DNA of 64,000 nucleotides, taken from the NCBI GenBank assembly GCA_963780425.1, contig CAWABZ010000004.1, positions 20,714 to 84,713 of the forward strand. The letters are read 5' to 3'. Shown here piece by piece: positions 1-64,000 of this stretch. Position numbers and translations under genes: made by a program. The notes below the pieces were generated by a model. It searched no databases. It saw nothing but the letters and a program-made list of their open reading frames with translations, and was not told the origin of the DNA. Source of the DNA: an uncultured Chloroflexia bacterium. GTDB taxonomy: Bacteria; Chloroflexota; Limnocylindria; Limnocylindrales; CSP1-4. The first letter of the stretch is position 1, and each line of letters opens with the position of its first letter.

Positions 1-189
1 ACCACCGACGTGCTCGTCACCGTCGAAGGGCACCACGACGGCGCACGCGAGGACGTCCAGGCGGCGTTGGCCGACCTCGACGTCCTGGTCCGATCGTTTG
101 CGAGTGCATCGGCGACCCGCAGCGATGTCCTCAGCGCCGCCTCGACGGAGTTTCGACCTACTAGCGGAGCGAGCGGTAGAACGCCCTGA
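1..189 (+). CDS. 3' end of a gene entering from the left, possibly a B3/B4 (tRNA-editing-like) domain protein
   Basis: Frame 1 open from base 1: TTDVLVTVEGHHDGAREDVQAALADLDVLVRSF...; resembles the C-terminus of stand-alone B3/4 proteins (recall only); true stop may be TAG 162-164 if an indel is present. Confidence 0.35.
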   Translation, partial: TTDVLVTVEGHHDGAREDVQAALADLDVLVRSFASASATRSDVLSAASTEFRPTSGASGRTP

Positions 190-1279
190 TGTCGCCGATC
201 AGCTCGTTCGGGGCCTTGTGGGCCGCGAAATGCCCGCCACTCGGGTACATGTTCCAGCTGACGATGTTCGTGTGGTCGCGCTCGGCGAACCGGCGGATGC
301 CGCTGAAGTCGCCGCCGAACCCGGCCAGCCCGAGTGGGACCGTCGTCGGCTCGGTCGGTCGGTTCTCGGCGTGGGCGTTCTCGTAGTACAGGCGCCCCGC
401 GGAAGCAGCCGTCCCGGTCAGCCAGTACAGCATGACGTTCGAGAGCTGGAAGTCCGCGTCGAGGTCCTCGCCGAGCAGCTGGGCGTTCCAGGCGAGCAGC
501 CCCAGCGGCGAGTCGGTGATCGCGTAGGACACCGTCTGCGGCTGCTCCGAGAAGACCTTGTTGAAGGACATCTTGTTCTCGAAGAACCACTGGAGCGTCC
601 CCAGCTCGGTCATCTCCTCCGGGGTCATGCCCTCGAACTCGGACGGATCGCCCGACGGGAACGAGAAGATCTGGGTCACGTGGACGCCGACGACGTGGTC
701 GGGGTCGAGCCGGCCGACCTCGGGCGAGATCATCGACCCGGCGTCGTTGCCCGCGGCGCCGTAGCGCTCGTAGCCGAGGCGGCGCATCAGCTCGACCCAC
801 GCGGCGGCGATCCGATAGTTGCTCCAGCCGCGCTCGCGCGTCGGGCCCGAGAGCCCATAGCCGGGGATCGACGGGATCACGAGGTCGAACGCGTCGGCCG
901 GGTCGCCGCCGTGGGACCGCGGGTCGCTGAGCGGGCCGATGATGTCGAAGAACTCGAGGATCGACCCGGGCCAGCCATGGGTGACGATCAGGGGCAATGC
1001 GTTCGGCTCGGGGGAGCGGACGTGGAGGAAGTGGATGTTCTGGCCGTCGATCTCGGTCGTGAACTGCGGATGGGCGTTGATCCGCGCCTGGGTCGCCCGC
1101 CAGTCATACCGGCTCCGCCAGTAGTCGTAGAGCGACCGGACATACGACTGCTTGATGCCGTCATCGACGTCGCCGGGGAGCTCGTCGGGCCAGCGAGCCC
1201 GGTCGAGTCGATCCTTCAGATCGTCGAGGTCGGCCTGGGGGGTCTCGAGGGTGAACGGGCGGATCGCGGTGTCGCTCAT
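161..1279 (-). CDS. Epoxide hydrolase (microsomal/EHN-type alpha/beta hydrolase)
   Basis: MSDTAIRPF...DLKDRLDRARWPDE, HGWPGS, PSIPGYGLS, GNDAGS nucleophile, GGHFAA; GGAGG upstream of ATG 1279. Confidence 0.93.
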   Translation of the reverse strand: MSDTAIRPFTLETPQADLDDLKDRLDRARWPDELPGDVDDGIKQSYVRSLYDYWRSRYDWRATQARINAHPQFTTEIDGQNIHFLHVRSPEPNALPLIVTHGWPGSILEFFDIIGPLSDPRSHGGDPADAFDLVIPSIPGYGLSGPTRERGWSNYRIAAAWVELMRRLGYERYGAAGNDAGSMISPEVGRLDPDHVVGVHVTQIFSFPSGDPSEFEGMTPEEMTELGTLQWFFENKMSFNKVFSEQPQTVSYAITDSPLGLLAWNAQLLGEDLDADFQLSNVMLYWLTGTAASAGRLYYENAHAENRPTEPTTVPLGLAGFGGDFSGIRRFAERDHTNIVSWNMYPSGGHFAAHKAPNELIGDIRAFYRSLR

Positions 1280-1304
1280 GTCGTCGTGCCTCCGTCTCGG
1301 TCTC

Positions 1305-1331
1305 TGGAACGGAATGAAGTGTTCCGTTCCA
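1305..1331. promoter_or_regulatory. Probable TetR operator
   Basis: Perfect 10-bp inverted repeat TGGAACGGAA-N7-TTCCGTTCCA between divergent hydrolase and TetR genes. Confidence 0.75.
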
Positions 1332-1361
1332 TTATGACGAAGAGCGGCTATCTTGTCCAGC

Positions 1362-2002
1362 ATGGAATCGGAATTACGGCTGAGCGGTCGGCGTGCGCAG
1401 GCGCGACGCAACGACCCCCGCATCCGGCAGGCCGCGAGGGAAGTCTTCACGGCCGATCCCGACGCTCCGATGTCGGCGGTGGCGGCGCGTGCAGGCGTGG
1501 GCATCAGCGCGCTGTACCGCCGATACGGGAGCAAGGAGGACCTGCTGCGACAGGTGGCGCGAGATGGGCTCCAGCAGTATCTCGACGAGGCCGAGGCGGC
1601 GGTGGCCGACGACCGCGACCCCTGGACGGCCTTCGCCGACTTCATGGCCCGGCTCCTCGACGCGCAGACCGTCGCGATCACGATGAACCTCGCTGGGACG
1701 TTCACGCCGAACGACGAGCTCTTCGCGATGTCGATCCGGGCGGCCGAGCTGAATGACGCCATCGTCGAGCGGACGAAGGCAGGCGGCGGTCTGCGGTCAG
1801 ACGTCGTCGTCGATGACCTGTCGATGATCATCGAGCAGGTGTCATCGATCCGACTCGGAATGCGTCGCGCACACGAGAGCTCCGTCGTCGCTACCTGCAG
1901 CTCTTCCTGGACGGCCTTCGATCCGACGGAGCCGACCCGCTACCCGGCCCGCCGCCGACGCCCGACGAGCTGGCGTCGCGATGGTTCCCGCGTCATCGCT
2001 AG
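1362..2002 (+). CDS. TetR/AcrR family regulator (frameshift near 1860)
   Basis: HTH MSAVAARAGVGISALYRRYGSKEDL; C-terminus RELRRRYLQLFLDGLR...LPGPPPT in another frame ending TAG 2000-2002. Confidence 0.88.
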
Positions 2003-2940
2003 CGACTGCCGGCGGCCTCGTCCATCACGTCACGCAGGCTCTCGACGGGGCCGAGGTGGCCCAGCTTGTCCGGGTTGACCACCGAACGGATCATCGCGAC
2101 TCGGCCGTCGACGACCTCGATCGACATCACCGAGAAGACGCCGCCGTGCGGGCCGCGGAAGATGACGCCGGGCTGGCCGTTGATCCGATGCAGCTCGAAC
2201 GTCGCGCCTAGCGTCTCGGTCTGGCGGCCCATCTGTGCGAACAGCCGGGCGACCTTGTCGGCGCCGACGATCGGCTCGTACCACTGCGGGACCTTGCCGC
2301 CACCGTCGCCATGGACGATCACGTCCTCCGCGAGCAACTCGATCAGGCCGTCGAGATCGCCCCGCTCCGCCGCGGCGAAGAACCGACTGACGAGCTCGTC
2401 TCGCTCGGCCTCATCGGTGTCGAAGCGAGGCCGGTTCTCGGCGATGAAGCGGCGCGCCCGGACCGCGTTCTGGCGGCAGGTCGCCGGCGTGCGGCGGACG
2501 ATCTTGCCGACCTCCTCGAAGTCGTAGTCGAACACGTCGTGGAGCAGGAAGACCGCCCGCTCGACCGGGGTCAGCCGCTCGAGCAGGACGAGGAACGACA
2601 TCGACAGCGAGTCGGCCTGCTCGGCGTGCACGGCCGGGTCGCCTGCGCCATCGTCGGTCACGAGCGGCTCCGGCAGCCACTCGCCGACATACGTCTCGCG
2701 CCGGACCCGGGCCGACTCGAGGTGGTCGATCGCCAGGCGCGTGACGATCGCCGAGAGGTACGCCTTCGGTGACTCGATCGTGGCGTCGTCGCCGAGGGCC
2801 CGCTGATAGCGGACGAACGCCTCCTGCACGACGTCCTCGGCCTCGCTGACGCTCCCGAGCATCCGGTAGGCGATCGAGAACAGCAGCGGCCGAAGATCGA
2901 CGTAGGCCTCGGCGACACCCGGTCCAACGTCGCGGATCAC
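1999..2940 (-). CDS. sigJ: ECF41 sigma factor with C-terminal SnoaL-like domain (SigJ-like)
   Basis: LFSIAYRMLGSVSEAEDVVQEA, YVGEWLPEP, DGGGK and NPDKL motifs. Confidence 0.93.
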   Translation of the reverse strand: MIRDVGPGVAEAYVDLRPLLFSIAYRMLGSVSEAEDVVQEAFVRYQRALGDDATIESPKAYLSAIVTRLAIDHLESARVRRETYVGEWLPEPLVTDDGAGDPAVHAEQADSLSMSFLVLLERLTPVERAVFLLHDVFDYDFEEVGKIVRRTPATCRQNAVRARRFIAENRPRFDTDEAERDELVSRFFAAAERGDLDGLIELLAEDVIVHGDGGGKVPQWYEPIVGADKVARLFAQMGRQTETLGATFELHRINGQPGVIFRGPHGGVFSVMSIEVVDGRVAMIRSVVNPDKLGHLGPVESLRDVMDEAAGSR

Positions 2941-3927
2941 GCTGCTGAGAATGCCTCATGGTCGATGTCGGGTGCACGCGGCGGCAGCGGCACCGGCGCA
3001 TCGAGCCCGTGCCGGAAGCCGTCGCGCCAGCTCGGCCAGATCGGCTGCCAGCCGAGCTCGCGCTTCGCCTTGGCGTTCGACGACCCTCGACCCTCGGTCA
3101 TCATCGTCACCGCGACCTCGCCCGCGACGAGCCGGGCCGAGCCAGGCGGGGATGTGCAGCGGCTTGGGCGCCCCGAGCGCCTCGGCGATCGCCGGGATGA
3201 ACTCGCGGGTCGGCGTCGGGTCGTCGTCGACGATGTTGTAGATGCCGCGCCGACCACGCTCGAGCGCGGCAAGCGTCCCGCTCGCCGCATCATCGATGTG
3301 CGTCGACGAGACGATGCCCGCGCCGTTACCGATCACCGGGAACATCCGCCATTGCGCAGGATGCCTCACGAGCGCCTCGGACGAGCCGGGCCCGTAGAGG
3401 CCGCCGTACCGGACGACGATCCCCTCGAGCGGTGCTTCGAGCACGGCGCGCTCGAGGTATCTGATCGCGGCGAGGGTCTGCGTCTGCGCCTTGACAGGGT
3501 GCGGATCCAGCGGGTCGTCCTCCGTCTTGATCCACGAGCCCTCGCGGCTGTTGCTCCAGCCGGTGAAGCTCTGGGCGACGAATCGCTTGACGCCGCTCGC
3601 CTTCGCGGCGGCGAGGAGGTTGTCCGTTCCCTCGGTCCGGAGCCGGTTCGTCAGCGCGAACCAGCGGTCGAAGTGCCGGAAGTCGGGTGAGCCCGACAGG
3701 GCCGTCATCTCGTGGATGATCGCGTCCGGTTCGGCTTGGGCCACGGCTTGGCCGATCCCGACGGCGTCGAGCCCATCGACGACGACCGGCTCCGCGCCGA
3801 GTCGTTGGATCGCCTCCGCGGACTCCGGCCGCGAGGCCGTCCCCGTCACCTGGTGGCCGCGAGCGACCAGCATCGGCACGAGCCGCTTTCCGACGGCGCC
3901 GCCGGCGCCTGCAACAAAGACCCGCAT
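2937..3927 (-). CDS. NAD-dependent epimerase/dehydratase (frameshift near 3140)
   Basis: MRVFVAGAGGAVG Rossmann motif, RYGGLYGPG; C-terminus SNAKAKRELGWQPIWPSWRDGF in second frame overlapping sigJ start. Confidence 0.88.
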
Positions 3928-3958
3928 GGTGGGCCTCCTTTCTCGTCTCTACACCCAA

Positions 3959-3985
3959 GACGAGATGGGGCCCGGTCGCGTGAAA
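3959..3985 (-). promoter_or_regulatory. ECF41-type promoter of the epimerase-sigJ operon
   Basis: TTTCACG-N16-CGTC on minus strand versus ECF41 consensus TGTCACA-N16-CGTC. Confidence 0.7.
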
Positions 3986-4009
3986 CGCCGTGTATGCGGC
4001 CTGACTTAC

Positions 4010-5251
4010 CTACGGGGCAGGCGCGGGCACGGGTTGCCAGGCGGGACTGCCCCACGCTTGGGCGGCCACGTAGCGGAGGCCCGTCCCGTCCGCGTTCATG
4101 ACGAGAAGCCTCGAGTCGCCGTCGTTGCCGGTTGGATCACCCTCCGGGATCCCGGGACCTCCCAGGCTGCTGAAGGTCAGGCTCGTGCCGTCTGGTGACC
4201 AGTCCAGGCCCGGCGCAAAGCCGAGGCAGAAACAGCGCCCGGCCCTGGCCAACTCGCGAGGCTCGAGGGCGTTCAGGTCGACCGCCATGACGCGCAGTTC
4301 CCACTCGTCCTGGCAACTCTCCGTCGAGCTCCCGTCGCAGACCCGGACGTCGGTCGAGCCGAGGTAGGCGATGGTCGATCCGTCGGGCGACCAGGCCGGG
4401 TCCCACACTCCGATGCCCGGCAGGGGGCCGAGGAGCTCGGTCCTGTCAGACCCGTCCCGCTCGATCGTGACTAGCCGACGACCCTGGGCGTCCGGATTCC
4501 CGCCGATGATCTGGAAGGCGATCCTGCTGCCGTCAGGCGACCAGACCGGCTGCACGATCCCTTGCTCATCGTGGATGACCGTCCTGTTGCCCCCATCGGG
4601 ATCCACAAGCTCGAGTCTGCCGGCCTGCACGACGGCGATGCGAGAGCCGTCCGGCGACCAGGCGATCGAGCAGGCGTTCTCGTCGATACCGCAGGTCACG
4701 ACCTGTCGAGAGATGGCGTCGGAGACGTCCATCACCCAGACGCCGCCGGCGGCGGCGTACGCCAGTCTTTGACCATCCGGCGCCCAGGCAAGATCGGTCG
4801 CCACGATCGGAGCGTTCTCATCGGCCGGCTTCTCGATGAGCACCTTCACGGTCGCCCCCGTGGCCGGGTCGACCAGGACGAGCCTCGAGTCGAGCACCAC
4901 CGCGATGGCGCCGTTGTGGGCGGGGCGACGGCTCGCCACGGCAGTCGGGCTGGGCACGGCAGACGGGGTCGCCTCGAGCGATGGGATCGCCGCTCCGCCG
5001 AGCCGGGGACCGATCGTGACCCCGCCCACGACCGCGATCACGGCGAGCACGGCCGCAGTCGCGGCCAGGTTGGGCATTCGCGTCATCGGTCCGAGCCTCC
5101 GTGGCAGGCGTACGGTTCGCCCTTGTGGGACGGAGGGGACGGCAGCCAGGACCGTCGCGAGGACCTGGCCAGGTGCGCTGTGCGGACCGTCCTCGAGCCA
5201 GTCCGCGACGCGTGGATCGAAACCAGGACCGGGATCGTTGGAACGGGTCAT
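4010..5251 (-). CDS. Putative anti-sigma membrane protein with TolB-like/PD40 beta-propeller
   Basis: Short N-terminal domain (FDPRVADWLEDGP), TM helix, repeated W(A/S)PDG..(I/L)A units; overlaps the ECF stop. Confidence 0.8.
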   Translation of the reverse strand: MTRSNDPGPGFDPRVADWLEDGPHSAPGQVLATVLAAVPSVPQGRTVRLPRRLGPMTRMPNLAATAAVLAVIAVVGGVTIGPRLGGAAIPSLEATPSAVPSPTAVASRRPAHNGAIAVVLDSRLVLVDPATGATVKVLIEKPADENAPIVATDLAWAPDGQRLAYAAAGGVWVMDVSDAISRQVVTCGIDENACSIAWSPDGSRIAVVQAGRLELVDPDGGNRTVIHDEQGIVQPVWSPDGSRIAFQIIGGNPDAQGRRLVTIERDGSDRTELLGPLPGIGVWDPAWSPDGSTIAYLGSTDVRVCDGSSTESCQDEWELRVMAVDLNALEPRELARAGRCFCLGFAPGLDWSPDGTSLTFSSLGGPGIPEGDPTGNDGDSRLLVMNADGTGLRYVAAQAWGSPAWQPVPAPAP

Positions 5252-5802
5252 GCGGGTCGCTCCCCGGATGGCGCGAGGGAGCGTTCCCCCGCGTCCAGCA
5301 CAATCCTCAGTTGACGGATCGCGTAGTGGAGCCGGGACCTCGCCGTCCCGACGGGGATACCGAGGGTCTCCGCGATCTCCGTGAGCGGATATCCCAGGTG
5401 GTGGTGCAGCACGACGACCGCTCGATGCTCCGGCGAGAGCCGGCGGAACGCATCCTCCAGCTCGTCTCGGTCAGCGACGACGCGCGCCACATCGGGATCG
5501 ACCGGCGTATCGAGTGGCAACACCCGGACCCGGGCCGCCCAGCGTCGCTCGCCCCGCGCCTCGGCGTAGCAAGCGTTGACCACGAGACGGTGAAGCCAGG
5601 CGTCGAAGCGATCGTGCTCGCGAAGGTTCGGCAGGTCGCGCCACGCCCCTAGCAACGCCTGCTGGGTCGCATCCTCGGCTCGATGGGGATCGCGCAGGAT
5701 CCGGTAGGCAAGGGCATAACAACGATCGACGCTTGCCCTGGCCAGGGATCCGAAGGCGTCCTGGTCGCCCCGACTGGCCCGCTCGACGAGCTCGGCCTGC
5801 AT
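5248..5802 (-). CDS. ECF sigma-70 factor
   Basis: LVERASRGDQDAF, AEDATQQALLGAWRDL, EIAETLGIPVGTARSRLHYA; GGAG before ATG 5802. Confidence 0.92.
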   Translation of the reverse strand: MQAELVERASRGDQDAFGSLARASVDRCYALAYRILRDPHRAEDATQQALLGAWRDLPNLREHDRFDAWLHRLVVNACYAEARGERRWAARVRVLPLDTPVDPDVARVVADRDELEDAFRRLSPEHRAVVVLHHHLGYPLTEIAETLGIPVGTARSRLHYAIRQLRIVLDAGERSLAPSGERPA

Positions 5803-5877
5803 CGTGCGCTCCGGATGCGGGCGACCCATTTGGTCGCGTCACCGAGTATGGAGCCGGCCGAGGTCCAAACGTTCAGT

Positions 5878-8420
5878 CTATTCGCTGTCGATCGACACGA
5901 CGCCGGCGGAGCCGTCGACGGTGATCGTGGCGCCCGTCGTGATCTGGTCGGTCGCTCCGGGCACGCCGACAACGGCCGGGATCCCGTACTCGCGGGCGAC
6001 GACGGCGCCGTGCGACATCATCCCGCCCATCTCCATGACCAGACCGCCGGCGGTGAGGAACAGCGGCGTCCAGCCGGGATCCGTCGAGGGCGCGACGAGG
6101 ATCTCACCGGGCTCGAGCCGCGCACCGTGGGGCGAGAGGATCACGCGCGCACGGGCGGTGACCGTGCCCGGGCTCGCCGGTGAACCCCGCAGCGCGCCTT
6201 CGGGCACCGAGATCAGGGCGGCTTCCGCGTCGGTCCCGTCGGACAGCAGGACGCGCGGGATGTACCGCCTGGCCTGCTCCCGGACGTGCATCGCACGGCG
6301 TGCGGCAACGAGCTCGCGCACATCGGTGCCGGCGACTGCTTCGCGGATCTCGGCGAGGGTCAGGAAGTAGACATCGTCCCAGGCGGACACCCTTCCGGCG
6401 GCCACCAGCTCCTCGCCGACAGGACGAAGCAGCTCCCGGATCGGCGTGAACAGGGTTCGGATGAGAACGAACTTGGGCATCTCCCGCGAGCCCATCAGGG
6501 CACGCACGCGGCCGAGGAAGAACCGCAGCAGCCGCCGACGCGGCCCATGCACCCGCCCGAGCATCGTCTCGATCGTCGCCTCTGCCGCGCGCGGCGCCAC
6601 GTCGGAACTGCTCGTCCGGCGCGAGCGCGCCGTCCTCGAGGCGGAAGTAGTTCGCGATCACGCCCAGGAGGTATGACGGGTCCTCCGACCAGCGCGGCAC
6701 CCCGAGGTCGATCTCGCCGACCGCCCGGAAACCGTATCGACCGATGAACTTGGCCAGTTCGCTCTGCAGCGTTGAGGGCAGGGCGCCGTCGCGGTAGGCC
6801 TGGGCGAGGTCGGCCGGTTGACCGTTGCGGATCGCGTCGCGCGACGTCGGATCGGCCCGCACCCGAGTCGTCAGTGCCCACAGCGCGAGGTCCATCTCCG
6901 TCGTCGGGTTGTGCGGCAGTCCGCGTGTAAGCGTCTGGAGCTCGTCCTCGGTCGCCCGGCCGCGGAGCAGCCGTCCAGATGCCAGGTACGACACCATCCC
7001 GGCCACGACCAGGCCGAGCATCCGAGGGAACACGAACGATGGCGCTCGCGCGAGCAGGTCCTCGACCGCGTCCAGCCGGTCGGTCGCCGTCGCATCGGCA
7101 GGCAGATCGACCCTGGTCACCTGGTCGATCTCGCGGATGAACCGGTTGCGCGCTCGATCGGGCGACTGGAGCAAGCGCAGGGCGTGGAGCGGGATCCTCG
7201 AGCGGGCAAACAGCGGCACGACGGTCCGCAGCGTGCCCAACCTCGAGCCGCGTGACGTGAACCGGTGGTCGTCAGCGAGACGGCGGAAGATCACCGAGCT
7301 GCGTGCCTCGCCGACGCTCGTCAGCCGCACGAGGACCTCGCGGCCGATCCGGTCGCGGAGAACGGGCGTCAGGTCGGCCCAGATGCGCCCGCCCGACACG
7401 AGGACTGGTGACGTGGCCGGTTCCGTGTCGCCGCGAGCACGCGCAAAAGCGCCTGCGAGCGTCTGGCCGATGACAAGGAACGGCTCGGTGCCCAGCGGAG
7501 TGATCGGCTCGAAATAGCCCTGCGCGACGCTCGCCGAGAAATACACACGCAGGCCTGTGTCGCCCGGCGAACGCTCGGGGAGCGGGAACAGCGTCGTGAT
7601 CGGGCGGGCCTGGAGGATCCACAAATGACCGGCGGTGTCGAACGCGAACTCGATGTCCTGCGGGGCGCCGAGTGCGTCTTCGATCTGACGCCCGATCGTG
7701 GCGAGCTCAAGCACCTGGGCATCGCTGAGGATGGGCGCGCTTCCCCGGACGACGTGCTCGTCGACCGCACCCGAATCGGGGTCGACCGCGTAGTGGTCGG
7801 GATCGACCGAGCCCGACACGACGGCGTCGCCCAGCCCTGCGGCCGCGTCGACGACCGCTCGACCCCTTCGACCGGTGATCGGATCCGCGGTGAACAGGAC
7901 GCCGGCCGCCCTCGCGTCGACCATGCGCTGGACGACCACGGCCAGGCCAACGCCGTCATCGTCGAATCCGATGGTCACGGCGATAGGCAACGGCGCGCTC
8001 GTTCCACAGGGACGCCCAACATCGGCGGATCGCATCGAGGACCTGCTCGTCGCCCTCGACGCCGAGGTATGTGTCCTGTTGGCCGGCGAACGATGCCCCC
8101 GGCAGGTCCTCAGCGGTGGCCGATGACCGAACGGCGACGGGTCCGCCGCCGAGGCCTCGGTAGGCCTCGAGCACTGCGCTCGCCACCGCCGGTGGGAGGT
8201 CGATGGTGCGAAGCCGTTCGGCGGCCTCCTCAGGCCGGCTGGCGACGACCCCCGCCGAAGCGGCGGCCGCCTGGTAGGCGTCGGTCGTGAGGACGAAGCC
8301 GTCGGGCACGGGAAAGCCGTTCGCGATCAGCTCGCCGAGGTTGGCGGCCTTCCCGCCAACGCTCCCGAGATCGGATGCGCGGACGCCCGCGAGCGGTCGC
8401 ACGATCGGCGTCGGGTTCAT
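5878..8420 (-). CDS. PEP-utilising phosphotransferase, rifampin phosphotransferase/PPS-like (frameshifts near 7960-8000 and 6590)
   Basis: ATP-grasp motifs VGGKAANLGEL, AVRSSATAEDLPGASFAGQQDT, QDIEFA, ILQARPITTL; C-terminal swivel His domain TDPGWTPLF...GGMMSHGAVVAREYGIPAVVG. Confidence 0.85.
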
Positions 8421-8482
8421 CCGACCATGCTATGTCGGCCAGGCATCTAGCCGAGATCATCGTCGGTTGGCCCGTTGAGACG

Positions 8483-9359
8483 TCAGGTCCTCCCGTCGAG
8501 GAACGCTTCGATCCGCGCCGATAGCGCCTCGGCACAGGCGGGAGTCAGGATGTGCGCGCAGCCAGGCAGCGTCTCCGCGGCGACGAGGTTCGGGAATAGC
8601 GCCTTGACGCGAGGCAGGACCCGCTCCGGACGGAACATCGGATCGTGTTCGCCGGCGATGACCATCACCGGCGCGGTCAGGTCGCGGAGTTCGTCAGGTG
8701 TCGCGTTGCGGGGCATTTCGGTGTCGAGTGCTGTGCCGCCGAAGGCTAGCGCCGTCGATTCGACGAAGAGCGGGTCCGGGTCACCGCCCGAGAGGCGGCG
8801 CACGCTCGATTCGACGAAGGCGCGTCGCGGCAGTGCGCGATAGCCGAGGTAGCCAGCGGCCAGGAACAGCATCGAACCGAAGGGGGATATCGGCGATGCC
8901 AGCCGGCACGACGAGCACGGCCCGGCCGACCCGGCCCGGGGCGAGCGCAGCGAGCCGCAGCACGACGCCGCCGCCATAGGAGATCCCGACGACGGCGGGC
9001 GCCTCGAGGCGGAGCCCGTCGAGGACGTCGACCGCCCACTCACCGAGGCTCGCATCATTCGCCGACACGCGCACATCCGCCGACTTGCCCGGCTGGCCGA
9101 TCGTGTCGGGCGCGTAGATCCGGAACCGATCGCTGAGCGGCGCGAACCACGCGAGGGTCAGTGGGTTGACGACATTGCCGCCCTGGAACACGACCACCGG
9201 TGGTCCGCTCTCGGGTCCGGCCTGAAGGACGTGCGTGTTGCCGAAGCGGGTCGGCACCATGCGGGATGTCGTCGGGAATGGGAGTGCCTCGCGGGCGCGG
9301 TCATACAGCGCGTGGATATGTTGGCGCGCGGAGTCGGATCGGTAGATGGAACCTGACAT
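8483..9359 (-). CDS. Alpha/beta hydrolase (frameshift near 8890)
   Basis: PDTIGQPGKS, GISYGG nucleophile elbow, IAGEHD, GCAH. Confidence 0.85.
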
Positions 9360-9457
9360 GGATCCCTCGGATTGCGGGTCGGACCCGCGCATCATCGGGC
9401 ACCCGCGGGGCCGCCACGGTTCCAGATTTCGACTGAGCCGTTCGGCAATGACAAGGA

Positions 9458-9487
9458 TGGAACTTTCTGACGCCATTCCTTCCACAT
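9458..9487 (+). promoter_or_regulatory. Putative ECF promoter upstream of lipoprotein
   Basis: TGGAACTTT...CCACAT with the same spacing as 10216-10245. Confidence 0.65.
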
Positions 9488-9505
9488 GGTCAGTAAGTAG
9501 GAGGG

Positions 9506-10083
9506 ATGACCATGCGAACGATCCTCGGTGTCCTCGTCATCGCAGTCCTCGTCGTCGGCTGCGGTGGCGCAGCGAGCACTCAGGCGCCAGCCGCTCCGAG
9601 CGCGGCACCCACGCAGGGCACAGCCTCAACATCGGCACCAGTGGCGACCGCGTCCGCCACGCCCAGCGCGAGCGGCGCGCTCGGCGGCATCGTGCACTAC
9701 CAGCTCGACGGAGCCCCCGCCACGACGGAGATCGACGCCGTCGCCGATGGCGCGAGCGTGTCCGGCACGGCCGTCACGGCGTTCCGCGGAGGCACCCACA
9801 CCGTGCGGCTGGGGTGTGCCGCCCGGTACGGCGGTACATGGGTCCTCGGCGGCACGATCGAGAAGAGCACGGTCCCCGGCGAGTCTGCCGGCGCCTGGTC
9901 GGCGGTCACCGTCAAGGACGGCTCGCCCCAGCAGATCGCGGTCTGGCTCTCCGCCGGCACCCCGAAGCCGGTGGCTCCTGCGACGCCTTCCTGGCGTCGT
10001 TCGCGCCAGCCGAGCTCGAGCCTGGGGTCTTCAATCCCGTGGAGTCCGGGGTGCTGGTGCCCCCGCCTGATCCCATCCCCTGA
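9506..10083 (+). CDS. Lipoprotein of unknown function (1-nt indel near 9960)
   Basis: AGGAGG RBS, signal peptide with LVVGC lipobox, Ala/Ser/Pro linker, ~140-aa domain shared with 10839 gene. Confidence 0.8.
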
Positions 10084-10175
10084 GCGCGAGCGAGGAGTGA
10101 ACGCTTAGCGGCGTTCCGAGCGTCATTGAGGGTCGAGCGCGCCCGGACCATCGGGCGCGCTCGAAGACCCGGCGT
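9660..10175 (+). repeat. Direct repeat copy 1 (~516 bp)
   Basis: Matches 11095-11612 except 5 substitutions and 2 C-run indels by manual comparison. Confidence 0.95.
10133..10164 (+). terminator. GC-rich hairpin, terminator-like (duplicated at 11570-11601)
   Basis: TCGAGCGCGCCCG-N6-CGGGCGCGCTCGA; no U-tract. Confidence 0.5.
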
Positions 10176-10215
10176 GGTCTCAGGGACATTCGCGATCTTC
10201 TTCGCAAGCTGAATC

Positions 10216-10245
10216 TGGAACCTTTCCGCTACGGGTGTGCCACAT
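10216..10245 (+). promoter_or_regulatory. Putative autoregulatory ECF promoter
   Basis: TGGAACCTTT...CCACAT; GGAAC is a common ECF -35 motif. Confidence 0.65.
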
Positions 10246-10287
10246 CATTGGTAGCGCGGCAGTGGCCGCGCCCAAAGCGGGTGAGCA

Positions 10288-10842
10288 GTGCGCGATCTTG
10301 TGGTCCTGGCGCGAGACGGCGATCGAGACGCCTTCTCCGAGCTCGTGGCGAGGTCGATCGGGCGGCTGACAGCGGTCGCGCGGATGATCCTGCGGGACGA
10401 ATACGGCGCCCAGGACGCGGTCCAGGAAGCGTTCATCGAGGCGTGGCGATCGCTTCCGGGACTTCGTGACGCAGACAAGTTCGATGCGTGGATGCGACGA
10501 CTGCTCGTGCGGGTGTGCTTCAAGCGGGCTCGCCGTAGCAAGCGCGTCGACGCAGTCGAGATCCGCCTGACACCAGGCGACGAGCCGGCCATCGCCGGCT
10601 ACGAGCGCGAACTGGACACCCACGATCAGCTGGAACGCGGTCTCGCTCGGCTCTCGGCCGAGCAGCGCGCTGTCGTCGTTCTCGTCTACTACCTCGATCT
10701 ACCACTCGCGGATGCCGCGCAGTCGCTGGGCGTCCCGCTCGGGACGGCGAAGTCCCGGCTCAACCGAGCAACCAGCGCGCTGCGAGCGTCCATCGAAGCC
10801 GACGATCGCGAACCAGCGCGTGTCGGGGAGCAGATCGCATGA
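10288..10842 (+). CDS. ECF sigma-70 factor
   Basis: LARDGDRDAF, AQDAVQEAFIEAWRSL, AAQSLGVPLGTAKSRLNRA. Confidence 0.92.
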   Translation: MRDLVVLARDGDRDAFSELVARSIGRLTAVARMILRDEYGAQDAVQEAFIEAWRSLPGLRDADKFDAWMRRLLVRVCFKRARRSKRVDAVEIRLTPGDEPAIAGYERELDTHDQLERGLARLSAEQRAVVVLVYYLDLPLADAAQSLGVPLGTAKSRLNRATSALRASIEADDREPARVGEQIA

Positions 10843-11520
10843 TGAACGACAGGTTCTCCGCCCAGCTCCGAAAGCACCTGCTCGACACGGCAGACGAGCG
10901 CCCGGCCGACGGTCGACTCGAAGCGATCGACGAGCGCGTCGCTGTCACGGCACAGCGGCCCCGACTCGTGGCACGGCTTGGGTGGTTCCCCGGGCGCGTC
11001 GACCCGTTCGCGTCTGGCGCGGTGCGCTATGCGCTCATCGCCGCCGCCCTGATCGTCGCAATCGTGGCGGCCGCGCTGGCTGCCGGAGTCGGGTCGCCCA
11101 GCGCGAGCGGCGCGCTCGGCGGCATCGTGCACTACCAGCTCGACGGAGCCCCCGCCACGACGGAGGTCGACGTCGTCGCCGATGGCGCGAGCGTGTCCGG
11201 CACGGCCGTCACGGCGTTCCGCGGAGGCACCCACAGCGTGCGGCTGGGGTGTGCCGCCCGGTACGGCGGTACATGGGTCCTCGGCGGCACGATCGAGAAG
11301 AGCACGGTCCCCGGCGAGTCTGCCGGCGCCTGGTCGGCGGTCACCGTCAAGGACGGCTCGCCCCAGCAGATCGCGGTCTGGCTCTCCGCCGGCACCCCCG
11401 AAGCCGGTGACTCCTGCGACGCCTTCCTGGCGTCGTTCGCGCCAGCCGAGCTCGAGCCTGGGGTCTTCAATCCCGTGGAGTCCGGGGTGCTGGTGCCCCC
11501 CGCCTGATCCCATCCCCTGA
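10839..11520 (+). CDS. Putative anti-sigma membrane protein (probable +1 C near 11500; as written stops at 11507)
   Basis: ATGA-coupled to sigma; short cytoplasmic N-terminus, TM helix YALIAAALIVAIVAAAL, C-terminal domain shared with the lipoprotein. Confidence 0.8.
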
Positions 11521-11612
11521 GCGCGAGCGAGGAGTGAACGCTTAGCGGCGTTCCGAGCGTCATTGAGGGTCGAGCGCGCCCGGACCATCGGGCGCGCTCG
11601 AAGACCTGGCGT
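11095..11612 (+). repeat. Direct repeat copy 2 (~518 bp)
   Basis: Matches 9660-10175. Confidence 0.95.
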
Positions 11613-11622
11613 CAGTCCCGGG

Positions 11623-11874
11623 CTAGCCCTTGACCACGCCCAGCGGCGTGAGCCGCTTGGTCGGCCGGACCAGGGACGCCGAGGCGGCCATGACCGACTC
11701 GATGTCCTTGTACGCGAAGGCGGCCTCCTCGGCGACGCCCTTCGGGTCCGACGAGCGAAGCACGACACCCAGGGTCGACATCTCGTCGTAGACCTCGCGC
11801 GAGGTCTTGGCCTTGCGGGCCGCGGTCCGGCTGAGCGCGCGACCGGCACCGTGCTGGCACGTCTCGAACGAGCG
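11623..11874 (-). pseudogene. rtcB: 3' remnant of RtcB RNA ligase
   Basis: Manual translation RSFETCQHGAGRALSRTAARK...GVAEEAAFAYKDIESVM...LTPLGVVKG*; HGAGR, EEAxxAYKDI and terminal VVKG are RtcB hallmarks; no start or 5' part. Confidence 0.85.
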
Positions 11875-11933
11875 CCACCTCGACGCCGGTCGCTCTACGG
11901 GTGGCCGGACCCTTTAGGACGTCCAGGCGTGAT

Positions 11934-12665
11934 TCACATCGCACCGAACCGGTCGAATGCGTCCGCGCTGCTGCTCCCGCCCACGATGTGGCGACGGACG
12001 AGGCTCTCGGTGTCGACCTTCTCGAGCGCCCGGCGGAGGACCTCCTCCGCAGCGACCTGCGGGACGACACAAACGCCGTCGAGGTCTCCGAACACGAAGT
12101 CTCCGGGCTGGACGGTGGCCGCGCCGATCGTCACCGTCGTGCGGTAGGCGACGACGCGGCCGCGAGGCCGCTGGTCCTGGCCGTATCCGCCGTACGAGAA
12201 GGTCGGGAACCCGAGCGACCGGATCTCGCGTGTGTCACGCGAATAACCGTCGAGCACCGCACCGGCCCCCCCGACGACGATCGCTCGGTTGCTCATCAGG
12301 CCGCCCCACAGCGCGTACGAGGGCGACGCGCCCGTCGCGACGTATACCTCGCCGGGCTGGAGACTGTCGAGCGCCTCGAACATGAGGCCGAAAGGCTTGT
12401 CGAGCCGCCCGTCGCGGGGGCTGCCCGCGTCGTCGGGCTCGATGTCCGCCTCCAGTACGGGCATGGCACGGCCGAAGACGATCATGTCATCGCTCAACGG
12501 GCGGATCCGCGGCGGCAGGAACTGGCGCTGCAGCCCGAGCGCGTCCATGACGTCGCCCAGGACGGAGCTGAACAGCCGCTTCCGCACATCCTCGAGCAAC
12601 TCGGGATCGGGAGCCCATCGGCTGCTCTCTGAGATCGGGCGCGGATCCGTCTCTTCCGTCGTCAC
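11934..12665 (-). CDS. RraA/HMG-aldolase family protein
   Basis: VLGDVMD, ALWGGLMS, GAVLDGYSRDTREI, VQPGDFVFGDLDGVCVVP. Confidence 0.88.
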   Translation of the reverse strand: MTTEETDPRPISESSRWAPDPELLEDVRKRLFSSVLGDVMDALGLQRQFLPPRIRPLSDDMIVFGRAMPVLEADIEPDDAGSPRDGRLDKPFGLMFEALDSLQPGEVYVATGASPSYALWGGLMSNRAIVVGGAGAVLDGYSRDTREIRSLGFPTFSYGGYGQDQRPRGRVVAYRTTVTIGAATVQPGDFVFGDLDGVCVVPQVAAEEVLRRALEKVDTESLVRRHIVGGSSSADAFDRFGAM

Positions 12666-12839
12666 GACAGTTTCGCTCGGGGGAGGGTCTCGACGATCTC
12701 GACGCGTGGCTCGACGATCGCGGCCTCGGCTGCGGCCCCCTTTGCTGCGCTCGCGGCAGACGGGCGCCCGAGGACATCGGTCGCAACCACCCGCACGATC
12801 TTCACCCCGAGGCCTCGAGCAGACGTGGTGTAAGACACG

Positions 12840-12868
12840 TTGACATCATGACATGTTGGGCCTACCGT
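12840..12868 (+). promoter_or_regulatory. Sigma-70 promoter with overlapping near-palindrome (candidate FadR operator)
   Basis: TTGACA-N17-TACCGT; ACATCATGACATGT at 12843-12856. Confidence 0.6.
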
Positions 12869-12921
12869 GGCGAGATGTGATCGTGGCGCTCTCGTTGAGG
12901 CGGCACAAGGAGGAGGCAGCG

Positions 12922-14265
12922 ATGCACTCGAAGGCCGCGCGAACGTGGTTCGTCGTCATCGTTTCTGTAGCCCTCATGGGGTGCGCGACCGGCGCAGCAC
13001 CTTCTGGGAGCCCGGCGCCGAGTGTCAGCGGAACGACGGCGCCCGATGCGAGCGCGCCGCCGCTGGGCGACGTGACGCTCACGATGTGGCAGCACTCGTA
13101 CCCGCCGCTCAACGACTTCACGAAGAAGCAGATCGAGGCGTTCCAGTCGGAGAACCCAAACATCAAGGTGAACTTCGAACTCGTGCCGTTCGAGGAATAC
13201 AACCAGAAGATCCTCACCGCGCTCGCTGCCGGTCAGGCGCCGAACGTCTTCGAGTCAGATGACTACACGTTCGCCCAGTTCACCCAGAACAGCGCGCTGG
13301 CGCCCATCGACCCGACCTTGCTCGGTTTCGCCGACGTCGCCGCGCTGACTGCCGGGTACGAGCCGAATTCGCTGGGGCTCGTGACTGCGGATGGCATCGT
13401 CTACGGCCTGCCCTACGACTGGGAGGCGCCGGTCGTGGGATACAGCCTCGGCCTGACGGGCGACAAGGGCGTCGACCCACGGTCCTTCAAGACGTGGGCG
13501 GACCTGATGACCGCGGCGCAGTCGATGTCGGTCAAGGAAGGGCCGAACCTGAGCACATCCGGCTTCGCCTTCGTCCACAACATCGACGTCTACTACCAGC
13601 TGCAAGGCACGACGCTGCTCAACCAGGCTGGGGTCGACGTCCTCAACGAGGACGGGACGGCCGCGGCGATCAACCGTCCCGAGGCGACCCAGGTCTTCGA
13701 ACTGTGGCGGGATGCGATCTGGAAATACGGGGCGACCTCGCCGTCGTTCACCTCGACGTTCTACACGGAGGAGTTCGGCCAGGGCAAGGTCGCGATGGGC
13801 TTCATGCTGGTGTGGGCGAACTCGATCCTTGCGCCGGCCGGCTACAAGAACGGCGAGCAATTCGATATCGCGTTGCTCCCGACGTTCGACGGGTCGGCCA
13901 AGCAATCCGTCAGCTATGCATGGAACTGGACCCTGAACGCGAAGAACGCGGCCGACCAGAACCAGGCCGGGCACATGCTCCTCGACTACCTGTCGCAGCA
14001 GGGTGCCACCGAGCTGGCGGAGGCCGGCCTGATCAACCCGCGCACTGGCTGGCGTGACAGCGTCGAGGCTGACGTGCTCGACGACTACACCGAGATCATG
14101 GAATCGCTCGCGAACTCGCGACCAATCCGACCCAACGTGAAGTTCAACGAGGTGTGGGCGCCGGTCACCGACCTGTTCAAGGCCCTCGAGACCGACCAGG
14201 CGACGGACATCGCCGCCGGGTTGGCCGCAGCCGAACAGGAGATCAACGCGATCCTGGCTCGGTAG
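12922..14265 (+). CDS. Sugar ABC transporter substrate-binding lipoprotein
   Basis: AGGAGG RBS, lipobox ALMGC, KILTALAAGQAPNVF, DGIVYGLP. Confidence 0.9.
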   Translation: MHSKAARTWFVVIVSVALMGCATGAAPSGSPAPSVSGTTAPDASAPPLGDVTLTMWQHSYPPLNDFTKKQIEAFQSENPNIKVNFELVPFEEYNQKILTALAAGQAPNVFESDDYTFAQFTQNSALAPIDPTLLGFADVAALTAGYEPNSLGLVTADGIVYGLPYDWEAPVVGYSLGLTGDKGVDPRSFKTWADLMTAAQSMSVKEGPNLSTSGFAFVHNIDVYYQLQGTTLLNQAGVDVLNEDGTAAAINRPEATQVFELWRDAIWKYGATSPSFTSTFYTEEFGQGKVAMGFMLVWANSILAPAGYKNGEQFDIALLPTFDGSAKQSVSYAWNWTLNAKNAADQNQAGHMLLDYLSQQGATELAEAGLINPRTGWRDSVEADVLDDYTEIMESLANSRPIRPNVKFNEVWAPVTDLFKALETDQATDIAAGLAAAEQEINAILAR

Positions 14266-14357
14266 GCGCCGCCGACCGAGTCCTGGCTCCTCCGGCGCGG
14301 GTCACCGGGAATGCCCCCATCCCGGTGGCCTGCGTCGCCTACGATCGCGTTCTCCTG

Positions 14358-15280
14358 ATGTCCGCCCGACCGCCGATGCCCTCCCGGTTCCGCGCCATCG
14401 CGGCCGGTCGGCGGCCTGTCATCTGGCCGTACCTGTTCCTCGCGCCGAGCCTGGTCGTCATCGGGCGCATTCCTGCTGTACCCCACGATCAGGTCCGTCT
14501 GGTTGAGTTTCACGGATTACAACTTCCTCAGCTCGCCAGTCTTCGTGGGAGCGGACAACTACCTCGAGATCGTCGCCAGCCCAGCGTTCCACAACTCGCT
14601 TCTGGTAACCCTCTACTACGTCCTGGGTACGACCGTGGTGGTGATCCCGTCGGCCTTCCTCCTCGCTCTTGGGCTCCGGTCCATCGGCCGCTTCCAGGCC
14701 CTATTCCGGGCCATCTTCTTCGCGCCGGTCGTGCTGTCGACCGTGATCGCCAGCGTGCTGTTCGTATCGGTCTTCCACCCGTTTGGCGGCGTCCTCAAGC
14801 TCCTCCCGCTGCCGTTCGGCCTCTCGGACGCGAACTGGTACCGAACGCCGGAGCTGGTCGTGCCCGGCCTGATCCTGTTCTCGGCCTGGAAGGGGATGGG
14901 CATCTACATCGTGATCTTCCTGGCCGCCCTCGAGACGCTGCCGACCGATGTCGTCGAGGCCGCCCGTGTCGATGGTGCGAGCCGCCTGCAGTCGCTGCGC
15001 CATATCGTGGTGCCGCTGCTGAGGCCGATCTTCCTGTTCGCCGCGGTCATCAGCCTCGTGTACGGATTCCAGAACTTCGCGATCGTGTTCACGTCGACGA
15101 AGGGCGGGCCGGGCGACGCGAGCGAGATCCTGCCCGATCCTCGTATATGAGTCCGGCTTCGAGTTCTTCCGGATGGGGTACGCCTCGGCGCTCGCGATGG
15201 TCATGTTCCTGATCATCGCGGTCCTCAGCCTCGTCCAGTTCCGGCTGTTCCGCTCTGACACCACGGAGGCGGTGCTGTGA
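14358..15280 (+). CDS. Carbohydrate ABC permease (frameshifts near 14465 and 15140)
   Basis: PYLFLAPSL, FVGADNY, EAARVDGA loop, MGYASALA. Confidence 0.88.
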
Positions 15281-16116
15281 GAGCCGGCGCCACGGACCGC
15301 GTCACGCGGATCGCGATCCTGACGGCCCTGACGCTCGTCGCGGTCCTGTTCCTCCTGCCGATCGCCTGGTGGGTGAGCTACGCGGTGCGCGGGACGGCCG
15401 GCCTGGTCAGCAAGCCGTTGATCGAAACCTGGATCCCGTCGGAGTTCCAGTTCCTCGAGAACCTGGCGACGGCGTTCGATCTTTACCCGCTCGAGACTTT
15501 CTTCGTCAATTCGGTGCTGGTGAGTGGCGCCGTGACGGTCGCGGAGGTGCTGCTCGCCTCGATGGCCGGCTACGCGTTCGCCCGTTTCCGATTTCCGGGA
15601 CGAAACCTGTTGTTCATCCTCGTCATGGCGATGCTGATGGTGCCGCAGATCGTGCTGATCATCCCGCTCTTCGAGCTCATGGTCGGGCTCCAGCTCGCCA
15701 ACACCCTGCCGGCGCTCGCTATCCCGTTCCTCGTGTCTCCGTTCGGCATCTTCCTGATGCGCCAGTTCATGGGAACGATCCCGCGCGAGTACTTCGAGGC
15801 GGCTCGGGTCGAAGGCGCGGGCGAGTTCCGCATCTTCGCGACCATCGCACTGCCGCTGACGCGGAACGCAGCCCTGACGCTGGCGATCTTCACGTTCCTC
15901 CTTCAATTCGACTCGCTGCTCTGGCCGCTCGTCGCGACATCGAACCAAGCGAGCTACACGCTCGCCGTCGGTGTCTCGCTGCTCCAGACGAACGTGCAGG
16001 TCCCGTACAACGCGATCTACGCCGCGACGCTTGCCTTCTCCCTGCCGGTGCTCGTGCTCTATCTCCTGCTCCAGCGTCAGTTCATGCGCGGCCTGTCGTT
16101 CGGGGGCCTCAAATGA
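15277..16116 (+). CDS. Carbohydrate ABC permease
   Basis: AGYAFARFRFPGR, EAARVEGA, QRQFMRGL. Confidence 0.92.
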   Translation: MRAGATDRVTRIAILTALTLVAVLFLLPIAWWVSYAVRGTAGLVSKPLIETWIPSEFQFLENLATAFDLYPLETFFVNSVLVSGAVTVAEVLLASMAGYAFARFRFPGRNLLFILVMAMLMVPQIVLIIPLFELMVGLQLANTLPALAIPFLVSPFGIFLMRQFMGTIPREYFEAARVEGAGEFRIFATIALPLTRNAALTLAIFTFLLQFDSLLWPLVATSNQASYTLAVGVSLLQTNVQVPYNAIYAATLAFSLPVLVLYLLLQRQFMRGLSFGGLK

Positions 16117-17165
16117 CGCCGCCGCGATCGACACGGTCGATCGTCGGAGCTTTCCAGTTCGCCGAAGCCGTGAAGGAGATCTCCGACGCCGACCTGCGGG
16201 ATCTGCGCTCGTGGGGCGTGGACACCGTGCTGACCGAGGGCGACGTCTACGATGCCGACGCCATCCGGCGCGTCCGGGAGTCCGGGATCCGCTTCGTCGC
16301 CGGCCTTTCGGCGTTCTCGGACCATGCCAACGGCAACGCGCTGCTGAAGGCCCGGCCCGACCTCCACCCGATCGACGAGATCGGGGCGACCCCGAGCCCA
16401 GATCGAGTGGTACGTCGGCGTCACGCCGTCGATCGCGGATCACCGGGAGGCGCGGACCCGGGCCGCCGAGGCGATCGTCCGCGAGCACGAGGTCGACGGG
16501 CTCATGCTCGACTTCGTCCGATGGCCGCTGCACTGGGAGCTCGAGCTCCGCCCCGACGCGCCCCGACCGGCGGCGAGCTCGTTCGACCCGGTCACGCTCG
16601 ACGAATTCCAGCGCTGGCGCGGGGCTGGCACTCCCGGCAGAAGCGGATGGACCGGCGTCCGCCGCTGCCTGGATCCTGCGGCATGCCCGCGACGAGTGGA
16701 CGGCGTACCGTTGTGCCGTGGTGACCGCGTTCGTCGAGGAGGTCGCCCGCCGAGTGCGCGCCATCCGCCCAGACCTAATGGTCGGCGCGTTCGTGGTCCC
16801 GCTGCCACCCGCCGAGCTCGCCGAGGCCGTCGGCCAGGACGTGGCGGCGCTGAGCCGGGTCGTCGACCTGCTCGCGCCGATGACGTACCACGCCATCCTC
16901 CATCGAGATCCCGCGTGGGTCCGTGACACGACGGAGGCGATCGCCGCCGCCGCGGACTGCCGGGTCGTGCCTGTCGTCCAGGTCGACTCCGCGGACGGAC
17001 CGGCGTTCGATGCGGACTGGGGACCCCCGTCCCAACCGAGGAGTGGCGAGAGGTGGCACGGGCGGCGTGGGCACCGCTGGGGGCCTGATCGCCTTCCCGG
17101 GTGGGGCGCTGGCGCGCGACGGCCGGGGTGAGGCGCTGGCCGGCGTCGCCGGACGACTGCCATGA
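16113..17165 (+). CDS. Putative GHL10-like TIM-barrel glycoside hydrolase (several frameshifts)
   Basis: Pieces across frames: WGVDTVL, EWYVGVTPS, EVDGLMLDFVRWP, VGQDVAALSRVVDLLAPMTYH. Confidence 0.5.
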
Positions 17166-17908
17166 CGCGGGTCGAGAAGTTGACCTACCGGTCGATGGCG
17201 GACCAGGCGGCCGAGGCGTTGTCGGCCTACATCATCACCGAGGGCCTGCAGCCGGGCGGGCTCCTGCCGCTCCGAGGGCCAGCTAGCCGAGCAGTTCGGT
17301 GTCAGCCGGCCGGTGATCCGCGAGGCGCTCCGCGTGCTCGCCGGCACCGGCCTTATCGAGATCGTGAAGGGCAAGGGGTCCGTCGTCCGGCCGATCGACG
17401 CAAACCCGCTCCTCGTCTTCTTCGACCGGGCGGCGAGCATGGATCATCGATTCGATCGTCGAGCTCGTGGAGGTTCGACGCGGGATCGAATTGGAGAGCG
17501 CGCGGTTGGCCGCGACCCGCCGGACCAAGGAGGAGGGGGCGGTGCTCGCCGAGCTCGCGGAGCGGATGCGGCAGCGCCATCGATGACCCGGATACCTATG
17601 CCGAACTCGACGTCGAGTTCCACCTCGCCATCGCCGCGGCGAGTCACAACCGGATGATCCGGCACCTCGTCTCGTCGCTCCGCGGCGCGCTCCACGAGAC
17701 GATCCGCGAGGGCCTCCGTGCGCGTCAGAGCAGGGCACAGTTCGAGCGTGTCCAGCAGCTCCACGAGGAGCTCTGCCGTCGGGTCGTCGCGGGCGACGCG
17801 CCCGGCGCGCAGAAGGCGATGCTTGCGCACTTCGATGAGGCGGTCGATGTCCTTGTCCGTCGCCGGGGAACGCCAGGTGACGGTGGCACCGCCCGGCGGG
17901 GGCGGTGA
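17162..17908 (+). CDS. GntR/FadR family regulator (internal frameshifts)
   Basis: LAEQFGVSRPVIREALRVL HTH in alternate frame; FCD DVEFHLAIAAASHN...AMLAH. Confidence 0.85.
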   Translation: MTRVEKLTYRSMADQAAEALSAYIITEGLQPGGLLPLRGPASRAVRCQPAGDPRGAPRARRHRPYRDREGQGVRRPADRRKPAPRLLRPGGEHGSSIRSSSSWRFDAGSNWRARGWPRPAGPRRRGRCSPSSRSGCGSAIDDPDTYAELDVEFHLAIAAASHNRMIRHLVSSLRGALHETIREGLRARQSRAQFERVQQLHEELCRRVVAGDAPGAQKAMLAHFDEAVDVLVRRRGTPGDGGTARRGR

Positions 17909-19155
17909 GCTCGACGGAAGAGCCTTCGCGCCGGGCATTCGAGCGCTATGCGTTCGCCTTCATCGGCGACCTGTTCGACGAGGGTCTGGACCCGACGCTC
18001 GAAGCCCTGGCGAATGACGGGTTCACGGCGATCGCGCCGGCGGTGCTCTACCACCACGGGCGCGACATCCTGCCCCACAACCCGCGGCGAGTCGTCCGGT
18101 TCCACGACGGAGGCGCCAGCCACGTCGCCGTCGAGCCGCCGGCTGGTCGCGGCATCCGCCTGCCGTCGACACGTCTCGCGGCCGGTCGCCCTCTCGAGCG
18201 GATCGTCGAGCGGGCTGGCCGACACGGCCAGGCCGTCTTCCCGTGGATCGTCCTGACCCATAACAGCCGCGTAGGCGCCACGCACCGGACGGCGACCGTG
18301 CGCAACGCGTTCGGCGACCGGATCGAGCACGCCCTGTGTCCGGCCAACCCGCAGGTCGTCGACCTGGCCGAACGGGTCGTGCGGGCCGTCGCTCGACAGG
18401 GCGCCGCCGGGATCGTCGTCGAGGCGGTCGGGTACGGTGAGCTGGACCATGGCTACCACCACGAGCGGTCCGTCGTTCAGACCTCCACGGGGCTGCGTTT
18501 CATCCTGGGGATCTGCCTCTGCGAGTGGTGCGACCGAGCCGGGCGCTCGGCGGGGGTCGACACGGCGTTGCTCCGCGAGCGGATCACCGAGCTGGGGCGC
18601 CGCGAGCTGGGCGGCGGCGCCCCGATCGGATCGGTTCGTCGGGATAGCGTCGAAGAGGTCGCCGAAGGCGAGTTGGGCCGGTTCCTCGAGGCGCGCCAGG
18701 GTCTCGTCGGAGAGCTCGTATCACGGATCGTGGAGGCAGCGAGGGCGGAGGGCATCCGTCGGGTCACGATCCTCGACCAGGCCGGCGGGATCCTCGGGTA
18801 CGCGACGGGTCGCCCGGATCCAGCCGCTGCGGCCGCGGAGCTTGGCTGGCGCACGGGTCTCGATGCCGCCAGCGTGGCTCGCCGAGGCGCCAACGTGGGC
18901 GTGCTCGGTTATGTCGCAGATGACGCCCGACTGGCCAGTGAGCTGGGGTCCTATCGCACGCGCATCGGGCGTGATGGCCGGATGGACGTCATCCTCCGAC
19001 CGATGGCCCCGGACGTGCGCACGGCCCGCGACCTTGCCGCCCACGTGACGACGGCGACGAACGCCGGTGCGGTCGGGCTGGGCCTGTACCACCTCAATCT
19101 CGCAAGCCGCGCCGCGTGGTCGCGGGTGGCCGGGGTGTTCAACGAGCGTCATTAG
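17905..19155 (+). CDS. Uncharacterised TIM-barrel (glycoside hydrolase-like) protein
   Basis: YHHGRDILPHNP, WIVLTHNSR, NAFGD..EHALCPANP, HGYHHE, CLCEWC; GTGA-coupled in operon. Confidence 0.6.
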   Translation: MSSTEEPSRRAFERYAFAFIGDLFDEGLDPTLEALANDGFTAIAPAVLYHHGRDILPHNPRRVVRFHDGGASHVAVEPPAGRGIRLPSTRLAAGRPLERIVERAGRHGQAVFPWIVLTHNSRVGATHRTATVRNAFGDRIEHALCPANPQVVDLAERVVRAVARQGAAGIVVEAVGYGELDHGYHHERSVVQTSTGLRFILGICLCEWCDRAGRSAGVDTALLRERITELGRRELGGGAPIGSVRRDSVEEVAEGELGRFLEARQGLVGELVSRIVEAARAEGIRRVTILDQAGGILGYATGRPDPAAAAAELGWRTGLDAASVARRGANVGVLGYVADDARLASELGSYRTRIGRDGRMDVILRPMAPDVRTARDLAAHVTTATNAGAVGLGLYHLNLASRAAWSRVAGVFNERH

Positions 19156-19178
19156 ACCTGGACTCAGGAGGCGGATGC

Positions 19179-20027
19179 ATGGGAGCAGAGATGGATGGCG
19201 CATCGACCCAGGGAGTGGCTGTCGTCACCGCCAGCGGAGCGGGCATCGGTGCGGCGACCGCCGCTGCGCTCACGGCCGCAGGGTGGCAGGTCGTCGCCGT
19301 GGATGTCGACGCAGACGGACTCGAGGAGCTCTCGTCGGGCGGGTCATGCGCGGCCACCGTCGTCGGTGACGTGGCATCCGACGAGGTCCTCGTCGAAGCT
19401 CGCCGGACCGCTGAAGGACTCGGCCGCCTCGCGGGCTGGGTCAACAACGCCGGGATCAACCAGCGCCGGCGGATCGACGTCCTAGAGCCAGATGTCGTCC
19501 AGCGGATCGTCGACGTCAGCCTCATGGCCACCTTCCGCGGGTCGCAGCTCGCCATCCAGTCGTTCCTCGCCCATGGCACCGCGGGGGCGATCGTCAACGT
19601 GTCGTCCGTGCACGGCCGCTTCGCCTTCCCTGGCTGTGCCGTTTACGACATGTGCAAGGGCGGCGTCGAGGCACTGACCCGCTACCTAGCAGTCGAGTAC
19701 GGCCCCCTGGGGATCCGGGCGAATGCGGTCGCTCCGGGCGCCGTCCGGACCAAGGCCGTCGAGAGGTTCATCGGCACAAGCGCCGATCCTGCGCGCACCC
19801 GTTGGGAATCGGAGAACCTCGCGCCAAGCGGGCGGATGGCGGAGCCGGTCGAGGTCGGCGAACTGATCGCGTTCCTGATGGGCCCGGGCGCCAGCGCGAT
19901 CAGCGGGCAGGTGGTCGGCGTGGACGGCGGGTCGTCCGCGCGCTGCTATCGCTACGAACCCGACTCGGACCTGTTGGCTCGGTACGGTCCCGCGTTCGCC
20001 GCGTCATCGGCGGCTGTCGACGGGTAG
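19179..20027 (+). CDS. SDR family oxidoreductase
   Basis: TASGAGIG, VNNAG, IVNVSS, YDMCK, GIRANAVAPG. Confidence 0.92.
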   Translation: MGAEMDGASTQGVAVVTASGAGIGAATAAALTAAGWQVVAVDVDADGLEELSSGGSCAATVVGDVASDEVLVEARRTAEGLGRLAGWVNNAGINQRRRIDVLEPDVVQRIVDVSLMATFRGSQLAIQSFLAHGTAGAIVNVSSVHGRFAFPGCAVYDMCKGGVEALTRYLAVEYGPLGIRANAVAPGAVRTKAVERFIGTSADPARTRWESENLAPSGRMAEPVEVGELIAFLMGPGASAISGQVVGVDGGSSARCYRYEPDSDLLARYGPAFAASSAAVDG

Positions 20028-20208
20028 GCCACCTCGAGACAGACACAACGAAACCGGCCCGTCGGATGGAGGAGCTGATCCAGGCGGACCCGCTCTATAG
20101 CCCGTACAAGGCAAGCGGAAGAAGTCAGCCTGACCTACCACCCATCACGGATTGCAATCAGAAAGCCGGATCTGACGATCCGTCTTTCGTTAGGGAACGA
20201 CCAGCACG

Positions 20209-23200
20209 CTAGCTGCAGCCGGACGTGCTGCCGCAGTTTAGGCACTTGTAGCAGCTGCCGTTGCGGACCATGATCGAGCCGCATTCGGCGCACGACGGGG
20301 CGTCCGCCTGGGTCTGGAAGCTGACCTTCGTCGCCCCCAGGCTCAGCGTCATGGCGCCACTGCCTCCGCCGCCTCCGTTTCCGCTGGCCTTGCCGTTGCC
20401 GTTGGCCGCGTGGCCGTTGGCCGCCGTCGCCGTCGGGCTACTGGCGATGACCGCGAGCTCTTCCCGGGGAGCTGCCTCGGCCGCGGACCCCTGCGGCGCT
20501 GACACCGAGGCACTCTCCGGCGCACTCCCTGACTGAGAAGGTGGGGTCTCCGAGGCGGTTGGAGGAGCGCCCGCCTCGGAGTCCCCGGAAATTTCCCCCT
20601 GATCCATAACCGGCAGAGCCTTGGCCTGGCCGGTCGCAGGCTTGGTGGTGGAAGAGTCGGTGGCAAGTGGCGTTGGATCCGCCGCCGGCGTAGCACGAGC
20701 GCCGAAGGCGGTTTGCGAAGCCGGCGGTGCGTCCGACGACGCAACACTCCCCGAGGTCTCCGCCGCATCCGTCATCGCACTGCGATCGATCAGACCCAGC
20801 GAGGCCTTCTCGTCGGTCGACAGGAACCGGGATCCCAGCCACCGGAAGATGTAGTCGACGATCGACTTGGCGATCGGGATCTCCTGGTTGCCGGTGAAGC
20901 CCGACGGCTCGAACCGGACGTGCGCGAACTTGTTGACGAGGTCGCGCAACGGAACGCCGTACTGCAGCGCGACGGAGACGGTCGTGGCGAACGAGTCCAT
21001 GAGACCCGAGACCGTCGAGCCTTCCTTGGCCATCTTGAGGAAGATCTCGCCGGGCTGGCCGTCCGGATAGAGGCCGACCGTGATGTAGCCCTCGTGGCCG
21101 GCGATGTCGAACCTGTGGGTGATCGCGGACCGCTCGGCCGGCAGGCGCCGGCGATGGGGGAGGGCGGCCTCCTTCTGGGCCTTGGCCAGCTCGTTCTTGA
21201 GCTTGGTCACGGCCTCGGAGTCGACCACCTCGCCGGGCGCCTTCTTGCCGGTCGACAGCGGTTGGCTGCGCTTCGAGTTGTCGCGATAGATCGCGATCGC
21301 CTTGAGACCCTGCTTCCAACCTTCGAGGTAGACCTGCTCGATCTCCTCGGCCGTGGCGGCCTCCGGCATGTTCACGGTCTTGCTGATCGCGCCGCTGATG
21401 AACGGCTGGATCGCGCCCATCATCCGGACGTGGCCCATGTAGTGGATGGACCGCACGCCGTTGGCCGGCTTGAAGGCGCAGTCGAAGACCGGCAGGTGCT
21501 CGAGCTTGAGGTGCGGTGCGCCCTCGATCGTCTCGCGCTCGTTGACGTACTCGAGGATCTCTTCGACCTGGGTCGCGCTGTAACCGAGCTTCTTGAGCGC
21601 GGCCGGGACGGTCTGGTTGACGATCTTGAGGAAGCCCTCGCCGACCAGCTTCTTGTACTTGATGAGCGCGATGTCCGGCTCGACCCCGGTCGTATCGCAA
21701 TCCATCATGAATGCGATCGTGCCGGTCGGGGCGAGGACGGTCACCTGCGCGTTGCGATAGCCGTGCTTCTTCCCGAGCTCGAGCGCCTCGTCGTAGACCT
21801 GGTGGGCGTGGCGGATCAGGTCCGCGGGCACGCCGTCGACCGGGATCTTGTACGCGGCGTCGCGATGCTTGCCGATGACGCGCAGGAACGGCTGCTCGTT
21901 GACCTTGTACTCGACGAACGGGCCGCCGTGGTCGCGGGCGATGATCGCCGACTGCTTGTACGCCTCGCCGTGCATGATCGCGGTGAGGGCCGCGGCGAAG
22001 TTGCGCCCCTCATCGGAGTCGTAGGCAAGACCGCGGCTCATCAGCAGCGCGCCGAGGTTGGCGTAGCCGAGCCCGAGCGGCCGGAACTTGTGGCTGTTCT
22101 CCTCGATCTTCGGCGTCGGATAGCTGGCGTTGTCGACCAGGATCTCCTGCGCCGTCAGCGTCACCTTGGCCGCGAAGCGATACGCCTCGGGGTCGAACTC
22201 GCCGTCGGCGTCGACGAACTTCATCAGGTTCAGGCTGGCCAGGTTGCACGCGGTGTCGTTGAGGAACATGTACTCGGAGCACGGGTTGCTCGCGTGGATG
22301 CGATCCGTGTTCGCGGACGTGTGCCAGTCGTTGATCGTCGTGTCGTACTGGATGCCCGGGTCGCCGCAGACGTGTGCCGCGTCGGCCATGCGCCGGAAGA
22401 TGTCCTTGGCCTTGTATGTCTCCGCCGGCGCGCCGTCGACGACGTTGTGGGTCGTCCACTCCTGGTCGTTCTCGACGGCCTTCATGAACTCGTCCGTGAC
22501 GCGGACGCTGTGGTTGGCGTTCTGGAAGAAGACGCTGCCGTAGGCCTCGCCGGTGAAGCTCGGGTCGTAGCCCTGCTCGATGAGGGCCCAGGCCTTCTTC
22601 TCCTCGTTCAGCTTCGAGTCGACGAACTCGAGGATGTCCGGGTGGCCGGCATCGAGGATGACCATCTTGGCCGCGCGGCGGGTCTTGCCGCCCGACTTCA
22701 CGACGCCCGCGAAGGCGTCGTAGCCCTTCATGAAGGAGACCGGGCCGGAGGCGGTGCCGCCGCCCGACATCTTCTCCTTGGAGCTGCGGATCGTGGAGAG
22801 GTTGCTCCCCGCGCCCGAGCCGAACTTGAACAGCATCGCCTCGGTCTTGGCGAGATCCATGATCGACGACATCGAGTCCTGGACCGAGTTGATGAAGCAG
22901 GCGCAGCACTGCGGCTTCTGCTTCGATGCCGACGTTGAACCAGACCGGCGAGTTGAACGCCATCTTCTGGTGGACGAGCAGGTGGGTCAGCTCGGCCTGG
23001 AAGGTCTTGAGGTCCGCGTCGGTCGCGAAGTAGTGCTGCGTCTCCGCCCAGCCGGCGATCGTGTTGACGACACGGTCGATGAGCTGGCGGACGCTGGTCT
23101 CGCGCTCCGGGGTATCGAGGTGGCCGCGGAAGTACTTGCTGACCACGACGTTGGTGGCGAGCTGCGACCAGAAGTTCGGGACCTCGACGTTCTTCTGCTC

Positions 23201-23449
23201 GAAGACGCTCTTGCCGGTCTCGGAGCTGATGCCGGCGGTGCGGTACTCCCAGGTGATCTCGTCGTACGGGTGGATGCCCGGGGTGGTCCAGCGGCGCTCG
23301 AACGTCAGGCCCTTGGTCGGCTTGCCGGCGGGATCGGTGCCGTCGAAGCTCGCCCCGTATGGGCCGGCGTGGCGACGCGCTTCACCGCGTCCTGCCTCCA
23401 CTCGTCGCTTCGAATCGACCGCGACCTGACTGCCGTTCGCTCGGGCCAT
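20209..23449 (-). CDS. nrdJ: Vitamin B12-dependent (class II) ribonucleotide reductase with TSCPD and Zn-ribbon domains (frameshift near 22915, possibly compensating indels near 23360-23390)
   Basis: FNSPVWFNVG, ACFINSV in shifted frame, GGKTRRAAKM, SNPCSEY, LAPTGTI, GAISKTVN, C-terminal CAECG...CLNCGSTSGCS. Confidence 0.95.
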
Positions 23450-23597
23450 CTGCTGTCTCCTCACCTCATCCCGCGGTAGCTGCCGCACCCTCGTCATCTG
23501 TCGTTCGTCGAGGATCCCTTGGGCGGCTCTCCGCTGCGTCGATAGGCCGGCGGGAGCCTCGGATCCGGGTGTTCTCAGGCGATGTTGCGACCCGTCT

Positions 23598-23626
23598 ACG
23601 ATACGCATCGAGTGGTCGAGCGTCAA
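23598..23626 (-). promoter_or_regulatory. Sigma-70 promoter of nrdJ
   Basis: TTGACG-N17-TATCGT on minus strand. Confidence 0.65.
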
Positions 23627-23634
23627 GCCCTAAA

Positions 23635-23683
23635 ACACAAGATGTAGTGGTCGCTTGCGCGTGCCGACCGCTAGATGTGGTGT
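23635..23683. promoter_or_regulatory. Tandem NrdR boxes
   Basis: ACACAAGATGTAGTGG (23635-23650) and CCGCTAGATGTGGTGT (23668-23683), 33 bp apart, close to consensus acaCwAtATaTwGtgt, upstream of an RNR gene. Confidence 0.88.
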
Positions 23684-23940
23684 TTCGGCGTTTCCACGCA
23701 CGATCGTCGTTCGTCCACGTTCGACGGCTGCCTGTCCACGGCGAGGCGTGGCGGCTTTCCACCGTGCCTGGGTGGGTTGTCCACGCGGTTTCCACCGCAT
23801 CGATAACCGAACAGGCGTGCTGTTTGCGGCAAGGCAGGCCCACCCGGCCCGGCGCCGGGATGCGCCAAATACTCGCGCGGCGTTCGACGTGGCAGATCCC
23901 GGCGCACAGGTCGGCCTGGCGGGCGCGACTAGCATCGACG

Positions 23941-24538
23941 GTGCGTCGCGCCGTAGGGTCCTGCTCCTGTGCACCCTCGCATCTGGCGCCTGCGCGGTCC
24001 GCCGGTGGTCGGCGGGCCGTCGGACACGGTCCGCGAAGGGTTCCGGAGGATGGCCGCACACGACTGGCCGGCGCATCGATGCTGGTGTGTCCCGCGCAGC
24101 GGGATCCAGCGCATTGCCGTTCATCATCAGCGGCAACTTCGAGCCCATCGGCTACATCTCGGTGGCGACAACGTCGCGGAGTCCCTCGCACTGATCGAGC
24201 TCGACATCTCGGGCGTCCGCGTCGACGACGTTCGCGCGGACGATGGCACGGTCCTGGTCCCGGTCGGCGGCGTGCTCAGAGAGCGGCTTCGACCCTCCAC
24301 AGCTCGAGGCAGCGTGGCGCGCAACGGCAGCGGAACGAGGCGAGCCCGTCGACGAAGCGTGGCTGCAGGACGTGCTGGGTCGGTCCGATCTGGCCCGAGC
24401 GAGCTCCCTCTCGACCGCGAGCTCGGCGCCGTGCAGGTGATGCGGATCGGCGGCGAATGGCTCATCTGCCAACCACTACCCAGCGCAGCGCCCGATGCAC
24501 CCGCAACATCATCGCGAGAACAGGGGTCGCACGCGTAG
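23941..24538 (+). CDS. Hypothetical secreted protein/lipoprotein (multiple frameshifts)
   Basis: Protein-like segments in alternating frames: LLLCTLASGAC, LALIELDISGVRVD, VQVMRIGGEWLIC. Confidence 0.4.
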
Positions 24539-24562
24539 CGGCGATCGACGGACCCTCGCCAC

Positions 24563-25283
24563 ATGGCGATCCAGGTGGGGACGTCCGGCTTCGACTACAA
24601 GGACTGGCGCGGGCCGTTCTACCCGCGGTTCATCCGGTCAACGAGCGGCTCGCGTACTACGCCGAGCACTTCGACACGGTCGAGCTCAACGTCACGTTCT
24701 ATCGGATGCCGGCGGCGAGCGCGTTCCGCGGCTGGCGCGACGCGGCGCCGGACGGCTTTACGTTCGCGGTGAAGGCCAGTCGATACCTCACGCATATCAA
24801 GAGGCTCGAGGATCCACAGGCATCGGTCGACTATCTGATGGAGCGGGCGTCGATCCTGGGTGATCGACTCGGGCCGATCCTGCTGCAGCTGCCGCCGAGT
24901 CTAGGGATCGACCTGGAGCGGCTTAATCGGACGCTCGAGGCGTTCGGGATCGTGCGCGCGTGGCGGTCGAGCCTCGCCACAAAAGCTGGTTCGTGCCGGC
25001 CTTGTGCGAGGTGCTGAAGGCTCATGACGCTGCGTTCGTGCTGGCCGACCGGCGCGGCCCGATCACGCCGCTGTGGTGGACGGGCGGCTGGTTCTACCTG
25101 CGGATGCACCAGGGGCGTGCCACCCCACGGCCGTGCTACGGCGATCGGGCGCTGCAGTCGTGGGTGATCGGCTCGCGTCGCTGCCGGGTCGACCCAAGCG
25201 ACGGCTACGTCTACTTCAACAACGACCATCGCGCATGCGCGGTCGCGAACGCCCGGACGTTCGAACAGATGCTCGAGGGCTGA
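24563..25283 (+). CDS. DUF72 (YecE-like) protein (frameshifts near 24630 and 24955)
   Basis: IQVGTSGFDYKDWRGPFYP, FDTVELNVTFYRMP, KASRYLTH, LLQLPPS, AVEPRHKSW, YLRMH, YVYFNND. Confidence 0.9.
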
Positions 25284-25307
25284 GGGCCCGGGCAGGTTTC
25301 GCTGGCG

Positions 25308-25442
25308 CACTCCCTCGTCATGCGCCGGGTGAATAGGGGATCGCCAGCGGTGGCGCCCGAGCGGTCCCATGCGCCAGCCGAATATGCATCGCTGGCGGAG
25401 GCCCCGAACGTCCGCATGCGCCGGGTGCATGACGAGGGAGTG
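25308..25442. repeat. 135-bp long palindromic element (MITE/REP-like or structured RNA)
   Basis: 16-bp perfect terminal inverted repeat CACTCCCTCGTCATGC / GCATGACGAGGGAGTG with nested stem CGCCAGCGGTG / CATCGCTGGCG. Confidence 0.7.
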
Positions 25443-25556
25443 GTCCGCAACGATGGGCGCTGCCGGGTCCTGGCGGCACTTCTCGCTTCGGCTGGACCGC
25501 GGAACGCTTCGTCCGACGGCATCGCGGGTCGCCGGAGAGAAGAACTCGCACGAGGA

Positions 25557-25626
25557 ACTTTGTCCGACCTATTGACAAAGTAGCGGCGACGGGTAGGATG
25601 CCCTTTGTCCACTCACCGGACGAAGT
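25557..25626 (+). promoter_or_regulatory. Promoter with two ROK/XylR-type operators
   Basis: ACTTTGTC-N9-GACAAAGT (25557-25581) overlapping TTGACA; TAGGAT 16 nt downstream; second site CTTTGTCC-N7-GGACGAAG (25603-25625). Confidence 0.8.
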
Positions 25627-25664
25627 CCGTGAGGGGCGTGGCAGGAGGGGCCAGAGCACCGCCC

Positions 25665-26819
25665 GTGGCACGCACCGAGTTCCCGGCCAAGGCGACCCAT
25701 GCGCAGACGCGCGCGCACAACGCGGCGCTCGTCCTGCGGGCGCTCTACGACCTCGGGCCGATCTCGCGCGCGGACATCGCCCGGCTGACCGGCCTCACGC
25801 GCACCAGCGTCGGCGAGCTGGTCAGTGACCTGGAGCAGGAAGGCCTGGCCGTCGATGTCGGGCGCGGCCCCAGCACCGGCGGCAAGCAGCCGACCCTCGT
25901 CGCCCTCAACGCAGGCGCGCGGACCGTCATCACCCTCGACCTCGGCGAGCGCACCTTCACCGCGGCCCTGGCCAACCTCCGCGGCGAGATCGCCGCGCGC
26001 GTGAGCCGCGACCTCGATGGCCGCGATGGCGACGACGCCGTCCAGGTCGTCCACGAGCTCATCGACGAAGTCCGGGCCGCGGCGACCAGCCCGATCCTCG
26101 GCATCGGCGTCGGGACGCCGGGCATCGTCGACCAGTCCGGCACGATCCGCTGGGCGGTCAGCCTCGACTGGCAGGACCTGCCGCTCGCCCGGATCCTCCA
26201 GGAGCGGCACGAGCTCCCGACGGTCGTCGCCAACGACAGCCGTGCGGCGGCCTTCGCGACCTACCTGTTCAGCGGCGACGAGCGCCCGGCGAACCTGGTC
26301 GTGGTCAAGGTCGGGCGCGGCATCGGCGCGGGTCTCGTCCTCAGGGACCAGCTGTTCGGTGGCGACGGGGAGGCGGCCGGCGAGATCGGCCATGTCGTCA
26401 TCGACCCCGACGGCGCCGAATGCCACTGCGGCCGGTTCGGCTGCCTCGAGACCGTGGCCAGTGCCCCCGCGATCCTGCGCGCAAGCGGCGCGTCGAGCCT
26501 GGACGAACTGGCCGCCAAGGCCGCCGGCGGGGACCCAGAAGCGCTGAGCATCGTCCGGACTGCGGGCCGAGCAGTCGGTGGCGCGATCGCCCACCTGGTC
26601 GGGGCGCTCGACGTTCGCCACATCACGCTGGTCGGCACGGTCACCGCCCTCGGCGAGCCGTGGCTGGCGGCGGTCCGCGAGGAAGCCACGCGACGCAGCC
26701 TGGCCGCGACCGGCCGCGAGACGACGATCCTCGACGGCGGGACGGGCGAGGACGTGACGCTCCTCGGGGCGTGTGCGCTGCTGCTCACGCGCGAGCTCGG
26801 GCTGACGGTGCACCGATGA
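25665..26819 (+). CDS. ROK family transcriptional repressor (NagC/XylR-like)
   Basis: HTH ISRADIARLTGLTRTSV; AGEIGH..IDPDGAECHCGRFGCLE. Confidence 0.93.
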   Translation: MARTEFPAKATHAQTRAHNAALVLRALYDLGPISRADIARLTGLTRTSVGELVSDLEQEGLAVDVGRGPSTGGKQPTLVALNAGARTVITLDLGERTFTAALANLRGEIAARVSRDLDGRDGDDAVQVVHELIDEVRAAATSPILGIGVGTPGIVDQSGTIRWAVSLDWQDLPLARILQERHELPTVVANDSRAAAFATYLFSGDERPANLVVVKVGRGIGAGLVLRDQLFGGDGEAAGEIGHVVIDPDGAECHCGRFGCLETVASAPAILRASGASSLDELAAKAAGGDPEALSIVRTAGRAVGGAIAHLVGALDVRHITLVGTVTALGEPWLAAVREEATRRSLAATGRETTILDGGTGEDVTLLGACALLLTRELGLTVHR

Positions 26820-27796
26820 TCGAGCCGCTCGATCGCCACGATCCGCTCGATGGCCACCGCCCGGGTCCCGTCGCCGGGATCGATATCGGTGGCACCAAGA
26901 TCGCAACTCTCATCGTCGACTCCGACGGCGCCGTCCTCGGTCGTGCGACCCACGCCTCCTCCGTGGGTGACCAGGGCGGCGCCGTCCTCGCCATCGCTGC
27001 CTGCCTGGACGAGGCGCTCGCCGCGGCCGGGCTGCGGCGCGAGGACCTCGTGGCGGTCGGTGTCGGCGTCCCCGGCCGCGTCGACCCGAAGCGCGGCCAC
27101 GTGACCCTCGCCGTGAACCTCGGCTGGACCGACTTCGCGCTGCGGGACGCGCTCGAGCTCGAGCTCGGGCTCCCGGTCGTCATCGAGAACGACGTCCGTG
27201 CCGCCGCCATCGGCCTGCACGAGCGCGGCGTCGTCGGTGACGCCAACGACCTCGCCTACCTCGCGGTCGGTACCGGTATCGCGGCCGGTGTCGTGCTCGA
27301 CGGTCGACTCCATCGCGGTGCCCGCGGCCTCGCCGGCGAGATCGGCCACGCCATCGTGGATACCGATGGCCCGCGCTGCGTCTGCGGCCAGCAGGGCTGC
27401 CTCGAGGCGTTCGCCTCGGGACCCTCGATCGCCCGGCGTGCCGGCGCCACCTCCGCCAAGGCGGTCTACGACGCGGCCGCGTCCGGCGATCCGGCCGCCA
27501 CCGAACTCATCGACGACGTCGGGCGACGCCTCGCCTGGGCGATCCACACGCTGGTCATGACCTACGACGTCCAGCGCGTCGTGGTCGGTGGCGGCGTGTC
27601 CCATGCCGGTACGCCGTTCGAGGTCCCGCTGCGTCGGGAGCTCGCGCGTCTGCGTGCCGCATCGGATCTGGCCGGGGAGCTGTTGCCGGCCGACATCGTC
27701 GATGTCCTGCCACCGGAAGCCGAAGCCGGCGCATGGGGCGCCGTCGCCGTGGCGAGGACCACCTACCAGGGATCGGAGGTGGTGAGCCACGCCTGA
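26816..27796 (+). CDS. ROK family sugar kinase
   Basis: GIDIGGTK, ENDVRAAA, GTGIAAG, GEIGH...CVCGQQGCLE; ATGA overlap. Confidence 0.92.
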   Translation: MIEPLDRHDPLDGHRPGPVAGIDIGGTKIATLIVDSDGAVLGRATHASSVGDQGGAVLAIAACLDEALAAAGLRREDLVAVGVGVPGRVDPKRGHVTLAVNLGWTDFALRDALELELGLPVVIENDVRAAAIGLHERGVVGDANDLAYLAVGTGIAAGVVLDGRLHRGARGLAGEIGHAIVDTDGPRCVCGQQGCLEAFASGPSIARRAGATSAKAVYDAAASGDPAATELIDDVGRRLAWAIHTLVMTYDVQRVVVGGGVSHAGTPFEVPLRRELARLRAASDLAGELLPADIVDVLPPEAEAGAWGAVAVARTTYQGSEVVSHA

Positions 27797-27863
27797 CCCG
27801 ATCCCGCGAAACCGTTGGCAACACCACACCACGACCGGACCGAAGGAGCTTCAAGGAGGAGCG

Positions 27864-29258
27864 ATGGACACGAAGACGAAGAGGTACCTCGGGTTGCTGC
27901 TGGGGGCGATGTTCGCCATCTCGGCATGCACCGGGACCACGCCATCTGCCGCACCTGCGTCGCAGGCCGCGCCGAGTGCCGAGGCCAGCGTGGCCCCGAG
28001 CACCCCGGCCGAATCCGCCTCGCCGAGCCCGCTGGCGGTCGACCCGGCCGAAGCGGTCATCCAGAACGTCGAAGCGAACGCCGAGATCGGCCTCTGGACG
28101 TTCTGGCTGTCGCCGACGTTCGACGGCTGGATCAAGGACACGATCACCCGGTTCGAAGGGACGTACCCGGGCGTCAAGGTCAACTGGGAAGATCATCAGG
28201 CGACCTTCCAGGACGACCTCAAGAACTCGTTCGCGGCCGGCAACGCCCCGGACGTGATCAACCTGTCGGTCGGCGAGGGCTGGGTGTCCGACTACGCCAC
28301 CCGTGACCTGCTGCTCGAGCTCGATAGCCGGGTCCCGCAGGAAGTCAAGGACATCTACTTCGAGGGGCTGTGGAAGGCCCAGAACGTCGATGGCAAGAAC
28401 TTCCAGTTCCCGTTCTACCAGGGCGTCAGCGTCGAGCTGATCAACACCCGTCACTTCGAGACCGCCGGTCTCGACCCCGCGGCGTTCCCGAAGACCGTCG
28501 CGGAGCTGCCGGCCCTGTGCGCCACGCTCAAGGAGAAGGCCAGCGTCGTGTGCGACCTGCGCCTGACCGTCAACGACCTTCTCGCGCAGATGGTGTACGA
28601 GGGCGACGTCGACGTGCTGTCGGCCGACGGCAATGCCTTTACCTTCGATTCGCCCGCTGCGGTCGAATGGCTCCAGATGTATGTCGATATGGTCGCCGCC
28701 GGCACCGTCGACAACGCCGCGTTGACCACCCCTGACGATCGCGTCGGGCTGCTGATCTTCTCGGCCGGGCAGGCGCCGTTCTACCAGACCGGCCCGAACC
28801 TGATCCGCGAAGTCAAGTCGAACAACGCATCCCTCTATGAAGACCTCGCGGTCGTGCCGGCTCCTGTCGGCAAGTCCGGAGTCCTCGGCAAGGGCCTGAT
28901 GGGTATGTCCGTCAAGGCCGACACGAAGTTCCCCAACGCGTCCACCGCGCTGGCCCAGTTCTTCACGAACCCGCGCACCATGATCGAGCTCGCCAAGCAG
29001 TCGGCGGTGTATCCGTCGTCGGCGAAGGCGTTCGAAGACCCCTACTTCAGCACCACCACGGACCTGATCGAGGACAGCGTCCGACCCATCGCCGGCGAGA
29101 CCATCGCCACGTACGCTGACATCGTGCCGACCGTTCCGAACAAGGCCGACGTCAACGCCATCGTTCTCGCTGCGGTCGAGAAGGCCCTGTTCGGCGGCGT
29201 GCCCGCCCAGCAGGCGCTGACCGACGCCGTCGCCGAGGCCAACAAGCTGCTCGACTAG
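27864..29258 (+). CDS. Sugar ABC transporter substrate-binding lipoprotein
   Basis: AGGAGG RBS, ISAC lipobox, AAGNAPDVINL, DGKNFQFPFY. Confidence 0.92.
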   Translation: MDTKTKRYLGLLLGAMFAISACTGTTPSAAPASQAAPSAEASVAPSTPAESASPSPLAVDPAEAVIQNVEANAEIGLWTFWLSPTFDGWIKDTITRFEGTYPGVKVNWEDHQATFQDDLKNSFAAGNAPDVINLSVGEGWVSDYATRDLLLELDSRVPQEVKDIYFEGLWKAQNVDGKNFQFPFYQGVSVELINTRHFETAGLDPAAFPKTVAELPALCATLKEKASVVCDLRLTVNDLLAQMVYEGDVDVLSADGNAFTFDSPAAVEWLQMYVDMVAAGTVDNAALTTPDDRVGLLIFSAGQAPFYQTGPNLIREVKSNNASLYEDLAVVPAPVGKSGVLGKGLMGMSVKADTKFPNASTALAQFFTNPRTMIELAKQSAVYPSSAKAFEDPYFSTTTDLIEDSVRPIAGETIATYADIVPTVPNKADVNAIVLAAVEKALFGGVPAQQALTDAVAEANKLLD

Positions 29259-29273
29259 CGAGCTGCGTCCCAC

Positions 29274-29310
29274 TCGGCCCGCCTCCCGTTCCCCCACGGA
29301 GGCGGGCCGA
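29274..29310 (+). terminator. Intercistronic stem-loop after SBP gene
   Basis: TCGGCCCGCCTCC-N11-GGAGGCGGGCCGA. Confidence 0.55.
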
Positions 29311-29342
29311 ACCCTTGCCAGGACCGACAAGGATCTGACCGG

Positions 29343-30224
29343 ATGATCGGCAAGCCACGCGCGACGCCCTACCTGTTCCTTCTCCCCGCGCTCGTCCTGC
29401 TCGGCGTGTTCGTGTTCTATCCGATCGTCGCCGTCTTCTGGTTCAGCCTCACCGACTACGACATCGTCCGGCCGCCGGTCTTCGTCGGCCTCGACAACTT
29501 CGCGCGCCTGCTCGACGACGACACGTTCAAGCTCGCGTTGGTGCACTCATTCGTCTACCTGCTCGTGACGCCGATCCTCATCGTCCTGTCGATCTGCCTG
29601 GCGATCATCGTCAACCGGAAGTTGCGCGGGATGCACATCTACCGCGCCCTCTACTTCGTGCCGGCGATCAGCGGCAGCATCGCGATCGGGCTGTCGTGGC
29701 GCTGGCTGTTCGACCGGAGCGGGTTCATCAACTCGATCCTCCAGTCGTGGGGAGTCATCGACGAGCCCGTCCAGTGGCTGGCGACGCCCGCGTTGGTCCT
29801 GCCGATCGCGATGATGCTCACGATCTGGGCGGGCATCGGCTACTACTCGGTGATCTTCCTGGCCGGGCTGCAGAACGTGCCCGAGGAGCTGTACGACGCC
29901 GCCCGGATCGATGGCTGCAACGACTTCCAGAAGCACCGCTACGTCAGCATCCCGGCGCTGCGGCCTCAGATCGTGTTCGTGGCAGTCATCTCGAGCCTTG
30001 CCGCGCTGAAGGTCTTCGACGAGATCTACGTCCTGACGAACCGGACCGGCGGCATCCTCGACAGCGGCGTGACGATGGTCTTCTACCTGTGGGAGCAGGC
30101 CTTTGTGCGGAGCAACGCCGGCTACGCGTCGGCGATCGCCATCGTGCTGCTGGTCATCACGCTCGGGTTCTCGATCGTCAACGTCCGCTTGCTCGAGCGC
30201 GGCGCCGTGGGTGAGGGCCGATGA
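29343..30224 (+). CDS. Carbohydrate ABC permease
   Basis: PYLFLLPAL, ELYDAARIDG, GYASAIA. Confidence 0.93.
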   Translation: MIGKPRATPYLFLLPALVLLGVFVFYPIVAVFWFSLTDYDIVRPPVFVGLDNFARLLDDDTFKLALVHSFVYLLVTPILIVLSICLAIIVNRKLRGMHIYRALYFVPAISGSIAIGLSWRWLFDRSGFINSILQSWGVIDEPVQWLATPALVLPIAMMLTIWAGIGYYSVIFLAGLQNVPEELYDAARIDGCNDFQKHRYVSIPALRPQIVFVAVISSLAALKVFDEIYVLTNRTGGILDSGVTMVFYLWEQAFVRSNAGYASAIAIVLLVITLGFSIVNVRLLERGAVGEGR

Positions 30225-31108
30225 GCGCCACGACCATGACCGACATCCGGGTCGCCGAGCGGTCGCGTCGACGCGGCGACCGGCGCGCCCGCTGGCTGCG
30301 CGGCGGGGCGTGGTACCTCGTGCTGAGCGCGCTGGCGGTCATCACCGTCTTCCCGTTCGCCTGGATGTTCCTGACGTCGATCAAGGGCCCGACCGACGCG
30401 ATCACCTCGGTGCCGCCGCAGTTCCTGCCGAACGACCCGACGATCGCGAACTACCTCAAGGTCTGGGACACGCTGCCGATCCCGGCGTACTTCCTGAACT
30501 CGACGACCGTGGCGGTGGCGACGGGGCTCTTGAATGTCCTCGTCGCGGCGATGGCGGCGTACCCGCTGGCGAAGATGCGGTTCGCCGGTCGTGACTTCGT
30601 GTTCTACCTGCTGCTCGCGACGCTGATCGTGCCGGCGCAGCTGACCTACATCCCGAGCTTCATCCTCGCCGTGAACGTCTTCCACTACTACGACTCGTTG
30701 CCGGCGCTCATCCTCCCGAACATCGTCAGCGCGTTCAACATCTTCCTGCTGCGCCAGGCGTTCCGGGGCGTGCCCAACGACCTGGTGGACGCGGCCCGTG
30801 TCGACGGCGCCGGGGAGTGGCGGATCTGGTGGTCGATCATGCTGCCGATCATCCGCCCGTCGCTGGCGGCCGTGGCGATCTTCACGTTCGTCACGTCGTG
30901 GAACGACTTCCTGTGGCCGTCGCTGATGCTGCACACGCCGGAGGGCATGACGCTGCCGGTCGGGCTCGCGGCGCTGCAGGGGTTCTTCGCCTCCGATTCC
31001 CGCTCGATCGCGGCCGGGGTCACGATCACGGTCGTGCCGATCCTGTTGTTCTTCGTCGTCGTGCAGCGCTACTTCGTGCGCGGGCTGTCGGGGGCCGTCA
31101 AGGGGTGA
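30221..31108 (+). CDS. Carbohydrate ABC permease
   Basis: AAYPLAKMRF, DAARVDGA, WNDFLWP, QRYFVRGL. Confidence 0.93.
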   Translation: MSATTMTDIRVAERSRRRGDRRARWLRGGAWYLVLSALAVITVFPFAWMFLTSIKGPTDAITSVPPQFLPNDPTIANYLKVWDTLPIPAYFLNSTTVAVATGLLNVLVAAMAAYPLAKMRFAGRDFVFYLLLATLIVPAQLTYIPSFILAVNVFHYYDSLPALILPNIVSAFNIFLLRQAFRGVPNDLVDAARVDGAGEWRIWWSIMLPIIRPSLAAVAIFTFVTSWNDFLWPSLMLHTPEGMTLPVGLAALQGFFASDSRSIAAGVTITVVPILLFFVVVQRYFVRGLSGAVKG

Positions 31109-32704
31109 CCGACGCGCGATCCTCGGGAGGGTGATGCTCGCGTTCGAGGGGGAGGTGCTGCCGGAGGCAGTGGCGGCGTCGGCTGGCTCGTGGGCCGGTG
31201 GCCGGCGTGACGTTGTTCCGGCACTACAACGTGAGGACGCCGGGGCAGGTCCGGGAGTTGACCGAGGCGGTGCAGGCAGCGGCACGGCCGGTTCGCGGCT
31301 GGTCCGTCGCCTCGCCGGTCCTCGTCGGCGCCGACCAGGAGGGCGGGCAGTTCATCGGTCTCGGTGACGGGTCGACGCCGTTCGCCGGCAACATGGCGCT
31401 CGGCGCCGTCGACGACGATGGGTTGACCGAGCGCGTCGGTCGCGCGATCGGTGCCGAGGCGCGCGCGATGGGCGTCAACGTCGTCTACGCGCCGGTGCTC
31501 GACATCGCGTCGAACCCTTCGAACCCGGCCCTCGGGATCAGGGCGTTCGGCGACGACCCGGCGCTCGTCGCGCGGCACGGGGCGGCCATGGTCCGCGGCC
31601 TCCAGTCGGCAGGCGTGGCGGCCACCGTGAAGCACGCTCCGGGAGCGGGGGAGGCGGCCGCCGATCCGCACCATGGGCTCGCCACGGTCGGCGCCTCGCG
31701 CGCGATCCTTGAGACGCGCGAGTTCGTGCCGTTCCGCGCGGCGTTCGCGGCGGGAGCTCGGATGGCGATGTCGGCGCACGTCGCGTTGCCGGCCGTGACC
31801 GGTCGCGACGACCTGCCGTCGACGCTGTCGCGGGCCGTCATGACCGACCTGTTGCGGCGCGATCTGGGCTTCGAGGGCGTGACGATCTCCGATGCGCTCG
31901 ACATGGGGGCGCTCGCCCAGGGTCCCGACCAGGTGGTCGACGTCGTCGCGGCCGTGAGGGCCGGCGTCGACCTGCTGCTGTGCGCCGCGGATCCGGCCGC
32001 GATCGAACGGATCGAGCGGACCCTCGTTCAGGCCGCGGACCGCGGGCTGTTCGACGAGGCCGAGGTGGCCGGCACGGAACGTCGTGTGGCAGCTCTCCGG
32101 TCGTGGCTCGGCTCGGTCGGTGCCGCGCCGGACCTTGCGGTCGTCGGTGGCGCCGAGCATCGGGCGCTCGCCGCGGAGCTCGCGGCTCGATCGATCACGC
32201 TGGTGCGCGATCCGGCCGCGCTCCTGCCGGTTCGCTGGGGCGCGCACCGCCACATCCTCGCGATCATGCCCCGACCGTCCGACCTGACCCCGGCCGACAC
32301 GTCCTCGACGGTCGCGCCCGCCCTCGCGGCCGCCCTCCGCCGCTACCATGCGGACGTGGACGAGGTGGTGGTCGAACCCGAACCGAGCGCGGCAGACATC
32401 GCCGCGATCCGTGACCGGGCGCACGCCGCGGACCTCGCGGTCATCGGCACCATCGACGGGCATCGGCTCCGTTCGCAGCTCGATCTCGTCGACGCCGTCG
32501 CGTCGACCGGCACGCCGACGATCGCCGTCGCGCTGCGCGGGCCATGGGATGTGGCGGCTTACCCGGCTGGCGTGACGGCCCTGGCGACCTACTCGATCCT
32601 GCCGGGCTCCCTCGAGGCGCTGGCCGCGGTCCTCGCCGGCGAGGCTGGTGCGCCCGGCCGCCTCCCGGTCAGCGTGGGGCACGCCGGCCGTCCCGGCCGC
32701 ATGA
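31105..32704 (+). CDS. nagZ: GH3 beta-N-acetylhexosaminidase (indels near both ends)
   Basis: ADQEGG, APVLDI, RAFGDDP, KHAPGAG...DPH, ISDALDM; C-terminal GH3 domain. Confidence 0.85.
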
Positions 32705-33738
32705 CGCTCCGCGACGAGATCCTCGAACAGCCCGAGGTCGCGGCGCGCTTCCTGCGACGCGCCCCCGAGGTCGTCGGGCCATTCGCCGACACGCTCCGCG
32801 ACCGCGGCGTCGACCACGTGGTCATCGCGGCGCGCGGCACCAGCGACCACGCCGCGATCTACGCCCAGTACGTCCTCGGCGTGCGGCACGCGCTGTCGGT
32901 CGGGCTGGGGACGCCGTCGGTCATCTCGCTGTACGGCGCCCAACCGCGGCTCGACCGCTCGCTCGTCGTCGGGATCAGCCAGTCGGGCGCGTCGCCCGAC
33001 GTCGTGGCGGTCATCGAGGCCGGTCGCCGCCAGGGCGCGCCGACGCTCGCGATCACCAACGACCCCGGGTCGCCGCTGGCACTGGCGGCCGAGACATCGA
33101 TCGACCTCGGGGCGGGGCCTGAGCTGGCGGTCGCGGCGACCAAGACCTACACCACCGAGCTGCTGGCGATCGCCGCCTTGTCGGCGGCCATGACGGGAGA
33201 TCCAGCCGACAGCGCGGCCCTCGTCGCGATCCCGGATGCGATGGCCGCGGCGCTCGATCTGGAGCCCGACGTCGAGTCGATGGCGCGCGACCAGGCCGAC
33301 GCGGACCGCCTGCTGGTCCTCGCGCGCGGGTACGAATATGCGACCGCTCGCGAGTGGGCGCTCAAGCTCAAGGAGCTGGCACGGGTCTTCGCCGACCCGT
33401 ACTCCGCCGCCGACTTCGAGCACGGGCCGCTCGCCCTGCTCGAGCCCGGCGTCCCGGTCCTCGCGACGGTCCGGCCCGGTCCGACGGAGGCGCCGCTCGT
33501 CGCGTTGCTCGAGCGGTTGCGCGCCGAACTCGACGCGGAGATCGCCGTCGTCTCCGATCGGCCGGCCGCGCTCGCGGTCGCGCGCTGGCCGTTCGCGCTC
33601 GCGGACGGGACGCCGGAATGGCTCGGTCCGATCGTGTCGATCGTGATCGGCCAGCTCCATGCGCTCCACCTGACCCAGGCGCGCGGCCTCGATCCGGAAC
33701 GGCCGCGCAACCTCAACAAGGTGACCCGCACGCGCTGA
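32701..33738 (+). CDS. Double SIS-domain protein (glucosamine-6-phosphate deaminase/GlmS C-terminal-like)
   Basis: MTLRDEILEQPE, ARGTSDHAA, ISQSGASPD, VAATKTYT, EWALKLKE, HGPLAL, PRNLNKVTRT. Confidence 0.9.
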   Translation: MTLRDEILEQPEVAARFLRRAPEVVGPFADTLRDRGVDHVVIAARGTSDHAAIYAQYVLGVRHALSVGLGTPSVISLYGAQPRLDRSLVVGISQSGASPDVVAVIEAGRRQGAPTLAITNDPGSPLALAAETSIDLGAGPELAVAATKTYTTELLAIAALSAAMTGDPADSAALVAIPDAMAAALDLEPDVESMARDQADADRLLVLARGYEYATAREWALKLKELARVFADPYSAADFEHGPLALLEPGVPVLATVRPGPTEAPLVALLERLRAELDAEIAVVSDRPAALAVARWPFALADGTPEWLGPIVSIVIGQLHALHLTQARGLDPERPRNLNKVTRTR

Positions 33739-33893
33739 ACACAGGCTCGGAACTCGGGCCTGCGTTGATGCGTCGTGCATCCGATCGTCAGCCCGAGACG
33801 AATCCTGCGGTGACAACGGGCCACGCCGTTTCCCCCGTCACGCCGGTTTCGGTCTTACACTGCGCCAACGACATCGAGAGACTCGGAGGGTCG

Positions 33894-34334
33894 ATGCGTC
33901 GCCGTCGCATCTGGTTGAGACGTCTCACGAAGGCCGCCGCCACGGTGGTCGTCGGAGCGATGCTCGGTTTTCTGGTGCCGAGCGTCCTCGCCGACATGAA
34001 CGCCAAGCCCGAGGTCCAGGCGCAGAGCGCCGAATCGCCGGTCGCGCGTCAGTTCATCACAGCGTTCGTCGCGGATGACCAGGCGACTCTCGACCTCCTG
34101 CAGATCGGTGCCGACACGAAGGCCAAGGCCTCTCGCTTCAAGGCCGAGTACGTCAAGGTCGACCCGCCGGTGCACCTCGGGTCGTGGATCATCGGTGGCG
34201 GCCTGACCCTCCACGCGTACGCGGCCCACGTGGTCGATCAGTCCGGTGTCGAGGACCAGCTGGCCTGGCGGGTCGCGACCGGGGCCGGCAGCGTCGGTCT
34301 CATCGACCCGCCCGCATCGACGACGACACCATGA
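33894..34334 (+). CDS. Hypothetical membrane-anchored/secreted protein
   Basis: GGAGG RBS; basic N-terminus, hydrophobic helix, then SPVARQFITAFVADD. Confidence 0.7.
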   Translation: MRRRRIWLRRLTKAAATVVVGAMLGFLVPSVLADMNAKPEVQAQSAESPVARQFITAFVADDQATLDLLQIGADTKAKASRFKAEYVKVDPPVHLGSWIIGGGLTLHAYAAHVVDQSGVEDQLAWRVATGAGSVGLIDPPASTTTP

Positions 34335-35098
34335 CGAGCGAACCCGTGCGCGAACCGGACGCCGACGAGCCCGTCGTGGAGCCGCGCACCGAACCCGAGA
34401 CGCCCGCGCAGACCGAACCGGTGGGCTCGGAGGACGCCGTCGCCGCGACCGCGGCTGGCGAGGACGCGACGGCAGCCGTCGAAGGGCAGCCGAAGATCGA
34501 AGGGCAGTCCACCCCCGAAGCGACAGCGACCGCGATGGCTGCAGAAACCGCGCTCGACGTCCCGGCCGGAGGTGGCGACGCCGCCGCCGTCGACACGCCC
34601 GTGGTCCCCGCGACCCCCGAGGCGACGCCGACCGTCGAGCCCACGACGGAAACCGCGAAACCACGCCGGCGCACGGTGGTCATCGCCGGCCTTCGGCGCG
34701 TGCTCGCATTCGCCCTGTCGGTCCTCCTGTTCGCCGGCGGGGTAGCCATCGGTCTCAGGGTCTTCGAGATGAACCGGCCTGCCGCCCCGGTGACGGCGAC
34801 GATCGACCCTGCGGCGACGCCACCCGCTGTCGCGCAGGAATTCATCAGGGCGCTCGCCACCAACGACGCGGATGCGCTGCGTTCGTCGCTCGATCAGCAG
34901 CCCCACAAGGACATCACGGACGAGATGACGCAATTCGGCATCCATCGTGTCCAGAGCATCGAGACGTTGAAGACCGAGATCGACGGCACCCGGTCGGCCA
35001 CGGAGATCATGATGATGGCCGAGAACGCCGACGGCCTCGGGTTCGGCATCAACCTAGTCATCCTCGTCGATGGCGGGAAGATCGAGGGCTTCCGATGA
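34331..35098 (+). CDS. Hypothetical single-pass membrane protein with acidic disordered N-terminus
   Basis: ATGA-coupled; TM VLAFALSVLLFAGGVAIGL; C-domain PAVAQEFIRALATNDADAL...ILVDGGKIEGFR. Confidence 0.7.
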   Translation: MTSEPVREPDADEPVVEPRTEPETPAQTEPVGSEDAVAATAAGEDATAAVEGQPKIEGQSTPEATATAMAAETALDVPAGGGDAAAVDTPVVPATPEATPTVEPTTETAKPRRRTVVIAGLRRVLAFALSVLLFAGGVAIGLRVFEMNRPAAPVTATIDPAATPPAVAQEFIRALATNDADALRSSLDQQPHKDITDEMTQFGIHRVQSIETLKTEIDGTRSATEIMMMAENADGLGFGINLVILVDGGKIEGFR

Positions 35099-37092
35099 AG
35101 GTAGGACCGCCGAAAGTCGGGTCGCCGATCCCGAAGGTGCGCGGCGCCGGATCCCACATGGCTTTCCTGTGGGACAAGAACCTGATGCGGCTGGCCGTGC
35201 TCATCACCGTCCTGGCGGTTCTGGTCGCCCTGAACGGGGTGCGTGGCGTCATCGAGGGCGCGATCTCGGCGATCGGCCTCCTGCCGCTCCTGGCCCTCCA
35301 GATGATGTTCGTGGCCTTCCTGATCATCTTCCAGTTCGTGATCATGTTCTGGTTCCTGTCGCGACCGCGGAAGTACACGACCACACCCGACGACGCCCAG
35401 ATCGACCTCTCGTTCGAGAACTACCGGGGTCAGCCCGACCTCCTCGAGCATGCCAAGAGCACGGTCAGGATCCTGCGCGGCCAGAGCGCGTTCAAGGCGG
35501 CGGGCGGCGAGATGCCGAAGGGCATGCTGCTGTCCGGCCTCCCGGGTACCGGCAAGACGTTCCTGGCAGGCTGCATCGCCGCCGAGGGAAAGCTCCCGTT
35601 CATCTATATCGACGCGTCGTCGTTGCGCGGCATGTTCTGGGGCATGGACGCGCTGATGGTCATGAAGTTGTTCCGTGACGCCCGCGGTCTGGCCCGAAAG
35701 TACGCCGAACCCGGCGAGCGCGGCGTCTGCATCCTGTTCGTCGACGAGCTCGATTCCATCGGTCTCGCGCGCGGAGGACAGGGGACCGGCGTCGGGATGC
35801 CCGGCGGCGTCTTCGGCGGCGGGTCCGGCGGACTCAACACCCTGCTCAACCAGATGGACTCGCTCGGCGACCACGTGGAGGATCGCTGGTTCCACAAGCT
35901 GCTTCGCTGGTTCGGGATCGTCCGCGGACCCGTCAGGAACAAGCCACTCGTGTTCGTGATCGGGGCGACCAACCGCCCCGAGGTCCTGGACTCGGCGTTG
36001 ACGCGACCCGGCCGACTGGATCGCATCCTCGAGGTGTACGCGCCCGATGGCGACGGTCGGCGCGACATCATCACGCACTACCTCGCCAAGAAGCAGCACG
36101 ACCCCGACATCGACATCGATTTCATGATCGGCGACTCGATCGGATGGACCCCGGCGATGATCAAGACGATCATCAACGAGGCACTCGTCTCCGCCCACGA
36201 AGAAGGGCGCGACCGGCTGACCTATCGCGACTGGCTGGCCGCGGCCGACGCCCGGACGCTGGGGCTCAAGCAGCCGATCCGACGGATGCACGAGGACGAC
36301 CGCCGGTCGATCGCGTATCACGAGGCCGGCCACGCCGTGGCCGCCTACTACCTCCAGCCCGAGAACCGGATCATCAAGGCGACGATCATCCGGCGCGGTG
36401 GTGCGCTGGGTGTCGTCCAGCCGCAGCCGCGCGAGGAGCGCTATACCCGCCACGCGCGCCAGTTCGAGACCCAGATCATGACGTTCCTCGGGTCGCGCGC
36501 GGTCGAGGAGGAGATCCTCGAGACGAAGATGACCGGCGCGTCCTCGGACCTGATGGTCGCGTCGTCGATCGCCCTGAGCTACTGCGGCATCTTCGGGATG
36601 GGCTCCGGGCTGCTCGTCATGCCGCCGCAGCAGAACGCGCTTTCCTACCCGATGCCGATCGCCCGGATGGCCGCGTCCCTGCTCGACACGCTGATGATCG
36701 AGACGAAGCGGCTGGTGCGCGAGAAGGAGTACGCCGTCCACGCGGTGGCCGCGGCGCTCCTGGAGAAGGGCGAGCTGATCGGGACCGAGCTGGAAGCCGT
36801 GTTCGAACAGGCGGACGCGCAGAACGCGGATGCGGCCGCGCCGTTCGAGCGCCAGCTCTTCTCGCTGCCGCGCCTGTTCGACGAGCCGGGTCAGGGCGCC
36901 CCGGGCGCAAGCGAATGGCCGGCCGACTCGTCCGGGGCCGCGGCGGCGTCCTGGGAACTGCTCGGCGAGCCCGGCTCGGCGCTCCCGTCGCGAACGTCGT
37001 GGACTCTGTACCTGGACCCCGGTCAGATCCCGCCGGACGACTACCACGCTCCGCCGAAGTTCCGGCCGGGGGATCGCCAGCCCCGCGACTGA
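35095..37092 (+). CDS. FtsH-like membrane AAA+ zinc metalloprotease (M41), atypical paralogue
   Basis: Two N-terminal TMs, GLPGTGKT, ILFVDELD, ATNRPEVLDSALTRPGRLDR, HEAGH, GASSDL. Confidence 0.9.
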   Translation: MKVGPPKVGSPIPKVRGAGSHMAFLWDKNLMRLAVLITVLAVLVALNGVRGVIEGAISAIGLLPLLALQMMFVAFLIIFQFVIMFWFLSRPRKYTTTPDDAQIDLSFENYRGQPDLLEHAKSTVRILRGQSAFKAAGGEMPKGMLLSGLPGTGKTFLAGCIAAEGKLPFIYIDASSLRGMFWGMDALMVMKLFRDARGLARKYAEPGERGVCILFVDELDSIGLARGGQGTGVGMPGGVFGGGSGGLNTLLNQMDSLGDHVEDRWFHKLLRWFGIVRGPVRNKPLVFVIGATNRPEVLDSALTRPGRLDRILEVYAPDGDGRRDIITHYLAKKQHDPDIDIDFMIGDSIGWTPAMIKTIINEALVSAHEEGRDRLTYRDWLAAADARTLGLKQPIRRMHEDDRRSIAYHEAGHAVAAYYLQPENRIIKATIIRRGGALGVVQPQPREERYTRHARQFETQIMTFLGSRAVEEEILETKMTGASSDLMVASSIALSYCGIFGMGSGLLVMPPQQNALSYPMPIARMAASLLDTLMIETKRLVREKEYAVHAVAAALLEKGELIGTELEAVFEQADAQNADAAAPFERQLFSLPRLFDEPGQGAPGASEWPADSSGAAAASWELLGEPGSALPSRTSWTLYLDPGQIPPDDYHAPPKFRPGDRQPRD

Positions 37093-37159
37093 AACCTTTC
37101 GGGCGGCCGAAGGGCGGCCAGGGCCCGCCCTCCGGACGCCGCGCAATCCGGGGAGGCGC

Positions 37160-37220
37160 CCGACCGGGCACATCAGCCGGACGGCGCGCGCCGACCGGGC
37201 CCAATCGCCGGACGGCGCGC
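37160..37220 (+). repeat. Two imperfect ~30-bp tandem repeats
   Basis: CCGACCGGGC(ACATCA/CCAATC)GCCGGACGGCGCGC twice. Confidence 0.7.
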
Positions 37221-37267
37221 AGGTGTCGATAAGTCTGGGTTGAGCGTTGCTCGCCAGAGTCCGCCCT

Positions 37268-38041
37268 ATGGACTCGATGCAGCGGTGCGGCGCCACATTT
37301 CGGGCCGTCCGGATCAAGCGCGGTTGGCGTCAGGTGGACGTCGCTGCGCGAGCCCGCGTGCACCGGTCGGTCGTTTCGGCTGTCGAGCGCGGCCATCTCG
37401 AGCAGGTGTCGATCGGCACGCTCCTCGAGATCGCGCGCGCCCTGGAGATCCAGGTCACGTTCGGCACTCGATGGCGAGCCGGCGATCTCGACCGACTCGT
37501 CAGCGGGCGACATTCTCGGCTTCACGAAGCAGTCGGTGCCTGGTTCGCCACCGCGCTGCCCGACTGGATCCTCGCCCCGGAAGTCTCGTTCTCGATCTTC
37601 GGCGAACGGGGGATCATCGACATCCTGGCCTGGCACCCCGGCCGGCGCGCCCTTCTGGTGATCGAGCTCAAGACCGATCTCGCCGATGTGAACGAGCTGA
37701 TCGGCAGCATGGATCGGCGCCGGCGGCTCGCGTGGGACATCGCCAAGGACCGAGGATGGGAGCCGCTCACCGTCTCGACCTGGGTGCTCGTAGCCGGAGG
37801 ACGGACGAACCGCGCTCGGATCTCCGCGCACAGAACGCTGCTCCGCACGGCATTCCCGGTCGATGGACGGACTGTCGTGGGTTGGTTGCGTCGGCCCGAT
37901 CGGGAGGTCCATGCGTTATCGCTCTGGGATCGGGTGCGTGATGACGGCGGAGGTTCCGGCGAGTTTGCGGCCCGGCATCGGGTGCGGCGAGGCCCGTCTC
38001 GTCGGGCCGACCATGAACTACGCGGATGGCAGCGACCTTAG
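37268..38041 (+). CDS. XRE-type HTH fused to PD-(D/E)XK nuclease-like domain
   Basis: RAVRIKRGWRQVDVAARARVHRSVVSAVERG; EVSFSIFGERGIIDILAW...LLVIELKT. Confidence 0.8.
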   Translation: MDSMQRCGATFRAVRIKRGWRQVDVAARARVHRSVVSAVERGHLEQVSIGTLLEIARALEIQVTFGTRWRAGDLDRLVSGRHSRLHEAVGAWFATALPDWILAPEVSFSIFGERGIIDILAWHPGRRALLVIELKTDLADVNELIGSMDRRRRLAWDIAKDRGWEPLTVSTWVLVAGGRTNRARISAHRTLLRTAFPVDGRTVVGWLRRPDREVHALSLWDRVRDDGGGSGEFAARHRVRRGPSRRADHELRGWQRP

Positions 38042-38196
38042 GTCCGGAACATGTCGGTGAGACCTCGCTCTAGGCCCGCCGACCAGCCATAAGGCCGCTG
38101 TGGATGCGCGATGTGCATGGTCGACGGCGCTGAAGCAGTCGATGGCGGCCCGGAGCTGGACATTGCGTCGCTGTGATGCGCGTACTTCATGGTTGG
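38007..38196 (+). repeat. ~190-bp three-unit palindromic element, copy 1
   Basis: Units of ~36 bp (consensus ~CGACCATG(A/C)AnnnCGCGCATnnCAGCG(A/G)CCTTA(T/G)G) at 38007-38042(+), 38087-38123(-), 38159-38196(-). Confidence 0.8.
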
Positions 38197-38272
38197 GGGG
38201 GACGCCGGGGGGCGGCCGGGATGGCCGGGGCGGTCGGGCCGGTACGCGGGCGGAGCGGGCCGCCACTCCTCC

Positions 38273-39133
38273 CTAGAGGTCGCGCCGCCGCAGCGAGATG
38301 ACCGCCAGGACAAGCACGACCACGATCCACGCCACGCTCCACGCGAGGAACGTCGCGGGCGGTGGCGCGGAAGCGAAGAACGGGTTGGCGTCGGCCGCCT
38401 CCCCGGCACCGCTCATCGCGCCGGCGATGACGACCTGCGGCTCGAGGTTGTAGATCGCCCCCCGCCACAGCCCGTCGCTTGGCAGGAGCCAGCGCGACGC
38501 CTCGGCCGCCGCGACCAGGGGTCCCGCGTCGAAGAATCGCCCGATGCCCGCGAAGACGCCGGCCATCCAGCCCAGGCCGAACAGGACGACGCAGATCGCC
38601 CCACCGGCGATCGCCGGCAGCCGCGTGCTCAGCAGCATCGCGAACGTGAGCAGGACGACCGCCTGGGCCGCCAGGAAGACAACGGCCAGCAATGGCTGCG
38701 GCGGCGTGTAGCCGGACACCAACCGGACCGCCGCGATCTCGAGCAGCCCGGAGCTGGCGGCATAGGCCGCGATCACGACCACGAGACCGAGCCACCGGCC
38801 GACGATCAGGTCGGCTCGACGGATCGGCCTCGCGAGCATGGCGTGTGCCACGCCGGAATCGAGGTCCGCGGCGATCGCCGGCGCCCCGAGGAACGCGGCG
38901 GTCATGGCCAGCACGAAGCTGAACATGAACGCCACGAGGATCTGGACCTGCGAGACCCCGAGCGCGATCTCGAGATCGGACGTCCCGCCGTCGCGCGCGA
39001 GCGTCACGAGTCGCTCGATGCCCCACGTCGTGAGCGCGACGCTGACCACCGTCAGCGCGAACAGGACCGCGAGGATGCGCCGTCGAGCCGTCTCCGCGAC
39101 GGTCAAGCGGGCGATGATCAGGATCGCTCTCAC
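38273..39133 (-). CDS. ABC-2 type transporter permease
   Basis: IARLTVAETARRR, IAADLDSG...LARPIRRADLIVGRWLG, terminal LRRRDL; about 6 TMs. Confidence 0.88.
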   Translation of the reverse strand: MRAILIIARLTVAETARRRILAVLFALTVVSVALTTWGIERLVTLARDGGTSDLEIALGVSQVQILVAFMFSFVLAMTAAFLGAPAIAADLDSGVAHAMLARPIRRADLIVGRWLGLVVVIAAYAASSGLLEIAAVRLVSGYTPPQPLLAVVFLAAQAVVLLTFAMLLSTRLPAIAGGAICVVLFGLGWMAGVFAGIGRFFDAGPLVAAAEASRWLLPSDGLWRGAIYNLEPQVVIAGAMSGAGEAADANPFFASAPPPATFLAWSVAWIVVVLVLAVISLRRRDL

Positions 39134-40068
39134 GGCCGCTCGGTCCCGTCGCCGACGACGTGCATGAACAGCTCCTCGAGCGTGCCGCGACCGGTGTCCA
39201 CAGCGTGAACGCGGCCCCCGGCCGTCACGATCGCCGCGACGACGTCGGGGATGTCGTCGTCGCTGACGCCCGTGATCGTGAGCCAGCCGTCGTCATCGGT
39301 CTCGACCGCCCCGAAACGTGCCAGGCCGTCGAGCGCCGTCGCCGGAAGGTCGGTCACGCGGACACGCAGCTGGGGGTCGCCGAGCAGGTCGTCGATCCGG
39401 CCGCTGGCGAGCACCCGGCCGTGGTCGACGATCGCGACGCGATCGCACACGCGCTCGACCTCGGTCAGGAGGTGGCTGTTGAGGAAGATCGTCGCGCCGG
39501 CCTCGCGGGCACGTCGGACGATCGCGCGGACATCGGCGCGCCCGACCGGGTCGAGCGCGGAGGTCGGTTCGTCGAGGATCACGAGGTGTGGGTTCCCGAG
39601 CAGTGCCACCGCCAGCCCGAGTCGTTGCTGCATGCCCTTCGAGTAGCCGCCGACGGCGTCCCCGGCGCGGTCGGACAGGCCCACGTCGTCGAGCGCACCG
39701 TCGATCGCGGCGGCCGGCGCCCGCGCGCCGCCATCCACCGCCCGAAGTCGGGCGTGCAGCTCCAGCACCTCCCGCGCGCGCAGCCACGGTTGGTAGCGGA
39801 AGAGCTCTGGCAGGTAGCCGATCTCGCGCCGCGCGGCACGATCGCCGAGCGGCGCGCCGAGGACCGTCGCGTCGCCCCCCGTCGCGCGCGCAAGCCCGAG
39901 GAGCAGCTTCACCGCCGTCGTCTTGCCTGCCCCGTTCGGACCGAGGAAGCCGAAGATCTCGCCCGGCTGGACGCGCAGGGTCAGGTCGACGAGGGCATCG
40001 GTCGAGCCGTAGCGCTTCGCCAGGCCACGTGTGTCGATGATCGCGCCACCCGGGGCGGCAGCGCTCAT
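39130..40068 (-). CDS. ABC transporter ATP-binding protein
   Basis: GPNGAGKTT, YSKGMQQR, LDEPTSALD, NSH. Confidence 0.93.
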   Translation of the reverse strand: MSAAAPGGAIIDTRGLAKRYGSTDALVDLTLRVQPGEIFGFLGPNGAGKTTAVKLLLGLARATGGDATVLGAPLGDRAARREIGYLPELFRYQPWLRAREVLELHARLRAVDGGARAPAAAIDGALDDVGLSDRAGDAVGGYSKGMQQRLGLAVALLGNPHLVILDEPTSALDPVGRADVRAIVRRAREAGATIFLNSHLLTEVERVCDRVAIVDHGRVLASGRIDDLLGDPQLRVRVTDLPATALDGLARFGAVETDDDGWLTITGVSDDDIPDVVAAIVTAGGRVHAVDTGRGTLEELFMHVVGDGTERP

Positions 40069-40075
40069 CGGCCGG

Positions 40076-41023
40076 TTACAGGCCGGAGTACGAGTGCAGC
40101 CCGCTGAACCAGAGCGAGCCGGAGTACGTCACGAGGACCATGCCGAACCCGACCACCAGCAGCAGCGCGGCCGGCCGTCCCGCCCACGAGCGCTGGTTGC
40201 GGGCGTGGAGGTAGACCGCGTAGATCAGCCACGTCACGAGGGCCGCGGTCTCCTTCGGGTCCCAGCCCCAGTAGCGCGACCAGGCGATCGACGCCCACCA
40301 CGAGCCGAGGATGATCATCGTCGCGAAGATCGGGAAACCGATGATCACCGCCCGGTAGGCGACCTCGTCGAGGACCTTGTGCGACGGCAGCCAGGCGAAC
40401 CGATCGTGCCTGCCCTGGATCAGATAGCCGACCCCGGCAGCGAACGCGGTCGCGAAGATCCCGTACGACAGCACCGCCATCCCGACATGGATCGTCAGGA
40501 GCGGCGGGTTCTGGAGAGCCGGCACCAGCTGCGAGATCTCGCGCGGCAGCGACGACGCGTACAACAGCAACGCCAGGGCGACGCCGAGCGGCAGGAAGCC
40601 GATCGAGCGGATGGGATAGCGGCGGGCGAGCAGTGCATAGCCCGCGACCATCGAGGTCGCGAACGCGACCGTGAACTCGAACATGTTGCCCCACGGCCCG
40701 CGCCCGACCACGATGCCGCGCAGGAGCAGGGAAGCGCCGAGCGCGGCCGCCGCGAGGATCGTCAACCAGGTCGCCGCGACGGACAGCGGGCTCGGTGAAG
40801 CCGCGACCGACGGCCCGCCGGTGGCGCCGCGCGAGGACGTCGTCACGAACGCGCCCGTCACGACACCTGCATACGCCGGCTGGCTCGCGGCGCCCAGCGC
40901 GGAGAGTGCCACTCGCCGTCCGTTCGCCAGCATCACGGCGTGACCGACATGCGCCGCGAACGCGAGCGCGACGAGGACGACCCCGATGGGGAAGAGGATC
41001 GACGAGAGTTCGGCCATGGTCAT
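40076..41023 (-). CDS. ccsA: Cytochrome c biogenesis protein CcsA/ResC (system II)
   Basis: GRGPWGNMFE, LVPALQ, WWD domain WASIAWSRYWGWDPKET, YLHAR, GLHSY. Confidence 0.92.
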   Translation of the reverse strand: MTMAELSSILFPIGVVLVALAFAAHVGHAVMLANGRRVALSALGAASQPAYAGVVTGAFVTTSSRGATGGPSVAASPSPLSVAATWLTILAAAALGASLLLRGIVVGRGPWGNMFEFTVAFATSMVAGYALLARRYPIRSIGFLPLGVALALLLYASSLPREISQLVPALQNPPLLTIHVGMAVLSYGIFATAFAAGVGYLIQGRHDRFAWLPSHKVLDEVAYRAVIIGFPIFATMIILGSWWASIAWSRYWGWDPKETAALVTWLIYAVYLHARNQRSWAGRPAALLLVVGFGMVLVTYSGSLWFSGLHSYSGL

Positions 41024-41067
41024 CGCCTCGTTGACGTTCGGCGCGGGTCCGCGGTTGCGGCCGGGCC

Positions 41068-41550
41068 TCAGGCCACGGCAGCGCCGCCCGGCTTGGGGCC
41101 GGTCGTGCGAGCGACAGGGACGGGTCGCGCCTTGACGTTGAGCACGAGTCCGCAGTTCGTGCAGGTGTCGATCGCAGCAGGCCGGCCGAGTCCGCACATC
41201 GGGCAGATCACCGCCAGCTCCTCCTCGCCGCGCTCGCAACGCAAGGTCCCAGTCGGATAGATGAGTCCGTGCTGGCGGCAGAACGGCAGGCCGGGCGGGA
41301 AGATCGGCTGGCCGTCGGCGCCGATGCGGGCGACCTGCGACCCCTCCTCGAGGCTCAACTTTGCTCTCGGCTTGGTGGCCTGGTAGCCCAGGATGCCCAG
41401 CATCGTGAAGGTCAATAGCGGGCCGACAACGCCCAGGAAGATCAGCAGTGGGAGCAGCCCGATGACACTGCTCCAGTCCGGGATCACGAACATCTCGGTG
41501 ATGTCGAGGATCGTGTTCCAGATCCCGTTGAGGGTGTCGACGACGTTCAC
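41068..41550 (-). CDS. Hypothetical membrane protein with Cys/His zinc-ribbon motifs
   Basis: N-terminal hydrophobic segment; CRQH, CERG, CPMC, CTNC. Confidence 0.7.
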   Translation of the reverse strand: MNVVDTLNGIWNTILDITEMFVIPDWSSVIGLLPLLIFLGVVGPLLTFTMLGILGYQATKPRAKLSLEEGSQVARIGADGQPIFPPGLPFCRQHGLIYPTGTLRCERGEEELAVICPMCGLGRPAAIDTCTNCGLVLNVKARPVPVARTTGPKPGGAAVA

Positions 41551-42110
41551 GACCGCATGCTACCCGACGGGGGTCGACCTCGACGTGGATTGCCTCGCTT
41601 GACCGTCGCGCCGCGGCCGGGTTTCCACGGGTCGCGCTCCGGCTCCTCGTGTGAGGTCGGCGGCCGACGGTTCCCGATCGCCGGGGCCGCGAGGTGCGGT
41701 CGATCGAGGCGGCCGAGCAGCCAGGCCGTACCCGCCGTCCGGGCGCCTTTCGCATGGAGCGCCGTGCGGAGCGCGCGGTCGTCGGTGACGACGAGGAGGC
41801 CGCTGACTCCGCTGGGCCCGGCCGCAGTCCCGGTCTGATCGACCAGGCCCAGGATCAGGTCGTCGGCGGAGCGCCGTCCCGCATGGCGGACGATCAGCCC
41901 GGCCGCGATCCGCTCGCCGCGGAGGCCCGCGTCGGGCGCCCCGTCGAACACGAGCTCGACGCCGATGTGTGCCGGGATCGCGCCACGCAGCCGACCGATC
42001 AACGCCGCCGGCGGCACCTGATTGCCACCGCGAGCGAGCGCGGGCAGGAAGTTCGAGCCGTCGACGATCAGTCGATCGGTGGCGGCGAGAGGGTCGCGCG
42101 GCGGTGCCAC
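41547..42110 (-). CDS. NYN/PIN-domain (YacP-like) protein
   Basis: LIVDGSN, LVFDG, SADDLI, VVTDDRAL acidic motifs. Confidence 0.8.
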   Translation of the reverse strand: MAPPRDPLAATDRLIVDGSNFLPALARGGNQVPPAALIGRLRGAIPAHIGVELVFDGAPDAGLRGERIAAGLIVRHAGRRSADDLILGLVDQTGTAAGPSGVSGLLVVTDDRALRTALHAKGARTAGTAWLLGRLDRPHLAAPAIGNRRPPTSHEEPERDPWKPGRGATVKRGNPRRGRPPSGSMRS

Positions 42111-42155
42111 CGGCAAATCGTACGCGCACGGACGCCCACGGCTACGATCGGGCGC

Positions 42156-43014
42156 GTGAGCCTGCTCCTTCTCGTCGACCTCGACGGTGTCGTGTACCGC
42201 GGCGCCGAGCCCATCCCTGGCGTCGCGGCCGTGCTGGCCGATCGAGCCGCGCGCGGCGACGACATCGTCTACGTCACGAACAACTCGATGCATTACCGCG
42301 CCGATTACGTCGCGCGGCTGTCCGCCATGGGCTGCCCTGTCTCCCCGGAGCGTGTCGTGTCGTCCTCGCGGGCGACCGCTCTCCACATCGTCAACCACGA
42401 GACGGGGATCCGCCGCGTCCTTGCGGTCGGTGCCGGCGGACTGGAGCGCGAGCTGGGCGACGTCGGGCTGGAGGTGGTCACTGTCGGGCACGCCGCCACG
42501 CGGATGCACCAGGAGGGGATCGACGGCTGGACGGCAGCCGGTGCGCCGGATGCGGTCGTGACCGGGCTCGACCCGAACCTGACCTACCTCCGTCTGGCGG
42601 CCGCAGCCGACTGCATCCGCGCCGGTGCCCGTTTCATCGCCACGAACCGTGATCCCGTGTATCCCACCGAGCGGGGCCTGCGGCCCGGTGCCGGGGCGAT
42701 CGCCGCCGCGCTCGAGGCGACGACAGGCGTCACGCCGCTGTCGATCGGCAAGCCGGAGCCGCACCTGCTCGAGCTGGCCGCGGAGGCGGTCGGCCGGACG
42801 GCCGATGAGGCCGTGATGATCGGCGACGGGATCGGCACCGACCTGGCGGCGGCGCGCGCGTGTGGGGGCTCGGTCCGTGCTGATGCTGACGGGCGTCACG
42901 ACGCGCGCCGATCTCGAAGCGCTGCCGGAGGAGGCCCGACCCGACGCGGTGGCGACCGATGCGGCCGGACTCGCCGCCGCGCTCGACGCGATCGAGCGAT
43001 CACCCGGAACCTGA
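42156..43014 (+). CDS. HAD-IIA (NagD-like) hydrolase (frameshift near 42870)
   Basis: LVDLDGVVY, YVTNNS, IATNRD, IGKP, MIGDGIGTD, LMLTGVT. Confidence 0.9.
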
Positions 43015-43015
43015 G

Positions 43016-43468
43016 ATGGGCACGCGACGTCAGCCGCGCATGCACTGGCTGGGGATGCTCGCGACGGTCGTCGGTGTCGGTCGCCCTGGGTGCCTGCGGC
43101 ACGAGCGCACCCGATCCGAGCGGCGCCGGACCGGTCGACGTGACCGGTCACTGGCAGATGACGTCGGGCACGATCGATGGCGTGGTGTTGGCACTTGTGG
43201 ATGACGCGCCGATCACGCTCGTCGGTCACGGGAACCCAGATCAGCGGGCGAGCGGCCTGCAATCAGTACGGTGGCGAGATCCTCGTCGAGGATGGGCGGA
43301 CGCGGTTCAGCCTGACGTCGATGACCGCGATGGCATGCGCCGCGCCAGTCATGGCCGTCGAGGCGGCGTTCACCGCGGCGCTGCCACGGGTCGTCGAGGC
43401 GGCACGTCGACGGCGATCGCCTGACGCTCACGGGGCCCGGCGTCGAGCTTCTTTTCGAGAGCCGCTAG
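43016..43468 (+). CDS. META-domain (HslJ-like) lipoprotein (frameshifted)
   Basis: LGAC lipobox, GHWQM, ISGRAACNQYGG, TAMAC, DGDRLTLTG. Confidence 0.75.
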
Positions 43469-44565
43469 TCGGCCGCGAGCTCCGGGATCCCGGCCGCCCA
43501 CGCATCGAACTCGGCGCGGAGCGGCGTGAGGGTGGCCTCGTCGGCGAAGGCGACGTCGAGGGCATGCCGGTCGATCGTCCACAGGTCAGGCAGTGACAGC
43601 CCGATCTGCTCGTGGGCGGCGATGTACTCCTCGGACAGCGTGAGGTCCGACACCGTCAGGTCGTCGGTGTTGAGGGTCACGGGAACGCCCAACCGGTAGA
43701 GCGGCCCGAGAGGGTGCTCGGCGACCGACGGCACGATGCCGGCCTGCCAGTTCGAGTGCGGCGCCAGGTCCAGCGTCACCCCGCGGGCGCGCAGCTCGGC
43801 GCACAGCTCCGGGTCCTCGATGGCGCCCGGACCGTGGGCGATGCGCTCCGGATCGATGACCAGCGCTCGACGGACCTGCGCCGCGCCGCCCCACTCACTG
43901 GCGTGGATCGTCATCCGCAGGCCGTTCGCCCGCGCCGCCTCGAACGACCGGGCGTGTGTCAGTGGATCCGGGAACGCCTGCTCGGGGCCGGCCAGGTCCC
44001 ACGCCGTGAGGCCCTGGTCGATGAACCGGGCCGCGGTCTCTGCCAGCTCGACGTTCCGTTCCGGGTCGTGCGAGCGGAGGGCGGTCGAGATCAGCCGCAC
44101 CGTGACGCCGGTCCGTGCCGCCGCGGCGTTCGCGCCGCGACAGACCGCCGCGATCCCGTCCGCCAGCGACAGGCCGCGCGCGACATGGAGCAGCGGGCCC
44201 CAGCGGATCTCGACGTAGCGGACGTTGTCGGCGGCCTTCGCCTCGACGAGCTCCGCGGCGATCCGCTCGAGTGCCTCGGCGTCCTGCATGAGCGCGATCG
44301 GCAGATCGAACGCCTTGAGCAGCTCGGCCTGCGACGTCGACGGCATCGCACCGACGAGCGCGCCCGACATGCCGACCCAGTCGCGTGGCGCATCGACCCC
44401 GCGCGTGCGTGCGAGCTCGAGCGCCGTGTCGATGCGCACCGAGCCGTCGAGATGGAGGTGGAGCTCGGCCTTCGGCATCGCCTCGATGAGGCGTCGACGG
44501 GCCAGCCGCGCGATGTCGTCCGGGGCCGCGGCGTCGGGCGGCCGCAGGGCATCGAGGGCGGTCAT
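43465..44565 (-). CDS. add: Adenosine deaminase
   Basis: PKAELHLHLDGS, YVEIRWGP, DLAGPE, HASE, RIAHG, NTDD. Confidence 0.92.
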   Translation of the reverse strand: MTALDALRPPDAAAPDDIARLARRRLIEAMPKAELHLHLDGSVRIDTALELARTRGVDAPRDWVGMSGALVGAMPSTSQAELLKAFDLPIALMQDAEALERIAAELVEAKAADNVRYVEIRWGPLLHVARGLSLADGIAAVCRGANAAAARTGVTVRLISTALRSHDPERNVELAETAARFIDQGLTAWDLAGPEQAFPDPLTHARSFEAARANGLRMTIHASEWGGAAQVRRALVIDPERIAHGPGAIEDPELCAELRARGVTLDLAPHSNWQAGIVPSVAEHPLGPLYRLGVPVTLNTDDLTVSDLTLSEEYIAAHEQIGLSLPDLWTIDRHALDVAFADEATLTPLRAEFDAWAAGIPELAAD

Positions 44566-44616
44566 CCGCCGATGCTACGATTCCGCGGCCCTGACCGTCG
44601 AGCCTGGAGGACGCCG

Positions 44617-45585
44617 CTGACCCGCATCCGCGAGCTGACGCGCAACACCCTGGCGGTCGTCATCTGGCTGGCCGCGGCCACGGCGATCGCGCTGGGGACG
44701 GCCGGCATCGTCGCGGGGATGGATGCGCCGGCCGCGGACGGCAGCGATCGGACCGGACGGACTGGTCGCGGCGACGCCGTCGTCGACGCGTCGCTCGACG
44801 AGGTCGAGGCGCAGATGCGCGACCTGTCGGGCGCCATCGGGAGCCTCAACGAGCAGGCCCGCGTGATCCTCGCCTCGCTGGCGAGCAACGAGGTCGAGCC
44901 CGTCGATACCGCGACAGCCATGGGCACCGCACTCGTCGCCGATATCGAGGCGCGCACCGAGCGGATCCAGGAGGCGCTGGATGCTGTCCCGATCGTCGGC
45001 ACCCAGGCTGCCGAGTACGAGCTGACGCCCGCGACCGGCGAGCGGTATGCGTCGTATCTCGGTGGGCTGGCGTCGACCAGGGGCGTCACCGAGGCCTGGA
45101 CGCGGCTGACCGTCGCGTCGTTGAGCGCCAGCCGGATGTCCACGCTGCTCGCGGCCCACGACGAGGCCATCGTTGCGGCCGCGGCGGAGGGCCGGAAGGC
45201 GGCGTACGACCGAGCGCTCGAACATCTCGATGACGCCGATGCGGCGATCGCCGACGCACGGACCCTGCGCGACAGCCTGGCCGCCACGGTCGACGTCACC
45301 ACGCTCGACGAGTGGCTGGACCGCAGCAGCGCCTACGACGTCGCCCTGCGCGCCTTGTACGTCGCGGTCCAGCGCGCCGATGGCCAGGTGACGGATGCTG
45401 TCCGCAGGGCGATGGCGAAGGAACAGGCGGCCAAAGCCCGACTGCCACCGGACACGCGCTCGCTGGTGCTGATCATGTCGGACATCGGTCGGGGCGGGAT
45501 GAACGCCTCGGCGATCGCGATCGAACAGGCCCACGCGGACCTCGAGGAGGCGCTCGCGCCGCCGCTCGCCGCACCGTCTCCCTGA
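44617..45585 (+). CDS. Hypothetical helical membrane-anchored protein (probable CTG start)
   Basis: GGAGG-N6-CTG; N-terminal TM LAVVIWLAAATAIALGTAGIV; Ala-rich helical body. Confidence 0.65.
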   Translation: MTRIRELTRNTLAVVIWLAAATAIALGTAGIVAGMDAPAADGSDRTGRTGRGDAVVDASLDEVEAQMRDLSGAIGSLNEQARVILASLASNEVEPVDTATAMGTALVADIEARTERIQEALDAVPIVGTQAAEYELTPATGERYASYLGGLASTRGVTEAWTRLTVASLSASRMSTLLAAHDEAIVAAAAEGRKAAYDRALEHLDDADAAIADARTLRDSLAATVDVTTLDEWLDRSSAYDVALRALYVAVQRADGQVTDAVRRAMAKEQAAKARLPPDTRSLVLIMSDIGRGGMNASAIAIEQAHADLEEALAPPLAAPSP

Positions 45586-45680
45586 CCCGCGCCGGCAGGT
45601 AAACTGCCGGCACAGCATCGCGACCGCCGCGACAGGGGCACCGCCAGCGGCCTGCAATCCCGGGAGGATCCGTACCCACC

Positions 45681-47194
45681 GTGCATGTTCGTGTCGTCAC
45701 CGACCAGCCATGGGACGTCAAGGCCGACGTCCTGGTCATCCCGATCATCGGTGAGCCGTCGTTCGACGGCCCGCTCGACGAACTCGATCGCCGCACGGGT
45801 GGCGAGCTGCGCGCTCTCGCCGAATTCAGGGAGCTGAAGGCCAAGCGGTACACGTCGGCACTGGCACCGGGCGGCGAGCTGCCCGCGTCCTGGCTGCTCA
45901 CGGTCAGCGCAGGCGATTCGGACAAGGTCGATCGCGAGGTCGCGGTTCGCGATCGGCGCCACCGCCGAGCGACGGCTTGCCGGTCGCGTCGTGCGCAGCA
46001 TGGCCGTATGGCTGTCGCCGCTGGTCGACGCAGACGGGTTCGATGGGGACATCGCGACGGCCGCCGAGCTCGTCGCTCGCGGCGTGGTCGAGGGCTCCTA
46101 CGACCCGAAGGCGATCTATCGTCCCGAGATCGAGTCGGCGCCGCCGAAGCTCGACGAGCTCATCGTGATCGTGTCCGGCGGTGACACTGACGCCGCGAAG
46201 GCCGCGGCCGAGCGCGGGGTGATCATCGGCGAGGGCGCCAACACCGCGCGGACGCTCTCGAATCGGTCGGCCAACGACCTGTCTCCCGAGGTCATGGCCG
46301 ATGAGGCCCGTGCCATCGCCGAGCGCCACGGCCTGTGGATCGACGTCATCGACGACAAGCGTGCGACCGAGCTCGGGATGGGCATGTTCATGGCGGTCGG
46401 CCGCGGGTCGGACAACCCGCCGCGCATGATCGTCATGCGCTCGGGCGGCGAAGGCGAGCGCGACAAGCGCGACCGGCACGTGGCGATCGTCGGCAAGGGC
46501 GTGTGCTTCGACTCCGGCGGCATCAGCATCAAGCCGTCCGACCGGATGGAAGAGATGAAGATGGACAAGACCGGTGCGTGCACGGTCATCGCCGCGATCG
46601 AGACCGTCGCGCGGCTGGCGCCCGGGACGCCGTTGCTGGCCGTCGCGCCGATGGTCGAGAACATGCCCGGCCCGCATTCGACCCGGCCGGGCGACATCGT
46701 GACCGCGTTGAACGGCAAGAAGGTCGACATCACGAACACCGACGCAGAGGGACGGCTGATCCTGGGCGACGCGATGACCTACGCCGAGCGGCTCGGTGCG
46801 ACCCACCTCGTCGACGTCGCGACGCTCACGGGCGCGGTCGCCCGGGCCTTGGGGCATCTCGTGACCGGCGCGTTCGGCGAGCCGCAAGAGCTGGTACGAC
46901 GATGTCGTCGCCGCCGCGCGCCGGGCCGGCGAGCGCTACTGGCAGTTGCCCCTGATCGACGATTACGTGCCGGATATGGAGAGCTGGTACGCGGACCTCC
47001 AGAACGCCGGATCGGCCGAGGGCTCGCTGGTCAAGAGTGGGCTCTTCCTCCGCGAGTTCGTGACCGTGCCGTGGGTCCATCTCGACATCGCCGGGACGGG
47101 CTACTACCGCAAGGCGCAGCCGTTCGGGGCGCGCGGGGCCACCGGCGTCTCGCACGCGACGCTCGTCGAGCTCGCGCTGGCCGGGGCCGCCTGA
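45681..47194 (+). CDS. pepA: Leucyl aminopeptidase M17 (frameshifts near 45950 and 46890)
   Basis: VGKGVCFDSGGISIKP, MKMDK, NTDAEGRLILGD, ATLTGA, WVHLDIAGT. Confidence 0.92.
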
Positions 47195-47225
47195 CGACAC
47201 CGCGGTCCGATCCGGCGAGCGGTCG

Positions 47226-47867
47226 ATGGAGCCGCTGAGCCTGGTCCTCGCCGTCGCCGGCGGGGCGCTCGGGGTCGCGGCCGACCGATTCGCCACCCGT
47301 TGGCCCGAGCACGACGAAGAGCACCCGCCGGGCCGCCGCGTCGACTGGCGCACGATCCTGTGTGGCGCGACCGGGGCGGTCGCGCTCGGACTGTTGCCGC
47401 TGCGGTTCTCGAGCGACGTCCTCGCGTTTGTCGCGTTCGGTGCCTGGTTCGTGACTCTTGTCGTCGGGTTGGCCACGGATCTCGATCAACGGGTGCTGCC
47501 GGACGAGCTGACCCTGCCGGTGATCCCGCTCGCGCTTCTCTACGCGGTGTCGGGCTTGAACCCGCTGGTCGGTGGAGGGCTGGTCCTCGCGATCGTGGCC
47601 GCCGTCGCGATCCCCGCCGTGCTGTACCTGCCGTCGTTGCCGTTCGGGGCGGGCGCGTTCGGGATGGGCGACGTGAAGTTCCTGGCCGGGATGGGCCTGA
47701 TGCTCGGTGGCGACCGAGCGCTGAGCGGGACCCTGTTCGGGCTGGTTCTCGCCGGTGTGGTGCTGCTGGTGCTGCTCCTGACGCGGCGGATCGGGCGCAA
47801 GAGCTTCATCCCGTTCGGTCCGTTCCTGATCATCGGAGCGCTCTGGGCGGTGCTGGTGCGGGGGTAG
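47226..47867 (+). CDS. A24 prepilin peptidase (no N-terminal tetracysteine domain)
   Basis: TDLDQRVLPD, FGMGDVKF, IPFGPFL. Confidence 0.88.
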   Translation: MEPLSLVLAVAGGALGVAADRFATRWPEHDEEHPPGRRVDWRTILCGATGAVALGLLPLRFSSDVLAFVAFGAWFVTLVVGLATDLDQRVLPDELTLPVIPLALLYAVSGLNPLVGGGLVLAIVAAVAIPAVLYLPSLPFGAGAFGMGDVKFLAGMGLMLGGDRALSGTLFGLVLAGVVLLVLLLTRRIGRKSFIPFGPFLIIGALWAVLVRG

Positions 47868-47942
47868 GTGAGGGCCACGTTTCAGGCGCGCCCGTCGGGC
47901 CGCCCCGGGCGACATCGATCACATCGCGCGCACCCGCTCGCT

Positions 47943-48203
47943 CGGATGTTCCTGCGAGCGGATGTTCCTGCGAGGCACACGTTCCGGATGAATGAGCGTG
48001 AAGGAACGCGACTTCTGACAGTTCCTGTCGAATCCGGGCTTCGGCCACGCTCATTCATTCTCGATTGGTTACTGGTGGGAACATCGACACCGATGAGGCC
48101 CTCATGCCAGGCCATGCGGATGCGCCGGCTGTGGCCGCCGAACCCCGACCTGGACATCGCGATTCTGCTCCCGAGCCTCCATGCGGAAGGCGGGCCACAG
48201 CCC
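47943..48203. repeat. Cluster of short direct and inverted repeats
   Basis: CGGATGTTCCTGCGAG twice (47943-47974); 13-bp IR ATGAATGAGCGTG/CACGCTCATTCAT (47988-48058); GGCTGTGGCC/GGCCACAGCC (about 48127-48202). Confidence 0.65.
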
Positions 48204-48379
48204 CGAGGCGATCCTTGCGGACAGCCAGGGGCTTGCGGCGTGGGTCGCGGGATTCTTCTGTGCGACGGGCCGGTCAACCGTCGATCGGCGACGCGCCATC
48301 AACGTAAGCACGCCTTGCAGCTGCGCCGGGCCGCCACTCCGCTCCCGTGGGCGGTGGGTGCGCTGGGCCTGCGGGCCGT

Positions 48380-48568
48380 TCATCATGAACAACGCGCATG
48401 ACGGCGGCCTTATGACACTCGGCGGCACGGTCTGACGCCCGTTCGGCCCCTCGAACATGCATATCGCGCCCAGCGAGCGACCTTAGGCGGATCGCGACGC
48501 CCGGCACGGGCCTAGAAGCGACGAAATTGGGCCATAAGGTTGCCGTCATCCGCATTCTTCATGGTCGG
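48380..48568 (-). repeat. ~190-bp three-unit palindromic element, copy 2 (inverted relative to copy 1)
   Basis: Units 48380-48415(+), 48452-48487(+), 48532-48568(-); unit order and spacer lengths mirror 38007-38196. Confidence 0.8.
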
Positions 48569-48650
48569 GATGGTCGGGATGGCCGGGATGGCCGCGATGG
48601 CCGGGATGGTCGGGGTGGCCGGGATGGCCGGGATGGTCGGCATGTCGGGG
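48561..48650 (+). repeat. 9-bp tandem repeat (ATGGYCGGG), about 9-10 units
   Basis: atggtcggg atggtcggg atggccggg atggccgcg atggccggg atggtcggg gtggccggg atggccggg atggtcggc. Confidence 0.92.
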
Positions 48651-48920
48651 TGCTGCCGGGAGTCGTCTGACCGCACAGCAGGTCCCACGACCGCACCGGG
48701 ACCATCGACCCATCCGGTTCAGGGCTGCTGCACGTCTAGACTGCCAAGGACAATCTCTGGACTCGACGGGTATCATCCCGGGGAGCCGGAAACGGGGTCG
48801 TCCTGCGGCTGTGCCAGTCCGAGGGCGTCGACCCACCGGCGGGTGTGACCGTCGCCCGACGCCGTGCCCCGTCCCATGGTGTCGCCCTACGGAGCCTGCT
48901 CGCACGATGACGTCGCCCAC

Positions 48921-50328
48921 GTGATCCGCCGCTCCCGTCGTTCGGACCTTCCCGATACGGGACGCCCCGGTCCGACCGGCTGGTCGAACCCGGTCGGGCC
49001 GACCCCGGCGCGCAGGATCCGCCGTCACGTTCCCACGCTCGTCCTGCTGATCCCGCTCGTCGTCGGCCTGCTCGGGTCGCCCGCGGCGACCTCCCCTGTC
49101 CGTGGCGACGAACTGTCCGACGCGAAGGCGAAGGCGGCCGCGATCAAGAAGGAAGTCGCCAAGCAGAAGGCCCAGATCGCCGCGATCAACGACCTCCAGG
49201 CCGGTCTGTCTGCGGAGATCGCGGACACGAAGAACCAGCTCCGGAAGATCGGCGCCGACCTCGACGCGGTCCGCAAGAAGATCTCCCAGATGGCGGCCAA
49301 GATCAACGAGGTCAAGGCCGTCTACGAAGACCTCGTGAAGCAGCTCGCCGCGATGGACGCCGAGCTCAGAACGGGTCATGGCGCAGGAAGCCGCGAAGCG
49401 GGTCGAGCTCGCAGAGCGCCGAGCCCAGCTCGCCGATCGGGTCCGCAGCGCGTACGACACCGACCGGACGTCGCCGCTCGAGACGTTCCTGTCCGGTGGC
49501 TCGTTCACCGACCTGCTCGCGGAGATGTCCTACTACATCGACGTCGGCGAGCAGGACCGCGCGCTTGCCGACCAGATCGCCAAGGCCAAGGAGACGCTCG
49601 CGGCGATCCACCAGACCGTGGCCGACACGCGGGCACGGACCAACGTCCTGCGCCAGGAGACCGCCGCCCAGAAGCGCGATCTCGACAAGGCGATGCGCGC
49701 GCTGCAGGAGACGAAGCAGGAGCTTCGCCGGCTCGAGAAGCAGGTCGCCCGGACGCTCGCCCAGCAGAAGGCTCGCTTCGCCGCGCTCGCGCGCAACAAG
49801 AGGAACGCCGCTGCGATCATCCGCCAGGCCGCGATGGACCAGAAGAAGCTCCAGCGCGAGATCAACGCGATGATCGCCCGGCAGGTCGCGCGCGGCAACA
49901 TCCCGAGCTCGTTCAACGGCACGATGCGCTGGCCGATGGACGACTTCTCGGTCAGCGGCGAGTACGGCTGCAGCTCGTTCGAGTACTACGCGCCGGGCAA
50001 CGGTTGCGCACACTTCCACAACGGCATCGACCTGGTCGCCAAATACGGCACACCGGTCAAGGCTGCTGCCGCGGGCGAGGTCGTGTATGTCGGCTGGAAC
50101 TGGGCCGACGGTGCCGATCCGGCCTGGATCGTCGTGGTCGCCCATTCCGGGAACCTCAAGACCTGGTACGCACACATGCAGCCGAAGCGGCCGGTCGTGG
50201 TCGGCGACTCGGTGAAGAAGGGCCAGATCGTCGGCTACGAGGGCAGCACGGGCCACGCGACCGGGCCGCACCTGCACTGGATGACGGAGCTCAACGGCAA
50301 CTTCGTGAACCCGCGTCTGTTCCTGTAG
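48921..50328 (+). CDS. Coiled-coil + M23 peptidase (murein endopeptidase/EnvC-like; frameshift near 49370; start approximate)
   Basis: Signal/TM, long coiled coil, [28 protein letters not shown]. Confidence 0.9.
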
Positions 50329-50453
50329 CGCGGTTCACGGAACGTTGACGCCCGCACGGGCGAGAGGCGCCGGGACCCCGTGCTAGCATCGCCCACAGAT
50401 CCCCATCGACAGACGCCCATCGAACAGACCCCATCGACATCGGGAGGCGCGCC

Positions 50454-51806
50454 CTGACTTCGAAGCGCACGATGGCGATCATCCTCGCGGGTGGTGAAGG
50501 CGAGCGCCTGTCGATCCTGTCGCAGGAACGCGCGAAGCCGGCCGTGCCGTTCGGTGGGAAGTACCGGATCATCGACTTCACGCTGTCCAATTGCGTCAAC
50601 TCGGACATCCACGACGTCGTCGTCCTGACGCAGTACAACCCGCGGTCGCTCAACGATCACATCGGCCTCGGCCGGCCGTGGGACCTCGACCGGAACCAGG
50701 GCGGCGTGAAGCTGCTGCAGCCGTATATCGCGCGCGGCAAGGTCGCCGAGTGGTACCGCGGGACCGCGGACGCGGTCCTGCGCAACATGAACGTCATCGA
50801 ACACGACCCGTCCGACACGGTCGTGGTCCTCGCCGGCGACCACGTCTACAAGATGGACTACCAGCCGTTCATCGCGGCCCACCGCCGTCGCCGCGCCGAC
50901 GTGACGATCGCCGTTCGGCGCGTGCCACTCGCCGAGGCGTCGCGCATGGGCGTCCTCGCGCTCGACGAGAACGACCGCGTCATCGAATGGCAGGAGAAGC
51001 CCAAGCAGCCCAAGACAGACCTCGCGTCGATGGGCGTGTACGTCTTCTCGAAGAAGTCGCTCCGGCGCTGGCTGTCGGAGGACCACGTTGACTTCGGGCG
51101 AAACGTCATCCCCGCGATGCTCGAAGCCGACGCGCGCGTCTTCGGTTACCGCTACAACGGCTACTGGCAGGACGTCGGCACGATCCAGTCGTTCTGGGAG
51201 GCCAACATGGCGCTCCTCGAGGACGATCCCGAGCTCGACCTGTACGACAAGGACTGGGTCATCCATACCCGCTCCGAGGAACGCGCACCGGCCAAAGTCG
51301 GCCCGACGGCGCAGGTCCATCGAAGCCTCATCAGCCACGGCTGCGTGATCAATGGGACGGTCGTCAACTCGGTCCTGTCGCCGGGCGTGCGGGTCGATGT
51401 CGGGGCCGTCGTCCGCGACTCGATCGTGATGTTCGATTCGGTCATCCGCTCGAGCGCGGTCGTCGACCGCTCGATCCTCGACAAGGAGGTCGTGGTCGGG
51501 CAGGGCGCGATCGTCGGGTCGGGTCCGTACGACGACCGCCCGAACAAGCAGGAGCCGACACGCCTCAACACCGGCATCACCGTCGTCGGCAAGCGGGCGC
51601 TCATCCCACGCGGTGCGCATATCGGCCGAAATGTGCGCGTGGCTGCCGACATCCGGACAAGCGACTTCGTGAAGAAGGTCATCAAGAGCGGCGAGTCGGT
51701 CGACCGGCGCGCCGGCGGCCGCAGCACGCACGACCACGGACAGGGCGCCGATGTCCACGAGGTCGCCACAGGTGTCGCGACAGGAGCCGGGCGAGGCGGT
51801 CGCTAG
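50454..51806 (+). CDS. glgC: Glucose-1-phosphate adenylyltransferase (start CTG 50454 or ATG 50472)
   Basis: [62 protein letters not shown]. Confidence 0.95.
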
Positions 51807-51848
51807 GGCCATGCGGCGCAAAGTCCTGCCTCGTGGTATGGATAGGCC

Positions 51849-52764
51849 ATGCGCCGGCAAACGGTCAGCACTCGGCCGCTCCGGGCGTGGGTCGCCCTCG
51901 GACTGCTGACCGTCCTCGTCGGCTGTAACGCGACGGCCGGGTCCTTGTCGACCCCCGGGGGCAGCCAGGGGTCGCTTGAATCCAAGGTGCCGACGCCGAC
52001 CGTCGCGCCGCCACCGCGACTGACCCTGTCGACAACGCCGGCAGAACCCACAGCGCCCCTCCGGCCGTCGGCGACACCGGTCATGCCTGAAGCTACCCCC
52101 GCACCGACCGCCCGCCTCGACCCGGCACCCAAGCCCGGCCCGTTCACGATGAACCTGTATCGGCGGGGCGACTTCGCCAGCCAGGTGACGAAGATCTACT
52201 GCGTGCCCGGCGCGATGCAGACGATGATGAATGTCATGGACCGCGGCACGACTAAAGCGTCGCGAGCCGTCCAGGACCGGCTCTATCGACTCGCCCGCCG
52301 CCTGTCGACCGATCGATTGCGTGGTCAGGGTGCGGAGCCAGAGGGCTGGGCCCGAGGGCTCGAACGGCTCGGCTACGGTCAGTACGAGGTCAAGGTCTCG
52401 AACTCGCGCAAGGGCGCGATCCGCGCGGCGGCACGTGCACTCCGTCAAACGAATCGCCCGGTCGGCCTGCTCGTGTGGCGCGGTGCGCATGCCTGGGTCA
52501 TGACCGGGTTCAAGGCTACGGCCGATCCGGCCAAGACGGAGTCCTTCAGCGTCACGCACGTCCGCATCGTCGACGTCTGGTATCCGCGTGTCAGCTCGAT
52601 CTGGGGTGCGTCGGTCGAGCCGAACACGCTGGTTCCCTTTGACAGGCTCGATGACGACTACCTGCCCTTTAGGCGGCCGCTGATGCGTTACCCGGACAAG
52701 GACCGCCGATTTCGTGATCGTCGCGCCCGTCGCCGACCTCGGTGCGTCCGCCCCAATCGGCTAG
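51849..52764 (+). CDS. Lipoprotein with papain-like/C39-like peptidase domain (frameshift near 52710)
   Basis: LVGC lipobox, Pro/Thr linker, Q....YCVPG (Cys), RPVGLLVWRGAHAWVMTG (His), VRIVD (Asp). Confidence 0.65.
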
Positions 52765-52776
52765 ACTCCGCGGGCC

Positions 52777-53373
52777 ATGCCTTCCGCCGACCCCGGCGCA
52801 CCCTCCGTGCGCCCGGCCGACGTCGAGCGCTGGCTCAGCGACCTGGGTCTCGAACCGGTCGACCGGGCCGAGCGCGATGGGATCGCCAGCTGGGATCTCG
52901 TGCTCGACGGGCGCCGCCGCTTCGATCTTCGGGTGACGATCATCCTCGACCCGTCGCTGGCCCTCATCTGCTGGGCCCATTTCGCGCCGCCCATCGGCGA
53001 CATGTTCCGCAAGTCGTACCGCAAGCTGCTCCGCTGGAACGACGAGTTCCCGTTCGCCAAGTTCGGCATCGGCGAGGATGAGCGGCCGCTGCTGTCGATC
53101 GAACTGCCGATCGCCGACGTCGAGGCGACACCCACCGCAGACCGGCTGGGGCTGGCCCTCGCCCGGATCGTCGGGATCGCCGACCGGTTGCTGGACGAGT
53201 CGGCCGTCTGGCTGTGGATCGGCGGTCGGATGCCCGACCAGTCGGACCGGACGCCGCGCAATGCCGCGTTCCTCGCGCGGTATGACGACCGGCTGGTGGA
53301 GCTCGCGCCCGCGGAGCTCACGCCCGCGGAGCTCACGCCCGCGCCGCTCGGCGACGGTGAGGTCGTCTCGTGA
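52777..53373 (+). CDS. YbjN/T3SS-chaperone-like domain protein
   Basis: VERWLSDLGL, WDLVLDG, YRKLLRWNDEFPFAKFGI, LLSIELP; C-terminal 15-bp x3 repeat at 53298-53342. Confidence 0.7.
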   Translation: MPSADPGAPSVRPADVERWLSDLGLEPVDRAERDGIASWDLVLDGRRRFDLRVTIILDPSLALICWAHFAPPIGDMFRKSYRKLLRWNDEFPFAKFGIGEDERPLLSIELPIADVEATPTADRLGLALARIVGIADRLLDESAVWLWIGGRMPDQSDRTPRNAAFLARYDDRLVELAPAELTPAELTPAPLGDGEVVS

Positions 53374-55394
53374 CGGCGTGGCGGTCCGGCCGGTCTGCGG
53401 TCCTCATGCTGGTCGCCGTCGCTGTCGCGGCGACCGGGCTCCTGGGGAGCCCCACCGACGTCCGCGCCGCGACCCCGGACCTCACGATCGTCGCCGCCGC
53501 GCGCTACGACGTGCAGCCGGCCCAGCAGCGGATCCGCGTCACGGTCGATCTCACGCTCACGAATCGACTGCGCGACACGAAGACCAACAGGTACTTCTTC
53601 GATCATGCGTTCCTGGCCGTGCTGCCGGGCGGGAGCGGCTATCGGCTGAGCTGGGCGGGCAGTGGCCAGCCGACCGCGACCGTCGCGCGGAAGACGAAGA
53701 CGCACACGCTGCTGCGGCTCAACCTCGCACAGGACCTGAACAGCGGCAGGACCGCCAAGTACCGCCTCACGTTCGACCTCAAGGACCCCGGCGGCCAGCC
53801 CACGCGGGACCTGCGCATCGGCGACACGCTCGTGTCGTTCCCGGTATGGGCATTCGCGAGCGACGAGACCCCGGGCAGCTCGGTCACCGTGGTCTTTCCG
53901 AAGGGTTACGAGATCGCGGTCGAGGCAGGGCGCATCCCTGCGCCCACGACGACGAGCGACGGTCGGACCATCTTCCGGAGCGGCGTCCTCTCCAGGCCGC
54001 TTGACTTCTTCGCGTACCTCGTCGGCGACCGCCCCGGTGCCTATACCGACTCGACAGTCGAGACCACCGTGCAGGGCCAGCCGGTCGAGGTCATCGTCCG
54101 CGCGTGGTCCGACGACAAGCCGTGGGCCCGGAAGGTCGGCCGCCTGCTCGCGACCGCTCTGCCCGCGCTGGGCGCCCGGATCGGCCTGCCGTGGCCCGAC
54201 TACGACCAGCCGCTGACCGTCCAGGAGGCCGTCAGCCGGTCGACCGGCGGCTATGCCGGCATCTTCGACCCCTCGGCGGGGACGGTCGCCATCGCCTACT
54301 ACGCGGACGACTTCGTGGTGCTGCACGAGGCGGCGCACGCCTGGTTCAACGGGTCGCTGCTGGCCGACCGCTGGGCGAACGAGGCATTCGCCTCCTATTA
54401 CGGCGCGGTGGCTGCCGAGGATGCCAGCATCAAGGTCACGACCGACCGCCTGACGCCCGAGCTCGAGAAGGCCAAGATCCCGCTCAACAGCTGGAGCCCT
54501 GCGGGAACCCTCGAGGTGGCGCAGGAGGACTACGCCTACGCCGCGTCATTCACGCTCGCCAGGCAGATCGCCGAGCGCGCCGGACCGGACGGCCTCCGGG
54601 CCGTCTGGGCGGACGTGTCGGATCGGCGCAGCGCCTACCAGCCGGTAGGCGGCGGGGACGAGATCGTGGGCGGCCCGGTCGACTGGCGAGGCCTGCTCGA
54701 CCTGCTCGAGGCGCGGAGCGACACGACGTACGACGACCTGTGGCGGACCTGGGTCGCGCGGCCCGAGGACGTGCCGCATCTCGACGCGCGCCTCGGCGCA
54801 CGGTCGCGCTACGACGCATTCCTCGGGGTAGTCGGTGAGTGGGACGTCCCGCTGTCGATCCGCGACGCGATGCGCGCCTGGCGGTTCGAGGACGCGACGG
54901 CGCTCATCGATGGCGCCGAGGACGTGCTGGCCCTCCGCGGCCGCGTCGAGCGGGCCGCGTCGGCGGCCGGGCTGACCGCGCCGGCCTCCCTGCAGCAGAC
55001 GTTCGAGGACGACGACGGCTTCGATGACGCGATGGCCGAAGGGGGAGCCGAACTCGAGGCGATCGACCGCTACGCGGCCGCAGACGCCGAGCGACCGACT
55101 GCGATGACGCCGCTCATGACGCTCGGGATGTGGAGCAAGCATCCGGACGCCGACCTGGCTGCGGCGCGGGAGGCGTTCGCGCGCGGCGAGCTGGCAGCAT
55201 CGGTCGCGGCGTCGGACGCGGCTGCCGCGACGTGGGTGAGCGCGGAAACGGTCGGCCAGGGCAGGGCGTTCAGCATCGCCACGATCGTGATCGCGCTGCT
55301 GTTCCTGCTGGCGCTGCTGGTCGTGACCATGAGGCGGCGCCGTCGGCGACACGTCAGGATGCAGGCGTCACGGCTCCGGACAGGACCGGGATGA
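53370..55394 (+). CDS. Membrane-anchored gluzincin (M1/MA-like) metallopeptidase, paralogue A
   Basis: Signal peptide, VLHEAAHAWF...WANEAFASYY, C-terminal TM + Arg run. Confidence 0.8.
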   Translation: MTAWRSGRSAVLMLVAVAVAATGLLGSPTDVRAATPDLTIVAAARYDVQPAQQRIRVTVDLTLTNRLRDTKTNRYFFDHAFLAVLPGGSGYRLSWAGSGQPTATVARKTKTHTLLRLNLAQDLNSGRTAKYRLTFDLKDPGGQPTRDLRIGDTLVSFPVWAFASDETPGSSVTVVFPKGYEIAVEAGRIPAPTTTSDGRTIFRSGVLSRPLDFFAYLVGDRPGAYTDSTVETTVQGQPVEVIVRAWSDDKPWARKVGRLLATALPALGARIGLPWPDYDQPLTVQEAVSRSTGGYAGIFDPSAGTVAIAYYADDFVVLHEAAHAWFNGSLLADRWANEAFASYYGAVAAEDASIKVTTDRLTPELEKAKIPLNSWSPAGTLEVAQEDYAYAASFTLARQIAERAGPDGLRAVWADVSDRRSAYQPVGGGDEIVGGPVDWRGLLDLLEARSDTTYDDLWRTWVARPEDVPHLDARLGARSRYDAFLGVVGEWDVPLSIRDAMRAWRFEDATALIDGAEDVLALRGRVERAASAAGLTAPASLQQTFEDDDGFDDAMAEGGAELEAIDRYAAADAERPTAMTPLMTLGMWSKHPDADLAAAREAFARGELAASVAASDAAAATWVSAETVGQGRAFSIATIVIALLFLLALLVVTMRRRRRRHVRMQASRLRTGPG

Positions 55395-55417
55395 GGTCCG
55401 GAGCGGAGGGCGGTGTC

Positions 55418-57541
55418 ATGACCACGGAACGGGGACGCCGCCTGCGATCGCTGGCGATCCTCGCAGCGGCGGGCACGATCGCCCTGATCGCCTCGTTCGC
55501 GCCCACGGCCGTCGGCACGGTCAACGCCGCGGACGACTTCCTCAGGCTCGGCGCCGACGCCACGTATCGCGTCGATCCAGGCGATCGACTCGTGCGCGTG
55601 CGGATCGACTTCGACGCCACGAACCTGCGGCCGAACGCGGTCAGTCGCTCGTCGCTCGGCACGACCACGACCCGCTATTACTTCGATCGCATCGTCTTCG
55701 CCGTCCCGGCCGAGGCTCGGTCGCTTCAGGCAACGTCTGCCGGCGGCGCCCTCACCACGAGCGTCCGAGCACGGGACCGCTACCGCGAGGTGACGGTCCG
55801 CTTCCCGAACCTGTTCTATCGGGCATCCCGGGCCATCCGCGTGGAGTTCACGCTGCCTGGCGGCAAGCCGCGCTCGACGAGCGACATCCGTGTCGGGTCG
55901 GCGTTCACGACATTCACGGCATGGGCGTGGGGCGACGCCGGGCGATCGACCGTCCGGATCATCCTGCCGACTGGTTTCGACGACGCCGGCTACGGGGAGG
56001 ACATCGTCCAGCGCACCCGACCCGACCAGGTGGAGATGTCGACCGGCACGATCCGCCGGCCTGACGAGTGGTATCGCGTGGTCGTCGCGGATCGGCCGAC
56101 GGCCCTAACCGATCTGCGCATCGAGCCGGGCGGGCGGGGCGTCGTCGTGAAGGCCTGGCCCGAGGACACCGTCTGGCGCGATCGGGTCGCCGACGTGCTC
56201 GACGAGGGGCTGCCCGCGCTCGAGGAGTTGGTCGGTCTGCCGTGGCCCGTGTCGGGCGACCTGTCGGTGAGCGAGGTCCACGCGCCACTGCTCCACGGCT
56301 ATGCCGGGTTCTACGACGCGAGCACCGACGAGATCGCGATGAGCGAGGACCTCGACGATCACACGATCCTGCACGAGGCGTCGCACGCGTGGTTCAACGG
56401 GGACCTCATCGACGATCGCTGGATCGATGAGGGCCTGGCCGAGTACTACGCCGACCGCGTCCGCCAGACGCTCGGCCTGTCGAACGAGTTCGCGCCGACC
56501 GTGATCGAGCCCACCGACGCGGGGGCATTCCCCCTGAACGACTGGCCGGACCCCGCCCGCATCGACTCAGCCGAGTCGGATCAGAAGGAGCGCTTCGGAT
56601 ACGGCGCCGGGTATACCGTGATCCGGCGGATCGCCGAGGACATCGGCGACGACGGGATGAAGGCTGTCCTCGCGGCTGCGAACTCCGGCGAGAACCCTTA
56701 TGCCGGCGACGCCGGCGCGGAGAAGACCGGCGCCGATCCCGACTGGCGACGCTTCCTCGACCTCGTCGAGGAAGTCGGCGACACCGACACAGCCGACGAC
56801 CTGTTCGGGCGATGGGTCGTGACGGCCGAGGAACGGGGAACGCTCCGGACCCGCGAGGACGCACGTGACGCTTATGCGGCACTCGACGCGGCCGGTGCGG
56901 AGTGGGCCGTGCCGCGCGGGATCCGGGCGTACATGAGCCTGTGGCGATTCCCCGACGCGACCAAGCTGATCGACGAAGCCGAGCCGGTGCTGGCGCGCCG
57001 CGACGACCTTGCCGCCGCGACCGCCGACCTCCAGCTGGCGTCGCCGTCCGATCTCGAGAGGCCGTTCGAGGAGGCGCTGGCAAGCGATGACCTCGGCGAG
57101 GTCAAGGCCACGCTCGAGGACCGCATCGAGACCGCGGGAGCGATCGCACAGGCGCGAGATGCGCTGGCGGCCGAGCGCACGCCGCTCGTGGCGCTGGGGC
57201 TGGCGGGTGCGACGCCGGATGCGGGCTATGAGGCCGCGCGGGCGGCGTTCGAGTCGGGCGACGTCGCGGCCGCAACCACCGCGTCCGCGGCAACGATGTC
57301 GCTCCTGACGGGGGCGGAGTCGGTCGGCACGACCCGGGCGGTGGTCATCGGCGCGGTCGTGGTCGGCCTGTTGTTGCTGCTGGCGGTCCTGATCGTCGTC
57401 AGGCGTCGCCGCCGACGGTTCGCTGCCAGCGGCGTGACGTGGGCATCGTCTACACTCCCGGCCACGCCGGAGCCGGAGGCCGCGCGACCCGCGGTGCCGT
57501 CGACGCCGAACGAGACCGCACCAGGAGCCGAGCCGGACTGA
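55418..57541 (+). CDS. Membrane-anchored gluzincin (M1/MA-like) metallopeptidase, paralogue B
   Basis: GGAGG RBS, signal peptide, ILHEASHAWF...WIDEGLAEYY, C-terminal TM + Arg run. Confidence 0.8.
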   Translation: MTTERGRRLRSLAILAAAGTIALIASFAPTAVGTVNAADDFLRLGADATYRVDPGDRLVRVRIDFDATNLRPNAVSRSSLGTTTTRYYFDRIVFAVPAEARSLQATSAGGALTTSVRARDRYREVTVRFPNLFYRASRAIRVEFTLPGGKPRSTSDIRVGSAFTTFTAWAWGDAGRSTVRIILPTGFDDAGYGEDIVQRTRPDQVEMSTGTIRRPDEWYRVVVADRPTALTDLRIEPGGRGVVVKAWPEDTVWRDRVADVLDEGLPALEELVGLPWPVSGDLSVSEVHAPLLHGYAGFYDASTDEIAMSEDLDDHTILHEASHAWFNGDLIDDRWIDEGLAEYYADRVRQTLGLSNEFAPTVIEPTDAGAFPLNDWPDPARIDSAESDQKERFGYGAGYTVIRRIAEDIGDDGMKAVLAAANSGENPYAGDAGAEKTGADPDWRRFLDLVEEVGDTDTADDLFGRWVVTAEERGTLRTREDARDAYAALDAAGAEWAVPRGIRAYMSLWRFPDATKLIDEAEPVLARRDDLAAATADLQLASPSDLERPFEEALASDDLGEVKATLEDRIETAGAIAQARDALAAERTPLVALGLAGATPDAGYEAARAAFESGDVAAATTASAATMSLLTGAESVGTTRAVVIGAVVVGLLLLLAVLIVVRRRRRRFAASGVTWASSTLPATPEPEAARPAVPSTPNETAPGAEPD

Positions 57542-58579
57542 ATGGGCATCCAGCGGGCCCGACCCTCCCACGAGATCCTGTCGGGCGACTCAGCCGACGT
57601 CTACTTCGCGCGGGCGGAGAGCATCCTCGCCGCCGAGGGCCTCGACCCCGTCGTCACGATGGAGGTGTTCACGCGTCGAGAGGCCGTCCTGTGCGGCATC
57701 GACGAGGCCAAGAACCTGATCGGCCACGTGCTCGCGGACTGCGATCCCGAGGAGACCACGGTCGAAGCGCTGTCCGACGGCGCCCGGATCGGCCCGCGCG
57801 AGGTCGTCCTGCGGATCCGGGCCAGGTACCGCCGGTTCGGGCTGTACGAGACGGCCCTTCTGGGGATGCTCGCCCAGTCGACCGGCTGGGCGACGGCAGC
57901 CCGCGAGATCGTCGACATCGCGGCGCCCGAGCCCGTCATCAGCTTCGGGGCCCGGCACGTCCATCCGGACATCACCGACGTCCTCGACTACGCGGCGATC
58001 GTCGGTGGGTGCGTCGGCGCCTCGACCCCGGCCGGCGCACGGCTGGCTGGTCTGGCCCCGACCGGCACGATGCCGCATTCGCTGGTCCTGATCTTCGGCG
58101 ACACCGTCGAGGCGGCGCTCGCGTTCGACCGCCACCTGGGCGAGGACGTCGCCCGGATCGTGCTCGTCGACACGTTCAAGGACGAGGCCGAGGAGGCGCT
58201 GCGAGTCGCGCACGCGCTCGGCGACAGGCTGTACGGCATCCGGCTCGATACGCCCTCCGAGCGCGGCCGGGTCACGGCCGACCTCGTCCACGAGGTCCGT
58301 GCCCGCCTCGACATGGAGGGCTACCAGCACGTCAAGATCGTCGTGTCGGGCGGGCTCAACCCCGATCGGATCAGCTATTTCAAGGAGGCCGGCGCCCCGA
58401 TCGACTCGTACGCGGTGGGCTCGTTCATCAGCGGCGCCAGCCCGATCGACTTCACCGGCGATATCAAGGAGATCGACGGGCGCGCGATCGCGAAGCGCGG
58501 CCGGATCCCGGGCATCACGGAGTCACCCCGGCTCCAGCCGGTCGACCTCGCCCCGTATCGCCTGGTCGCGAGCGGCTAG
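57542..58579 (+). CDS. pncB: Nicotinate phosphoribosyltransferase (short archaeal/QPRT-like type)
   Basis: ADVYF, SFGARH, PTGTMPHSL, LVDTF, GIRLDTP, IVVSGGL, AKRGR. Confidence 0.88.
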   Translation: MGIQRARPSHEILSGDSADVYFARAESILAAEGLDPVVTMEVFTRREAVLCGIDEAKNLIGHVLADCDPEETTVEALSDGARIGPREVVLRIRARYRRFGLYETALLGMLAQSTGWATAAREIVDIAAPEPVISFGARHVHPDITDVLDYAAIVGGCVGASTPAGARLAGLAPTGTMPHSLVLIFGDTVEAALAFDRHLGEDVARIVLVDTFKDEAEEALRVAHALGDRLYGIRLDTPSERGRVTADLVHEVRARLDMEGYQHVKIVVSGGLNPDRISYFKEAGAPIDSYAVGSFISGASPIDFTGDIKEIDGRAIAKRGRIPGITESPRLQPVDLAPYRLVASG

Positions 58580-58624
58580 CCCACGGCCCGATCCGGGCCC
58601 TGTTTCGGGGCTTCATGCGACCAT

Positions 58625-59047
58625 TTGGTCGTGGACGATCAGATCCAGGACGACGGACCAGAGCGAGAGTCGGCCTACGAGCTGTTCCAACGCGGCCAGT
58701 CGCTGCTGGCCTCGCGTCATCACGCGCAGGCCGCCATCGTGCTCGAGCGCGCGGATCGCCTGGAACCCGGCAAGGCGTCGATCCTCGAGGCCCTCGGGCG
58801 CGCCTACTTCAACTCCGGCCAGCACGAGCTCGCACGGACCACCTTCGAGCGGATCCTGAACCTCGACCCGTCCGCGCCGTACGCGCATTTCGCGCTGGGC
58901 CAGAGCCTGAAGAAGCTCGGGCGCCGAAACGAAGCGGGGACCCATCTGCGGTTGGCCGTCGCGCTGAGCCCGGACTCGTCGCTGTACCGGGACGCGTTGG
59001 CGCGCCTCGGGGCGGACGGGACACCCAGCCGCCGGAAGCGGCCCTAG
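58625..59047 (+). CDS. Tetratricopeptide repeat protein
   Basis: TPR-like helices EALGRAYFNSG, AHFALGQSLKKLG, AVALSP. Confidence 0.85.
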   Translation: MVVDDQIQDDGPERESAYELFQRGQSLLASRHHAQAAIVLERADRLEPGKASILEALGRAYFNSGQHELARTTFERILNLDPSAPYAHFALGQSLKKLGRRNEAGTHLRLAVALSPDSSLYRDALARLGADGTPSRRKRP

Positions 59048-59063
59048 CCAGCCGGCAGCGGTC

Positions 59064-59692
59064 CTAACCGCCGGGGCGGACCTCGTCGATCACGCGCGCC
59101 AGCCAGAACAGCCCGACGATCGACTTCGCGTCGCGGATCTCGCCCTGTTCGGCGGCTTTCACGGCATCCCGCCAGGGACGCCACTCGAGGATGAGTCGCT
59201 CGTCCTCGTCCGGCCCGAGACGGCCGTCCGCTGACGCCGCCGCCAGGTCGGTGGCGATGTACAGGTGCATCAGCTCGTCGGTGAAGCCCGGCGCCGAGTA
59301 GAACTCGCCGAGCTTGCGCCACGACCCGGCGCGCACCCCGGTCTCCTCCTCGAGCTCGCGGCGTGCCGCATGCTCTGGTTCCTCCTTGGAGCCGTCGGCC
59401 TCCAGGTCGAGCCCGCCGGCCGGGATCTCGAGCAGGGCGTCGTTGGCCGCCAGCCGCCACTGGCGGACGAGCGCCACACGACCCTGGGCGTCCAGCGCGA
59501 CGATCGCCACCGCACCCGGATGACCGGCGAAGTCGCGCGTGGCCCGCGACCCGTCGCTCCGCTCGACCGTGTCGACCCGGAATTCCAGGAACTTGCCTCG
59601 ATGGAGCACGCGCCGATCGACGACGCGCTCGCGAAGATCGGCCCCGGAGTGATCCTCCGGGGCCGTCGGCTGCGGTGTGCGTGGATCGTCGG

Positions 59693-59696
<4 letters not shown>
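59064..59696 (-). CDS. Nudix hydrolase, ADP-ribose pyrophosphatase-like (probable CTG start)
   Basis: [20 protein letters not shown]...[25 protein letters not shown]. Confidence 0.9.
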
Positions 59697-60796
<1,100 letters not shown>

Positions 60797-61000
60797 GGGC
60801 GCAGTCCTCCGGCCTGGTCCGCCATCGCGGGTCCATGCATCCCAGTCGCACAAGCGATGTCGCGCCCGAAGGCGTGACGCGGACGGACCCCGTACGTGGC
60901 GGCGCAGGGTCTCGCATCGTACGGTCGGGGTGCTCGGGGCGCAAGCGTCGGACCGATCCGCATCCGCGCCCGGGCGACCGTCGTACCATCACATGGTTCG

Positions 61001-61813
61001 ATGCAGCTCGCGGCAGACATCACGCGCCGCACATTCCTGGTCCATGCCGGACGCGGGACGATCGCCCTGGCCGTGCTCGGCGTGGCAGGGTGCGGGCCGT
61101 CGGCGATCAGCTCCGCCGCGACGCCCTCGGGGGACGGCGAGCCATCGAGTGCCGCCAGCCCGGAGTCGATCGCGGCCGGCGCGTCGAGCCCGCCCGCAAG
61201 CGGACCGCCATCTGCCGCGACCGGCGGCGTGACGTGGCACCGCGCCAATCTGGGGTTCGTGTCGGCCTACATCCTGGCCCGCGCCGGTGAGGCTGCGATC
61301 GTCGACACAGGGGTCGCGGGCAGCGAAGGCGCGATCGGGGACGCCTTGACCGCCGCCGGTCTCGGCTGGGACGCGGTCGGCCACGTCATCCTGACCCACC
61401 GCCACGGCGATCACGCCGGGAGCATCGACGCGATCCTCGGCGCGGCACCCGACGCGACGGCGTATGCGGGTGCCGAGGACATCCCGGCCATCGCCGCCGC
61501 TCGTCCCGTCACGGCGGTCGGCGACGGGGAGGATGTGTTCGGCCTTCGCATCGTCACGACGCCGGGCCACACGGCCGGGCACATCGCGGTCCTCGACGAG
61601 GTCGGTCGGATCCTCGTCGCCGGCGATGCGCTCGGGACCACTGGTGGCACACTGGCGGGCTCGAACCCGCAGTTCACCGAGGATGCGGCAGCGGCCAAGG
61701 CGTCGATAGCCAAGCTCGGTGCGCTCCAGTTCGACATCCTGCTGGTCGGCCACGGTGAGCCGATCCTCGAGGGTGCCGCAGGCCAGGTCGCAGCGCTCGC
61801 CGCGGGCGGCTGA
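61001..61813 (+). CDS. Tat-exported MBL-fold metallohydrolase lipoprotein
   Basis: TRRTFL twin-arginine, VAGC lipobox, THRHGDHAG, TPGHT, AGDA, GHG. Confidence 0.85.
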   Translation: MQLAADITRRTFLVHAGRGTIALAVLGVAGCGPSAISSAATPSGDGEPSSAASPESIAAGASSPPASGPPSAATGGVTWHRANLGFVSAYILARAGEAAIVDTGVAGSEGAIGDALTAAGLGWDAVGHVILTHRHGDHAGSIDAILGAAPDATAYAGAEDIPAIAAARPVTAVGDGEDVFGLRIVTTPGHTAGHIAVLDEVGRILVAGDALGTTGGTLAGSNPQFTEDAAAAKASIAKLGALQFDILLVGHGEPILEGAAGQVAALAAGG

Positions 61814-61949
61814 GGGCCGCGAGCCGGATTGCGCCACGGACGATGCTGGGCGCCACAAGGTCGTCGTGACGCGCGCTATTCACGGTCGGCTTCCGGTCGT
61901 TCCGGCGTCTGATCCGGCGCGTTACGATCGACGGACGAGGAGGTCGTCC

Positions 61950-62884
61950 ATGCAGACCAGCCCTGCGCTCCACGTCGCGCGCGATCGCTTCCATCTGGCC
62001 TGGGATCCCGCGATCCCGGCGATCGAGACGGTCGACAGCGGCGCGGTCATCGAGTTCGACATGCTCGATTCGTCAGGCGGCCAGCTGACTGCGACGTCGA
62101 CGGTCGAGGACCTCGGTCGCGACTGGACTTCGACCGCGTCGACCAGGTCAACGGCCCGATCGCGGTCCGCGGCGCCGCACCCGGGGACACGCTCCAGATC
62201 GATCTCCTCGAGTTCGAGCCGGCCGACTGGGGTTGGACCGCGAGCATCCCGGGCTTCGGGCTGCTGGCCGACGAGTTCACGGACCCGTACCTGCGCATCA
62301 CGACGGTGCCGCGTGCCGGCGAACGCGCCGAGTTCCTGCCCGGTGTTCGCGTGCCGATCGTCCCGTTCTGCGGCGAGGTCGGGGTCGCGCCGGAGACGGG
62401 CCCGCGCTCCACGATCCCGCCGGATCTCCATGGCGGCAACATGGACACGCGTCACCTGACGGCCGGCTCGACGCTGTTCTTGCCGGTGTTCCACGAGGGC
62501 GCCCGGCTATCGATGGGTGACGGGCACGCCGCCCAGGGCGACGGCGAGGTGTGCGGCACCGCGATCGAGACGCCGATGCGCGCCGTCGTCCGCGTGACGG
62601 TCCGCAAGGATCTCCACCTGACCGGCCCGGAATTCCTGACGGCAGACGTTCCGGCGACGCCGGGCGGCCGGCGCTATGCGACCGACGGCATCGGTCCAGA
62701 CCTCAACGGCGCGGCGCGCGACGCGGTGCGCCGCATGATCGACTGGCTCGGCCGCGAGCACGGCATCACGCCGGTCGACGCCTACCTGCTCACGAGCGTC
62801 GCGGTCGACCTCCGGATCAGCGAGATCGTGGACATGCCGAACGTCGTCGTCACGGCCCATTGTCCGCTGTCGATCTTCGATTGA
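61950..62884 (+). CDS. Acetamidase/formamidase family protein (frameshift near 62120)
   Basis: GPIAVRGAAPGD, HGGNMD, GDGHAAQGDGEVCGTAIE, DLRISEIVD. Confidence 0.9.
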
Positions 62885-62888
62885 GGCA

Positions 62889-62915
62889 TCGCCCCGCGGG
62901 GCAGCCGCGGGGCGA
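62889..62915. terminator. Hairpin between convergent genes
   Basis: TCGCCCCGCGG-N5-CCGCGGGGCGA. Confidence 0.55.
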
Positions 62916-62956
62916 AGTCTTCGCGTGGTTCGGTTTGGAAGCGTGGCTACGTCGCG

Positions 62957-64000
62957 CTACGCCACGCCCGTCTCCTCGCCCATCGCCTCCTTGACTCTCC
63001 CGAGCGCCTCCCGCCGCTGGAAGTACAGATACAGGCCGATGATCACACCGGCGATCATCCAGATCGCGACGAGCGGTGGCACGAAGGAATACGGCTCGGC
63101 GAGTGCCGCGAGCTCCAGATCAATGACTGGGATGGTGACCCCGCCCAGGACCCCGAAGAACGCCGGGATCATCGCGATCACCCCGAGGATGGGGACCACC
63201 AAGTGCTTGATCGGGTTGAATTCGGCCCTGCCCTCGCTCAGGTAGTAGCCGATGGCGGCCAGGTTGACCGCGATGTACATCCCGGCGAACAGCAGACCTA
63301 ACGCGTATCCGAGCCAGAAGTACGTGTTCAAGGGTCCAGGCGTGTCCGGGTACGCCGAGCCAAGCCACAGGCTGAGGCCGACGGCGATGACGATGCCCAA
63401 GATCGCCTGCACGTGCACCGCGTTGACCGGCGTCCGATGGGTCGGGTGGACGGCCGCGAATGCCCGCGGGAGCAGCCGCGACCGACCCAGCGAGAAGATC
63501 GCACGAGTCGAGGCATTGGCGCCGGAGTTGGCATTGGCGAGGCAGCTGTTGAGGATCGCGAAGGTGACAAGCAGGCTGCCGATCCCCGGGAGGACCTGTT
63601 CGGCCATGCCGCCCCACGGGTTGCCGTCATTGGCGCCGATGAAATCGGTCATCTGGGCTGGACCGAAGAACACCGTCGCCGCGTAATAGCAGAACACGTA
63701 GAACAGCCCGATCAGGATCGCGGACCAGAGCACGGCCTGGCGGATCGTCCGCTTGGGGTCCCGTGTCTCCTCGGCCAGCGGCGCCGCGGCCTCGAACCCG
63801 ACGAATGCGAGCAGGCAGAAGACCATCCCCTGCAGTGCCGGCCGAATGCCCTCGTCGCCTGGGACGAAGACCGACAGCGTGTTGTTGGCCCCGGCATTGA
63901 TGACGAGCAGGAAGGAGACCAGCAGGAAGATGCCGATCTCGATGAGCCCGAGCACGACGCCGGTGCGTGTCGAGACGGAGATGCCGCGGAAGTTCAGGAA
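62957..64000 (-). CDS. APC family amino acid/amine permease (5' end outside window)
   Basis: FVGFEAAAPLAEETRDPKRTI, R..FSLGR..LLP..FAAVHP.HRTP; many TMs. Confidence 0.9.
   Translation of the reverse strand, partial: FLNFRGISVSTRTGVVLGLIEIGIFLLVSFLLVINAGANNTLSVFVPGDEGIRPALQGMVFCLLAFVGFEAAAPLAEETRDPKRTIRQAVLWSAILIGLFYVFCYYAATVFFGPAQMTDFIGANDGNPWGGMAEQVLPGIGSLLVTFAILNSCLANANSGANASTRAIFSLGRSRLLPRAFAAVHPTHRTPVNAVHVQAILGIVIAVGLSLWLGSAYPDTPGPLNTYFWLGYALGLLFAGMYIAVNLAAIGYYLSEGRAEFNPIKHLVVPILGVIAMIPAFFGVLGGVTIPVIDLELAALAEPYSFVPPLVAIWMIAGVIIGLYLYFQRREALGRVKEAMGEETGVA

Follow-up and report, generated by a model that had tools for sequence, protein, structure and literature searches.

The locus analysed here raises the question of why a gene for a predicted DNA-binding nuclease ends inside a repeat, and whether the protein and the repeat belong to a single system. 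The gene lies in a window of 64 kb (the whole stretch of DNA that was analysed), which belongs to the genome denoted G000, that of a Chloroflexota bacterium from soil that has not been cultured; the other G numbers designate genomes of its relatives. Its stop codon, TAG at 38039-38041, falls within unit A (38007-38042, plus strand), the left arm of a foldback element of about 195 bp (type 1, core at 38004-38199) in which unit A, a spacer, unit B, a second spacer and unit C follow one another. Unit A is matched by nhmmer with an E-value of 1e-11, and its bases are the same in G146 (36/36); unit B, the middle unit, is an ATGCA variant on the minus strand (38087-38123; E-value 6e-4, or 6e-7 with a wider model), and unit C, the right arm and inverted partner of A, lies on the same strand (38159-38196; E-value 3e-9). 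A first-pass annotation of the sequence had delimited these three units, taken A and C as terminal inverted repeats and assigned the stop codon to A, and all of this is borne out by our analysis. The A and C arms span 39 nt with 77% complementarity and 112 nt between them, A and B share an inverted match of 20 nt at 80%, and a G-rich short tandem tail (38196-38242; TRF, 11 bp x 2.3 and 9 bp x 3.8) takes up the last bases of unit C again. Unit A, allowing up to three mismatches, occurs once in the window, where 0 occurrences are expected (100 shuffles), and the reversed unit pattern was matched in 0 of 131 genomes.

Our comparison of the units indicates that their sequence, not their pairing, is conserved. 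The 206-nt stretch holding the element folds better than shuffled sequences on both strands (z of -4.4 and -3.8), and a search of Rfam 15 across 36900-38500, on both strands and with E-values up to 10, returned six chance-level matches, none near its gathering score. A REP unit is itself a short palindrome, recognised as a hairpin of single-stranded DNA; here, a possible CCATGA/TTATGG stem within the unit shows no compensatory change among 52 units, and there is no arm-to-arm covariation beyond the family consensus. Arms of the same element resemble each other no more closely than arms taken from different elements (27.5 vs 26.9 of 39 columns alike, 19 elements), which fits one consensus read by a factor acting in trans rather than a constraint on the hairpin only. 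Between G000 and G146 (dS 0.27), identity is 88.6% in the units (964/1088) and 80.7% in the spacers (835/1035), and the units are under mild constraint. We also considered the units as small ORFs with an ATG-frame peptide pattern (M-K/N-x-A-D/H...L-M-A), a candidate that was rejected: ORFs from either arm end after 0-100 codons and their sequences are unrelated, unit B carries a 1-nt indel, and two units have CTG.

The gene (37268-38041, plus strand), delimited by its ORF, Pfam and orthologue alignment, encodes 257 aa from ATG 37268. This is its likely start because conservation with the G146 orthologue begins there; the alternative start, TTG 37247, gives a 264-aa ORF. The fusion of an XRE-type helix-turn-helix (HTH) to a PD-(D/E)XK-fold domain, proposed in the first-pass annotation, agrees with Pfam, invariant residues, Foldseek and the structural search VIA. 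The N-terminal HTH domain (residues 1-69, 37268-37474, plus strand) is recognized by Pfam as HTH_3/HTH_31, with HTH_3 (PF01381) scoring 37.6 bits against a gathering threshold of 23 at residues 19-69 of the 264-aa ORF, and its structural matches in VIA are HigA2, C.AhdI and HipB with Z of 10-11.6. The structural search with the full-length model was filled by HTH matches, and the nuclease domain was therefore folded alone. This restriction-endonuclease-like domain (residues 70-226, 37475-37945, plus strand), assigned from the fold model and invariant columns, gave a model with a pLDDT of 88 and a pTM of 0.84, whose H-E-E-E-H-E order equals the alpha-beta-beta-beta-alpha-beta core fold. In a representative-wide VIA search, its top named matches are all PD-(D/E)XK nucleases, with NucS (2vld; Z 8.6, rmsd 3.2, 103 residues aligned) as the best; the others include an XisH-like protein (2okf, Z 8.4), the R2 restriction-like endonuclease (RLE; 9dou, Z 7.5), McrC, restriction enzymes, Can2/Card1 and Hjc; Foldseek matched the Shedu defence nuclease SduA (top) and BstEII. 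E105, D118, E133 and K135 are invariant among 32 homologues, and a putative catalytic D...(D/E)-x-K motif is formed on strands 2 and 3 by D118 (IIDILAW) and E133-L-K135 (VIELK). NCBIfam and PADLOC searches of the protein gave no matches beyond the HTH domain and fragments at chance level. The protein is 93% identical in amino acids to the syntenic G146 orthologue, and the dN/dS of the gene against six orthologues is 0.10-0.15. Judged from its sequence, with purifying selection, invariant residues and a predicted PD-(D/E)XK fold, the protein is most readily taken to be functional. Two 151-nt contigs from an RNA library fall inside the gene, which is not proof of transcription.

The end of the protein tells a different story from its domains. 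Homology among orthologues stops at about residue 243, and the C-terminal tail (37997-38041, plus strand) is non-conserved, enters unit A and ends at its TAG. In the G146 orthologue, a 1-nt indel shifts the stop to the TGA of CCATGA, still within unit A, and among metagenomic homologues (57-90% identity) many tails translate the repeat unit, in two frames. For annotation, this means that the variable C-terminal ends of the family are artefacts of reading into the repeat.

Upstream of the gene, the first-pass annotation had noted two repeats starting with CCGACC and compared them with unit B. The repeats are real (about 31 bp, in a polymorphic stretch at 37115-37220, with 31 bp x 2.1 at 37156-37220 and a weaker third copy at 37115-37144, from a repeat search and TRF), but the unit model does not match them; G146 has a single copy, and contigs from two soil runs of different studies skip 37104-37208. 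A GATAAG-containing motif at 37223-37246 (plus strand), about 25-45 nt before the start codon, is kept in G146, and a similar motif precedes genes of a second subfamily, so by sequence it is a candidate promoter or operator. The gene had been placed between convergent operons; in fact the FtsH-like gene upstream is co-directional with it, and only the downstream ABC-2 permease gene is convergent. Neither ORFs nor a domain search revealed a DDE transposase, reverse transcriptase or recombinase partner encoded beside the gene. Among public sequencing runs, all in the form of contigs, no single run contained over 32% of the words sampled, and the contigs of four such runs do not cross the element. 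One low-depth contig joint skips 37315-37998; it has just 30 letters on one side and was left unused.

The element belongs to a dispersed family. Our profile and covariance-model searches identified about 12 intergenic loci in G000, 11 of them two-armed elements of 181-198 bp, and the description of the repeats as REP-like, that is, dispersed and intergenic, holds. Across the family, elements measure about 150-200 bp and consist of two inverted units of about 36-40 nt, usually a middle unit, spacers that are not conserved, and a short tandem tail, which in most other copies comparably follows the right arm. In G000 the units are conserved and the spacers unrelated, all copies are intergenic, most sit just 3' of genes and about half lie between convergent genes (by a crude ORF call). 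The gene-free copy reported 10 kb away exists at 48377-48570 (contig C4:69090-69283), with two inverted units, a middle unit and no adjoining HTH gene, but it is diverged and shares only the units, not the spacers; G146 and G074 both have it at the syntenic site, and its terminal nonamer is reiterated in a 9-bp x 9.3 tandem array at 48561-48644 (TRF score 119). A weak solo unit follows at 61848-61890 on the minus strand (nhmmer E-value 0.019; covariance model, C4:82561-82603, 1.8e-7). Copies of the gene-adjacent element were found at C1:65555-65752 (92% identical) and C9:285133-285329 (70%), and, with the exception of one subfamily, solo elements have no spacer sequence in common with it. When the 201-nt element was searched by BLAST against 61 genomes (G000 and 60 relatives), only G000 itself and one weak match in G033 were recovered, a nearly empty result that arises because only the units are conserved, and pattern or profile searches were thus required. 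These searches gave 2-35 unit matches per genome of about 3 Mb. For annotation, the family accounts for an intergenic repeat that recurs among these soil MAGs.

The explanation towards which we lean, by a small measure, is that gene and elements form a partnership like that of REPIN and RAYT, in which the protein has a restriction-endonuclease fold; we infer that it binds, cleaves and mobilises the elements. The association had at first been described from one locus only, with enrichment beside homologous genes proposed as the check that could refute it, and such enrichment is what we found: in 13 of 18 species, the orthologue has type-1 units no further than 300 bp away, although the species are related and therefore are not independent observations. 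The units are mostly 3' of the gene, sometimes 5' or on both sides. For example, the only two matches reported for G085 in a genus-wide search both abut the gene; the element is still 3' of the gene in G136, G077 and G035, although the gene is flipped there with respect to the ABC-2 gene; it is 5' of the gene in G133 and G024, and G021 has one on each side. In addition, a second gene subfamily (53-62% identity) has a diverged unit of its own, type 2, arranged in the same foldback of three units, with type-2 units beside 9 of 15 loci, often on both sides, and at five further gene loci outside the training set of the model. Type-1 and type-2 units have expanded in different species, and within the phylum sample searched the two-part system is confined to two families of the window's class. 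Against the partnership stand the five of 18 species whose orthologues have no adjoining units (G034, G110, G026, G069 and G023), and the paralogues in G000, where five tblastn matches (two broken, two intact and one distant) have unique 3' flanks with no unit matches near.

These counts bear on the possibility, quite improbable in our judgement, that the elements are generic REP-like hairpins, terminators or mRNA stabilisers, spread by another process, with the HTH-nuclease gene in a spot where they accumulate or hitch-hiking. The intergenic position of the elements directly 3' of gene ends and their strong hairpins on either strand fit this reading. So do two observations that also weigh against the partnership: only 1 of about 12 G000 elements adjoins the gene, and some repeat populations lack an intact cognate gene, such as the 33 type-2 units of G150, whose cognate gene is frameshifted, and the 27 of G147, whose only family member found is a distant one. 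Generic hairpins leave unexplained, however, an adjacency that is far above expectation from 2-35 units per 3 Mb, is kept through gene inversion and recurs in the second subfamily with its own unit type, and the conserved feature is sequence rather than pairing.

The search for empty sites produced little direct evidence of mobility: one clean insertion and one probable one. At the clean locus (L061), an insert of about 395 bp with a target duplication of about 41 bp is occupied in G146 and empty in G000, G074, G021, G134 and G089. The duplications measure about 41 bp at L061, about 7 bp at L062a and about 10-13 bp at L059, and only L061 is well polarised. Three points count against the partnership: duplications of about 7, 12 and 41 bp resemble those of no known transposase; for three of five loci specific to G146, deletion or decay in G000 is the better explanation; and no donor copy of the insert is recognisable in G146 (91% complete), G000 or G074. 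It also speaks against the partnership that G146 carries 11 of the 12 elements at syntenic positions, so that any movement is very slow at best. With C1-type copies the gene-adjacent copy shares 91-92% identity, with its positional orthologue just 82%, and such relationships among copies, which are not tree-like, suggest slow turnover.

The first-pass annotation had suggested an autonomous/non-autonomous pair, but the gene does not act like an autonomous jumping copy: it stays at the FtsH-like/ABC-2 locus under purifying selection, which is the pattern of RAYTs and not that of IS or MITEs. A related alternative makes the gene and its flanking elements a selfish cassette of about 1.2 kb, homing-endonuclease-like or a composite foldback transposon, from which the solos would be internally deleted MITEs. 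Elements bracket the gene in G021 and at many type-2 loci, genomes have 1-6 family members each, some of them frameshifted, GC3 is lower in the gene (0.77) than in its neighbours (0.89-0.93), and gene orientation flips between species, all as a cassette would predict. We nonetheless hold it to be very improbable: the FtsH-like/HTH/ABC-2 synteny is kept across species down to about 74% identity, with the type-1 gene diverging together with its neighbours; our search here found no pair of occupied and empty sites for the whole cassette of gene plus element; and the solos, one subfamily excepted, have spacers foreign to the gene-adjacent copy.

Positional stability is also what would be expected if the element were not mobile at all, being instead a cis-acting or regulon site for an HTH protein that serves as a transcription or chromosome-structure factor. 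The gene-adjacent copy would then be autoregulatory, the others binding sites kept by the host, and the nuclease-fold domain a means of oligomerisation or, for example, of defence. Units conserved as sequence, without partner covariation and evolving more slowly than spacers, are in line with this, as are the 11 of 12 copies in stable positions between species, the conserved motif upstream of the genes and the top Foldseek match to SduA. We regard it as unlikely, given that convergent genes, with no promoter between them to regulate, flank about half of the copies (crude ORF call), that the catalytic residues are invariant, that an insertion with target duplication and losses were observed, and that copy number is very different between close species; the tandem tails are also left unexplained.

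The partnership that we prefer would have two parts, a vertically inherited gene joining an XRE-type HTH to an intact PD-(D/E)XK domain, and a set of foldback elements, one of which here reaches into the 3' end of the gene and provides the stop codon. Probably as a dimer, the HTH would recognise the units of the two arms by their sequence; the nuclease domain would nick or cut at or near the element, after which host repair or copying may occasionally seed or convert copies. The traces of that repair or copying would be repeated element termini and target duplications that vary in length. It is important to consider that a hydrolytic nuclease alone cannot join DNA, which counts against the proposal. 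A broader claim, which we put forward only tentatively and consider less than even, is that this is a new class of bacterial intragenomic replicator, in which a protein with a restriction-endonuclease fold and an XRE HTH, in place of an HUH, DDE or serine/tyrosine recombinase, recognises units of about 40 bp and propagates foldbacks of about 195 bp by cut-and-repair; it would have persisted vertically in two families, with at least two co-diverged gene/repeat lineages, and have arisen independently of REPIN-RAYT by convergence. A narrow full-text search of the literature found no description of such an HTH-nuclease/foldback module.

Several known systems share some of these features. MITEs and the foldback repeats Correia, ERIC, BOX and RUP derive from IS ends, and, like the elements described here, they are short, non-coding and intergenic, with terminal inverted repeats and long hairpins, often at 3' ends. 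The first-pass annotation had allowed for units that match the ends of a known IS; we found no full-length IS with such ends, unit pairs in G000 delimit only elements of about 190 bp or solos and enclose no gene, and element BLAST returned family members only. Unlike IS-derived MITEs, the target duplication is not of fixed length, and the companion gene is not multiplying as an IS would. In IS200/IS605 elements with their PATE derivatives, and in TnpB/IscB guide RNAs, a structured element end overlaps the 3' end of a gene; our locus resembles them in this and in having gene-less copies elsewhere, but it has no TnpA or TnpB, and no Rfam family was matched. The PD-(D/E)XK fold is shared by TnsA of Tn7 and by PD-(D/E)XK homing endonucleases, and the same catalytic fold occurs in other proteins of mobile or excisable DNA, the R2 RLE and XisH of the cyanobacterial fdxN element. 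The R2 RLE and an XisH-like protein match with modest Z and unrelated sequences, and proteins of this kind act with a DDE transposase, reverse transcriptase or recombinase.

The closest parallel is REPIN-RAYT, described in Gammaproteobacteria, where a short conserved REP unit forms extragenic inverted doublets around a spacer that varies. These are accompanied by a single-copy, vertically inherited gene for the RAYT (REP-associated tyrosine transposase), which keeps the same extragenic space and is flanked by its own repeat type (10.1101/2021.07.10.451892). As presented in that source, repeat types differ by gene group, duplication is very slow, and the system stands out as an exceptional case in which a population of repeats persists vertically alongside an enzyme that is single-copy and does not jump (10.1101/2021.07.10.451892). 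Extragenic inverted doublets with conserved units and variable spacers, a single-copy gene that keeps its locus, appears vertically inherited and is flanked by its own repeat type, a repeat type for each gene group and very slow duplication are likewise found here. The differences are also clear: the enzyme combines an XRE-HTH with PD-(D/E)XK instead of being an HUH/Y1 transposase, the units are 36-40 nt and not clearly self-palindromic, the elements reach about 195 bp and, besides a tandem tail, usually have a third unit in the middle, the clean insertion is flanked by a long target duplication, and copies number tens at most. The first-pass description of a system without a RAYT agrees with the six repeat-bearing genomes searched (G000, G146, G074, G021, G134 and G133; 82-91% complete), where Y1_Tnp (PF01797) was found in 0/6, while the same search matched 6/14 controls. 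If the partnership is real, a 257-aa protein and its 36-40-bp site would offer a small, defined protein-DNA pair for learning how a hydrolytic nuclease could seed repeats, and the system would suggest that the REPIN-RAYT lifestyle is one that evolves repeatedly and independently of HUH chemistry, here in an unrelated uncultured phylum and with a nuclease of a different fold.

The gene under study lies at window positions 37268-38041 on the + strand. The window spans positions 20714-84713 of contig C4 in an assembly (G000, the window's genome) of 3.6 Mb with 70% G+C and 86% completeness, and the source names of its close protein homologues are Candidatus Limnocylindrales or Chloroflexota. The N-terminus of the protein is an XRE-type HTH (HTH_3, 37.6 bits; cut-off 23), the only part that NCBIfam and PADLOC recognise. 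The full-length structure model reached a pLDDT of 83.5, and the C-terminal domain modelled alone (pLDDT 88, pTM 0.84) has the order helix-strand-strand-strand-helix-strand. In a structural search of this domain against 48,161 representative chains, the named top rows are PD-(D/E)XK nucleases: NucS 2vld (Z 8.6, rmsd 3.2, 103 residues aligned), the XisH-like protein 2okf (Z 8.4), McrC, several restriction enzymes, Can2/Card1, the R2 restriction-like endonuclease and Hjc. These are moderate Z values; because the matches are uniform and the motif is present, with E105, D118 (IIDILAW), E133 and K135 (VIELK) invariant in 32 homologues of 57-90% identity, the domain is predicted to adopt the PD-(D/E)XK nuclease fold. 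SduA and BstEII were Foldseek matches when the whole model was the query. Two 151-nt contigs of a sediment metatranscriptome library match a relative's gene at window positions 37370-37520 and 37558-37706, with 4-12 differences each; DNA carry-over is possible, and they hint at expression only weakly, if at all.

The gene is under purifying selection, with a dN/dS of 0.10-0.15 against six orthologues, and its GC3 is 0.77 versus 0.89-0.93 in the neighbouring genes. A selfish element moving as a whole cassette seems to us very unlikely.

Three repeat units adjoin the gene, and all three were read in the sequence as the first-pass annotation had quoted them: A (38007-38042, + strand), B (38087-38123, - strand) and C (38159-38196, - strand). 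A and C do form terminal inverted repeats, with 39-nt inverted arms that are 77% complementary and 112 nt apart, and a 206-nt stretch forms a long hairpin that is better than shuffles on the two strands (z -4.4 and -3.8); Rfam has no family at this locus. The TAG that ends the ORF falls in unit A, as had been noted, and the gene and element had been described as fused. Homology among orthologues ends at about residue 243, the tails of many metagenomic homologues beyond it are the unit translated in two different frames (...DHE..., ...RP-stop), and in the relative G146 a 1-nt indel makes the TGA of CCATGA the stop codon, still inside unit A; the supposed fusion is therefore better described as an ancient abutment and not a coding fusion. 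Upstream of the gene, three ~31-bp repeats lie inside 105 bp (window 37104-37208), of which G146 has one copy only. Contigs of two soil metagenome runs from different studies join 37103 directly to 37209, so relatives are without these 105 bp and the tandem duplication around the gene is polymorphic; no contig in the four public runs compared joined across the foldback element.

A profile of the units found 28 matches in G000 (E up to 0.2), comprising 11 two-armed elements (181-198 bp), one solo right arm and one weak solo unit. The gene-free copy reported 10 kb away is a genuine member of this family (window 48377-48570). The consensus of these type-1 units is CGACCATGAA-nn-ACGCG-S-AT-S-nnn-GC-n-ACCTTATGGCG, and most elements contain a middle unit with the ATGCA variant. 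Spacers are unrelated among elements, except in one subfamily of three formed by the element at the gene, C1:65555-65752 (92%) and C9:285133-285329 (70%), the C numbers denoting contigs. Short tandem repeats re-using the element's terminal bases usually come after the right arm, most clearly at window 48561-48644, where the terminal nonamer ATGGTCGGG is reiterated (9 bp x 9.3); in other copies, the tail repeats stretches of 11-31 bp in which the copy's own terminal bases are included. A crude ORF/GC3 call places every G000 copy in intergenic DNA: about six are flanked by convergent genes, five come straight after a gene end between genes in tandem, and the remaining one or two are ambiguous. 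In contig coordinates, 10 of the 11 two-armed elements (contigs C1, C4, C6, C8, C9, C15, C16 and C17) have their better-conserved arm, along with any visible tail, on the right-hand side; this is unexpected, as contig orientation should be arbitrary.

The link between gene and element, known to the first-pass annotation from a single locus, recurs across species. Of 18 species examined at their loci of the closest gene subfamily (61-100% identity), 13 have type-1 units no more than 300 bp from the gene: on its 3' side in G000, G146, G074, G134, G136, G035, G077, G068, G113 and G085, on its 5' side in G133 and G024, and on both sides in G021; the remaining five (G034, G110, G026, G069 and G023) have no unit within that distance. 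The first detections used a profile of G000 units only, and the later ones a profile that left out the loci detected. In G085 (3.0 Mb), the genus-wide search gave only two unit matches, both abutting the gene. Generic terminator-like repeats whose adjacency to the gene is incidental, a reading that could accommodate the hairpin and the positions after gene ends, are unlikely beside this recurrence. The gene is inverted with respect to an ABC-2 permease gene in G136, G077 and G035, with the element still 3' of it, and recombination between flanking foldback elements, both of which are present in G021, would explain the inversion. Gene orientation relative to this conserved permease thus differs between loci L042, L044 and L045 (G136, G035 and G077) and L036 (G000). 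Across the genus, the gene family occurs in 86 of 131 genomes (E <= 1e-40) and in 23 of 24 high-quality ones, but type-1 units are restricted to 33 of 131 (E <= 0.01), and a few of these have sizeable populations: G146 (35), G000 (27), G074 (26), G021 (15), G035 (12) and G077 (10).

Enrichment beside homologous genes extends to a second subfamily (53-62% identity, at other loci) with its own unit type. A three-unit foldback precedes these genes and is often also found downstream; its type-2 units differ from type 1 in the 5' half (TGGCAGAA-n-TTGC ... GGACCGTTATGGC). A profile from six loci placed them beside 9 of 15 loci scanned, and a model search over the genus gave five more gene loci with type-2 units that had not been used for training (G143, G007, two in G092, and G021 contig C2). 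They occur in 51 of 131 genomes, and their expansions (G150, 33; G143, 31; G147, 27; G105, 22) are not in the type-1-rich species. It is important to note that G150 has 33 units, yet its gene is split over two frames, and G147 has 27 with only a distant member of the gene family, which speaks against a strict dependence of repeats on gene. G000 has a few type-2 copies (C8:572849-573014 and C16:30599-30760), and its type-2-like gene at C8:120488-121154 is frameshifted. Among the G000 paralogues, this one and C5:185696-186046 are broken by frameshifts or degenerate; C5:79098-79868 and C13:122955-123437 are apparently intact, with unique flanks. At L076, L079, L081 and L082 (G136, G128, G133 and G088), DnaA-box-like words (TGTCCAC / TCATCCAC / TTTCCAC) are densely clustered immediately upstream of the type-2 element and its gene, and the subfamily may be located next to the replication origin.

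Between G000 and G146 (dS = 0.27), identity is 88.6% in the units (964/1088), 80.7% in the spacers (835/1035) and 74.3% in the 150-bp flanks (2442/3287; one locus badly aligned); judged from these alignments, spacer evolution looks near neutral, and the units change at about half that rate. Arms are about as alike within as between elements (27.5 versus 26.9 of 39 columns; 19 elements, some orthologous), with no real excess, and compensatory change was not found in the candidate stem within the unit. A reading of the units as ORFs was rejected. Recognition by a trans-acting protein fits the units better than a purely structural role, because one consensus is found in every unit and shifts between the gene subfamilies. 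Such conservation might also be expected if the units were non-mobile binding sites of a regulon, a possible but doubtful reading in view of the insertions described below.

Synteny with G146 holds for 11 of 12 G000 loci, the twelfth being ambiguous, and G146 has five further loci. At L061, two convergent genes abut in G000, G074, G021, G134 and G089, and in G146 they are separated by ~395 bp (70 bp, the core and a 165-bp tail, in that order) bordered on each side by a copy of a ~41-bp target starting CGACC, the two copies having diverged; this is a clean insertion, for which no donor copy was found. L062a, empty in G000 and G021 but with an element beside the matching right flank in G134, is a probable insertion. 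L054 and L059 appear to be deletions in G000, the outgroups carrying 1.5-2.2 kb at L059, and L057 in G000 looks like a decayed remnant. At L085 (G000 C15:~102272), G000 is without the 1.5-2.2 kb that G134, G021, G133 and G089 hold between the same flanks, 107 bp are kept in G074 and 559 bp including an element in G146, a stepwise decay of the locus. The copy at the gene shares 91-92% identity with the C1-type copies of G000, G146 and G074, but no more than 82% with the G146 copy at the orthologous position; these relationships are not tree-like and point to copies converting or replacing one another, or to a fast G146 branch.

The protein family was found in 35 of 401 phylum genomes sampled (E <= 1e-25), with 1-6 copies per genome, all from two families (22 of 23 and 12 of 16 genomes) within the class of the window, and was absent from the other families sampled. 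The exact unit pattern, searched in one genome per species among prokaryotes, gave 24 stretches: eight are in Limnocylindrales or uncultured Chloroflexia records, including the only two with an inverted pair, and 16 are single matches in unrelated taxa. In line with the proposal of a system without a RAYT, no Y1/HUH transposase was found in six repeat-bearing genomes, and a narrow full-text search did not find such a system described in print. We consider it somewhat probable that this is a vertically kept HTH plus PD-(D/E)XK protein with cognate foldback repeats, working like REPIN-RAYT without belonging to it; the protein would bind and cut at the units, and this could lead to their spread, conversion, tails and long target duplications. 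REPIN-RAYT systems, as described in 10.1101/2021.07.10.451892, have extragenic inverted doublets whose units are conserved and whose spacer varies, and a single-copy gene that keeps to one extragenic space, flanked by its own repeats, with very low duplication rates; our system is alike on each of these points. In contrast, its HTH plus PD-(D/E)XK enzyme lacks the defining feature of that family and, because the architecture nevertheless matches, we classify the system as REPIN-RAYT-like and not as a member.
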